From Octopus sinensis (taxonomy: Eukaryota), in the NCBI RefSeq assembly GCF_006345805.1, contig NC_042998.1:106206001-106270000 (forward strand): a DNA stretch of 64,000 bases, read 5' to 3'. The position numbers and the translations under genes are program-made. This document shows, piece after piece, positions 1 to 64,000 of this stretch (its first letter is position 1; each line of letters begins with the position of its first letter). Under the pieces are notes generated by a model. It saw only the letters and a list, made by a program, of their open reading frames with translations. It was not told where the DNA came from and made no database searches.

Positions 1-675
1 TTCACCCTTTTTGGATAGACTTGTGACTGGTGACGAAAAATGGATCTTCTATTGAAATGTTAAACGTCATAAACAGTGGCTTGGTAAAAGGGAAAAAGCT
101 CAACCACAACCAAGAAGGGAACTTCATGGGAAAAAGGTTTTTCTCTCTATTTGGTGGGATTGCAAAGGAGTAATTCACTTTGAATTGTTACCACCTAATG
201 CAAAAATCAATGCTCAAGTCTACTGTCAGCAATTAGAGCATTTGAACCAAGCTTTGAAGAAAAAAAGACCCACTTTAGTGAATCGAAAAGGAGTGATGTT
301 TCATCAGGACAATGCACGACCCTACACTGCAAAGATCACATCACAGAAGATCGAAGAGCTTGGCTGGGAAAATATTCCTCATCCACCGTATTCTCCTGAC
401 CTTGCTCCTTCAGACTACCATTTGTTTCATAGTTTAGAGAATCATTTGGGGGACATAACTTTTGCAAGCCAGAAGGAAGTCGAAACTGACATTTCAGAGT
501 TCTTCACTTTGAAACAAAAACTGTTTTACATTGATGGGATTAAAAAGCTTGTAAATAGATGGAAGGAAGTCATAGATAATCGGAGAAAGTACATTGATGA
601 TTAAATTTCAATTAAATATAACATTTGATCACTTGTTTTCTTTATTCAAAATTCGGACAGAACTTATGGGATGAC

Positions 676-681
<6 letters not shown>
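1..681 (+). mobile_element. Mariner (DD34D) DNA transposon, 3' part, defective
   Basis: One frame from ~11 to 604 reads ..LVTGDEKWIFY*NVKR..WWD..HQDNARP..PYSPDLAPSDYHLF; D2-D3 spacing is 34 residues; in-frame TGA at 53-55; TIR-like end (..aacttatgggatgacctgata) followed by (TA)n. The 5' part lies outside the window. Confidence 0.92.
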
Positions 682-707
<26 letters not shown>

Positions 708-709
<2 letters not shown>

Positions 710-1437
710 CAGGTTGTGATGGGTAAATTGTCACCATTTTATATTTTTAATTTCAAATATGTGCATTTCAAATATGTTCTTGATTTTGTCGACTACACAG
801 TATAGGAGGATCAGTTGGACATTGTCTATAAGAAAAACACCACCATGATTTAATTCACTCTGCCAGAGATTTGGAAACAACATGCTGTACTGCTTGGCAT
901 TCATACAGGTAGCTCCAATACAATCATTTCAGAGTGTCTTGGTGTCAATCTGGGGACATGTACTGAGAGTGATAAAAATTAAACATCCAGTCAACATCAT
1001 GGTGTTTGGAATGATCACTAGTGATGGTGACGTTATGCCTCCATTAATCTTCCTTCACAGCCCCGGACTCAATATGGAGGCCTATATCAAGTGCCTGGAG
1101 GAAGTAGTGCTGCCCTGGGTCAAGAGGGTGGCTGCTGGAGGACCCTATGTGTGGCTCTGTACCATGCCACACATGCAGGAGAACCCAGTCATGGCTGTCA
1201 GACAATTTCTGCAACCACATCACCCCTAACATCTGGCCTGCTAACTCTCCAAACTGCAACTCCCTTGATTATTATGTGCAAGGCGCAGTTGAGCAAGGGA
1301 CCAACAAAATCCCTTGTAACACCAAAGATGGAGGCCATGGTTGAAGCCAATGGTGACTTTATTGAATAAATTTACTCGTAGTTTTGGTATATTTTCATTT
1401 TTGTGTAATTTAGGCGACAGTTTATTCACTGCACCCT
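708..1437 (+). mobile_element. Internally deleted Tc1/mariner DD37D (maT-type) element, copy 1
   Basis: Peptides NIMVFGMITSDGDVMPP..YIKCLEEVVLPWVKRVAAGGPYVW and, after a frameshift, SVPCHT..WPANSPNCNSLDYY; 37 residues separate the inferred deleted D of QQD from the final D. Degenerate TIRs aggttgtgatgggtaaattgtcacc / ggcgacagtttattcactgcaccct. Confidence 0.8.
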
Positions 1438-1560
1438 TCGTGTGTGTGTGTGTGTATGTGTGTGTGTGTGTGTGAGCATGTGTGTGTGTATGTATATAGA
1501 ATGCAATTAATATCAGGTCCAATGATTTTTATCCCATTATGTATATATATATATATGTAT

Positions 1561-1591
<31 letters not shown>

Positions 1592-1592
1592 T

Positions 1593-2321
1593 TACAGGTT
1601 GTGATGGGTAAATTGTCACCATTTTATATTTTTAATTTCAAATATGTGCATTTCAAATATGTTCTTGATTTTGTCGACTACACAGTATAGGAGGATCAGT
1701 TGGACATTGTCTATAAGAAAAACACCACCATGATTTAATTCACTCTGCCAGAGATTTGGAAACAACATGCTGTACTGCTTGGCATTCATACAGGTAGCTC
1801 CAATACAATCATTTCAGAGTGTCTGGGTGTCAATCTGGGGACATGTACTGAGAGTGATAAAAATTAAACATCCAGTCAACATCATGGTGTTTGGAATGAT
1901 CACTAGTGATGGTGACGTTATGCCTCCATTAATCTTCCTTCACAGCCCCGGACTCAATATGGAGGCCTATATCAAGTGCCTGGAGGAAGTAGTGCTGCCC
2001 TGGGTCAAGAGGGTGGCTGCTGGAGGACCCTATGTGTGGCTCTGTACCATGCCACACATGCAGGAGAACCAGTCATGGCTGTCAGACAATTTCTGCAACC
2101 ACATCACCCCTAACATCTGGCCTGCTAACTCTCCAAACTGCAACTCCCTTGATTATTATGTGCAAGGCGCAGTTGAGCAAGGGACCAACAAAATCCCTTG
2201 TAACACCAAAGATGGAGGCCATGGTTGAAGCCAATGGTGACTTTATTGAATAAATTTACTCGTAGTTTTGGTATATTTTCATTTTTGTGTAATTTAGGCG
2301 ACAGTTTATTCACTGCACCCT
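1593..2321 (+). mobile_element. Internally deleted DD37D element, copy 2 (tandem duplicate)
   Basis: Near-identical to 708-1437. I saw one substitution (cttgg/ctggg) and one 1-nt indel (aacccag/aaccag). Confidence 0.8.
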
Positions 2322-2419
2322 TCGTGTGTGTGTGTGTGTATGTGTGTGTGTGTGTGAGCATGTGTGTGTGTATGTATATAGAATGCAATTAATATCAGGT
2401 CCAATGATTTTTATCCCAT

Positions 2420-2470
<51 letters not shown>

Positions 2471-3514
2471 GTTTATATATACAAGCATATATTTATTTAC
2501 ATATATATATATATATATATGTACATACATACATACATATACAGTATGTGGTGGTGGCAGTTAATTTAATTAGCTATAAAAATATATATGATATGCACAT
2601 TCCATTGCCTTCATCGGCAGATACAATAGAACTGAATAAGAAAAGTACTGGTTTCATAATAACCTGACCATCGCTAGAAACTGACACCAAGGCATGTTGC
2701 AAACTGTCAAAATATTGTGAATTCACTTAAGATTTCTTTGGGTGTAAATCTTTAGAGCATAATGCTCAAGAATCCGGATTTAAGTTTGGAAAATAGGATT
2801 AATGTAATTTTTAAAATAATTTTTTTTTGATAAATATGTCAACTATATTTTATATATATATATTTATGTTTATTGTAGTGTTTGTGAGAATTTGTGTATG
2901 AGAATGGTATGTATATATATCTTATATAAACATTCATGTATGTGTGTGTGTGTGTACGCATATACATGTAGCATAATCATCATTATCATCATCATCTTTG
3001 TTATTTTTATATCTGTTTTCTGGCTTTCTGTGCTGATATAGGCTTTGACAGGATCTAGTAGCATCTTGTTCTAATGTATGTTTTAGCATAGTTTCTATGA
3101 CTGGATGCCCTTCATATTGTCAATCATCTCACAGAGGGTACTCAGTGCTTTTTTGTGACCCCAGAATTATGTGTTGCAAGTATATAATTGTACTCTTATT
3201 TAATTACAGTAACAGAATAGTGCTGTAGATAAAAGGGTGATGGAATGGAAAGATGAATGATAAAGAGACGATGTGATAAGAAAGGCTTGAAAGGGACAAA
3301 CTGGACAAAAGTCCCAATTATATGTATAATATTATACTTCTAGAAAGTCCAGGATAGAGTAACTATAGATTTCTCAATAGTTCAGCACAGGTATTCTCTT
3401 TTTCCCTGATCTTCACCTTTATCTTAACATCTGGCTTGGCAGCTAGTTTCCACAACTGTACACAGCATTTCTTCTCTATCCCAAATCATTATATCAGGTC
3501 TATTGTGTTTACAT

Positions 3515-3690
3515 TTAATTGAGCTTTTCACTGGGACATTCTACTGGTACTCCATTCTATTGTGAGTGGCTATGGCTTCCACCATACTGTGGGTTGTTGT
3601 TTCCTTGGGGTTATCTCTCCAACGGATTTCATTATAGAGTGTCCTAGCTATGACGTCATGTCTCATTGGCAGATAATACTGTGATGACAT
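3515..3690 (-). mobile_element. Fragment of an RLE-type (R4/Dong-like) non-LTR retrotransposon C-terminus
   Basis: SSQYYLPMRHDVIARTLYNEIR..EAIATHNRMEYQ* resembles the segment after the CCHC knuckle (RHD motif) of R4-like LINEs; approx ends. Confidence 0.6.
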
Positions 3691-3705
3691 TTTTGGATAT
3701 GTGTG

Positions 3706-3786
3706 TATGTATGTATGTATGTATGTATGCATGTATGCATGTATGTATGTATGTATGTATGTATGTATGTATGTATGTATGTATGT
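3706..3786. repeat. (TATG)n microsatellite
   Basis: About 20 near-perfect units, seen directly. Confidence 0.95.
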
Positions 3787-4229
3787 CATTTTTCAGTTTT
3801 ATTTCAAACTGTCTTGCCAATAGAGAAACAGCCAGTTTCTAACCTAGATCCAAGACTGTGTTTTCTTATTTCTTATGTATGTACGTATGTATGTATACAT
3901 GCATGAATGTATCATTTAAAATCCATCTTCTTTGCTCAAGTATTTACTTTGGTAAGGCTTCTGTTGCTGGACGCCCTTCCTAACACCAACCTCTTTAAAG
4001 AGTGCTGTAGGTTACAGAGTGTCTGGATGACACTAGTGAGGTTGTTGAGTAACTTCCAAGATGTAAACAGAGGCCCTCTTGATTGAGTGGAAGTGTAGTA
4101 TAAAGTGGCTTTACACTAGATGTTGACGCTAAGGAATGATAGAGAGTGACAGAAATAGGGGTCATGCTGTAGAGGGCATACATAAGCTACACAGCATTAT
4201 ATAGGAGTGGGCAGGGGTAGCTGAAAAGA

Positions 4230-4800
4230 AGGTTGAAATGGTAGGAAAGTAGACAAGAGACAGGCAGATAGACAAACAGGCACATAGGTAGATAGGTAGA
4301 TAAACAGGTAGACAGACAGGTAGGCAAACAGACAGACAGGCAGACAGAGAAGCAAATAGACAGACACAGGTACATCAACAAAGAGACAGGCAGACAGGCC
4401 AACAGACAGATAGATCAACAGATAGACAGGCAGACAGACAAACAGACAGATAGGCAGACAGATAGACAATCAGACAGACAGGTAGATCAACAAAGAGACA
4501 GATACAGGCAGACAGGCCAACAGACAGACAGATAGATCAACAGACAGACAGGCAGACAAACAAACAGACAGATAGGCAGACAGACAGATAAGCAGATAGA
4601 CAATCAGACAGACAGGTAGATCAACAAAGAGACAGAGACAGGCAGACAGGCCAACAGACAGGCAGTCAGATAGATTGTCTGGATAGATAAACAGACAACA
4701 GGCAGATAGATGGCTGGACAGACAGACAGATAGATAGATACATACATAGATAGATACATAGATAGATACATAGATATGCAAGTGTGTGCATAAATAGATA
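4230..4800. repeat. Compound (GACA)n/(GATA)n satellite with higher-order repeat
   Basis: The block atcaacaaagagacag..gcagacaggccaacagacag recurs at ~4375, ~4487 and ~4620. Confidence 0.9.
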
Positions 4801-5429
4801 GGTTGGCAAGCAGAACAGATATATGTGCATATTCAGTTAGACAATTAAATAAGTTATTCTCAGCTATCTTTTTATAAGATTGCTATTGTATTAATAAAGC
4901 TACATGCAGACATGTCTATATGCACTTGGTTTTGAAAATAGTACAACTAAGAACATTAGATCAATGTGAAATATTTACTTGCAGAAGTGTCAATTGAGTA
5001 ACTTTAGTATTACTGCTGCAACACTTTCACCAGAATTATAGCAAACTGCGCACTTGCTGTGACTGCAAATATTCTGCAATTCTGCAATAGCAATAGAAAA
5101 GGAATCAGCCTGTATTTATATGCAGTCACTTTAATAAAATATATATATATAGGTATATATATATATATATTTAGGTAAATATGCATGTGTATTTGTATGT
5201 GGAGCTATATATATATATATATGCATATATGTATGTGTGTGCATGTGTCTTTCTCTCTCTGTATACGTATAAATATAAATATGAGTGTGTGTGTGTGTGT
5301 TATACAAAACAGTTTGATTTGGTTCCATGTAAAACAAATCAAATTGGTTTGAATAATACATGTAACTCCTGCAAAATGTGTTGAGTGCCCTTTACTTTCA
5401 CTTGTCCACTCATTCCTATATGTATGTGT

Positions 5430-5583
5430 GTGTGTGTGTGGTGTGTGTGTGTGTGTGTGCATGTGTGTGTGTGTGTGTGTGCATGTGTGTGTGTGTGTGT
5501 ATATATATATATGTGCATATATATGTATGTAAATGTATATATGTTGTGTGTGTGCATATGAATATATTTCTAATGAATATATG

Positions 5584-5639
<56 letters not shown>

Positions 5640-5741
5640 CATGTGTGTGTGTGTGTGTATATATATATATGTGCATATATATGTATGTAAATGTATATAT
5701 GTTGTGTGTGTGCATATGAATATATTTCTAATGAATATATG

Positions 5742-5789
<48 letters not shown>

Positions 5790-5800
5790 CACATGTATAT
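5430..5800. repeat. Microsatellite-flanked tandem duplication, period ~158 bp
   Basis: gtgcatatatatgtatgtaaatg..gaatatatttctaatgaatatatgctc occurs at ~5513 and ~5671. Confidence 0.88.
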
Positions 5801-6106
5801 ATGTATGAATATATATGTATGTATGTGTGTATGTATGATGACATTAAATAAATATAACAAAGGAACAAGAAATTATGCAATTAACTTCATTAGCTTATAG
5901 CTGTTTCTGCAAAATGAGGCACTGCATTCAGAGCCAAGTACTTGTGCATCACGTGATTGTTTGCTTGGAGCTTCAAAACAAAGTGCGCATTTATATATAT
6001 ATATATATTTATAGAGAGAGAGAGAGAGAGAGGTAGGTAGGTAGATAGACAGATAGATAGATATAGATATATAGATATATATACATACATATTTACATAC
6101 ATACGA

Positions 6107-6146
<40 letters not shown>

Positions 6147-6199
6147 TCATCATCATCCTTTTACATCCGTTTTCGATGCTGGCATAGGTCGGAGGTGCA

Positions 6200-6460
6200 A
6201 CTCTTACCAGCTTTACAGCAAATCCAACCTATGAACATAACACATAATGTAATCCCCTGCCCTTTTGTTTCACCATCTTTTTCACAGCAACCACGAACTT
6301 GATGTGTCAAATCACCTCTGACAATAGAGAACAGTCACCATATTCCCTTCCTTGTTGGCCATCTCTGATGAGTGTAAGGATTGTTACATAACACTCCATT
6401 GTATACCTAGCACAAAACTGATTGGTAAGATCAGCTGTGATGGATAAACAGAGTCACCCA
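6200..6460 (+). mobile_element. Dispersed repeat (Penelope-like terminus?) carrying a hammerhead relic
   Basis: Aligns by eye with 27790-27820 + 28142-28260 (acctctg..caccatattc..gttggc..ctctgatgag..ttggtaaga.cagctgt). Confidence 0.55.
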
Positions 6461-6723
6461 AAAGTAGGTTTATAGTTATCACATAGGCACTTTAAATTTC
6501 TTTTAAAACATTTTATTACATTTAAATTTCTATCTTAGAAACTGAAAAGGAAGCTTGACACAATTAATTAAATTAACATAGAATAATGGTTTCATAAATT
6601 TTTATAATTAAAATCTAAATGTTAATATATGAATGTGAAAGAGATAGTTGAATAACTGTAAACCTATTCTGGGCTACCCAGTATAATACTGTACATTTAG
6701 GATAATACATATATGTATATATA

Positions 6724-7405
6724 TCATCATCATCATCGTTTAACGTCCATTTTCTGTGCTAGAACAAGTTGGACAGTTCGACTGGGGTCTGGGAAGCTAG
6801 GAGGCTGCACCAGGCTCCAGTCTGATCTAGCAGCGTTTCTACAGCTGGATACCCTTCTTAACACCAACCACTCCGTGAGTATAGTGGGTGTTTTTTATGT
6901 GTCACCGGCACAGGTGCCAGGGGAGGGTAGCAGTGGCCACGATTGGTTGGTGCTTTTAACATGCCACCAGCACAGAAGCCAGTCAAGGCAGCGCTGGCAT
7001 CAGCCACGTTCGGATGGTGCTTTTTATGTTCCACTGGTACAGGTATCACAACTACAATTTCCATTTGATATTTATTTTGATGTCAATGTACTTGACTCAA
7101 TAGGTCTCCTCAAGCACAGGTGACCCAAGGCAAGCACAGCAGGTCGTTTTGCAATCCAAGGTACTTTGGATGGGCTGGGGCAATACGAATCTGATGCAGG
7201 AAACAGCCATGAACTTACATTATTTGTCGGGTCTTTGCAGTCACAGCATACCTCCAGAGATTTTGGTCTTTCGTTATTGCCTCTGTGAGGCCCAACGTTT
7301 GAAGGTCGTGCTTGACCACCACGTCCCATGTCTTCCTGGGTCTACCTCTCCCCCAGATAACTTCAACTGTTTGGGAGTGGCACTTCTTCACACATCTCTC
7401 CTCAT
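6724..7405 (-). mobile_element. 5'-truncated RTE LINE 3' end / RTE-derived SINE with (GAT)n tail
   Basis: The minus strand encodes ERCVKKC..GRGRPRKTWDVVVKHDL..LWRYAV, typical of an RTE C-terminus, and ends ..gacgttaaacgatgatgatg. Related copies at approx 15127-15620(-), 26050-26240(+), 29155-29347(+), 36770-36940(+), 42527-43070(-), 47805-48040(+), 53590-53745(+), 57070-57125(+), 57296-57430(-), 62455-62703(+), 63190-63850(+). Confidence 0.85.
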
Positions 7406-7410
7406 CCATA

Positions 7411-7927
7411 TCTATATATATAAAACTGTAGTTGTGTGAGTGTCTGTCTCCTACGATTTAGATTCCTAACTCCTCCCACATTTTGCGGTGCAGTTTAACC
7501 AAATTCGGGTATCTTATAGTCGTGATTAATATCGAGCCCATCTGGCTATTAGCGCGCGTCTACGATGAGTCTATGATTTTTAAAATAATTTAACATCATT
7601 TTTTATTCCATTTTAATGCATAATTTTTCGTGTGTCGATGGTGGTGGAGTTGGCGTCCACGCTCAAACACCTGCACCTGTGTTTGCTTCTCCCCCTTCTT
7701 CCCTCCCTCGTGAAGCTGTGGGGAAGGGAGTTTAAGGAAATCAACGTCGTAATGCATTGTCAAGGAGACCAGCGTTCTTTTAGAACAACGACTTCATGGC
7801 TTGAAGACACCAAAACAGAAATGGCTAAGAAAGCCCGAATTGGCATCTATAAGGGAAATAACTCTCTAAAAATGCTTATATAGTTATTTCCCTTACAAAC
7901 CCGAGCAACGCCGGGCAATACTGCTAG
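7411..7927 (+). mobile_element. Non-autonomous Helitron, family 1 copy A
   Basis: Starts a|TCtatatatataaaa; ends with hairpin cccgagcaacgccggg (7900-7915), 8 nt, then CTAG|t; inserted between A and T, no TSD. Confidence 0.85.
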
Positions 7928-8169
7928 TATATATATATATATACATACATATATATATATATATATACATATATATACATACATATATATATATACTTAT
8001 ATATATACATACACAGATATGTGTGTGTGTGTGTGTGTGTGTGCATGTGTATAAAAAGGTTGAATTAGATTCGTCCTTTAATTTGAAGGTTTCCAAAAAA
8101 AGATTTCTAATATTGATTCTTCATATTTTGGTGGTAGTTTACAGGCATAAATTTGCAAATATGAAAATA

Positions 8170-8816
8170 ATACTTGTATATGGTGTGTTGCGAATTTATG
8201 GAAAGAAATCCCATGAAACTCAACAATTTTTTTAAAAATGGAGAAGAGAAGATGTTAAAATATATGAGAATTTTAATTCAGGCAGACGATTGTTTTGTAC
8301 AGAGATATAAAAATTATGCACATTCATAGTGGAATTGAATTAATAAAATTAATAAAATTAATTATATATCACTGTACTCTTCAGTGCAAGAAGTCCCCTC
8401 TATAGATGAGTAAGGAGATCAGAAGGAATGTCTCTGAAACCTCTTTTACTTATATTTTCAAATAACTTTAGCCTTTAGTTATAGCTAATACCTAACTAGA
8501 TTCGCATATCTTTTCTTCTCATAAGGATAAATATGAATCTCCTAGATTCTGTTCTGCTATTTCCTTTCTCAAGTCCTTTGAAAAAATTTTGTTTATGCTT
8601 CTTGCACTGAAGAATACAGTGAGATGTAATTAATTAAATTAATTTTATTAATTCAATTCAACCATGAATTTGTATAATTTTTATATCTCTGTACAAAACA
8701 ATCGTCAGCCTGAATTAAAATTCTTTTATATAGTTTAACATCTCTTCTCCATTTTTAACAAAATTGTTGAGTTTTACGGGATTTCTTTCCATAAATTCAC
8801 AAAACATCATATACAA

Positions 8817-8820
<4 letters not shown>
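8170..8820. mobile_element. Foldback / MITE-like element with ~220-bp inverted arms
   Basis: 8170-8393 is the reverse complement of 8598-8820 (e.g. gaatttatggaaagaaatccc / gggatttctttccataaattc; ttgttttgtacagagatataaaaattat / ataatttttatatctctgtacaaaacaa); ~205-nt spacer; TA at both ends. Confidence 0.85.
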
Positions 8821-8855
<35 letters not shown>

Positions 8856-9244
8856 TATGCACTCTGATGAGTGAATGCAATACCTATTAATGATTATCAA
8901 TTTTAGATTTCATTTCAAAGGGTAATACATTCATGAAACAATCATAATATATTTCAAACTTTTTAAATAATCATATTTTATATATTTATATATCTATCTA
9001 TTAATACAATATTATTTTGGACGTATACCTTCTGTGATGATTTTTTGATGTAATTTTTCCTGCCCCTTCTTTATAATATATAATCGCTCTTATTAAATAT
9101 CTAAAAACCTTTAAGGTTTTAGACATTTCCCTACCAAGAGCACTTATTTGAAATTCAGTATACTGTATTCTCATTGAATATATTTGATTAACTATATATA
9201 CATATGCATATAAAAACTGACCAGATAATATATATCATCGTAAA

Positions 9245-9420
9245 ATACCTTAGGGTGTGAGAACCCAGGTTCGAAATTTCCCCAAGACACCTGAAGAAGG
9301 CTGGAGGGTATATCAGCCAAAACGTTGTGTTAACAATAAACAAGATGAGGATAAATATCTTCGAATGTAAATAATGTAAATAATGTACATAATTCCACAT
9401 CTCTTAAATATAGAACTGTA
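9245..9420 (+). mobile_element. Penelope-like terminal repeat remnant with minimal hammerhead relic
   Basis: gacac-CTGAAGAa-ggctg..cagcc-AAAAC-GTT-gtgtt at 9286-9331, followed by tgtaaataa repeats. Confidence 0.65.
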
Positions 9421-10695
9421 AACATTTTATTGACTTGAGGGGACTGAAATGTAAAAGCTAACACTGAACATAAAGTGATATAAATAAATGCTGCATCACA
9501 GTTTGTTAAGAGAGAATCTCTACATTGTTGTTTGACCTTCTAAAAAACACCTTCCTCAAATTACATCCAATCATCTTAAAAGAATAGTGTTATTGGATTA
9601 TATGGCCCTAGGTATACATGAAAGGCAAGATGTAGTCATTCATTCAGTACCATTGACATCTTCCATTTGCATGCTTGTCACTTAATAATCCACAAGGCAT
9701 CACTCTGCAGTCAAAATAACTTACTTTCAGTAGAGTGAAATGGAGCAGCAGGAAATGGTACTTTTGTCCAAGAACACCATATGTCCCTTGGTGCAAGAAT
9801 CACACACAAACTTGCAACTGTTAACTCCAGCTGCTTGACCACCAGGTCACTGCCTGCATCCTTTTATCATAGGTTTACTCAATCAAGGCCTTGATCTGAA
9901 GGCTGACCAGGGATAAACAGCAATAACAACATGACAGAATAATCTTGCAGCCATTATAAAGAGAGTATATCTTCATATACTTTGAGAGTTTTGAAACATT
10001 TGAAGAATATGGTGATTTACATGTGAGTACAGTTTTTCACAAAGTGTAGACGTTAGGCTATTATACTAAAACAAATATTGACTTGAATAAGTTAACTATT
10101 CTGTAGTTAAAATATACAAGTTAAGATTTTATTTAATGTACTGGCCATTACTATTACATAAAGCAATCTGTCTAACAATGTTTCTGTCAATGAGTACTAG
10201 CAATTTTCAGAAGAATAGCTTTATATAATTACACTAAGTCTATTATCTTGATTTCAATCAGTTATTCTTTGCTACTATACTGCTGATAGAATCTACCAGA
10301 ATGGGTATGAAATATAAAAACAAAAAAAATCAAGTTTCTAAAAATGTCAAGTAAATGAATGGATGTGATGAAGTATATAAAACAAACATCATTTGGATCT
10401 CATTATTTACAAATTATTATGCAGTATAAAAATAATTTACTGCTATCAGATGAACTAGACTTGAAACAAGGAAAGTAAAACCACTGTAACTCAGAGGCCA
10501 TTTTGTAAGTTTAATACATGAAATTGTTTTAAAAACACACTGTCAAATGGATATAGTATTTGACTAGTGATGCACAGGGTTTGAGTTTAAATCTACTGAA
10601 AGCATTTCCTTGAGTAATTCTGCACTACACTAAATCTAAGCACAGGAAAAATAGCAGATAACTGAGAATACTATATATATATATATATATATATA

Positions 10696-11131
10696 GGCAC
10701 AGGCATGTCTGTGTGGTAAGAAGCTTGCTTTCCAACCATTGCATCGCATCTTGGGCAAGTGTCTCCTACTATAGCTCTAGGCTGACAAAAGCCATGTGAG
10801 TTGATTTGGTGAATAGAAAATGAAAGAAACCTGTTGTGTATGTGTGTGTGCCTGTGTGTGTGTGTGTGTGTGTATGTTTGTGAATGCATGCATGTGTTTG
10901 TGTGTGTATGTGTGTGTGCTTACATGCATGCATGTGTGTATGTGTGTATTTGTTCATGTATTTCTATCTATATGTTTTTGTCTATGACATTGTGTTCATC
11001 CCTCTTTATTGCTTGCCAACTGGCGTCAGTTTGCTTATGCTCTGTAACTTAGCAGTTTGGCAAAAGAGAACAACAGAACAATAAATATATGTACAGGAGT
11101 TGATTTGTTCAACTAAATCCTCCAAGGTGGT
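10696..11131 (+). mobile_element. tRNA-derived SINE (head + microsatellite + body), split by a LINE
   Basis: Head ggcacaggcatg..gtgtggtaagaagcttgct; the body stops at ..cctccaaggtggt and resumes at 13324-13360 (actgaaacaggataaaagata). Other copies at approx 16966-17120(-), 17890-18110(+), 25522-25870(+), 28310-28975(-), 30700-31190(-), 33510-34300(+), 39360-39523(+), 41765-41980(+), 47245-47790(+), 48740-48975(+), 50480-50875(-), 58067-58220(-). Confidence 0.85.
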
Positions 11132-13323
11132 CATCATCATTGTTCGACCGTGGTCGAGACAATGGAATTTATCATGCTACGCCAGACTTCACGGTCCATC
11201 ATGGCATTATGGAGGTCCTGTTGCTGGATGCCTGTATCCCTGGAGATTACATCAGGGTAGGAGAGTGTGCGCCCTCTGGTATTGCAAATAGATGGCTTCC
11301 AGAGGAGAAGAGTAGAAATTACTTCTTTTTCAGCTCTACAACAATGTCCAGCAAACTGGACTCTCCTATCTTTCACAAGAGATGACACAGGTGGTAGTTT
11401 CCCATATATTTGCATTTTGGTTGGATGGTGCTTCCACGAGAGATTTTGAGCTCTCATAAGGAGGCGAGTGTAGGTTCCATCCAACCGCCTCTCAAGCTTC
11501 TTTGATAACGTCCAGGTTTCTGAGCCATATAGTAGAATTGGTTCGACTGTGGCTTTGAATATTTCAAGTTTGAAGTCTCTACTTAGATTTGATGACCAGA
11601 TCTTATGCATGTCATTACAGGCTGACCAGGCCATACCCTTTCTAGTTAGAAAGTCTTTTCCAGATGATGATATGTATGACCCAAGATATTTATAATCAGA
11701 AACCATATTTAAGGGCGCATTGTTGAGAGTATGGATGATGCAATCACTGTTGGACAGGCACTTGTTTATGTATTCAGTTTTGGCCTCATTGAGGTAAAGA
11801 CCTACACAATTTGAGGCTTGTTCAAGAGATTGTAAAAGAGACTGGGCATTGGAGAGAGAATCACTGATAAGAGCGATGTCGTCAGCAAAGTCAGTGTCTG
11901 TCAAGTACTCAGCTGGGTATCTGGAACTTCTTCTTGGTTTTATTTCAAAGCCCTTGCCAGAGATGGTATCAACTGACATACGTAGCACATAATCAACAAC
12001 AATGATGAAAAGAAATGGGGCGAGTGTGTCTCCCTGCAGTATTCCGGCTTTGATTGAGAAAGATGATGTTTCTCCGTCAGGGGTTAAGATGGTTGAAGAC
12101 GTATCTGTGTAGAGGACCTTGATGGCAGGAATGATTTTGTCTGGTATCCCATAGAGCTTAAGGATTTCAAACATCTTGTACCTATCTACAGAATCGAACG
12201 CTTTAGAAAAGTCTACAAATACCATTGCAAGATCGCGATTAAATGCTTTTGATTCTTCAATAAGTCCGCGTAGGCATAGTATCTGGCTCAGCGTTGAGCG
12301 CCCATGTCTGAATCCATTTTGGTTCTTTCGGAACAAAGGTTCAACAAAAAGGACAAGACGATTTAGGATCAGTTTGTTGTACAGTTTTGCAGCAATTGAC
12401 ATTAGAGATATACCCCTGTAGTTGGTGACGAGGGATAAATCGCCTTTTTTGGGTATTGGAATGATTTGAGATTGGTGCCAAATCTTTGGAGCGACAAAGG
12501 TGGAAAGTGTGTGGTTGCAGAGGTTGAGCAAAAGTGTGTGAAATCTATCATCCTTCCAAATTACAGCTGGGATGTTGTCGGGACCAAATGCTTTTGAGGC
12601 TTTTAGTTGCTTGGTGGCTGCTGTTAGTTCAAATATGGTAAAAGGGGAGGTGTTGATGTCCAGCGTGTCTGATATAGGCACACTTGGAAGAGTGGGGTTA
12701 TCAGGGATTTTGGCATTCTTCCCAAGGAGGTTTTTAAAATGGATTGACCAATTTTCTAAATGCTTCTTAGCTGATCCCCCTTTAATTCTAATTGATGACC
12801 CAGAATTTTTGCCTGATAAGTCTTTGATGGATTTCCAGGCAAGATGGTGTTTTTTACTAATGTGCTCTTTGGATAGTTTACTAATTTTGCCATTGATAAA
12901 GTCGACCTCGGCGTTCAAGTAAGCCTCATCAAGATTCTTCTTGGCAGCTATGAGTTGGATCTTCAGTGACTGGGATGGAGAACGGTGGTAAGCTAGTGAT
13001 ATAGACTTTAGATGGTTTCTGGCTTCGATGACATTTGGGGAATTAGAAGGTTTGCTCTGGCCCCTACTCTTCTTTTTGGAAAGAATAGCCAGTGCAACTT
13101 CCTCTGTTGATTTGATGAGGCTGCTGTATACTTCTTCAATGTTCTCAGCATCTATTTCAGAAGTAGACAGAGATTGAAATGTGTTATAGACCTCAATAGT
13201 AAATTGTTTGGACATATCGGGGTTAGATAAGACTTCTCCCAGTCGATCATTTTCATCGGGTGAGGCTTAGCTTTTTGGATGAGCGAAGACTAAGCTTAAC
13301 AGTAGCTGATACAATTCTGTGGT
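11132..13323 (-). mobile_element. 5'-truncated RTE-X-like LINE
   Basis: Begins in the endonuclease C-terminus (HRIVSATVKLSLRSSKK), then the RT ORF; (TGA)3 tail; gtggt present at both junctions; inserted in a SINE. Confidence 0.9.
11137..13215 (-). CDS. LINE reverse transcriptase ORF segment, 692 aa, uninterrupted
   Basis: KAFGPDNIP, NYRGISL, QNGFRHGRST, FVDFSKAFDSV, GILQGDTLAPFLF, FADD, YKYLGS, EPILLYGSETW. The Met is internal to the original ORF. Confidence 0.92.
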   Translation of the reverse strand: MSKQFTIEVYNTFQSLSTSEIDAENIEEVYSSLIKSTEEVALAILSKKKSRGQSKPSNSPNVIEARNHLKSISLAYHRSPSQSLKIQLIAAKKNLDEAYLNAEVDFINGKISKLSKEHISKKHHLAWKSIKDLSGKNSGSSIRIKGGSAKKHLENWSIHFKNLLGKNAKIPDNPTLPSVPISDTLDINTSPFTIFELTAATKQLKASKAFGPDNIPAVIWKDDRFHTLLLNLCNHTLSTFVAPKIWHQSQIIPIPKKGDLSLVTNYRGISLMSIAAKLYNKLILNRLVLFVEPLFRKNQNGFRHGRSTLSQILCLRGLIEESKAFNRDLAMVFVDFSKAFDSVDRYKMFEILKLYGIPDKIIPAIKVLYTDTSSTILTPDGETSSFSIKAGILQGDTLAPFLFIIVVDYVLRMSVDTISGKGFEIKPRRSSRYPAEYLTDTDFADDIALISDSLSNAQSLLQSLEQASNCVGLYLNEAKTEYINKCLSNSDCIIHTLNNAPLNMVSDYKYLGSYISSSGKDFLTRKGMAWSACNDMHKIWSSNLSRDFKLEIFKATVEPILLYGSETWTLSKKLERRLDGTYTRLLMRAQNLSWKHHPTKMQIYGKLPPVSSLVKDRRVQFAGHCCRAEKEVISTLLLWKPSICNTRGRTLSYPDVISRDTGIQQQDLHNAMMDREVWRSMINSIVSTTVEQ

Positions 13324-15959
13324 ACCATAGCACTGAAACAGGATAAAAGATAGAAGATAAGATCTAGCAAGCATTTAGTTCTCTTTCCCTTTACACCTTG
13401 AAACTCAAAGTATTATATTTCTTAGTCAGGGCAGGAACATCTACACCAAGTTTTCTGAGCCTCAGACACTGATGGAGAAAAGTAAGGAAGATGAAATAAT
13501 AACTGACAGGTTGCTGAAGGAGGAAAGTAGGACACCATATCTAGTTTTCTTAAGATTGGAAACCTGGTCTGCATGCATGCGACTGAATGAATTTTACAAA
13601 AGGCAATCAAGGGGCCCGAAGATAGTGTCAAACCAAGTGAATGATTAAGTTTCATCAGATTTGTGGGAAACAATTACAATTTTTTATCTATCAAATTCTC
13701 ACAAAAATATTGTGCATATTTTACATATTTCTATCAAAAATTCCCAGTAGGATTAATCACAACTCTTTCTATGTTGTTGTCTGTGGTTGCTTTAGATTTA
13801 TACATGACACCCACATAAATATGTATGCAATTGCACATATCTACTAAAATTTATTTGCTATTTTCATTTTATATTTTATCTCACTCTTTTTTTCTCTCCA
13901 GTTCATTGTTGCTTTTGTATATATTTCTAGAACCCTCTTTCTCTCTCTCTTTCTGATTTTCTCTGTCTCTCTCTCATCCTTTCTCTTTCTTCTATTGTTT
14001 TTCTTTCTCTCTTGATCCATAAATATAAGCTGATGTTTACAAAGTTCCATCAAAGATTAAGGATTAAAAGATTCCCCTTTCGATAAAGCTCTAGTCGCAT
14101 TGCCTTTAGAGATTAAAGACTTAAGAAGCTAGCTATCACATTGTTGCTTACTGATCAATACTGCAGTATTATATCTGTATCAGTAAACAAATCACACACT
14201 CACACATAAATATGCTCTTTCACGTACAAATAATTACACACTTACAAATATGTACACATATTGTTGTAGTAAACTATATTATATTATGCATTCATCAAGA
14301 AACCTCACACACTGTTCTCTTCTTTTCAGTCAAACCAATTAACTATCTTTTATTATCTTTTAGACAAAGCATTTTCAGAACCAGTTTAGCTAGTTTTGTA
14401 AATGTTTGTTTCAGCATACACATACTCTTTTGAACCTTGTGTGTGTGTATCAATGCACACACACACACACATTAACATACATGTGAAGGGATGGCATGAC
14501 TGTGTCATTAAGAAGTTCGTTTTCTAACAATATGGTGTCAGGTTCAATCTAGGTGTATGCAGCATTGGATTAGCCATTAAGCGATATAAGCACATGCTTA
14601 GTGTATCAAGGAAAACAGGGCACTACAGAAATGGTAAATGGTTTATGGCACAAAAGGAATCACTTTAAACTTGCTAAGATTATATTCAGAGTGGTTTATC
14701 TCTTTAATATTCAGATTATTCTTTCAAATATAATGTTCATTTATTTATACTGTTTTGAATTAATCACGCATTATCTTGTAGTTTAGGGATTTTGTTGATG
14801 TGATTGTTTAGTTTTAGAGTGACATTGTAGGATTGAGATGAGAGGCTGGATCGGGTATTTCACATGTTTCCTATATAAGTATAAATGTTGTTTTGACATT
14901 CTTTGTCAATAAGATGAGTGACCAGTTAATATTTTTTGAAGACCTGTGGAATAGAAAAAAATCTCTTACTTGAAAAACTAAGTTGGATTCATAAGAAAAG
15001 CCTCTGCCTGTAAACTTCTGCCTCAAAATCTTGAGATTGCTGTATCTTTTTACAATTTTATTTAATGACATAGCTTTACCAAAGCAAGAATAGGACCAGC
15101 TCATTACATACTTATCAAAATATTTTTTTCATCATCATCATCATTAATTAATGTCCGCTTTCCATGCTAGCATGGGTTGGACGATTTGACTGAGGACTGG
15201 TGAACTAGATAGCTGCACCAGGCTCCAATCTGATCTGGCAGAGGTTCTACAGCTGGATGCACTTCCTAATGCCAACCATTCCGAGAGTGTAGTGGATGCT
15301 TTTACATGCCACTGGCAAGAGGGTCAGTCAGGCAGTACTGGCAATGGCCACGCTCAAATGCTGTTTTTTACATGCCACCTGCACAGTCCAGCAGCACTGG
15401 CAACGACCTCACTGGAATGTTTTACACGTGCCACTGGCATAAGTGCCAGTAAGGCAATACTGGTAACGATCACCCTCAAATGGTGCTTTTTACATGCCAT
15501 GGAAACCAGTCAGCTGCTCTGGCAACAATCATGCTCGGATGGTGCTCTTAGCGCTCCACTAGCACAGATGCCTGTCATCGAATTTGATTTTAATCTCGAT
15601 TTCATTTGCCTCGGGTTCATAACCTATATAAAAAAAACAAGCTGTATTCATTCCATGTCACTCCAAACTATGAAACCCTGTATGCATCCAGCTACAGGCA
15701 AATAACAAAATGCATTATAATTGAAGCAAGTAAAACTGAATTTATTGAGTGAGGTACCTTTTGAAAAAGTAACCTAATGAGGCACATCTGCACTGAAGGA
15801 TGCACCACAACTAGTTGTCCAGAATCTCACCCACAAGAGACCGATGCAAGATGGGTCAAAACAATTGTTGTGATTAATAAAGAATCTTATGAATTCTATT
15901 TTCTGTTTTTCATTTGTAATTTACTCAACAGACATAGAGGCATTCCTGAAGTGATATAA

Positions 15960-16200
15960 GCTGGACAACAACTTACATTGGGGAGACAGCACATAACACA
16001 GGGGAGTGGATAGGGGAACACTGGAAGGAGTTCAAAGAGGAGAAAAGTTCATCAGTGCTCTGCCAACATGTTTGATTAGAACATAGAGACTCAATTAATA
16101 ACATAAATGTTGAGGTATTATCAACAGGAAACACAAATGGAACAATAACACCCCAACCACCAAACTATGCAACATGACAACAAAAGACAGAATAGGAGGA
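15960..16200 (+). mobile_element. Penelope-like GIY-YIG endonuclease relic
   Basis: From 15974: YIGETAHNTGEWIGEHWKEFKEEKSSSVLCQHV*LEH, matching the YIGET..R..EH..H pattern. Confidence 0.6.
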
Positions 16201-16753
16201 GAAAAAAGACAAATAAAAACAGTATAATAATACATAAACCCATATACATACTCACAAAATACGCACACACATAAACCTAAAACGAAATGGGGCGGAGGCT
16301 AAAAAATTGAGAAAAATAAATAAATAAATGAAAAAGGAACTAAATAAAGGGCATGAATACAAGCAGTATAGTAAGCAAACCCATATACACACACCCACAA
16401 CACATACAAAGCACATAGATATGTGTATACACACGCACACACACACACATACAGATACAAACATATGCACAGATAAGGATACACACCATAGAAAGACAGA
16501 AGGGACTAAACAAAACGGGAGGAGATATGTGGGAGGGAGAGTCACTGAAGAGGTCACAGATGTGTGACAAAAGATTTCCAGACAAAGGATATAAAATAAA
16601 AACAATAATAAATCTGAAGTGAAGAAAGAATATATAGTGCATGTGTTTATTAGCAAGAAAAAAATGGTCATCCTGAAATATAACAATACCTGTTTCAGCA
16701 CATGATTTCACATCAGAAATCTTGCAAAATACCATAAACATGTGTGTGTGTAT

Positions 16754-16807
<54 letters not shown>

Positions 16808-16900
16808 GTATACACACACACAAACACACATATATATACACATATATCATGCACATATATATACATATATTATGCACATATACATATTTAGATACATACA

Positions 16901-16970
<70 letters not shown>

Positions 16971-17805
16971 ACTTCTTTTAGTTTCCATTTACCAAATCCA
17001 CTCACAAGGCTTTGGTTGGCCTGAGGCTATAGTAGAAGACACTTGCCCAAAGTGCCATGCAGTGGGACTGAACCCAGAACCATATGGTTGGTAAACAAGC
17101 CATTTACCACACAGTCACTCATATATATAAACACACACACACACACACACACACATGTATATAACATTTACCTCATTTAAAGGTTTAGGGAGCTACAATT
17201 CAAATAAAGAACTCAAAGCATGTTTAAAACTGAATGTGTGACATGTATTACTTATATTCATGTTTCTTTAAAGAATATCTGCAAAACTATTCTCTAATGA
17301 CACATTTAGTTGTGTGTGTAAGTACATAAGTATGCATGTGTAAGTCTGTGTATGTGTGTGTGTACATGTGCATGTGTGTAAGTGTGTGTGTATGTCTGTA
17401 TGTGTGTGAGTGTGTGCATTCTCAAAAAATGCTAACCAGGTCAGTGCATCTCAAATTCTTTGTAAACTCCTAAATATATCTCCTTCTGTGTATATATATA
17501 CTACCAAACATGATTTTTAATGGACTCCTATTTTTATTGAACTCCTAATATTTTTATTGAATTCCTAATACTTTTTGTTTAATATTTTCTCAAGATATTT
17601 CCTTGTAAACTGTTTTTAACATTTTCTTATTATTATCAAAGAATGTATATATGTATTGTAATATTTTGTGACAACCAGTACTTAACACAACAAACCTTAT
17701 ACAAAGCTTTACATTTTACTTTTGACAATCTTTTTCTAAAAAAGTGAAACCGGTCGAGTGAATAAACATCTTTAAAATTACATTTTCAAACCTTCTTTCA
17801 TATAG

Positions 17806-17849
<44 letters not shown>

Positions 17850-19438
17850 AGATAAACAGACAGACAGACAGATAGATGCGTGTGTGTGTGTGTCTTTGTG
17901 TTTAGTTTATCGTCCTCACTACCACCACTACTTTGGCACTGTTATTAGCTTGTTTACATCTCTGTAACATAGCAGTTTGGTAAATAAAACTGACAGAATA
18001 ATTACCAAACTTTAAAATAAATACTAGGGTTAATTTATTTGACAAAAAAAAAAAACCTTCAAGGCAGTATCCCAGCATCTTTGCCACAGTCCAACAACTG
18101 AAATAAGTTAAATCTAAAATATTAAACAGGGTAATGATTCGAGGGAAATTTGGCTGTTATCTCAGGCTGGTCATGCAACTTTATAGAGACTGTGATGTTG
18201 GCTTCTCTAAAATGTAGTTGACATGTTTTCTAAAGTTCGAACAACAAACTGTTGCTAATGGGTTACTCCTACAAATACTTAAATATTAAACTATAAAAGT
18301 TATAATTGCCATCTAAAATATTCAGAATCTTTGTGAGTACAGAAATCTTCTTAGTGAGTGCACAATTCATCAATAGGCAGCACTGATTCATCTTAATCTC
18401 AAACACTTCCATTAATATCACGACTGTCTGTAGTTGACAGTTGCCTGAAAATTAATAGCAGTTGCCTGAAGGAACTTCTGTTTAAATTTGCTTTTGGAGT
18501 GGAATACATGTAAGTGAGCTGAAGCAGACCTTTGCTCGTTTCCTCTAACTCTGGTAGCAATTTTTTATTGATATTATATTTTTTATTTTATTTTCTTTAC
18601 AGCGTCAGTATAATCGCATTTTATGAAAATCTATTACTAATGAGATCCAGATCTTAGCCAGGCAAGGAAAAAAATTCTTCACTCATTCAAGACCATCGTT
18701 TGACAATAAAACTTGACTATGTTTGCCGTCTTTGATCTTACAGTAACAAATTACGTGTGAAACAAAATGTAGCACTATATTGACGTAATTAATCTGATAA
18801 ACACATAGAAGTGAGAATTTCTAGTAATTTTAAATTATCTTATAACACAAGCCATGTTGTAGTATAAGGAAATGCTTGATACAGTATCAAGTGAAACAAC
18901 ATAACTCACAATGCTTGCTCCTAATACTCCCATTCTACTGCAACATCAACCTAAAAGAAAAAACCACAAGAAGACATTCATAAGGAAAAGCCTTGACCTT
19001 TTAACTTCCTTACAGTCATTAGAAGTCAGTGATTATACTGTGTTTGCATGTTTTTTCTTCTGTTGGTGGTGGGGCTCATTTTCCATTTGTCTTTGAGGAA
19101 GAAAGACAACACTTGTGACATTTTTACATGCCTCTGACACAGACTGGAGCATGGTGGGCAGAAGCCCCAACTCTTTATTACTCTCAAACTAGAGTTCTTA
19201 AGTGAATGCTTGCAAAACTAGAGGGCCAGCAACAACCCTCAATAAAAGCATTTAAGGGCCAGTTGATGTTAAACCAGGTAATAGATTAAGTTTACCACAT
19301 GTTACAAATGTCAAAGTAAAATAGCATCCTACAACACCAAACCAATAAAATAGTGAACTCAATTTCAAATGTTGCCAACCAACACACTGGAATTTCAGCC
19401 GGTTTCAAAGATAAATATCATCAAAACTGTAAGAGTTT

Positions 19439-19440
<2 letters not shown>

Positions 19441-19480
<40 letters not shown>

Positions 19481-22400
19481 TGTGTACAGTGCTCAGGTGC
19501 ACTACAACTCATCTAAAGTGTATATATAATCAGGTGTAGTTTCGGCGGATTTCGGAAAGCATGAGGGCCTTAAAGGATGCAGTGTCATGGCAGTCAACAA
19601 CTGACGCAGGCAGTTTATTCCATGCTTCAGCAACTCTGAGCGTGAAAAAATGTTTCCGAAAGTCATGGGAGCTGTGTTGTTTTCTGACTTTGTAGGCATG
19701 TCCATGTGTGTTAGACACATGGAGATCAAAAAGGTGTTCAGTGTTGTTGTTGGTGAGGTGGTTGATAACTTTGTGGGTGTTTACCAAGTCCGTCGCCAGA
19801 CGCCGGAGCTTCAGTGAATCCATGCCCAGGGAAACAAGGCGCTCAGAATATGGTAGGTGTCTGATGGAGGGTATGCGTTTGGTTGCACGTCTCTGGACAG
19901 ATTCCAGGAGGTCAATGTTCTGAGCAAGATAGGGGTTCCAAACTGATGATGCGAATTCCAAGTGTGGTCATACCATAGCTGTATACAGTTTTAAATAGAT
20001 GGCTGGAGAGCGGCTAACAAAAGTCTTGCTGAGTGATGCCAAGACACCCTCGGCCTTCTTGACAATTTTAGAGATATGCTTTGTCCAACGCAAATCACTG
20101 CTGACAGTGATGCCTAGGTCACGCTCGCAAGAGGATTTCTTGATATCAGTGTTGTGGAGGGAGTATGTGGACGCAGGGTTTTTTCTCTCAAAATGCATGG
20201 TGGTACACTTGTCCACAGCCAGTTTCAGTTGCCAGTCTGTGATCCATTGCTGCATTGTGTCTAGGTCTGATTGCAGAAAAGAGTTGTAGACATCAGGATC
20301 AGTCCTCTTGATTTCAAGGTACAGCTTGATGTCGTCTGCATATTTCAATACTGTGGCATTCTTTAAATTGGCATCTATGTCATTAATGTATGCCACAAAC
20401 AAGAGGGGACCAAGGACAGATCCCTGTGGTACACCCAATGACATCTCATATGGTGTAGAGTGCTGTCCTAGAACTGTGACTACCTCCTTTCGGCTGAGGA
20501 TGAAGGATTTCAACCAGTTAAAAAGGTCATCCCCCACACCCATTGCAGAGAGTTTCACCATAAGCCTTTTGTGTGGCACAGAGTTGAAAGCCTTAGCAAA
20601 GTCAAGGTAGACAACATCCACCCATGAGCCACTGTCAGTGATCTGAGTAATGTCCTCAAGGAACTCGACAAGCTGGTCACTGCAGCTGGAGTTAGGGACA
20701 AATCCATATTGTGAGGGTCGGATGAGACTGTGAGAGCTCCAGAAGTTCCAGAGTGTTTCTCTGACACACGATTCCATCAGTTTTGCAATACAGCTAGTGA
20801 GACTGACTGGGCGATAGTTGACAGGTGATGTGCGGTCACCCTTTTTGAACAGAGGAATGACACTGGCAGTTTTCCACTGCTCCGGAGTAGCACCATTGTT
20901 GAGATAGTACTGGAAGAAAATAGAAAGCTGGTGTAAAAGGAAGTGCTGCCACATTTGAGAAGCAGGTATGTAACTCCATCGAGACCAGGGGGAGGCATAG
21001 TTGCGCTTATTTTGAAGGTGACGTTGCAGCATTGCAGGTGTAAATTCCATAGTTGTTATGGAGTTTGCTGTTAGTGATGGTGAAGATGGTACATTTTGAC
21101 TTTCAACAGTGAATATGTTTGCATAGCACTCGGCAATGAGTTCTGTGCATTCCTTGGGGTCGTCAGTGATCTGGTTTGTGTGAGGGTTGCGAAGAGGGCC
21201 CACTGGAGAGTGAGGTCTCTGCTTTGAATGCACATATTTCCAGAAAACCAGGATTGGCTGCTATGCACTGTTCAAATTCAAGCACTGCTTTTTTTGTCAC
21301 TTGCTTGAGATGGTTGGAGGATTTATTCCGCTTCTTCCTGTTGGTGTCTGATTTATGCAACTTGTATTCCCGTTCAGCAGTCTGACGTTCCTTCCTGGCA
21401 AGTCGGACCGCTGAAGTTTCCCAAATTGCCCTTTTGGGGCGGTTCTTCTTTTTTTGTTTACGTGGCACTGATGCTGCACATGCTGCCCATATTGAGTCCA
21501 GGATACTCTGGAGTATAGTATTCACATCTCCAGAGTTGTAGAATTCACGCCAGTTTGGGTGCTGTAGTTCAGTGTGGTACAGGTTCCAATCTGCTCTCTT
21601 CCAATCGAAGGAAGCAGATTGGAGATGGTTCAGGTTTTCGTTGCCCGCAAGAGCCAGATTGGCGATGATCATAGCATGATCAGAGTCACCTAGAGGTTCC
21701 TCCGTAGTGCAATTGATAACCGCTTCAGGAGTTGTGGTGAAGAGCAGGTCCAAGGTGTTGTCACCTCTTGTTGGAGAGGTGACTACTTGTGACCAGTTTG
21801 AGTCCAGCACAAGCTCAACAAAATCGTTTGCACTCTGTGGCCAATGGAAGGTTTCCCAATCGATCTCGGGATGATTGAAATCGCCTGCAATAAACACATA
21901 AGTGGCTGTTTTCCTGGCAGCAGCTCGGAGGATATCGCAAAGCTGTGTGTCCTGATGGTAATTTGGGGGATGATAAACAACGCCAAGCAGGAGTGTTGAC
22001 ATGGTCATACGTACGTCACAGAAAAAAACTTCTTCTTGTGATTCGTTCAAATCGGCACAAGGAATTACCAAAAAATTTGAACGAACGTAGACCATCACAT
22101 CACCACCACGGCGGTTAGTGTGGTCCTTACGGAAGAGGTTGTACCCCGTAATGTTGAAAACCCCATCACAGAGTAAGGAATGCGCCCATGTTTCCGTGAC
22201 AGTGATGAAGTCAGGGTCAATGCTTCTGACGTAGGCGTTGAATAAATGTATTTTGTTGCATAAACTGCGAGCATTTAAGGACAACAATTTGTACCCTGCT
22301 CGCAGTTTATGATGGTGTGTAGAGGATGGCAGGTTGTTCTAGCTTAGTTTCCCTGAGTTGCTGTAGTCTTTTTAGTTATTGTGGGTAGAGAGCACTCAGA

Positions 22401-22600
22401 CCAGCTGGTATCTCTCTTCCACGTTTCAGCAGTCTTGACAAATCTCCAGATTTGTCCATCTTCCCGAAGACTGAAGCTTTCCTGTAGAGCTGAGTTCCTA
22501 TTCAGGGAAGCCGCTACACATAGCTTCGGACATAGCTTTGAAATAGAATTTAAAGTTACCCGTAAAGATGATAAGTTCATTGATAAAGTTAGGATTATAC
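19441..22600 (-). mobile_element. CR1-group LINE, ORF2 nearly complete, frameshifted
   Basis: APE domain (LSLNARSL, VTETW, GDFNHP, LDLLF, SDH) at 21163-22287; RT (NYRPVSL, YLDFAKAF, GVPQGSVLGPLLF, YADD) at 19968-21233; C-terminus (ESVQRRATK..FFTLRVAEAWNKLP) at 19530-19961; (ATT)n tail at 19441-19480; frameshifts near 21230, 21010 and 19965. The 5' boundary is approx. Confidence 0.93.
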
Positions 22601-23269
22601 TAAAGGGAAATGTGAGTAAACTTTCATATAATTAAAGCTTTCCCATTCACTACAAATACTAGGCCTCAAAATCACTGATGATCTCACTTGGTGATCTCAT
22701 CTCACATCCATAACTTTGGAAAAACTGAATCACAAAGACTGGCCTTTCCTTTTAGAGCAAGAAAATAATTCAGCTCGCAACAGTTCCTAGCCCTCTACAA
22801 TGCTTAAATGAGACCCTTATTAATACTACAGCTGGGTTGTGCTACTCCTGAACACATGTAAACATCATAGACTCATTCAGACAAAAAAACTATTTGGATT
22901 GACTTGCTCACCAATACAATCCAACTTCCAGCCCATAGATGTCCTGCCTTCTCATTTCACCTTTTATACAGTGGTTGAATATTTTTGAAATATTAATATT
23001 TATTATAACACTCATGTGATTTACCCAACAAGATCCTTAGTCGCTAAAACTATGAGAAAATTTCCTCTTATCAGTGTTCAATATTTGTTTTCATTTTTCT
23101 TAATTTTTTATTCAATAATGCAATAAAATCTGATATTTCACTCTACTTTTAGAATCTCTCATGTTATGGAAGTAATGCATTTCTGGAAAGCTTGCAGTAA
23201 TACAAAATCATGGTACACTTGCACTAAGTGATTCTGAAAAGAAACAATCATGGAAGTGCTATGATGAAA

Positions 23270-23480
23270 GGTTACTAAATGTGGTAAATGCATGGGGGAA
23301 AGAGAGTCTTTCAAATGTGAACCTGATAGAAAGGCGAGTCATTCTACTTGACAGCAGTATGACAGATAAAGCAATTAAGAATATGAAGATAGAGAAAGCC
23401 CCTAGTCCATGAGGAATAATGGCTGAAATGCTTAAAATATCAGACAGAAGAGAGATTAATCAGAGATGTAGTTGAGGGGA
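23270..23480 (+). mobile_element. RTE LINE internal fragment
   Basis: DKAIKNMKIEKAPSP*GIMAEMLKISD matches the KAPGP.GI..EMLK motif that precedes the RT. Confidence 0.6.
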
Positions 23481-23589
23481 GGTGCTCATATATACAATAT
23501 AGTATTTAATTAGTGTATACCAGGAAACAAGAATGTCTTATATAATGCTACAGTGTCTGACTGCAAAGAAGCAGTTGACTAATGAATAT

Positions 23590-24340
23590 CCTTATAGTTC
23601 AGGTTTTTGTTGATCTTATTGTGACAGATTTCCAACTCTTTCTGTATGGGCAGTAGATCTTTAATTCATTCCCTGTATTTAGAAAATGGTCTTTGTTTGC
23701 TAATAGAATACCTAACTTCCCCATTTCCTTTAGAAATGTATCATCTGCTGTGATTGATTCTTTGATAAGGAAGATGCTTCTTTTCCGGGGATCATTGATA
23801 ACAATATCCAGCTGACTAGCTTTCATCTCTCTGTCTATGCAAATTGTCACACTCCAGAGCATGGTCACTTTTTTATTCACAGGAACCTTTCATTGTGTAT
23901 ATTAACTTTTTTTTTGTTATTATTTCATAGCACTGGCAAAACTTCCAGTATATAATAATCCTGACACTGACATGCCTACAGATTTACCTTCTCTTAGCTG
24001 ATACTGTCCAGTCAGAGACAGTGTGGTTAATTGTTTCTTACGGCCCTCACATACCCTACAGTTACTTAATGTATTCCGTTTCCCTATATATTTTTGGAGA
24101 TTTCTGGTGGGAACATGTAACAAAAATGCTTTGCACATGATACATACCAATAATTTGGTCACAGTGATCTTGGACGTTCTAGTATAGATTGTCAACACAA
24201 GGAGATTGAAACAATCTGTCTTGCTATAATTGTTGACGACCAGTATAAAAATATCTGTACACTGATAGATATCTCGATCCTTTTTGAGACAAATGTGACC
24301 CAGAGGAGATGAAAAATTTACCAAAACACAAAGCATCTGA
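23590..24340 (-). mobile_element. R4/Dong-like RLE LINE C-terminal fragment
   Basis: ..VPTRNLQKYI..SNCRVCE (knuckle region), then WSVTICIDREMKASQLDIVINDPRKRSIFLI..KE..KL (degenerate PD..D nuclease). Confidence 0.65.
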
Positions 24341-25649
24341 AATTAATGTAAGTAGGATCATCATCTTCATCATCATCGTTTAACGTCCGCCTTCCATGCT
24401 TGCATGGGAGGGATGAATACAAATAATAATTAGAACACTAGATGTGGTTTTTTATAAAAATAGATTTGGTCAAAAACATCCAAACCATTTAAGTGTTTGT
24501 AATATTGGTTTCAAATTTTGGCACAAGGCCAGCAAGTTCAGAGTAGGTCATTTATATTGACCCTAGTACTTGGCTGGTACTTATTTTAACAACTCCGAAA
24601 GGATGAACAATCACATGGTTCCGGGCTCAGTCTCACTGCATGGCACCTTGGGCAAGTGTCTTTTACTATAGCCTCGGGCCAACAGCTGAATTTGAACCAG
24701 GAACATATTGACAGACATAATGCCACTAAGTGCTTTGTGCAGGATGTTAATGACTCTGCCAACTTGTCACATTCCCAGTGCTCATAATATTGCACACAGT
24801 CCAAATGATCATTTTGCCTCATACAGCTTCATCCTATGCAAAACACTTTCAGTTTAACAGCACATCTTAAACCAAACACCCTCGGTACACAACACATATC
24901 CCATAAAATTACCACCCAATAAAATAGCAATTTACAAAAGATATATTCTACAGAATTATCAGTAAACACTACAATCAACGCCCAATAAAGTAACACAACA
25001 CATACTCTGATATAATCGATACCCAACACTATAATACCCAACAGCTCACATTCTGTTCAGTCACCACTCATTCATACAACACAGCCCACACAGGCAGATT
25101 CTACACAATCAATATCCTGTGCTAAGAAACATACCATTAATCACATTTAAGAAATAAAACTGCCCCCTTGTCCAACAAAAGCTCTCTGAAATTGCTTTCA
25201 CAAAAACATTAGAACTCATCTTACCTCAAAAGTCTTGATTTCATATAACATAAATGCATTGTATATCTGAATTATTTTAAGGAAAATATGGTTTCAGATG
25301 TTGATAATAGAGTTAACAATCCAATATGTGCCAAAACACTTTTATAGACAAAGCCATTTCAATATATTGATAGATGTATCAATACCCTTCTGTGTATGTA
25401 TGTGTGTGTGTGTGTCTATGTCTGTGTACATATGTGTGTATATGTATACAAATGTATGTGTATATATGTTTGTGTGTGTGTCTGTATATATATATATATA
25501 TATATATAATTTTTTTTTCATAGGTGCAGGCATGGTTGTGTAGTAAGAAACTTGCTTCTCAACCACATGGTTCTGGGTTCAGTCTCACTGCATGGCACTT
25601 TGGGCAAACCAAAGCCTTGTGAGTGGAAACTGAAAGAAAGCCTGTCGTG

Positions 25650-25686
<37 letters not shown>

Positions 25687-26279
25687 TGTGTGTGTGTGTA
25701 TATGTCACTTGACAACTGATGTTGGTGGCTTTACATCTCTGTAACTTAGTGTTTTGGCAAAAGAGACTAGGCTTACAAAGAATAAGTCCTGTGGTCAATT
25801 TCTATGACTAAAACCCATTAAGGTGGTGCTCCAACATGACCACAGCCAAATGACAGAAACGTGTAAAAGAATATATATACATGTATGTATGTATGCATGC
25901 ATGTGATGTATGTATATTTGTGTGTGTCTATGTGCAAGGTCTGATCAAACAGTATCAGAATTGTTGCTATGATAAAAGAGCTAAAGTATGCAGAGGGAAG
26001 TGGCTTGGTACACACTGACCTTGAACTCTGTCTTGCATGCACACTAAGTTATTTTGTTCTCACTTCCATTGTACAAAGAAGTGCCAATTGCTTGAAGTTG
26101 TTGGAACTTGTAGAAGAATGTGATCAAGGAAGACATGGGACAAAATAGTGAAGGCTGATCACAAGATGTTAAGCCTCACATGGGAGATGACAAAGAACCT
26201 AAATGATTGACAATTTGTTTTGCTGGAGAAGACCCATCTACTTCAATGAAAGGAAGTTCCTGAAATGCATTTATATTTA

Positions 26280-27240
26280 TATCTATTTATTCACAGAGCC
26301 TTACTCCTGCACTCCGTCTTTCCCTGTTAAGTCTTCTCCTACTTCCATCTTTCTAACACCTCTCTTCTAACTATTGATCTGCTATAATCATATGACAACA
26401 AAATCTGCACATATTTCATCCTGCTTCATGTTACCAATTACCTCACTCACTCTCTCTGGAACCACTTTCATTTAAAATCCATCCTTCATTCTCAATATCA
26501 TTCCAAACTTTTTTATCTCTAGTGATCACTCCTTTTTGTGCATCCATTTATCTCTTCCTCTCCTCTGAGCTACTTCGTATGACTGCCATACCTCATCGTT
26601 AACACCTCTGTCTGCTATCATTCTCATCACCATTACATATTTGCTGTCAACAGCCCACCACTAACCCGCTCACTATAGTGACGTCCCTCATATCTCAGAC
26701 ATGCATCGCTGTCATTGTACATCTCTCTCCCTCTCTCTCACCCCCTCTCTCGCCACTCTCCTACCCTGAACATCGTCTCCCTATTTTCTGATTTATCTAC
26801 AGGTTTACACCCTTCCTCTACTGCTACTTATCACCTCCTCCATCCCCTACTGATATTTATTGTGGACCACATCTCAGTCTTTTCTTAATTCTCTACATTC
26901 ACCTCTACATCCATCTCTAACAATTTCTTACTCTCCTCTCTCACCTTAATGAACTTATCCACACACCCTTCCTAATTCTTTGTCCATATACTCTTTTCAA
27001 CTCACTTCCTTGTATCTTGAGAGGTCATCTGACACCTCATCACCACAATCACTGTCCCCTTTCCAACTACTCTCACCCACCTTATATAATGCAGGGCTGC
27101 CATTATCTCCTCTATAACAAGACACCTGTGTCTGTCCCTCTATCATACTTAAGCCTCTCAACATTTAATATAAAGCCACCTACCTCTCTCCTACAATACT
27201 ACTTAGCCAAGGGTTCTTTATCTGTATTTGTCAGCCACGC
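26280..27240. repeat. Long pyrimidine-rich (C/T) low-complexity tract
   Basis: About 1 kb strongly depleted in G on the + strand, with ctctct/cctcct runs. Confidence 0.75.
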
Positions 27241-27409
27241 CTGTGTTGATGTTGCATCCCCTATTTTGATGCAGTTATCCAGCTCACTGGATCCTGTCAA
27301 ACCATCTAATCCATGCTTGCATAGAAGACAGATATCATATGTTCCCCTCTGAGGCCCAAGTCTGGGGGCTGGGTTGTTTATGGATGACCAACAGTCATCA
27401 GAGACAATG

Positions 27410-27469
27410 TGAGATGGTTACATAGAGAGAAATAGTAGAGTTACTATTTCTCTCTATATAACCATCTCA
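27410..27469. repeat. Near-perfect palindrome (27 of 28 bp stem, 4-nt loop)
   Basis: tgagatggtta-c-atagagagaaatagta [gagt] tactatttctctctat-a-taaccatctca. Confidence 0.95.
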
Positions 27470-27820
27470 AATGAGTCTCCCCTCTCCATGCCACCAATGT
27501 TGTTCAAGGGAAAGGCAAATGCTGATACAGCTTGGTACTAGTGATTTTGCAACTCATTTCTACAGCTGAGTGAACTGGAGCAATGTGAAATAAAGTCTCT
27601 TGCTCAAGAACACAACACAGTCTGGTCCAGGAATCAAACCCAAAACCTCACAACTGTAATACAAACTTTTGCCCACTTCAAGATAACTTGCTAGCTTCAC
27701 AACATTCCCAACTAAAGGACATAACTCCTAGGCAAGTCCCCTCAACCATTTTTCATTTCATCACCTTTTCATAATAGATGCCAACTGGTTGTGCTAATCC
27801 ACCTCTGGCATTTGAGAGCA

Positions 27821-28129
27821 GTGGAGGCACATGGCCTAGTGGTTAGAGCAGCAGACTCACGGTCAAGGGATCGCGGGTTCGAATCTCAGACTGGACGATG
27901 TGTGTGTTTATGAGCGAAATATCTAAGCTCCACGAAGCTCCGGCAGAAGTTAATGGCGAAACTTCTGCTGACTCCTTCGCCACAACTTTCTCTCACTCTT
28001 TCCTCCTGCATCATGCAGCTCACCTGTGATGGACCGGCGTCCTGTCCAGGCTGGGAGCCTATACGCCAAGAAACAGGGAAACCAGCCCTTATGAGCCAGG
28101 CATGGCTCGAGAAGGAACAACAACAACAA
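27821..28129 (+). mobile_element. tRNA-derived SINE with (AAC)n tail and 12-bp TSD
   Basis: A box tggcctagtgg, B box ggttcgaatc; TSD catttgagagca at 27809-27820 and 28130-28141. Confidence 0.92.
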
Positions 28130-28766
28130 CATTTGAGAGCACTCACCATATTCTCTTCCATGTTGGCTACCTCTGATGAGCATATTTATATAATTGGTTT
28201 GTTATCTAACACTCCATTGTACTTTTTGCATGAAACCAATTGGTAAGACCAGCTGTAATGAATACTTAATACTATAAAATTCAGATAATGTATACATATA
28301 TATTGTTTTATTCTTTCATTTGTTTCAGTCATTTTGACTGCAGCCACATTAGAGCCCCACCTTAAAAGCCTTTTATTCAAATCAGTTGACCCCAGGACTT
28401 TGTAAGCCTAGTGCTTATTTTATTGGTTCCTTTTGCTGAACCACTAAGTTATGGGGACGTAAACACACCAGCATCAGCTGCCAACCAATGATGGGTGGGA
28501 CAAAAACAGATACAAAGACACAGACATTCATATATATATACACACACACACACACATATATGTATATATATATTCTTTTATTCTTTTACTTGTTTCAGTC
28601 ATTTTGACTGCAGCCATGCTGGAGCATCGCTTTTAGTTGAGCAAATCGATCCCAAGACTTATTCTGTGTAGGCTTAGTACTTATTCTATCGGTCTCTTTT
28701 GCTGAACCACTAAGTTACAGGGACGTAAACACACCAGCATCGGTTGTCAAGCAATGTTGGGACACG

Positions 28767-28822
<56 letters not shown>

Positions 28823-28983
28823 TATATATGATGGGCTTCTTTCAGTTTCCATCTACTAAATCCATCACAAGGCTTTGGTTGGCCCGAAGCTATAGTAGAA
28901 GACACTTGCCCAAGGTGCCACTCAGTGGGACTGAACTCAGAACCATCTGATTGGTAAGCAAGCTACTTACCACACAGGAGTTT

Positions 28984-29080
28984 AGAGAAATAGTAACTCT
29001 ACTATTTCTCTCTATGTAACCATCTCACATCGTCTCTGATGAAGAGATATCTCTAATACCCTCAAAACAGCTGTAAGACT
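28984..29080 (+). mobile_element. Penelope-like terminus with hammerhead relic; inverted copy of 27397-27455
   Basis: 59 nt reverse-complementary to 27397-27455 with one mismatch, running into gtct-CTGATGAa-gag..ctc-AAAAC-agct-GTA-agac. Confidence 0.65.
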
Positions 29081-30317
29081 AAATTCCTCTTTATAAATGT
29101 CCTGCAAATTCCACACAGCCTTGGCTTTGTTGTCTCATTTTATTTAACATATAGATGTGTCGGTGGCACATAAAAAGAACCCACTACACTCACGGAGTGG
29201 TTGGCGTTAGGAAGGGCATCCAGCTGTAGAAACTCTGCCAGATCTGACTGGCCTGGTGCAGCCTTCGGGCTTCCCAGACCCCAGTTGAACCGTCCAACCC
29301 ATGCTAGCATGGAAAGCGGACGTTAAACGATGATGATGATGATGATGCTCATACAAGACCCACATTAGACTTCTCACTGGTATTATTATTGAACCGAGAG
29401 TTTAACTTCGGTCCTTCCATAGCACTTACATAGCCTTACTTGCCACCTTAGGTCTTCTGGATACCAATACCTCTCATATATGTATATACCTATATATATA
29501 TGTGTATATACATACATACATGTGTGTATATATATATATATATATATGTATGTTTGTATATATATGTGCGTGTATGTATGTATGTAAGCTTGTATATATG
29601 TTTTTCTTAAGATCAAAGAGGGAAAATTATGCCATAATAATAAAGATATTGATAAAATATTTAATGTTTTCAAGTTCATTGCATTCAAGTTTCAGCATAA
29701 TTAACTAAAAGAAAACGTGTTTGGCACCTTTTTATTTTCTATTTAAATGTTTGTATTTGTATAAATGGATATACATAATCTGTCTTCATTTTATGATACA
29801 AATTTCTCATCAATGAAGAAAGAGATAGTTTCTAGAATCAAGACTCTTTCATTGGAATTTAGACTGCATCAACAGAGTACATATATGTATGTTTGTATTC
29901 AAATACATTTGTATGCATGCATGTACACATGTATACACATAAGCTTGTATGTATGTAAGTGTGCATTTACACAAGTGAAAACATGAATTTCATTGCATAT
30001 GTGAAGCTTATTACATACTGAAATTCACAAATGTTTTACATACCTTTGATAGCTTGTAAGCATAATCTTTTGATGCGGCATGCTCTTTCTGGTTTTGTGA
30101 TTCCCAGCTTCTCAAGATTGCTACAGAGACACTATAACTCACAAAGCCAATTGCTCCAATAATATCACAACATAGTGTTTTAGAAACATCTTTATTTCTT
30201 TTATTGATCAAGCATGTTCTTCTAGGTGAAATGTGATATAATTATCACTAGTTTGGGAGTACGTATGTATGCATAACTTTCTGCTAATGTGGTGTTGAAG
30301 TAAGTTAACCTGATTAC

Positions 30318-30447
30318 CCTAGGTTCTTGGGGAAAAATCGGTCGCAAAAGTATCTGGTTAGGCATTCTTCAACTATTTTCATAGCTTTTAGATAGTCTGC
30401 TATATCAAACCAATTGATGATTTGTGAATTCATTATCCACTTTGGAT
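30318..30447 (-). CDS. Candidate host exon (130 nt), product unknown
   Basis: atatctttag|AT CCA AAG..AAC CTA GG|gtaatc; open frame PKWIMNSQIINWFDIADYLKAMKIVEECLTRYFCDRFFPKNL in non-repetitive DNA; no homology recognised. Confidence 0.3.
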
Positions 30448-30896
30448 CTAAAGATATTGTTCAATTGTCCAAAATTTTCTCTGAGTTTGTTGATATTTCT
30501 TCAGAGGGAGGCAAGAATTTTCACTGCATGTTCTCATCTCATTCAACCATTGTTTTCTCATCAGTTGCCAAATTGTAAATGCAACACAATACTGTAAGAT
30601 ATCCAATGTCCAAAAGTTGGGAATTTCAGTTCTGCAATTTAATCAACCACAGGTAACATCAAGTTAGAAAGTTTCTATTGTGGTTTGGTGAAGTAAATCT
30701 TTTATCTTTCCCTTGTCTCAGTCATTACACTGTGGCCATGCCTTGAAGAATTATGTAATTGAATGAATCGACCCCAGTACTTATTTATTTTTTTAAAGCC
30801 TGATGCTTATTCTATAGGTCTCTTTGATCAAACCACTATGTTACAGGGATGTAAACACACCAATACTGGTTGTCAAGCAGTGGTGGAGGACAAACA

Positions 30897-30965
30897 GACA
30901 CACACATGTGCATACACACATGTGCATACACACATGTGCATACACACATGTGCATACACACATGT
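30897..30965. repeat. 14-bp minisatellite (acacacatgtgcat)n
   Basis: About 4.5 perfect copies, inside a SINE microsatellite. Confidence 0.9.
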
Positions 30966-33900
30966 ATGAATGCACACATGCATATGCACGCACACATACA
31001 CACACATACCACACACACACATACTACACACACCCACAATAGGCTTCTTTAAGTTTCTGTCTACCAAATCCACTTACAAGGCTATGGTCAGCTTGAGGCT
31101 ATAGTAGAAGACACTTATCCAAGATGCCATCCTGTGGAACTTAACCCAGAACAGTGTGGTTGGGAAACAAGTTTCTTACCACATAGCTATAGTAAAGTTT
31201 CCTTTGAATCTCTCTGTGAGCTGTCTTCTGCATTGTTTAGAGACTCATCACTTATTTTGGTTTGTTAATAAATGACTATTGCATACTTGTGTTATAGCAG
31301 TCATGTCTCTGTGTTATAGATTTGGTTTTCGCTTTAGTTGTCGTTGATGTTCTTTGCAGTTTCCTTGGGGGAAATCTGGTCTGTTCACACTCTTGTTAAC
31401 AGAAGCAATATTTCTTCTCAATATATATTGCTTTCTAGTGTAATTGCTTTACATTGAGATGCTGTGGCATAGTACAGGTTTTGAATTCCTCGGGGCAAAG
31501 GCAGTTTTGGTGTCTCCACTTTACTTAATAGGTATGATATAAGGAAGAGGAAGTTTTGTGCTCCTTCACATCTATGCCCAGTGGCAACTGCTTTGCTTAT
31601 TCCTTTCTTGCTACACCTTCACTGAAATATTGGTGTTTGGAATATTTTACATCTCAACAGTTCTTCCTCCATGTAACCAACTGAAGGATCTTCCCTAACC
31701 TTTTTTGTGGAAAGTCTACCAAAGATTCTCACATTGGTTCCATTACTTCCGATATCTAGTCTCCAGTTTCCATAGTAAACCTGGTGTTAAGTTTCTGTCT
31801 ATTTTTCTTGTTTACTTACAGCTTATGATCTTATCTAAAATTACAGTTCATGATCTTATTTAAAAAGATATTTTTTAGCATAGATCTGAAGATTACTGAT
31901 ATTTTCACTAAGCTTGTATTTAAAGCAAAAATTTTAGAGGGCAGTATTCATTACCAGCAAACAGAATAGCTTCCTTGATCTAATGTGGCTGAAGTTAGTT
32001 CCAGGTATGTGTATAATACTGTTAAAGACGCATATCACCATATATCTAGGAGAAGGAAAACACTGATGTAAGAACTGGACTTTATGGCTGCCAATGATGT
32101 TGACTTTTGCGGGTATCATTGTTGCTCAGAGAGTGTGATGGGTTGTGTGTGCAAGGCCTCTCTTCACTTTAAAAAGTATTATGTATGAGCATCACTTGAC
32201 ATACCAACGTACTCAAGAACGAGGAAGCAACCATCATACAAGTATGTATAAATGTATGTCTGTATGCATATATAAATTTATGTGTGCATACATTCATTTA
32301 TGTGTGCATATGTGCGTGTGTGGGTGGGTGGGTGTGCGTGTGTATGTGTGTATATGTCTGAATGTAGGTGCATGTATATATGTATGAATGCATGTATTTC
32401 TGTATGAATTCTTGCATGTATACATTTATAAACATGTATTTATGTATGTATGTATGTGTGTATGTATGTATGTACTTAGGTGTGTGTATATACTCGTGTG
32501 TATATATATAAGCTCATTCATGCATGTATTTATGTGTGCACGCATGTATCTATGTACATATGCATTCGTGTATCTACATTTTAAGTGCAGATCTTTCACC
32601 AACATATAAAGGTCAAATTAAGAGATGAGCAGTGGTACTTTTTGTTGTCTGCTGTTTCTGTTCTTGTTACTATTGTTGTCACTTTTTTTTTTGTTCATAC
32701 ATTCTTCTTAGTTTCATAAATGTCAGAGAACTGTTATTTCCACTATTAGTTACATAATCACAAGCAGTCACAGTAGAAATACGCTATGATTTAATTCTAC
32801 AGCTGACCTTACTTACCATATTCCATTGAAATGGTAATTTGGAATAGGCAAACTAAGAATTGCTTCTGGTTTCTAAGTGTTAATATGATTAGGTGCATGT
32901 TTGTCATTATGCATGTGTATTCATGGGAAAACCGGAAGACATTTTGTTCTGTCTTAGGTTATGCTGGAAAATGTAAGTACATGATCTTCACCATTACTGT
33001 TATTTCTTTCTTCTAAGGTGGCAAGCTGGCAGAATCATTAGCACACTGGGCGAAATGCTTAATGGTATTTCATCCACTGCTATGTTCTGAGTTCAAATTC
33101 TGAGCTCAAAATTTCAAGGCCTTCTGCCTTCAGTAGAAAGGATTATTTCTTTCCACTGTAAGGCAGCAAGCTGGTAGAATCACTACCATTTCTTCCATCT
33201 TCACATCCTGAGTTCAAATTCTGCCTGGGTTGCCTTTCATCCTTTTCAGGTTGATAAAATGAGTTCCAGGGGTCATTCTAATCAACTTACGCCTTCCTCC
33301 AAAATTGCCAGCCTTGTGCCAAAATTTGAAACCAATATTTCTTTCTACTGTAAGGCATCCACCTGGGAGAACCATTAGTACAGTGGTCAAAATTCTTAAT
33401 GGCATTTCATCCATCTTTGTGTACATTCTGAGTTCAAATTCCAATGGGTGCTAAAGATTCTGCCAACTTACTGCCTTTAACATTACTAATATTACAGTTT
33501 TTCATACATGGCTATGTGGTAAGAAGCCTGCTCTCCAGCCACATGGTTCCGGGTTCAGTCCCATTGCATGGCACCTTGGGCAAGTGTCTTCTCCTATAGC
33601 CTTGGGCCAACCAAAGCCTTGTGAGTGGATTTGATAGATGAAAACTGAAAGAAGCCTGTCATGTATATATATGTATATATATGTGTGTGTGTGTGTACAT
33701 ATATATATATGTATATATGTGTGTGTATGTATGTATATATATATATATTATATATATATATTATATATATATATATATATATGTATATATGTGTGTGTAT
33801 GTACGTATATATATACATGGTTTCGGGTTCAGTCCCACTGCGTGGCACTTTGGGTAGGTGTCTTCTGCTATAGCCCCGAGCCGACCGAAGCTTTGTGATT

Positions 33901-36900
33901 GAATTCAGCAGGCGGAAGTTACTGCCGTGTGTGTATATGTACGTGTAGGTGCTTGTGCCTCTCCCAAAGAGAGAGAGGGTATATATGTGTGTGTATGTAC
34001 GTATATATATATATATATATATATGTGTATATATGTGTGTGTATGTATGTATATATATATATATGTATATATATGTGTGTGTGTATGTACGTATATATAT
34101 ATTTGTGTGTGCATCTGTTTTTGTCCCCCCATCACAACTGATGTTGGTGTGTTTATGTCCCCAAAACTTAGCGGTTTGGCAAAATAGACCGATAGAATAA
34201 GTACTAGACTTACAAAGAATAAGTCCTGGGAATGATTTGCTCAACTAAAGGCAGTGCTCCAGCATGGCTGATGTCAAATGTCTGAAACAAGTAAAAGAGT
34301 AAAAGAGTAACCATTTTGAAGCCAGAAACAGCAGCCAAATTTCCAACAAATAACACATAGATGCATGCAGTCTAGATAATACGTAGTCTTGAATATATTG
34401 TCTTAGTTTGCTCAAGCTGTATTCCTAGTTTATTGGGTAATTCAAACTTGATTCTCATTTATATTCTCAATATGGTGGGAATTGACAAACTTAATGTTAA
34501 AATCCAGTCAAATGAAAACCAGATTGGTCAGAATAAAAAAGTCATCAATACAGAATTACAGATGTTTGTATGACATGAAGTCATATTCTTGATGAAAGTG
34601 ATAATGATTTGTCTCAAAGGAGGGGTGGGGTCTCAGTCAGATGATGGTTTTTGTGGTGCCATATTGGTATTAGATTCTTGGATTGCCAATTCCAGACAAT
34701 ATCCTCAATTTTAGGTGTCTCAGTTCCAAAGTTTTCAATCAATGTCTTTTTATTTGTTGCATGCATTTTTATGTGTTCTGGATATGGTGCTTAGTTGTAG
34801 ATGTTGGTTGTCATCCCCATGTTGATTGAGTTAAATAAAGACAAGATGATCGTGTGTTGAAAACCTTTGATCATATATCTACTTGATTAGTATTGATTTA
34901 GGGTTCAACAACAACTACAACAACCATTTTGGAGATAATCAAAAGTATGAAAGTTTATAAAACTCTTGTGACTTTTAACTAATCAGTTCTAACATAATTT
35001 CAAATAAAATCCTTCAATTTATATATATATATATATATATAATTCTGTAATAAACTTCTTTGCACATCACTGATATTTATTCAAATTCCAACATTTATAT
35101 TCCTCTAATGAGATGCTTTTCTAATTAGTGTTAAATGCCTTCAGGATATTCATTCCTTAGAGAATTATACCAAAAATAGCCAAAACAAAATATACTTCAA
35201 TTCAAATTACTAGATACAATAACTGCCAATGTGACAGAGTAATCTTTTGACCTTTAAGAGCATCACTTGTACATTTTCAATCCCAAAGCTGGAAACAAAA
35301 GCAAAAATTCTCTTAAAATTATTGAGGAGACTGTGTCCATATGAAGTGTCACCAAAACTAACAATCTAGGTTATTATTTAGATATTTCATTTATCTTGAG
35401 ATGTGAGAATTTTTTCTCAATTTTTTAAGGTCATTTGAGGCTTTGAAATTGTAGTCATTATTACCACTTTAATATTCCAGTACTGTTTGGCTATTATTGA
35501 ATTTTGAAAAACTACCTCAAACAAAAGAACATGAATTGTTTTTTGCATTACTGATATTTGTTTAAATACATATATTTGCACCCAACTTGAATGATATCTT
35601 TCTGATTATTGTCTCAAACCATCCAGTTCTTAACACGTTAGCATTCAGATTACTCTGTCAAAAGCAATGCTTATTTATTCAATTTTTAGAGAATTAATCA
35701 TGTATTAGCTTGTAGCTTCAAAATTTCAAAGATGTGATTGAATGACATTGCAGGGTAAGTGTGAGAGGCTAAATCTGACCAGTCTGAACATAAAACAGGT
35801 AGAATATTTGAGCTAGATACAGTCAGTTTAAATGCTAAAGGGTTAGAGGATTAGACTAAAAATAGCCAAAATGAATTTTATTTTGTTCAAACAGGATCCA
35901 GGGATCCAGGCATATATATATATAATGCCAGAGCACAAGTACAACATCCTAAAAACACTATCTTTCTTACTTCACTTGTAGTGAGACCTAGAAACCTTAC
36001 AATCCTGATAGTTGGGTCCAGTCTACATTAGGGCTAGTAGATTTGCCTTGATTATCAACCAATCTGGGTGCAGCAATACCACACCTTATAAAACTTCCTT
36101 GGCATCAAGGAAAAGGCCTGCCAGGAATAGCTGCAAAGTTTTGAAACCACCACCAGAGAACACACAGCTTTACCTCTCACCCCAAGCAAGCCAGAGCACA
36201 GCCTAGTAAAGAAGAAAAAAACATTGAGTTTTCCTTTGCTTAATCCTCTATAGTTTCGAACCAACTCTTTCTGGCATCTGGAGCCTTGTTAGTTATTATT
36301 ATGTTCGATTCTCACATCTCTACGTTACACCAGCAACCATTGGAAATTTATATTCAGTTGTTCTCTCCTTCAATAAATCTTATGATAAAATATACAATTA
36401 CGTTTGCATCTGTTCATCATGTACACATAACACACAGGCCAATAATATATACTCAACAACAACAACATATTCATAACATCATACCAGCAACAATGGTGAC
36501 CTGCAATGTTAAAAGTGCAATTAGATATCTCTTAACAGAGCAACATGCTCATACAACATAAGACACACACATTCACATGCGCATGCATACACACACAGAA
36601 GCAGTTGTATCCTTAATAACCTTACTAACTCTAAATATTATACTAGAATGTACAGAGCAGCAATAGTCATATTCTAACCAAGTCTGCTTTCCCCTTCCTT
36701 CACAGTGACCACTGAACATACAGTAAAAAGAGGGAATAATGGTTTGTGTGCAATATATTCAGACTTGTTAAATAATGCCAACCACTCTGAGAGTGGTTGG
36801 CGTTAGGAAGGGCATCCAGCTGTAGAAACTCTGCCAGATCAGATTGGAGACAGGTGCAGTCATCTGGTTCACCAGTCCTCAGTCAAATCATCCAACCCAT

Positions 36901-37329
36901 GCCAGCATGAAAAGCAGATGTTAAACGATGATGATGATGTCGTGCTGCTTTTCATACTGCACATCTCTATATGTCAAAGTATGTAGTATTGTCTCTCTTT
37001 ATTGACTAAATCTTTAATGTGTATTCTGAAAGTTGTGGAGGATGTTGTATGTAACACTTCTGCTTTTAGCTGCTGAAATTTTCACAAATCACACCTTATT
37101 GTCATTAAAAAGTAGGTGTACATCAAAAGAAGTAATCTCAGACATCTATAAAAAGACATGATCATCATGATCGAGGCCTATGAGAGCTAGGTAGGTCCAG
37201 CTTGTATATTATTTCAGGGTCCTGGGAGTCATGGAAAAATCCACAAATATCATTAAGTTCTTCCTAAAAGAAAAGCTGATAGTGCCATTAGGTCTTGAGA
37301 GAACACTCTAGGGCCAGGTCAAAAAAGAG

Positions 37330-37660
37330 TCTTGTTTTGCCTTGTTAAATATCTCTTGAAGGCTCAGGGCAGTTGCCAGACATCGAAAGCTTAGTGTATC
37401 AATGCCCTGAGAAGCAAGACATTCAAGATATGGTGACTGATGGAGGGTATTTGTTTGGTTGCCTGTCTCTAGACAGCTTCCAGTAGATCAATAGTCTGTG
37501 CCAGATAGAAGTTCCAGACAGGAGATGCAAACTGTAAAATTGGACGTGCCACAGCCATATATAGCTGTAAATAAACAGCCAGAGAGTGACTAATAAAGAT
37601 CTTACTGAATGATGCCAAAACAACTTCAGCCATATTGATGAATTTTAAAATATATTTCAT
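37330..37660 (-). mobile_element. CR1-group LINE 3' fragment
   Basis: QLYMAVARPILQFASPVWNFYLAQTIDLLEAV*RQATKQIPSI parallels the C-terminus of the 19.4-22.6 kb element. Confidence 0.75.
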
Positions 37661-38173
37661 CCAACACAGATTGTATAAAGTAATCATTTTAATTGAATAC
37701 TCTCTACTCCAAACTGTAAAGTCTTTTTTCATTCCAAATTTATAAAGAATTAGTTTTAAATAATTTAGAAAACAAAAAGAAAAATAACTTAAAGGTAAAA
37801 GCAATCTAGCTTAACATTAGCTTACAAGTTGCTAGCTGCACTATGTTTCACTTATTCATACAGCAATTATCTTCAGGTAATTTGTTACTATGTTTAGAAA
37901 TATTTTTAAAAGAATGATTATAATAGCAAATACACATTAGAGGACTGTGATAGGATTGGCTATCTTAAGGAAAACAAATTTACTTCAATTGTACTATAAA
38001 TATTAAATGTCAATTATGGTCATTTAAGATTTGCAATAGTACAGTGTTACCATAGTCCTCTTACATAGTATGCACTAAGTTTTAATAGCTTGTATAACTT
38101 TCTTTTTTCTCTCTCTCTTTTTAGATAATCAACAGTACATGTAATATACAAAACTTTTAAGAAAGCAAATACA

Positions 38174-38228
<55 letters not shown>

Positions 38229-38529
38229 TACTATATACATACATATATATATACACACACACACACATTCATACACACACACACAGGTGTGTGCACATAT
38301 GTTTATGTATATATGTGCTTGTATGAATTATTTTACTAATTTCTTTCATTGGACAGCAGTCATGCAGGGCAACCACTTAAATGATTTTAGTGAATTAAAT
38401 CAACCCCTGGCCAGTATTACTTTGTCTGATATTTAATTTATAAATCTTTTATCAAATGGCTTAGTTGATTGAGTTTTGTCTCTTCAGACAGATTTACCTT
38501 CCTTTTATGGACATAAATGCTGAAAAGTA

Positions 38530-38548
38530 TCTACACCAGCCTACACAG

Positions 38549-38594
<46 letters not shown>

Positions 38595-38703
38595 ACACAC
38601 ACACACACACAGACACACACACAGACACACAAACACACACACACACAAACACACACAAACACACACACAGACACGCACACACACAGACACACACACAGAC
38701 ACA

Positions 38704-38745
<42 letters not shown>

Positions 38746-38750
38746 CACAC
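38530..38750. repeat. Long imperfect (CA)n tract
   Basis: About 220 nt, seen directly. Confidence 0.95.
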
Positions 38751-39525
38751 ATATATTCCACAGGCTCTCTGCATAGGCTGCAAGACAAACAAGATGCCAA
38801 TAACCATATATTCATGAACTAGATAGATAAAGCACCAAATGACAGCACTACAACTTTATATAGAATTCCACAAAAAAAAAATAAATAAATAAATTAGAAG
38901 AAGAGCTATGGAAGCTTCATTTGTTATCAAGGGATCTGTTCTATGTTATGTTTTGGACCATTATCTACCTGATATTTGCTCTGTAATTGGGCTCAAACTA
39001 TGTAAATTTGTCCATGTAAAAAAATACAAAAAACATCACCATAAAAAAATGAAGTCTAAAAATTTCACTGTATTTAAATTAAACGTTATGGTAAGCTTTC
39101 ACAATCTAGAAGAGAAGGACAGTATGCAACTGTTAGCTACGAGTGCCGATTACCTACTCAATATTTCATATGCTCAGTCAGATGCTTCCTGGCGAGTTCT
39201 TGTCCAAACAAGTAGGAGGTTTTACATTATGAAAATGCAAGCAGGGCTATATATAGGTTAACTTAGTTATACTTTCCTTTCCCAGCATCACTTTCTTTAC
39301 ATTACATGTGGTTTCCACATACTGATTAAACTACCTTTGTGTGTGTGTGTATGTGTAATAGGCACAGGCATGGCTCTCTGGTAAGAAGCTTGCTTCCCAA
39401 CCACATGGTTCTGGGTTCAGTCCCATTGTGTGGCACATTGGGCAACTATCTTCAACTATAGCTTCAGGCTGATCATAGCTTTGTGAGTGGGTTTGGTAGA
39501 CAGAAACAGGAAGAAGCCCATCATA

Positions 39526-40741
39526 TATTGAGTTGGCAACTAAGTTCCCGCAGTTTTTTAAATTTAAATTTTTTAAAAGGTTTAACAAAAAATAATGACT
39601 AATTAATCAATCATGTATTCACCCTTGTTGTTTACAACTTCTTCCCAGCATTCAACAAGATTTTCAATACCTCGTTGGTAGAAATACCCAATTTTGACTC
39701 GAAAAATTGATCCAACCAAGCTCTCAATTCTGCATCAGTATTGAATGAAGCTCCACGCATAGCATTTGAAAGAGATTGGAAGAGGTGGAGTATGGCGGGT
39801 GTGGCAGCACTTCCTAGCTATGCATTTGAATGGCTTCCTTGGTCATATTAGCGATATGAGGGCAGGCATTGTTATGCAGCAGAAGAATCCCATGCTGTTG
39901 ATTAGGTCTTTCCTCTTGAATAGCCATGTTGAGTTATTCAATCTGCTGAACATAGAGTTCCGCATTGAACGTTTGGTTCTGTTCAAGCAGTTCATAATGG
40001 ACAATCCTTTCCTAGTCCCACCATATGCACAACATTGTTTTACACAGATAAAGATCTTGTTTCACAAGCGGTGTCGCTTGTCTAGCGGGGCTAAGCCATT
40101 CCTTACGCTGCTTCATATTGATGTACAGGCACCATTTTTCGTCGCCAGTAATGATTCGGTAAAGAAATCGTTGACTGTGTCCATGAGTTGAGAGGTGACG
40201 AGCAAGTGAACCAGCGGAGATTGTGGGTCGTTGATTTTTGTTGTTGTCACTCAAAGCATGCAAAACCCATGCTCCATACTTCTGAACCTTTCCCAGCAAG
40301 TGAAGATGCTTCTCTATAGCAGTGTGGGAGCATTCTCTCTGCCAGTTCCCTTGTCATTTGACAAGAATTTTAGTACAAAAGTTGGTTTAATTGCTCTTCA
40401 TCGAACTCAACTGGACAACGAGAACGAGGTGCGTCTTTGAGGTCAAAATTTCCATTTTTGAACTTGGCTTACTAATCATGAGTGGTTCTTTCACCTATGG
40501 CACCCTCTCTATACATAGCACAAATGTCGTGAGCAGCTTTGACAGCCTTAGAACTTTGATTAAAAGCAAAAAGAAGGAGGTGTCAAAAATGTTTGTTTTT
40601 CTTAACTTGATATTTCATTTTAATGATCTGAAAATAAACAAAAATTAACTAAAAAAAATACAAAATATATTCCAAAATTTAAAAGCGCAATAAATTCCAA
40701 AATTTTAAAAAGACGTTGGGAACTTAGTTGTCAACCCAATA
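39526..40741 (-). mobile_element. Mariner (Mos1-like) element with both TIRs, defective
   Basis: 24-bp TIRs tattgagttggcaactaagttccc / gggaacttagttgtcaacccaata (2 mismatches), TA flanks; minus strand GAWVLHAL..IITGDEKWCLY..MLCIWWD*; broken frames. Confidence 0.92.
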
Positions 40742-40744
40742 TAA

Positions 40745-40785
<41 letters not shown>

Positions 40786-40880
40786 AAATGAGGGTGAGAA
40801 ATTGGATATTTTCTTAGTGGTAAAACCATAGCGGATCTACTCTAGCATAAGGGTTGTCCACATAGTGGTCATCTCTCTCA

Positions 40881-41737
40881 TCTCTCTCTATATAAAAGGC
40901 AGTGTGTCTGTCTGTGTGTCTGTCAGGTTGTACCCTCACCCTGACCACGGCTTTCAACCGATTCTGATGAAACTTGACACACACATAGCCCAATGTCATA
41001 ATTCAAAACTAACGCAGCGAAAATTTTGAAAAGTTCCCCTAGTTCTGAAAAAATCGATAAATTCGACATGAGGTCGAGAATCTAAGCTTATCATATGCAA
41101 CACATTTTCTGTTGTAGTTTTCGCAACTTGCAATCGATTTTCACCAAACTCATGGTGAAGCTTAATGTTACCCTAAGATACTTAATTCTGACGTTAGTAT
41201 CAGAAAAAAATCGATAAAATCATGCCATTTTGGGAAATCGCGTTCAAATTCAAGATGACATATTTTCGACAATATCTTTAACAAATTGGCAGGAATTTTT
41301 TTTTTAATTCACAGCGAGCATCATGTCTGCTCCAAGGAGCTATATGGCCCTTTTTATTCCAATAGGATACTTTATTACTGGAAAAAATCGGTAATTAAAT
41401 CATATGTGGCACACATAGCAAACCGATTTGTGTATTAAACACAAACCACAGATTGTCTAGGGGACGCAACTCGACCTTCTTTAACTCTCTTACTCCCCCA
41501 AATAACTATCAAACAGCTATCGATAATTCAACCCACAGGAGGAAATCTAGACTTAATCTGGGTTGGCTGTGCTAAACAAAACCAGAAAATGCACTGTGAC
41601 TCAATGCCTTAATGCTTTTTAGGCTTCATTTTACAAAATAACTATTCAATGAGTACAAAAAAAGGTAAAAAGGCAAAGGGCATTGCTTATCGACAAAGTT
41701 TCTTACATACCCGGGCAACGCCGGGCTATGCTGCTAG
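40881..41737 (+). mobile_element. Non-autonomous Helitron, family 2
   Basis: a|TCtctctctatataaaa start; hairpin cccgggcaacgccggg (41710-41725), 8 nt, CTAG|t. Confidence 0.82.
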
Positions 41738-41993
41738 TATTTATATATATCTATATGTGTGTGTGTGTGTGTGTCTTTGTGTCTGTATTTGTCCCTATCA
41801 CTACTTGACAACTGGTGTTGGTGTGTTTACACCACTATAACTTAATGGTCCAGCAAAAGTGACTGACAGAATAGGTACTAAGCTTAAAAAATAAGTCCTG
41901 GAGTTGATTTCTTTGACTAAAACCCCCTCAAGGCAGTGTTCCAGCATGGCTTCAGTTGAATAACTGAATCAAGTAAAAGTATATATATATATA

Positions 41994-42515
41994 TCTATAT
42001 ATATAAAACTGTAGTTGTGTGTCTGTCTCCTACGATTTAGATTCCTAACTCCTCCCACATTTTGCGGTGCAGTTTAACCAAATTCGGGTATCTTATAGTC
42101 GTGATTAATATCGAGCCCGTCTGGCTATTAGCGCGCGTCTACGATGAGTCTACGATTTTAAAAATAATTTAACATCATTTTTTATTCCATTTTAATGCAT
42201 AATTTTTCGTGTGTCGATGGCGGCGGAGTTGGCGTCCACGCTCAAACACCTGCACCTGTGTTTGCTTCTCCCCTCCCTCGTGAAGCTGTGGGGAAGGGAG
42301 TATAAGGAAATCAACGTCGTAAAGCGTTGTCAAGGAGACCAGCGTTCTTTTAGAGCAACGACTTCATGGCTTGAAGACACTGAGTCAACGATATAAAAAA
42401 AAATTATCATCATTTTTTATTCCATTTTTAATGCATTTTTTTGCTATAACTCTCTAAAAATGCTTATATAGTTATTTCCCTTACAAACCCGAGCAACGCC
42501 GGGCGATACTGCTAG
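41994..42515 (+). mobile_element. Non-autonomous Helitron, family 1 copy B
   Basis: Collinear with 7411-7927 except for one internal segment; same TC start, hairpin and CTAG|t end. Confidence 0.87.
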
Positions 42516-43080
42516 TATATATATATAACATCATCATCATCGCCATCGCTTAATGTCCGCTTTCCATACTGTCATGGGCTGGATGGTTTGGCTGAGAACT
42601 AGCAGGCCAGGGGGCTGCACCAGACTGCACTCTGATCTGGTAAGGTTTCTATAGCTGGATGCCCTTCCTAATGCCAACCACTCTGAAAGTGTAGTGGGTG
42701 CTTTTTACATGCCACTGGCATGGGGCCAGTCCAGTGGGACTGGCATCAACTACACTCAAATGTGTTTTCTACATGCCACTGGCATGGGTGCCTGTCAGGC
42801 GTTACTGGCATCAGCCATGACAATGATTTCACTTGACTCAACAGGTCTTCTCGAGTACAGTTTATTGCCAAATGATTGAAGGGTACTCTTAAATGGGCCT
42901 TTTATGCAACACTGGCATAGGCCATGGCTATGGTCTCACTTGGCTTGCCAGGTCTTCTCAAGCATAGCATATCTCCAAAGGTCTCAGTTGCTTGACATTG
43001 CCTCGGTGAGGCCCAACGTTCAAAGGTCGTGCTTCACCACCTAATCCCAGGTCTTCCAGAATCCACATCTTCCACGGTAT

Positions 43081-46000
43081 GATGGCAGTCCCTCAAGGTC
43101 GAGGATGATGGTCTTCGCGCAAATTTACTGGTGAGTCCGTAGGTGACCGATAAGACCAATTCTTGCTTGAAAAGATCGGTTGCAATGCGGACATCTAGTG
43201 CCGGAAGGGAGAGTCGCACGTGGTTGTTGTTGGCGCTCCTTCCATCGTCGTCTTTTCTCCTCCAGCTCTGCAGACCTTTTCGACTCGAAAGTCGCCATTC
43301 CCTCATGGATGGTGGTTTTCCAGGTGGTCTGTTTTTTGCCGTTTCCTCCCAGTTAGTGAAGTCGATGTCACACTTTTTGAGGTTCGTTTTCAGGGAGTCC
43401 TTGTAGCGTTTCTTCTGGCCTCCTTTTGTACGCTTGCCGTCTTTGAGTTTGGAGTAGAAGATCTTTTTGGGAAGTCGTTCGTCAGTCATTCTAACCACGT
43501 GACCGCTCCATCTTAGTTGGCCTTTGATGACATAGGCTTCGATGCTGGTCATTTTTGTTTCTTGTAGCACGCTGACGTTTGTTCTTCTGTCTTCCCAGCT
43601 GATGTTAAGGATCTTCCGAAGACAGCGTTGGTGAAATTTCTCGAGTGTTTTCAGGTGGTGATTATACGGGGTCCAGGTTTCGGATGCGTAAAGGAGGGTT
43701 GGAATAATGACTGCCCTGTACACCATGAGTTTGGTTTCGGTTCGAATGTCCCGATCAGCAAAAACTCTTGTTCGAAGCTTGCCGAAATCTGTTCCTGCAC
43801 ACTTCAGACGGTGTTGGATTTCATCGCTGAGGTCTACCTTTGCTGACAGATGGCTCCCAAGGTAGCAGAAATGGTTCACATTTTCCAGTGGAATTCCTTC
43901 GAATTGAATCGATGGCGGGTTGTCAACACGTTGGTAGAGTAAGTGAGTCTTCTTGATGTTGATGCTAAGTTCAAGTTTAGTATATGCATGATGAAAAGCA
44001 TTTAGGATCTGTTGGAGGTGATCCTCTCTGTAAGCTGCTACACTGTTGTCGTCGGCATATTGGAACTCTAGCAAGCTTCGCGCCATTGTCTTTGACGTAC
44101 TTTTGAGGCGAACGAGGTTGAAAAGCTTGCCGTCAATTCTGTACGAGATCTCGATGCCAGGTGGAAGGTCATCTCGTATGATGTGCAACACTGTCGCGAT
44201 AAAGATGGTAAAGAGAGTTGGCGTTATCACGCAGCCTTGCTTCACTCCGGAGGTGACTTTAAAGGGCTCAGAACTGCCTTCGTCGGTCTGGACTCTGGCG
44301 TGCATATTGTCGTGGAGGAGTTTGAGGATCCGGATGAACTTATCTGGGCATCCATACTGGGCGAGAATATCCCAGAGGAGCTCTCGCGAGACACGATCAA
44401 AGGCTTTGGATAGGTCGATAAAGGCCAAATAGAGCGGTTGGTGTTGCTCACGACATTTTTCTTGTAGATGTCGCAGCATGAAGATCATGTCGGTTGTACT
44501 TCGTGATGGCCTAAAGCCGGTCTGCGTCTCAGGAAGGATCCTCTCTGACAGCATTTTGAGGCGGTTGTTCAGGATGCGTGCAAGAATCTTCCCAGCATTT
44601 GCTAATAAGGAAATACCCCGGTAATTGCCACACTCAGAACGATCGCCCTTTCGTTTGTAAATGGTAATGATGTTAGCATCCCTGAAGTCGGATGGTACAA
44701 CTTCATTTGTCCAGATTTTGACCAAGATTTGGTGGAGCTGGTGTTGGACAAAATCACCTCCCAGTTTGTAGATCTCAGCTGGGTTTCCATCAGGACCCGC
44801 GGCTTTGTTGTTCTTCATCGCTGTGATAGCAATTTTGACCTCTTTGAGGGATGGAATTCGAGCGAGAGAGTAATCTTTGGCCTCTTTAGGAATCATGTCA
44901 AGTATGCTTTTATCGATGGTAGCCCTGTAATTGAAGAGGTCATCGAAGTGTTCTCTCCATCTGTCTCCTATTTCGGTGTTGCTTTTCAGGATGGTCGCTC
45001 CGTTTTTACTCTTCAGAGGGGCCTGTCCATGTGTGGAAGGTCCGTATATTTCTTTCGTGGCTTTGAAGAACCCTCTGGTGTCGTTTACATCTGCTAGCTG
45101 CTGGATTTCACTGGTTCTTCAGGGTACGGGTTGTCCTTTGAACTGCGGCTTTGCACTTTTTGAAAGACTCTCGTTTAGTGGCAGACTTTGGATCATTCTG
45201 TGAGCTGATGAAAGCTTTCCGTTTTTGGTCGATCAGTTCTTTGAGATCTTCATCATTGTCGTCGAACCAGTCCTGGTGTTTCCTTTTCTTGCGACCGATG
45301 GTTTCTTCGCAAGCGGTGATGATGGTTTCTTTCAGCTGGTTCCAATTTTCTTCGACGAGATGATTTGGAGTCTTATTTTGAAGATTGACCTGTAGGCGCT
45401 GCTGGAAAGCGACACAAGTTTTGGGGTCTTGCAGTGCTTCGATGTTGAATTTCTTTACTCTGCTTTCCTTGCTGTGATATTTCACTTTTGGTCGGAGTTT
45501 GATTTTCATGGTGGAGGCGATGAGGCGATGATCTGTCCAGCACTCATCTGCTCCAGTGGCGGCTCTGGTGAGCAACACATCTTGCTAGTCTCGGGATCTC
45601 ACGATGATATAGTCGATGAGATGCCATTTTTTAGATCTTGGATGCTGCCATGAGACCTTATATCGATTCTTCTGGCGAAAAAGGGTGTTGGTTATCACCA
45701 GGTTATGTTCAGCACATTTGGTGAGTAGCAGAGTTCCATTGGCATTGACTTTTCCCACTCCTTCCTTTCCGATGGTTCCTGTCCAGAGTTCATGATCTCT
45801 CCCAACTCTGGCATTGAAATCTCCCAGGAGAATGATCTTGTCGTCCTTTGGGACGGTAGAGAGAATGCTATCAAGCTAGCTGTAAAACTCTTCGGTGACT
45901 AAATCCTCCGCGTCAAGGGTGGGAGCATACGCGCTGATGATAGTTGCGTGCTGACTTCGGAGGGTCATGAGTCGTGCGGACATTCCGATGGGCTGCTCTG

Positions 46001-46915
46001 TCAGTTTGGATAGGATGGTGCTTCGTATTGAAAAACCCACACCATGGATCCGTTGATGGTCGGGATTGTAACCTTTCCAGAAAAAGGTGTATTGACCGCC
46101 TTCTTCTCTCAGCCGGCCTTCTCCGGCTCTCCGGGTTTCACTGAGAGCTACGATGTCAAAATTGAATCGATGGAGTTCCCGGGCGATGATTGCAGTTCAT
46201 CTTTCGGGTCTGTCTGAGTTGGTGTTATCTATGAGAGTCCTGACATTCCAGGTCCCGAATTTCAGCGTTGCGTATCTTGATCTTGATTTTCGACCGCATG
46301 ATGGTGATCCCTCTGGACGCGGTTTTCCAGACAGGATTGGGGTGAAGCAGACTATGTTTAGGGCACCTTTTCTAGCCCCTTCCCAATTCAGGGTGAGCAG
46401 AGTGGATCCTAAACAGGGATGCTCAGTCGTGGATACTGCTGCCGAACATCTTCCCTGCTTCTTCCGAAAGATAGAGCGACTGAATCATGTAACCACCGCA
46501 TCTGTGCCGGTTCTGCACTAGGAGCCTCCAGCCTTCACGAGCCTGCCCCCGTCATCCATCGCCGATCGCCGAAAGACTTGGAAAGAATAAGAAGAAGAGT
46601 GGTGGCGAAGACGCCAGTGCATGAAATTTTTTAACGTGTGCTTGAGGTCGCACGCCCAGTAAAGCACACGTAAACTTGACAGACCACCAACTTGACCCAA
46701 TGGCAAGGTAAACCGAGACGATTGGAGTCGATGGTCTGCTGCAGTCTTCGTCCGCCTTCACAGCCGTTGAGTTGTTAAGGCAACTTCATCCGCCTGTTCC
46801 ACCGTTGAGGACTTGATGACTGTCAGAGCCCCGTTTGCCGCTAGCACAGCTGGCTTGCTGTGCTCGCGTTGCCCAGTCTGTACCCCGTGGAGGAGGGGTT
46901 GAACTTTTGCAGACC
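43081..46915 (-). mobile_element. Full-length RTE/BovB-like LINE (~3.8 kb) with TSD, defective ORF
   Basis: EN (LKFGTWNVRTL, GDFNARVG, DHRLI), RT (FIDLSKAFD, GVKQGCVITPTLF, QYADD) and terminal C2H2 finger (CPHCNRSFQARIGLIGHLRTH, in a shifted frame); 3' end ..gagggactgccatc; TSD tccacggtat (43071-43080) / tccacaggtat (46916-46926); TAG near 45877 and frameshifts near 45110, 44900 and 43320. Confidence 0.93.
46827..46915 (-). ncRNA. HDV-like self-cleaving ribozyme candidate
   Basis: GGUCUGCA AA AGUUCAA CCCC UCCUCCAC GGGG UACAGACU GG GCAA CGCGAGCACAGC AAGCCA GCUGUGCUAGCG GCAAA CGGGGCU. It shows a G1.U wobble, P1, P3, UCC L3 with GG for P1.1, the GCAA junction, an 11-bp P4, a C in J4/2, and an imperfect P2. 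Confidence 0.72.
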
Positions 46916-46949
46916 TCCACAGGTATATGTATATATATATATATATATG

Positions 46950-47120
46950 AGTATAGAAAATGGAGCAAAAATACAATAGAGGACAATAAAACATTCGGAT
47001 AGATAGATGATACAAATGCAGACCGAAATCACAACAATTAGAAGGACAGGGAAAAAAGTACAGGTAATTCGTGGCCTTCTTTCTTCAGTCAAGTTACCAG
47101 ATGTCCTCACAGTTTCGGTC
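46950..47120 (-). mobile_element. Diverged repeat fragment (Penelope-like?), related to 57125-57295 (+)
   Basis: Shared aaa.tgtgagga..atctgg..cttgactga.ga and tccgaatgtttt segments. Confidence 0.45.
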
Positions 47121-48074
47121 AGTTACATATATATACTGCATTACATCGTATGGCTATTACATCCATGAGAACATTTTTAATTTTCAGTTCTAACAAAAAA
47201 AATAACTCTTTGTTTTCTGGAATGGCAGGAGTAGGTAACTAGGTGGCGATATGGTTATGTGGTTAAGGAGCTTGTTTTTCAGCCATGTGGTTTTGGGTTC
47301 AATCCCAGTGTGCAGTACCTTGGGCAAGCATCTTCTATTATAGCTCTGAGTCAATCAATACCTTGAGAGTGAATTTGGTAGACAGAAACTTTACGGAAGC
47401 TTGTCATATTCATATATACAAATACGTGTGTGTGTGTGTATGTGTGTGTATTTGTCTTTGTCTCCTCCTCACCACTTGACAACTTGTGTTGGTTTGCTTG
47501 TCGCCCAAAACTTAGCAGTTCGGCAAAAGAGACCAATAGAATAAATACCATATTTAAAAATAAGTACTATGATCAAATTGATCAAGTAAAGCCATCAAGG
47601 CAGTGCCCCAGCATGGCCACAGTGTAGTGATTGAATCAAGTAAAGGATAAAAGATAAACCCGTGTGGTAAGAAGCTTGCTTCCCAACCACATGGTTCCAG
47701 ATTCAGTCCCTCTGCATGGCATCTTCAAAGTGTCTTCTACTATATCCTTGGGCCACCCAAAGCCTTGTGAGTGGATTTGGTAAATGGCAGCTGAAAGTCG
47801 TGGTTGGTGTTTGGAAGGGCATCCAGTTGTAAAAACCTTGCCAAAACTGATTTCACCTATGCTTATGCCACGTAAAAAGCACTAAGTCTACTCTGCTGAG
47901 TGGTTGGTGTTAGGAAGGACATCCAGCTGTAAAAATCCTGTCAAAACAATCACAGAAGTCTGGTGTAGACTTCGACCTCTTGTGGTGCCGTCCTACCCAT
48001 GCTAGCATGGAACACAGACGCTTGATGGTGATGATGATTTTTGATATGTATGTATTGGTGTGTTTATATATATG

Positions 48075-48610
48075 AGTGCTACTGGTAACATGTAACCCAG
48101 TACAACCTGTTTCATGGTCGGGTCGTCAGCAACTAAACCGGCAACCACACCAAGCTTGCTTGATGAGGAGGGTGTTTATTGGACACCCTGCGGGATGAAA
48201 ATCAAAACCCGTCAAAGGACAGAGGAACTCTTGAGAGTCAACGGCCATCCAATAAATGTCTTGAGGCTGTATCAAGCGTGGGGACATAGAAATAATTGGA
48301 CTGAATACCCAATCGCGCGGTTAAACCATTGGGAGTGAAGGACTCTTAGCCTTTGTTAGGGCATCCTTCTAGGAGAAGGCAACTCAGGTAACTGGGATAA
48401 CTCCGACATAAAACCTGCGGCTCAGTGGTTACCGATGATGTTGACTTGTTCTTCTTTTCGGATTATGGCTGCTGTTGCTTAGTGAGTGGGATTGACTCAG
48501 TGCACAGCCTTTCCTCACTTTAAAAAATCTTCTTGCACAGGCATTGCATGATAACAACATTGATTAAGCTTCGTGCAATAGCCATACTCGATAACGAGGA
48601 GGCAGCCACC
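48075..48610 (+). mobile_element. GC-richer non-coding island resembling a LINE 5' UTR, no ORF following
   Basis: The motif gggcatccttctaggagaaggcaactc resembles RTE-type 5' UTR motifs from recall; several short hairpins; bounded by (TA)n. Confidence 0.3.
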
Positions 48611-48650
48611 ATATATATATATATATAATATATATATATATATCTATATA

Positions 48651-48704
<54 letters not shown>

Positions 48705-49879
48705 ATATATACATATGTATATGTATATATATATCTATGTATGTGTGTCTTTGTGTCTATGTTTGTCCCTCCAACTCTGCTTGACAACTGGTGTTGGTGT
48801 GCTTGCATCCCTGTAACTGATCAGTTCAGCAAAAGAGACTGATAGAATAAGTGCCAATCTTTAGAAAATAAAAACATATGTACTGGAGTTGATTCATTCA
48901 AGTAAAAATTCTTCAAGGCAGTGCCCCAGCATGGCCACACTCTAATTACTGAAACAAATAATAGATAAAAGATAAGGACACTGTTCATTGTGAATTTTCC
49001 AATTTTCTTTGACAGTTTGACATCAAGACTTCTCTTTTCTCTCCATGTTTATCTTCTTCCAACATTTTGGACAACAAAACTTAATTCATCTCCAGCCACA
49101 ATTTTATGAGCTAAAGGAGAGAGCTCTTACTACTATCAAACTGTTTCTCTTCCTTATTTTTGGCATTAGTGATATTAGTACAACTATTATAACAAATTAT
49201 GTTGTCATCATTTCTGGTAGTCGTATTGCTGTCATTGTAGCTGTTGTTAATATCATTATCGTTGTTTTTACATCATTTTAATCTTCCCTTTACTACAGTT
49301 ATAATTGTTGTTAATGTTATTGTTACAAATAATATTCCATACAATTATCCAGTTTTTCCATCATTTCTCAAATCAAAGGGACACATATAACAGAAGCACC
49401 AGCAGAAATGGTCTCCACAAAATAGTGGTGGTTACAAATTGATTTGGTATTTATTTGTGGTAATACTTTGCATATTACTGTGCTACTGGAATATCAGCTG
49501 TTCTGCCTGCTCTGAGGAAATTATAAGGTGATGCACAAGCACTCGTCTTGGAGCACACTGCATCTTATAGCAGAATCAGCTGTAACCTAATGAAGTTCAT
49601 TGCATAATTTCCTATTCTTTTATCATTTATTTAATTTCAGTTTTATTTTATGGCCTGTACACAATTATTCTGATGCATATATATATATATATTTACTAAT
49701 CATTGCTTTGAATGCACATCAATTAATGAATGGTGTCATGTCTACTAGTCCCTGAGTAAAATGATTATGTGTAAGGGAGGTAAGTAGTTCTGGAATTGGT
49801 GCAATTAGGGTAGATATAGATCTGTAATGTGAATGGTGTATGGGATGTATGGAGGTTAGTGGTATTAATTGAACGGTTA

Positions 49880-50420
49880 GTAGTGTTCTGTATTATGTTA
49901 TGTGTTCATATTGAGTTGTGGAAGATATTTATTGATGAAAGTTTTACCTCTTTATTCATTCTTTGTTGTACTAAGGTGTTCTGTGAACATTGATAGAGGG
50001 GGAAAATTAAGATATTAGGATTAAGATTCCTAGCACACCTTTCTATATGTTCACTAGCCTGTATCTGTCTGTATTGTGGGTGGTGGATTTGTTCTTTGTG
50101 GAGAGTGGTACTTCGATGGAGTGATATTCCTGTTTGGCCAATATAATTATGACCACACCCTAAGCATGTAATGGCATAGATAAGATTTTCTGAGACACAG
50201 GTGAAATTTGATTTGATCTTAAATATTTCACGTTGTTTAAAGTGGAATTCTGAACCCTCCAAAAAGTGGAGGCATGTACCACAATTAGGTCAACCACATT
50301 TTTTCACTTTTGATTCTGTTGTTAATGGATATACTCTTGTGCTGGTTAATATTTTTTTTCAATGATTTGGGTTGCATTTTGCTCTTGATAATTTTGTGTG
50401 AGCCTAAAATTTTGTTCATT
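49880..50420 (-). mobile_element. Penelope-like element 3' fragment, GIY-YIG endonuclease
   Basis: NFTCVSENLIYAITCLGCGHNYIGQTG..H..QI..EHIERC (ORF 49906-50262). Confidence 0.85.
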
Positions 50421-50886
50421 GTTTTATCTCCTAAAGATACTGACAAAAACAGTAATAACGACGACATTTGACAACACATGACGGGCTTCTGTATAGTTTC
50501 TATCACAATCAAATTTCACTAATGAAGAAACAGTCATCCCAAGGAGGCACTTGCCAAAAGTGCCCTATAGTGGAACTGAACTCCAAATCATGTGATTATG
50601 AAGCAAACTATTTCACCACACAGCCTGTTCTTACATCTTTTATCGTTGTTTACTTGTTTCAGTCATTTGACTGTGGCCATGCTAGAGCAATGCCTTGAAG
50701 GATTTTTTTTGTTTTTGTTGAAAAAAGTCAACCCTAGTACTTACTGTTTTTAAGCCTGGTACTAATCTTATCAGTCTTCTTTTGCTGAACTACCATGTTA
50801 CAGGGATGTAAACACACCAACACTGGTTATCAAGTGCTGGTAGGAGACAAACATAGACACAAAGACACACACACAAACACAGATAG

Positions 50887-50922
<36 letters not shown>

Positions 50923-52163
50923 TTATACATGTATGATATCAGATGCATCGCACAATGCAGAGAGCAATGCATCATTACACTGTCTTTACACTGTGTGATG
51001 CATCTGATATTATACTGTGCAACACATCTGGTATCATTACATCATTCCACACCCACTGGTGAGCAGTGCAGAAGGAAGCTAAAACGATTGTTGTACTAAA
51101 TAATTAAAAATATACCCAACATGCATCTAGGAATTCCTTACATAGATCCAGCAACAAAAGCGCAGTAACACGGAAGATGCCTGGTAGCCATAAGTGGTAA
51201 ACATGCTCTGCAAGCACACTACCTGGGACTTACCCAAAACAAGGCTTGGTTACTGCATTTTAATGTCTCCTTTCAAAATCTTAATTTTTAATTTAACTTA
51301 TATATATATGTGTGTGTGTGTGACAGGCTTCTTTCACTTTCTGTTTATCAAGTCCACTCACAAGGCTTTGGTTAGCTAGAGAGATTTCATAATATGCAAT
51401 TGCTGTTTGTCCAACCCATCAACGATGATGATGTTTGTCCAACCCATCATCATCATTTAATGGACGTTAAATGATGATGATGACAATGATGATGATAAAG
51501 ACTAGAAAAAAATATTAATATTGAAAAGTGTTTGTAGGATTAACAGAAAATTTCATAGTGTGAATGTTCGTGCTGTGACTTCCATTGTTGCAATAGATTT
51601 CAATGCATTATCATTTTTTAAATGCTACAGTAATGGAAATCTATCCTAAAATAAACCTATTAATGCCACATCTTTAAATTTTAAGAGTACAAAATGGCCT
51701 CTTGCAAAATATTATCCTGTAAAAGCTATAATTTAAGTTGGTTACGCACTTGTTCTTTTTCACATGCAATATGCATACCAATTATGAGTACAGAAATAAA
51801 ATTCTTATAAAAAGAGCAATATTTGTCTCCAGGTGATATTCTCAACCAGAAATTTATATTCTACTCATAAGTTGTTACCAATATAATATCCTGGAACAGC
51901 TTTACATTATTCAGTGAGGAAAACAACTTGCTTTTCAGAAAAGCTCATAGAAGTCATTTATATACCTATATTTTTATATATCTGTGGTGGTCATGGTTGT
52001 GACAAATGGATGCACTACTGGACAAGGTGAAAGTTCTCTTGCTTATATCTAGCTTTTTTTTTATAATGATTTCAAATTTTGGCACAAGACCAGCAGTTTT
52101 GGAGAGTGGGTAAGTTGATTACATCATCCCCAGTGTTTAACTGGTACTTATTTTATTTTTTAA

Positions 52164-52393
52164 GGCAGCGAGCTGGCAGAAACGTTAGCACATCGGGCGA
52201 AATACTTAGCGGTATTTCGTCTGTCATTACGTTGTGAGTTCATATTCCGCCGAGGTTGACTTTGCCTTTCATCCTTTCAGGGTCGATAAATTAAGTACCA
52301 GTTCCACACTGGGGTCGATGTAATCGACTTAATACCTATGTCTGTCCTTGTTTGTCCCCTCTATGTTTAGCCCCTTGTGGGTAATAAAGAAAT
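52164..52393 (+). mobile_element. tRNA-derived SINE with Nin-like core, nested in an opposite-strand relative, 15-bp TSD
   Basis: gactttgcctttcatcctttcagggtcgataaattaagtaccag; TSD tggtacttattttat at 52142-52156 and 52394-52408. Confidence 0.8.
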
Positions 52394-52714
52394 TGGTACT
52401 TATTTTATCAACTCCGAAAGGATGAAAAGCAAAGCCAACCTTGGTGGAATTTGAACTCTGAATGTAAGGATGGACAAAATGCCATTAAGCATTTTGCCTG
52501 GCATGCTAACAAATCTGCTAGCACTTTGCCTTCAGCCTATCATTGATAATAGGTTATAGCCTTAATCAAACTACTTAAATGTCGAAAACAAATGTCTGTC
52601 TAACTTAAAATAATATGTCAAGCTAAGAACAATTCATCATTGCAAGCAGCAATAGTACATTAAAATTAACACTGTATATTGACATAAAAACTGCTTTGCA
52701 GTATTCAATCTTTT

Positions 52715-53170
52715 TGATGAAGTGGCTCTAAAGCATAGCCTAAATTCTGCAGGCTTCCCTTTCCAGCTCAAGCCAGCTGGGGATGGTAAAAGGGCTGATA
52801 GTTTGACAATTTTCTTGTTTCATAATGGGAGGTCCCTCATCTTGGATTTTACATATTGTGACACCTTCTCCCATGACAACTTAGTGTTCAGCTACCAGCC
52901 CAGGCTCCATTGCTCATTAGGCCAAGAAGGGAAAACTGTGACAGGTTTATGGTCAAGCATGTGGCAGGGAAGACCTCCAGGATTCTCTGTCCCCCGAAAC
53001 ACATCCCGGCTAACCACTATCAAAGTGGAGATGGCTATCTGCAAGTGCAAGCCCCATGAGTCAGAGTGGCTGGTACAGCACATCTCCAGAGCAATGCCTC
53101 TTCCATTTTGCTCACTGGAATCATGAGGCAACCTGACAAGTCTTATAAGATATTTCTTCATTGTGAAGGA
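52715..53170 (+). mobile_element. CRE-like non-LTR retrotransposon RLE fragment
   Basis: LNSAGFPFQLKPAGDGKRADSLTIF..GRSLILDFTYCDT..NASSIL matches the AG.PS.LEP..DGKRPDG..G..L.WD.TC.DT pattern. Confidence 0.6.
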
Positions 53171-53354
53171 GAGGAAAGATATGATGATTTAGGAAGAAAC
53201 TGTCATCAAAAACAGGAAATATTGCAAAGCAGTTTCTATGTCAATATTTATATCTTCAAGAAAGACATACACACAGTATAATTAACTTGCGGTTCTATAG
53301 CTTGCAGTGATGAGTTCAGTTCCTCCTGGGCACCTATACATACATATAAGATAA

Positions 53355-53356
53355 AC

Positions 53357-53430
<74 letters not shown>
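53355..53430. repeat. (GATA)n microsatellite
   Basis: About 18 perfect units. Confidence 0.95.
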
Positions 53431-53444
53431 ATATGGATACAAAT

Positions 53445-53492
<48 letters not shown>

Positions 53493-53779
53493 TAATATAC
53501 ATACACACACACATACACAGGCATGCACACATACACACGTACACACATACACACGTACACACACATGTGTATGTGTGTGTGTGAGTGAGTATGGTGTTAG
53601 GAAGGGCATCCATCTATAGAAACCATGCCTGCCAAATCAGACTGGAATTCGGTGCAGCTCTCGAGCTTACAAGTTTCAGTTAAACTGTCTAACCCATGTC
53701 AACATGGAAAGCAGGCACTAAATGATGATGATGATGATAACGATGATGATGATAATATGTATCTATCTACACACACACG

Positions 53780-53825
<46 letters not shown>

Positions 53826-55075
53826 ATATATATATTATAATTATTAGCAAAGATTAATTCTGAGTTCACAGGAATGAGACGCTCAAATTAAAGTTACTAA
53901 AGTGAACTTCTCTCAATATTTTATTCATATATATAAAAGTGGTTTTAGAGACAGAACCACCCTCAACCCAATCAACATTGAAAGATATTATACCCGACCA
54001 AGCCATAAAATATTAAATATGATACTTACTATATCTATTCAGAATCCCATACTTTCCATTTTAGAGACAACACACGTTTCATGAAAGTATGTTGGTATTT
54101 TTGAGATATAAGGTCTCTAGTTTCAATACTCAATTAGATCGACGTATTCCCAATCTTCAGATCTGAATTCTACACATTTATTACTCTATCTATATTCTAT
54201 ATAACTCTATGATGATTGAAATTATTTTACTAAAATTCATTAACGTAATTTTATTTACAAATTAATGAATAAAAATTAAAATAATGAATGAACCTTAAAA
54301 ATTTAAGAAATAAAAATTTAAGAGGATAAAAAATATGAATAAAAAATATGAAATAAGAATAAAAATAATGAACAAAACGAATGTTAGCTTATCTATTTTT
54401 GGTTCCCTCCCTGAGAAAATTAAACATGGCTACATCTTGCAAATAACGTACAATTCACACTTGATAATTCCAATGTAAGGAAGGTAATTCTAATGAATAT
54501 TAGAGAGTTCTTAGGATGTATTTATTACTTTATATATTTACCGTGTATGAATATTACATGATAAACCACCCCATAATTAACATAATACAGTCAGGGGAAC
54601 CGGAAACAAATGTATCACAGGAACATGCCAATCCTTTCACTAGCTATTCCACTCAACCCCCTTGCTACCACCAACAATCAACCACACCTACCAACACTCA
54701 AACAGGGGGAGGGAAGGAAAATTTTTTGCACAAAACGGAAGAACTCTACCCGGAGAAAAGAAAGCAAAAGAAAAACAGGGCATTGCCAGTAGTTGCTAGT
54801 ACACTGCCAGTATGTCCCAAAACCCCGTTGGTGGGAATTGTGCCACCAACAGTGGAAACTGTGGCCAACCTTTGTGGAAGAGGAATTTGTAATCCTATTC
54901 CACAAAGGAGGGGCAATTCAAGAATTTCTTAGAAGGTTTAACGAAGAAGATTGGAGGGGAGGGATTCTAACCTGTACTAAGAACCCTGATTGACCTCCAC
55001 AGGTAGCTGCAGAGGTCGTGTGGGAAACAAATCTGTGCAAGGTGATGAACTCCTTCCCTGAAGACACATTCTGCT

Positions 55076-55537
55076 TCATGCTGAAGAGCCCCGACCTAGC
55101 ATCATCAAGTGTCTTCTATCCACTTGGGTTCTATCCCAGGTGGCAGCCCACAGACCCAAGCTCTTGTTAATTCCTTCCCACAATATGTGGGAAGAAATAG
55201 AATCCTTTGCCCTTCCAAAGGATTCTAAAATTGCAAAATTGTGAGCCTCCTCAGGGGTGTCAAATAGCAACCACACCATCACATACTTGATACCCCTTGC
55301 AATAAACTTAATAGTTGGCAGATATTCTGCCAACTCCTTTTCAATCTCAATTTGAGAGAACACAGTGATGGTGTCGAGAGACTTGGAATACATCCTCAAC
55401 ACCACTGTTCTCTCATTGAAGTCTTTTACCCACTGCTTGGGAGGTACAATCTCCCAATCCAATGCAATGTTTATCTTCTTTGCCATGCTTGCAGAAAAGA
55501 AAGGAAAGTCCAAAATATGTTCAAACAAAAACTCCAA
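55076..55537 (-). mobile_element. Possible LINE ORF1 (L1/Tx1-like) relic
   Basis: TVVLRMYSKSLD..KFIARGIKY..FDTPEEA resembles an RRM-type ORF1; no decisive motif. Confidence 0.35.
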
Positions 55538-56089
55538 ATAAAGTCAAAAACACAAAAAAGAACAGAAAAACATAGCAGAGAAAAAGAATGAAGGAAGACA
55601 GTTCAAGTCACGGCAACACAATTCTGGCCACTCAGTAATCCTGGCCCACAGGTATTCCAAAAAAATGGTACTCCACACAGATACTCCAGGTCACAGTAGC
55701 AGCAGGAACACTTAAAAAAATCCTCCATAAATTGATTGAGTTTTCAAAATTTTCACAAATTTTGGTGGTGAGACATGCCCACCAAACTATTCTCACAGCT
55801 AAGTGAGTCACTTAGCATGACTGCAGGCAGACAAATGTCTGGGACCCAGTAAGGATTTCTTATTTGGAAAAGAAAAACAATATCAAACAACAAAACCCTA
55901 CTGAATCCCCCCAAAAAACAGGTGCCTACCTTACAGTCACGCCTTCAATATTTCTTCAATTCAGGACAGCTACAAAGCACATCTTGACAGTATTCAAATT
56001 TGGAAGCAACTAACCAATGCATGCATAAGCAAGCTATTTACTACACAGCCATGCCTGTGCCTATATATGAAATTAATATATATATGAAA

Positions 56090-57030
56090 TTAATATAAAT
56101 AGCTAGGCACAATATAATACCATAAAGGAAAAATTCAATAGTCACTAAGTGTGACTGGTAGTGCCAGAGCACCCACATTGCTAGAAATAAGGGTTCAAAT
56201 ACTCACTCTTAATGATGTAGGAAGAGTATAGATGTACACACAAATGCTGACTGGAGAGGCAACTGCCCCATGGCTAACTTGAAAATTCCCTGACTAGACA
56301 TCTAGTTTTGCCTGTTCCGTAGGTATTGTCAGTAGGTATTGTCAGCTAACTCTGCCTGTCGGCAATATGTATTTACCATAAAAAATTTATGAATGATTTA
56401 GCGGAATGCTAATATGTATACTAAAGATTAATATAAATAGCTAGGCGCAATGTGATACCATAAAGCACATACATTGCTAAAAATAAGAGTTAAAATACTC
56501 TTAATGCTGTAGGAAGAGCACAGATGCATATACACACACTGATAGGGGAGGCAACCACCCCATGACTGACTCAAAAATCTCTAGACTAGACAGCATTAAG
56601 AGTATTTTAACTCTTATTTTTAGCAATGTAGGTTCTTCAGCACTATCAGTCACACTTAATGATGACTGAATTCTTCCTTTATGGTATCACATTACACCTG
56701 GCAGTTTATATTAATTTTTAGTATACACATTAGCATTCTACTAAATCATCCATAAATTTTTGTGATAAATACATATTTGCTGACAGGCAGAATTAGCCAT
56801 ACATGTGCAGTGTAAGCAGTTCTCACTGATGATACTTACAGAATAGCTGAAACTAAACATCTAGTCTGGGGATTTTTGAGTTAGTCATGGGGTGGTTGCC
56901 TCCCCTGGCAGCATGTGTTTATGCATCCATGCTCTTCTTTCAGCATTAAGAGTATTCTAATTCTTATTTCTAGCAATGTGAGTGCTCTGGCACCCTCAGT
57001 CACACTTAATAACGACTGATTTTTCCTATA
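56090..57030. repeat. Large foldback built from a ~340-bp tandem unit
   Basis: The unit ttaatataaatagctagg.. starts at ~56090 and ~56428; 56591-57030 is the inverted copy of ~56125-56510. Confidence 0.87.
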
Positions 57031-57463
57031 CATGTGTGTGTGTGTGTGTATATATACACACACAGCCAAAATTTGTCCAACCCATGCTAGCATGGAAAGC
57101 AGACGTTAAACGACGATGATGAGGATGATGAAAATTGTGAGGATAATCTGGTTCTTGACTGAGGATAGAGGTCTTCGAATGACCCATCCTTGTTTTCATT
57201 GTATCGTCTATCTGGATGTTTTGTTGTCTTTTTGTGTATCACCTAGCTGTCCGAATGTTTTGCGTTCTTGTCCCATTTTGTATTTTATATATATCCTCAT
57301 CGTCATCTTTTAACGTCCGTTTTCCATGCTAGCAGGGGTTGGATGATTTTGACTGTGGGCTGGCGAACCAGATGACTGCACCAGGCTCCAATCTTGGTCT
57401 GGCAGAGTTTCTACAGCTGGATACCCTTCCAATATATATATAGCGGTGCACATACACTTTCCC

Positions 57464-57502
<39 letters not shown>

Positions 57503-58023
57503 ATGAGTAGAATATTCAAATTTGAATATTCATAAAGATATTGTTATTGCTAATATTATCTATGGTAAATGTAAGTAATTGATAATACCAGCAACAATAA
57601 TATAGGTGGTTAACAGGTTTAAATAGCATTAAATAGCTATAAAATTTGAAATTATCATTAATCATAAGGGCATTCATACACCATACTTGTTAGAAATAGG
57701 ACTTAAAACCCCAACTTCTATTTCTAATGGGTATGGTAAATGAACGCCCTTATGCTTAATGCTAATTTCATATATGTATGTATGTATGTATGCCAATCTG
57801 TACTTGTTTTTTAAGTAATGTACTTTAATTTGCTGGACGAAGTATGCCAAACTTCTACACCACAAAAATATGGCTTATGTAGCAGATAAACAAGCATCAC
57901 AACTCTTTCTAAGTGGTATCAATGTGCTGACATTTAAAGACAAACATGCTCTCTCACACACACAGATATACATGCTTGTATCTACCCATGTAGACATATG
58001 CATGCGTGTACACACACACATTC

Positions 58024-58059
<36 letters not shown>

Positions 58060-59739
58060 ATGTTATTGCAGGTTTCCATGAGGTTTCTCTTGACTAAATT
58101 TCATTCACAAAGTATTAGCCAATTCAAGGCTAGAGTAGAAGGCACTTGCCCAAATGCCATGCTGTGAGATTGAACCTGTAACCATGTGATTGTGAAAGAA
58201 GCCTCTTAACCACACAGAAGTTAACATAACCAGCTAAACCCCTCCCCACAAAACTTTCTGGCCTTGTGTGTGTGTGTGTGTTTGTAATTCCATATATGAG
58301 TTAGTAAGAATGAGGTTTATAGATACAAAATAAAGTTTTTAATACCTGGGGGAGTAGAGTGTGTTGTATAAACACATACACACACACACACACACTCATA
58401 CATCTATTATCCTTGTTAGTGTCATGATGTAGAAGAATGAAATGTGTGAGGGGATAAATATTGAAGCGATAGCTTAAACAGTGGATTATGAATTCATATG
58501 TGTTGCACACTAGTGAGTCTTGTGTTTATGAGAAGAATACTTAATTCCACATGCCATGCCCTCAGTTCATCGAGTGGTGGGGGAAAGGGAAGTATCAAAT
58601 TATTGCTATAATTTTACTTCTGATAGTCCTATCCATGGGAGACTCATTTTTCATGTACCTAAAGCTATTAAATCTAGAATTACACACTGCCTTTATATGC
58701 TGGTATGGTTTGTGAAAACATTTAGTATTTCTATTGTACAGCACTAGTTTGTAATGGCAATAATGGTTTGTTTTTGTTTATTCTTTGATATTGGAAAATG
58801 ATCAGAGTAAAGAATACATTTCACAGAAATTGTTATAATCATGCAAATGTTAATGAACAATGGTTAGACTAATGTAGTTGTCAATATTATCACAGAGCAA
58901 CTCGTATATACATCATTTAAAGACAAGTCACAACTGGTTGATATATTTGTGCATCAGCCTAGCATTCAAAAGGTCAACTGTTCACACTTCATCACTAGTG
59001 TTGTATTGTGTCTATATACAAGATGTTTAAAGCTAGTTGACTCGACAGCAGTTCTGCATGTATAATAATGACCAAGTTCTTCATTGACCTATAGAACTAA
59101 GCTCAAATAGGTTAGTAAGAAACTCTTTTGAAATTAATGCAGCTGATTGAACATTGATGAGCTTTATCAATTGATGTTGCTCGAGAAACACATTTGAAAT
59201 AAATAAATAGCATTTTCTTTTTAACGAAAGTACAAAAGATCTGTGTTTTAAGAGGAGAGGGGAAAATAGAAGGGTTTGACATTAATACTTTTCTGAATGA
59301 CAATAATAGTTGCCTTTAACTGAGAAGTGAAATGGTTTGGCAGTTCATGCTTGTTACTAACTTAACATTTGATCTACAGCAGACTTGACCAGCATTTTTC
59401 TAACGGCAGGCCTTACTAAATGCTACAGATCATAAATTGCATTACACCACCAAATGAATAATTTAACGAATCAAATGCAATATAGTGTACCTCATACATA
59501 GCACATTCTGGAGGTTTTGAGACTTATTAGGAGAGGCATTTATAACTGTCTCAGATTGTTGTAATTCTAATATTCCATTACTGTACAAGTAATAAGCTAA
59601 CCTGCCAACTTTTGTTATTCCAGATTGAAGGAGACAGCTGTAGCATCACTTTGAACACCTCCTACTAAACACTGCTTGTCACAGCTGACTAGTTTGCAGA
59701 ATTCAGTCAAGACATGAAGATAGTTTGGAAGCTTGTTAA

Positions 59740-60407
59740 GCAATAAAGTTTTGTGTTAAACTAGGAAAAAATGCTACAGAAACTTATGAAATGCTCCAGA
59801 CTGATAATGCATTAACTTTTCCATTGGCACAAGAAGTTCAAGGACTGTAAAGAGCGAGTGAGAGACAATAAGATGTGTGGAAGGAAGAGGGGTGTCAGGA
59901 CATCGGAGCTGGATGTGAAAATACACAATTTTCTGGATGAAGACCGTTTTGTGTCTATAAAAACAATAAGCATACAGTTTGGTGTTGGTGACGCAAATGT
60001 AAACAGAATTATTCATGAAGATCTGGGCAAATGCAAAATTTATGCAAAGTTTGTTCCCAGGGTACTCAGTGACAAGCACCCTGGTAAACCAAATACTTGA
60101 CAAGCCAAATACTTGACAGAGATGGGCATTATAACTGTCCCTCACCCTCCGTACAGTTCAGACTTTGCTCTCTGTGGCTTTTGGTTGTTCCCTAAGTTGA
60201 AGAAGAGCATCAGAGGCAGTCATTTTAAAGATGAAGGAGACTGTGACAAGAGTCCTGGACTTTGGACGACTTCCATAAGGCCTCCAGGAAATGCCTGGAG
60301 TGTGACAAGTGCATTGAAGTCAGAGGAGATTAGAATTTTGTACTTGTTTGAAATTAATGAATGTCTCTCCTGAAAAAGTTTGAAACTTTTGGAATGCACC
60401 TTGTATA
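59740..60407 (+). mobile_element. Deleted mariner relic
   Basis: KLGKNATETYEML, ICVTN/KIYAKFVPRVL region, HPPYSSDFALCGFWLFPKLKK..GSHF; right end ..ggaatgcaccttgta+TA. Confidence 0.8.
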
Positions 60408-61469
60408 TAAGCAAATCATAGAGATTGAGTCAGAGAAAACATGAGGGAAAAAAGAGGCAGAAAAGAAACTGTTCAAATTGACTTACAGATTATATTTCAA
60501 ATTTTAAAGAAAATGTTTTTATGTTTATATAGTTATGACATATCTTTCATAAAAAAAAGAAATCATAAACAGCTGCATCCAGCCAAAGTGTGACAGATTT
60601 TCAATACCTGCACTCAGGTATTCACATGTTAAATAAATGTTAGTTTCACTTTGTTGAGGTACAAAGTCCATGAGAGCAGCAAAGTTGTAAGGTTATTATT
60701 AATCATAATGCCTTTCTCAAAATCATTAGCAACACAAAGTAAAGTGAAAGGAATTCAACCAGGATTGAAAACTAAACTAGCAAGAGAACTCTTATACAGA
60801 CACCCAGCCTGTGAGAAACAGCAGTCAAGTCTCCCTCAAATCACATTTTAAAGTTTTCAAAATGGAAGGATATATCAATAATTTGTTCAAGACATATAAT
60901 GAAATTTGAAAATAAGGAGAATGACTATGGCAAGAAATTTTAATCAGGGTTGACCTTTAATTAATCATCAGCATCAAGAACAACAGTTTATTGTGATTTT
61001 ATCCCTTACTCTAATGCAAGGACAAACATATCTTAATTGGTTTAATACGTGAATGGTTGTTTGAATGATTCAAACCAAGTGGCTGCTCAGACAGTAGTTT
61101 AGGCAAGCATATGTCATTTACAGTAGCTTGAGATCGACCAATGCCTAGTAAATAGAGTTTAATAGATCCAGGCTGTGATGAGGCCCATTGTCTATATGAA
61201 TGCATGTTCTCTTCTGTTTTTAATTATCTAAAATATTCCTCTGAGGAAGGAGCTGATTTCTAACAATGATACAAAGTTCTGCCATTAGAATGTAGATAAC
61301 AAAAATAATGTCACATTTTAAACTTGAGAAAAGTCTTGCATATTTTTACTCTTCCATTTACAGATTGTATTTGTAATGTGCAAGTCACATGGTTGATTTC
61401 TTTTTCTGAAAATCCAAGCTTATCCAGGCTGACAGCTATTTACTCACAATACCAAGTGTACTAATTATT

Positions 61470-61682
61470 CTTTTCTACTCTAGGCACAAGGCCCAAAATT
61501 TTTGTGGGGAGAATCCAGACAATTAGATCAACCTCAGTACACAACAAGTACTTAATTTATCGAACCTGAAAGAATGAAAGGCAAAGTCGACCTCAACAGA
61601 ATTTGAACTCACAATGTAAGACAGATGAAATACCACTAAGCGTTTCACCCAGTGTGCTAACGTTTCTGCCAGCTCGCCACCT
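61470..61682 (-). mobile_element. Nin-like-core SINE with 16-bp TSD
   Basis: TSD aagtgtactaattatt at 61454-61469 and 61683-61698. Related partial copies at ~24510-24605(-) and 33015-33330(+). Confidence 0.88.
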
Positions 61683-61769
61683 AAGTGTACTAATTATTGT
61701 TGGTATAAATGTAAATTTTTAATCTGGATATAGAAGCTAGAGGTTTTGAAGCAATTGTCTATAGCTAAC

Positions 61770-61930
61770 CTCTTTCTCTTTGATTTTCATAGATATTCAT
61801 ATCAGCAGGATAACTGACCTCTATGACAATACATACCTTTTCTTCTAAGTCCCAAACAACAATATCTGGCCTATTATTGACAGATGTTTTGATGGTATGT
61901 TCAACCAGTATTTCTTGTGTTGATGTTTGT
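61770..61930 (-). mobile_element. R4/Dong-like RLE nuclease fragment
   Basis: TIKTSVNNRPDIVVWDLEEKVCIVIEVSYPADMNI. Confidence 0.75.
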
Positions 61931-62709
61931 GTAGTATGTCCTGAGTATGACATTAAACTGCATCCAGTGGTGAGGCTCCAGTTCAGGAATTCTGGAGTTT
62001 TGAGGAGCATGGAGTCACCTCTTAATTATTTTAACTCCAAGGTCCATTCTGACCTGGAACGATAGTACATGTCCTGGTCCCATCAATGAACTAATTAGAT
62101 TTCCAGTAGATAGGGGAGGCTCCTATTATTTTTGACAAAGCTGTGGAGAAGTTAGCTCTTCTATGAGAAAGATACTCTGACATAAAATATGCAGTCAAAA
62201 TAGTATCAGTCCTCTTGCAATGCTTATACTGGAATCTACTATGGTGACTGAGAGAGTAACAAAAGTGTTGTACAATCTGTTGTCATTTACATCCAATGAC
62301 ATACAGATCTTTCACTACCATTTGAATGTGAGACAGCTTTCATCTGACAAGATGAGGCAATCATTATGTATGCATGCACCCTTGAATGCCCTTGCATATA
62401 TAAATGCATGTAGGTATGTGTATATATATATATGCATGTGTGCATGTGTTTGTGTATATATGGCACGTAAAAAGCACCATCCGAGCATGGCCGTTTGCCA
62501 GCCTCGTCTGGCACCTGTGCCGGTGGCACGTAAAAAGCACCCACTACACTCACGGAGTGGTTGGCGTTAGGAAGGGCATCCAGCCGTAGAAACATTGCCA
62601 GATCAGACTGGGCCTGGTGCAGCCTTCTGGCTCCCAGACCCCAGTTGAACCATCCAAACCATGCTAGCATGGAAAGCGGACGCTAAATGATGGTGATGAT
62701 GATATATAG

Positions 62710-62890
62710 GGAGAATTCACAAAAAAAAACAAAAGACGAAGACAGATGGTGTAGACAACAAACAGGTGTATTAGTATAAAGCTCGGTTAGTGAAAAAATC
62801 TTTAACATTTCGAACCTACGCTCTTCCACAGAAAGGAACACAGAAAGAAACAAGGAGAGAAAATAAAGAATGTGTAGTGGCTAGCAATCT
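62710..62890 (-). mobile_element. Penelope-like terminal remnant with hammerhead variant
   Basis: cttt-CTGTGGAa-gagc gtag gttc-GAAAT-GTT-aaag at 62800-62834. Confidence 0.55.
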
Positions 62891-63377
62891 ATGCATGTGC
62901 ATGCATTCTCTCTTTTTATTTGTAAGAATTCTTCCTAGAAAGAGTAAAATGTTCTTTCAATAAAGAATTAAAGGCTCCATCAATGGAATTTGAATAAGCG
63001 CAATGATAACTGTGACATATTGAACGTTAGGAAAATTTTGCATAGTTTTATTGTTTTACTTATGGTTTATATCTGTGAAGTGTATGTTAACTAGTCTCTT
63101 CCTGAACCCAAAGTGCTAGCTTTTTAAGGTTGTTGTTTGATCATTTATATCATAACCAAGTGCAACAATAATTACTGGTATAAATGTGAATTTATAAACA
63201 GCAACCGAGACCTTTGGAGATATGCTGTGCTTGAGAAGACCTGGCAAGCCAAGTGCAACCATAACCATGGCCTATGCCAGTGTTGCATAACCAGCCCATT
63301 TAAGAGTACCCTTCGATCATTGGGCAATACACTGTTTGAGAAGACCTGCTGAGTCAAGTGAAATCGTTATCATGGCC

Positions 63378-63690
63378 GATGCCAGTACCACCTGACTGGC
63401 ACCCATGCTGGTGACATGTAAAAAGCACCATTTGAGCATGGTCAATGCCAGTCCCACTGAACTGGCTCCTGTGTCGGTGGCACATAAAAAGCACCATATT
63501 AACATGGTCAATGCCAGTGCCACTTGACAGGTCCCATGCTGGTGGCACATAAAACCATTTGAGTGTGGCCCTTGTCAGTTCCACCTGACTGGCTCCCATA
63601 CCGGTGGCACATAAAAAGCAACATTTGAGCATGGTTGATGCCAGTGCTACCTGACTGGCCCCTGTATTGATGGCATGTAAAAAGCACTTG
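63378..63690 (+). repeat. ~65-bp tandem array inside an RTE-type 3' region
   Basis: Five units starting ~63378, 63444, 63510, 63573 and 63637, each of the form tgccagt..actggc..ggcacataaaaagcacc. Confidence 0.85.
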
Positions 63691-64000
63691 ATACACTACA
63701 GAGTGGTTGGTATTAGGAAGGACATCCAGCTGTAGAAACCTTGCCAGATCAGACTGGAGCCTGGTGAAGCCTCCTGGCTTGCCAGTCTTCAGTGAAACCA
63801 TCCAACCTAATGCCAGCATGGAAAGCGGACAATAAATGATGATGATGATGGGGTGGAGGAGTTTCCGGTTTCAAAGCAGTTATCCATAAACAGTCTCCTT
63901 CTCATTAGCTTTGGAAGAAATATTCACATCTGCTGACTTTTGTTTTCTAACCTAAATAACTATATCAGTTAAGTTTGCACTTGGTAGGAGTTTTGATGGG

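Follow-up and report, generated by a model that had tools for sequence, protein, structure and literature searches.

A putative HDV-like ribozyme module that begins at the first base of an RTE LINE, with a fold revised by comparison of divergent lineages

Introduction

Does the RTE LINE on the minus strand of this locus carry at its head a self-cleaving ribozyme that sets the element's own 5' end? The question arose from a first-pass annotation of the window, by which we mean the whole 64,000-nucleotide stretch of Octopus sinensis DNA analysed here. That annotation read the start of the element as an HDV-type double pseudoknot and placed the predicted cleavage site exactly on the boundary defined by the target-site duplication. 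R2, R4/Dong, RTE and L1Tc elements have 5'-terminal HDV-like ribozymes that free the element RNA from a longer co-transcript by a cut at the 5' junction or close to it (PMC6765202, PMC3774820, PMC3185411), and those of the RTE clade are the subject of a 2011 J Biol Chem paper by Ruminski, Webb, Riccitelli and Luptak, as it is cited in PMC6765202 and PMC3774820.

Comparison of the module with its relatives leads us to conclude, with a probability of roughly 85%, that it is homologous to a genuine HDV-like ribozyme module by which the 5' end of the element is defined. Both the identification and the coincidence of the predicted site with the duplication-defined boundary are borne out by the RF00094 alignment, the starts of two same-family copies and the modules of divergent lineages, all of which point the same way. 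The fold that these comparisons support differs from the one first proposed in its P2, P3 and L3.

Results

The host element

The RTE LINE spans 46915-43079 on the minus strand, is 3.8 kb long and carries the ribozyme module at its head (Table 1). It has the features by which an RTE-clade LINE is recognised, namely an ORF with APE and RT domains, a short 3' UTR of simple-repeat type and a flanking duplication. The coding region is colinear in tblastn with the intact 1063-aa protein P0124 across aa 1-1062, and its APE domain has hundreds of relatives, annotated as Exo_endo_phos or as "craniofacial development protein 2-like". In-frame stops lie at 46199, 45878 and 45587, and frameshifts near 45118 and near 43290. 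The LINE is complete in structure and dead as a gene; the initial description of it as full-length holds for its structure only.

The 3' UTR is about 50 nt long and has no poly(A). It closes with a conserved ...GAGGGACUGCCA followed by a CATCAT tail, which is replaced by (ATC)n in the same-family copy L003 and by (CGA)n in sister lineages. RTE elements have a very short 3' UTR with a simple-repeat end (PMC2887409), and the 3' UTR and CATCAT tail in the window agree with the RTE 3' ends described there. The target-site duplication of 8-10 bp abuts both element ends, its two copies differing by one indel, and the last two bases of the 3' copy (43079-43080) may instead be part of the CATCAT tail. 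At the 5' end the duplication adjoins 46915, which upholds the boundary at G1 that had been drawn from it. The long ORFs of the window are those of two other LINEs, at 11137-13215 and 19968-22287, and no host gene was recognised in it.

Table 1. Coordinates of the RTE LINE, its flanking duplication and its predicted ribozyme module in the window (nt, module numbering from G1)
Feature	nt	Coordinates	Strand	Remarks
Whole HDV-like module	1-87	46829..46915	-	36.4 bits with RF00094 (complete model, 1-89); 115-119 bits with our models R1 and R2
Predicted cleavage site		between 46916 and 46915, 5' of G1	-	
P1 5' strand GGUCUGC	1-7	46909..46915	-	partner nt 35-41
P1 3' strand ACAGACU	35-41	46875..46881	-	
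J1/2 AAAAGUUCAA	8-17	46899..46908	-	formally single-stranded; near-invariant AAAGUYCAA across all three lineages
P2 5' strand CCCC	18-21	46895..46898	-	partner G84-G87; all alignment cells paired
P2 3' strand GGGG	84-87	46829..46832	-	
P3/L3 block: UCC (22-24), L3 UCCACGG (25-31), GGU (32-34)	22-34	46882..46894	-	
P1.1: C26-G43, C27-G42	26, 27	46890, 46889 (C26, C27)	-	
P1.1 3' strand GG	42-43	46873..46874	-	kept in window, L003, L098, L050; GA in L001
J1.1/4 GCAA	44-47		-	
P4 hairpin	48-77	46839..46868	-	12-position helix C48-G77, loop AAGCCA
J4/2 G78 C79 A80 A81 A82 C83	78-83	46833..46838	-	C79 (46837) is the predicted catalytic cytosine
5'-UTR motif TCAACGG..A.CAG.C.GA N15-40 GGYTG.GA.GGCGGA..AA		46747..46808	-	in RTE lineages with and without the ribozyme
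APE + RT coding region, decayed		43131..46265	-	tblastn vs intact relative P0124; Pfam RVT_1; APE relatives
Short 3' UTR, ends ...GAGGGACUGCCAUCAU, CAT-type simple-repeat tail		43079..43130	-	3'-end alignment
Target-site duplication, 5'-end copy tccacaggtat (+ strand)		46916..46926	.	
Target-site duplication, 3'-end copy tccacggtat (+ strand)		43071..43080	.	

The module in the window copy

The module forms the exact 5' terminus of the LINE. Window coordinates are obtained as 46916 minus nt, so that G1 is 46915 on the minus strand, and the minus-strand sequence read from 46915 begins GGUCUGCAAAAGUUCAACCCCUCCUCCACGGGGUACAGACUGGGCAACGCGAGCACAGCAAGCCAGCUGUGCUAGCGGCAAACGGGGCUCU... Every sequence feature that the first-pass annotation listed is present where it was placed. 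In P1, GGUCUGCA (nt 1-8) stands opposite UACAGACU (nt 34-41), and the helix consists of a G1.U41 wobble, five Watson-Crick pairs and a C7.A35 mismatch. The CC of L3 can pair with the GG that follows P1', as C26-G43 and C27-G42. GCAA comes next, then a P4 of 11 pairs with a single G51.A74 mismatch, which is also found in the minimum-free-energy fold, and finally GCAAA with C79 at 46837.

The RF00094 HDV model, which was made from viral sequences, aligned to the module end to end with 36.4 bits, and its first P1 base fell on 46915. The search with HDV models proposed at the outset was successful in finding an end-to-end match and unsuccessful by the model's gathering score, which is 50 bits; at gathering thresholds Rfam gave no match for the module. 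Cellular HDV-like ribozymes commonly score below the RF00094 gathering threshold. The E-value was 6e-4 on 301 nt and 0.13 across the whole window. When Rfam was searched by E-value over the whole window, HDV was the only ribozyme among the matches listed, beside many "miRNA" matches to TA microsatellites.

The nested helices are present in the minimum-free-energy fold. The folding energy is ordinary relative to shuffled sequence (z = -1.28), and the minimum-free-energy nested fold pairs CCCC with the GGGG at nt 30-33, a second such run in the window copy that spans L3 and P3. Of three HDV descriptors, the first was too strict and missed the window copy, and the second admitted both registers of P2 and P3. 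The third, written for the revised fold presented below, picked out the window copy together with two divergent modules, L050 and L098; allowed one P1 and one P3 mismatch, it gave 5-8 matches per 885 kb of shuffled DNA, and it was used as a consistency check only. By itself, the window copy resembles a ribozyme only marginally above chance. The resemblance goes well beyond chance because the module sits exactly at a LINE terminus, because independent copies share the same start, and because homologous modules in divergent lineages covary.

Same-family copies

The closest copy, L001, is from the mantis shrimp Oratosquilla oratoria and has 88.8% nt identity to the window element over 3.8 kb. The other, L003, lies on a metagenome contig, and its encoded protein is 91% identical to the window RT ORF. 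Homology among the three begins at G1, +/-2 nt, with L003 differing at the first two bases, and the upstream flanks of L001 and L003 are (TA)n runs unrelated to the window flank. The copies do not extend upstream of G1, as the reading of the first-pass annotation requires. In L001 the RF00094 match falls on the corresponding position and scores 33 bits. When 54 kb of O. oratoria DNA was compared with the window, only the RTE and simple repeats were in common.

P1 of L001 is paired at 7/7 positions. Both L001 and L003 have G at position 35, opposite C7, so only the window copy, or the subfamily to which it belongs, has the mismatch in P1. L001 and L003 carry defects of their own in the module. 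They also share derived changes, and for this reason the three copies are not independent of one another and a majority consensus of them was rejected. At the outer P3 pair the window and L001 have U.U, where L003 and the two divergent modules have A-U; the U22.U34 pair is a weak point of the window family and probably ancestral to it.

Divergent lineages with the module

We built one covariance model, R1, from the three window-family copies only, and a second, R2, that additionally took in L098. This last locus came from a set of 80 metagenome loci collected by means of an APE alignment, and it has about 50% aa identity to the window element. R1 found a module in it at 39 bits (E ~3e-7), about 635 nt upstream of the point where its APE domain is matched. 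L050 represents a second O. oratoria family, with 70% nt identity to the window element, and its module was found with R2 at 37 bits (E ~1e-5), immediately 3' of a (TA)n flank. For comparison, the background of the model search with filters off was 6-7 bits, in 60 kb of further loci.

The L098 module reads GGGGUGC-AAAGUCCAA-CUCC-ACG-UCCUCGU-CGU-GCACCCU-GG-ACAA-CGGU-CUAC-ACCG-GCCAAC-GGAG, and that of L050 reads AGGUGUC-AAAGUCCAA-CCCC-ACU-UCCGCGU-AGU-GACACUU-GG-AAA, followed by the P4 domain and GCCAAC-GGGG. P1 is 7/7 in each, opening in L050 with A-U and not with the usual G.U, and P3 is fully Watson-Crick in each (ACG/CGU with L3 UCCUCGU in L098; ACU/AGU with L3 UCCGCGU in L050). P4 varies greatly in size, from 12 nt in L098, where it is a 4-bp hairpin, through 30 nt in the window to about 105-113 nt in L050. 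On L098, RF00094 scored 36.4 bits, and RF02682, the F. prausnitzii HDV model, scored 28.2 bits with its start on the G1 of L098. The Rfam mosquito models failed to recognise the module, drz-agam-1 reaching just 14.8 bits on L050.

No new copy of the module was found at the O. oratoria loci L049 and L131 or at the Macrobrachium nipponense assembly locus L132. A weak R2 match in L118 proved to be the 5'-UTR motif and not a ribozyme, and another in L093 was dismissed as degenerate and on the opposite strand.

Covariation and the revised fold

The core alignment, A8, contains five sequences, among which only three lineages are independent. It is gapless, and since we trimmed it and chose its register by hand, knowing the structure, it is biased. 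We adopted it because L050 was misaligned by MAFFT and P3 was displaced by one column in the model-fitted alignment A7. Trimming removed one base of J1/2, an additional C that L001 and L003 have, one base of J1.1/4 (except in L050, which lost none there) and the inner part of P4.

The comparison supports a fold in which P2 is C18-C21/G84-G87, P3 is U22C23C24/G32G33U34 and L3 is UCCACGG. Under this fold 90% of the cells in A8 are paired, against 29-46% with slid partners, and changes on both sides are seen in 7/20 pairs: four of the seven that make up P1, and a single pair in P2, in P3 and in P4. In 500 shuffles the observed values were never reached. The covariation called for at the outset is seen in A8 between lineages, and in P1 the double changes are compensatory. 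In P2 all cells (100%) are paired, with one double change, C-G to U-A in L098 (CUCC/GGAG), and in P3 80% are paired, with double changes at one pair; the window copy itself has C23-G33 and C24-G32 there. The base of the P4 helix covaries, and the purine.A mismatch at its position 4 is retained in L050. Beyond the four P4 base pairs that were counted, a direct reading of the window against L050 shows further compensatory pairs.

Invariant in all five sequences are C79, the CC of L3 and the string GC-N-AAC-GG-N-GCU. J4/2 is GCAAAC in the window and GCCAAC in L098 and L050; the UCC of L3 is kept except in the L001 core row, where U is replaced by G; and G1.U is present in two of the three lineages. 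All of the structural parts of an HDV-like ribozyme that can be checked in an alignment appear to be in place, namely P1, P3 with L3 and P1.1, P2, and P4 with the J4/2 cytosine.

With P2 reassigned to CCCC/GGGG (nt 18-21/84-87), the "weak P2" of the window copy disappears. The early suspicion that an imperfect P2 and P1 had weakened this copy consequently falls away for P2 and stands for P1. Two defects are left in the window copy: the C7.A35 mismatch, which lies distally in P1, and the final base of L3, which is G where the other lineages have U.

Alternative readings

Might the module be a conserved, structured 5'-UTR element that looks HDV-like and does not cleave, serving instead as a promoter, in translation start or in the binding of an element protein? 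In the J1/2 stretch AAAGUYCAA and in the downstream UTR motif it is the sequence that is conserved and not the pairing, which suggests additional functions, and sister lineages manage with a different leader. However, the conserved parts are the catalytic ones (the J4/2 cytosine, the CC of L3, the GG of P1.1 and, in 2/3 lineages, G1.U), P1, P2, P3 and P4 all covary, and the 5' ends of the copies coincide with the predicted cleavage site. We give a purely non-cleaving role a small chance of being right.

A second possibility is that the module is a ribozyme folded as originally drawn, with CCCC/GGGG at nt 18-21/30-33 as P3, UCCUCCAC as L3 and a P2 of 5/7 pairs between nt 11-17 and 83-89 (AGUUCAA/CGGGGCU). 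That P2 pairing exists as described, the whole fold is possible in the window copy taken alone, and the minimum-free-energy nested fold uses the same CCCC/GGGG. Scored on A8, this fold has 76.7% of cells paired and changes on both sides in 5/24 pairs; its P2 and P3, however, are paired in just 63% and 65% of cells, and neither helix shows a double change. Its P3 is broken in L001 and L003 (GUGG) and cannot form in L098 or L050. In L098, a G-to-A change breaks its P2, yet the same change compensates a C-to-U change in the revised P2. The comparison therefore makes CCCC a strand of P2, gives UCC/GGU as P3 and UCCACGG as L3, and renders the original fold very unlikely.

Chance, in the sense of a GC-rich repeat start matching a permissive model, would fit the window-wide E of 0.13, the score below gathering, the z of -1.28 and the descriptor matches of equal quality in shuffled DNA, but it is effectively refuted by independent model matches at the same relative position on unrelated contigs, by compensatory changes and by a predicted cleavage site that is the exact element boundary.

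Sister RTE lineages

The 5'-UTR motif that follows the module in the window (46808-46747) is kept at six other loci, L002, L004, L005, L046, L047 and L048, and all six have other sequence where the ribozyme would sit. BLAST alignments of L046, L047 and L048 to the window start about 100 nt into the element, and Rfam gave no ribozyme match in L004, L005, L046, L047 or L048. Since these five are without a recognisable ribozyme, the clade can do without the module. In L060, L066, L004 and L046 there are stretches that could pass for HDV-like 3' halves (GGCTAAGGGAG), but a conserved hairpin leader is the better reading of them.

In viral contigs the 5'-UTR motif was matched 40 times, which we judged to be chance, the pattern being of low specificity with about 15 specified bases. 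A stricter two-block UTR pattern found nothing in metagenome contigs, though it matched all five RTE loci collected by then, and a protein-database search with a frame translation of the ribozyme and UTR gave no match.

Discussion

We consider it highly probable, on the evidence of the alignments, that the window module is a slightly damaged copy of an HDV-like ribozyme that heads one RTE lineage. By this reading, an active master element would be transcribed from upstream, as read-through, and the element RNA would fold into a nested double pseudoknot of P1, P1.1, P2, P3 and P4. The J4/2 cytosine (C79 here) would then catalyse a cut immediately 5' of G1, so that the freed element RNA would start at G1, and target-primed reverse transcription up to G1 would leave full-length copies that start there, beside the target-site duplication. 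Cleavage immediately 5' of G1 would thus explain why the released RNA and the full-length copies begin at the same base. Catalysis, dependence on read-through and any activity of this particular copy are what we infer from sequence.

The window copy itself, with its C7.A35 mismatch in P1 and its coding-dead element, would be a relic, and it may or may not have retained cutting. As a rough estimate, we put the likelihood that it is still active at somewhat less than even.

By structure, the window module appears to belong with the RTE ribozymes, and the type of mechanism is already known. It shares with the RTE ribozymes of 2011 the clade, the position in the first ~80-90 nt, the type of fold and the proposed release from a co-transcript at the 5' junction. 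It differs from them in host and in sequence, in that its group inserts at TA-rich microsatellites, and in that its self-cleavage is a prediction. Its likeness to the viral HDV ribozymes of RF00094 extends to the end-to-end alignment, the UCC of L3, the GG/GCAAC after P1' and the G-C-N-A-A of J4/2. Unlike them, it scores 36.4 against the 50 bits required, has a longer J1/2 and a shorter P2 (4 bp), and is cellular and borne by a retroelement rather than by a circular RNA replicon.

Among other LINEs, R2 likewise begins with an HDV-like ribozyme; it is promoter-less, and its RNA is cut out of a co-transcript (PMC3774820; Eickbush and Eickbush 2010). However, R2 has a restriction-like endonuclease, inserts in 28S rDNA only and in many species cuts upstream of the junction, whereas the window element is an APE-type RTE with its predicted cleavage site right at the junction. 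The R4/Dong and L1Tc elements resemble it as non-LTR elements with 5'-terminal HDV-like ribozymes and differ in belonging to other LINE clades, the L1Tc module doubling as an internal promoter (PMC3774820, PMC3185411).

Because 5' HDV-like ribozymes of RTE elements are already in the literature, we regard the module as a new example and not as a new kind. What novelty there is, is modest: a corrected fold with covariation, a patchy presence among close RTE lineages and an association with TA-rich microsatellites. The work adds to the RTE clade a comparatively well-supported HDV-like family, drawn from a crustacean genome, the window genome and environmental assemblies, and the corrected secondary structure is directly testable. 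That close sister RTE lineages differ in carrying the ribozyme is relevant to the question of how a promoter-less LINE fixes its 5' end and to the rate at which such modules are gained or lost. For genome annotation, the module would account for the sharp, common 5' boundary of full-length family copies, and thousands of such copies could be cryptic sites of RNA cleavage in host transcripts.

More speculatively, these observations can be joined in a single picture, which we offer as tentative and on the whole unlikely to hold in every part. The lineage would be a promoter-less specialist of TA-rich microsatellites that lives off read-through, with its 5' end set by the ribozyme. The 5' module would be exchangeable, sister elements with the same downstream UTR and ORF carrying in its place an unrelated CCAC-UGCCUU-GUGG hairpin leader, which is maybe a second, undescribed solution to the 5'-end problem. 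The very similar elements in distant animal phyla would reflect horizontal spread.

As to target sites, the group inserts at TA-rich microsatellites; Dong is itself microsatellite-specific, at TAA repeats.

Conserved and exchanged parts of the 5' end

The segment between the 5' strands of P1 and P2 in the HDV-like ribozyme, J1/2, is formally unpaired, and it is nearly invariant in the window family, in a second family of the mantis shrimp Oratosquilla oratoria (L050) and in a divergent metagenome locus (L098), the same three lineages among which the ribozyme helices differ. Protein binding, a tertiary contact or some alternative pairing of these bases may account for this constancy.

In sister RTE lineages, another leader takes the place of the ribozyme, but the 5'-UTR motif downstream of that position is retained, as is the ORF. 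An Rfam search of L004, L005 and L046-L048 (all loci so searched) returned no ribozyme match. When sister RTE loci were compared, the alternative leader was seen to contain a covarying hairpin, followed in L060 and L066, two further loci with this leader, by GGCTAAGGGAG. The 5'-UTR motif itself (TCAACGG...) is retained across RTE lineages to approximately 58% amino acid identity, and L098, at approximately 50%, has a looser form; its conservation is unusually strong by the standards of LINE 5'-UTRs.

Spread among animals

Close relatives of the window element were found in widely differing animals. The mantis shrimp relative is 88.8% identical at the nucleotide level, those at 50-65% amino acid identity occur in fishes, Anolis, coelacanth, cnidarians and amphioxus, and many marine metagenome assemblies also contain relatives. 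Patchy distribution is typical of RTE elements, and the patchy spread seen here is compatible with horizontal transfer.

Insertion sites and other repeats

Copies of the window RTE group lie within or beside TA-rich microsatellites, a setting that suggests a preference of the group's endonuclease for such targets. At its 3' end, the window RTE directly adjoins an interspersed repeat of which the window holds a second copy (81% identity), and it is inserted at the edge of this older repeat. The second copy was rejected as an empty site for the insertion, its junction being too diverged.

Besides the ribozyme-bearing RTE, the window has two LINE-like ORF sets, the first with RVT_1 alone and the second with APE plus RVT_1, and no ribozyme match was found near either of them. 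The window as a whole is very rich in (TA)n and related microsatellites, and these account for dozens of spurious, sub-threshold matches there to Rfam microRNA families (mir-297, mir-3149, mir-1277 and mir-466).

Positions of features in the window and in related loci (L001 and L003, same-family copies from O. oratoria and a metagenome contig)
Feature	Locus	Positions	Strand	Detail
J1/2 (nt 8-17)	window	46899-46908	minus	AAAGUYCAA
5'-UTR motif	window	46747-46808	minus	TCAACGG..A.CAG.C.GA N15-40 GGYTG.GA.GGCGGA..AA
Alternative leader	L046	660-740		CCAC-UGCCUU-GUGG
Alternative leader	L060	430-490		CCAC-UGCCUU-GUGG
Alternative leader	L066	545-605		CCAC-UGCCUU-GUGG
Alternative leader	L004	400-470		CUGC-UGCCUU-GUAG
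Alternative leader	L005	60-200		CAC-CUUGCC-GUG
Alternative leader	L047	1-165		
Alternative leader	L048	907-1060		
(TA)n	L050	5125-5231 and 9217-9270		both flanks
(TA)n	L001	3297-3326		5' junction
(TA)n	L003	20-40		5' junction
(TA)n run	window	46927-46950		11 nt from RTE copy
TA-rich	L047	3986-4032		3' flank
(GGTATA)n	L048	885-907		5' junction
First LINE-like ORF set	window	11137-13215	minus	
Second LINE-like ORF set	window	19968-22287	minus	
Interspersed repeat	window	43000-43073		past RTE 3' end
Second copy of repeat	window	7279-7352
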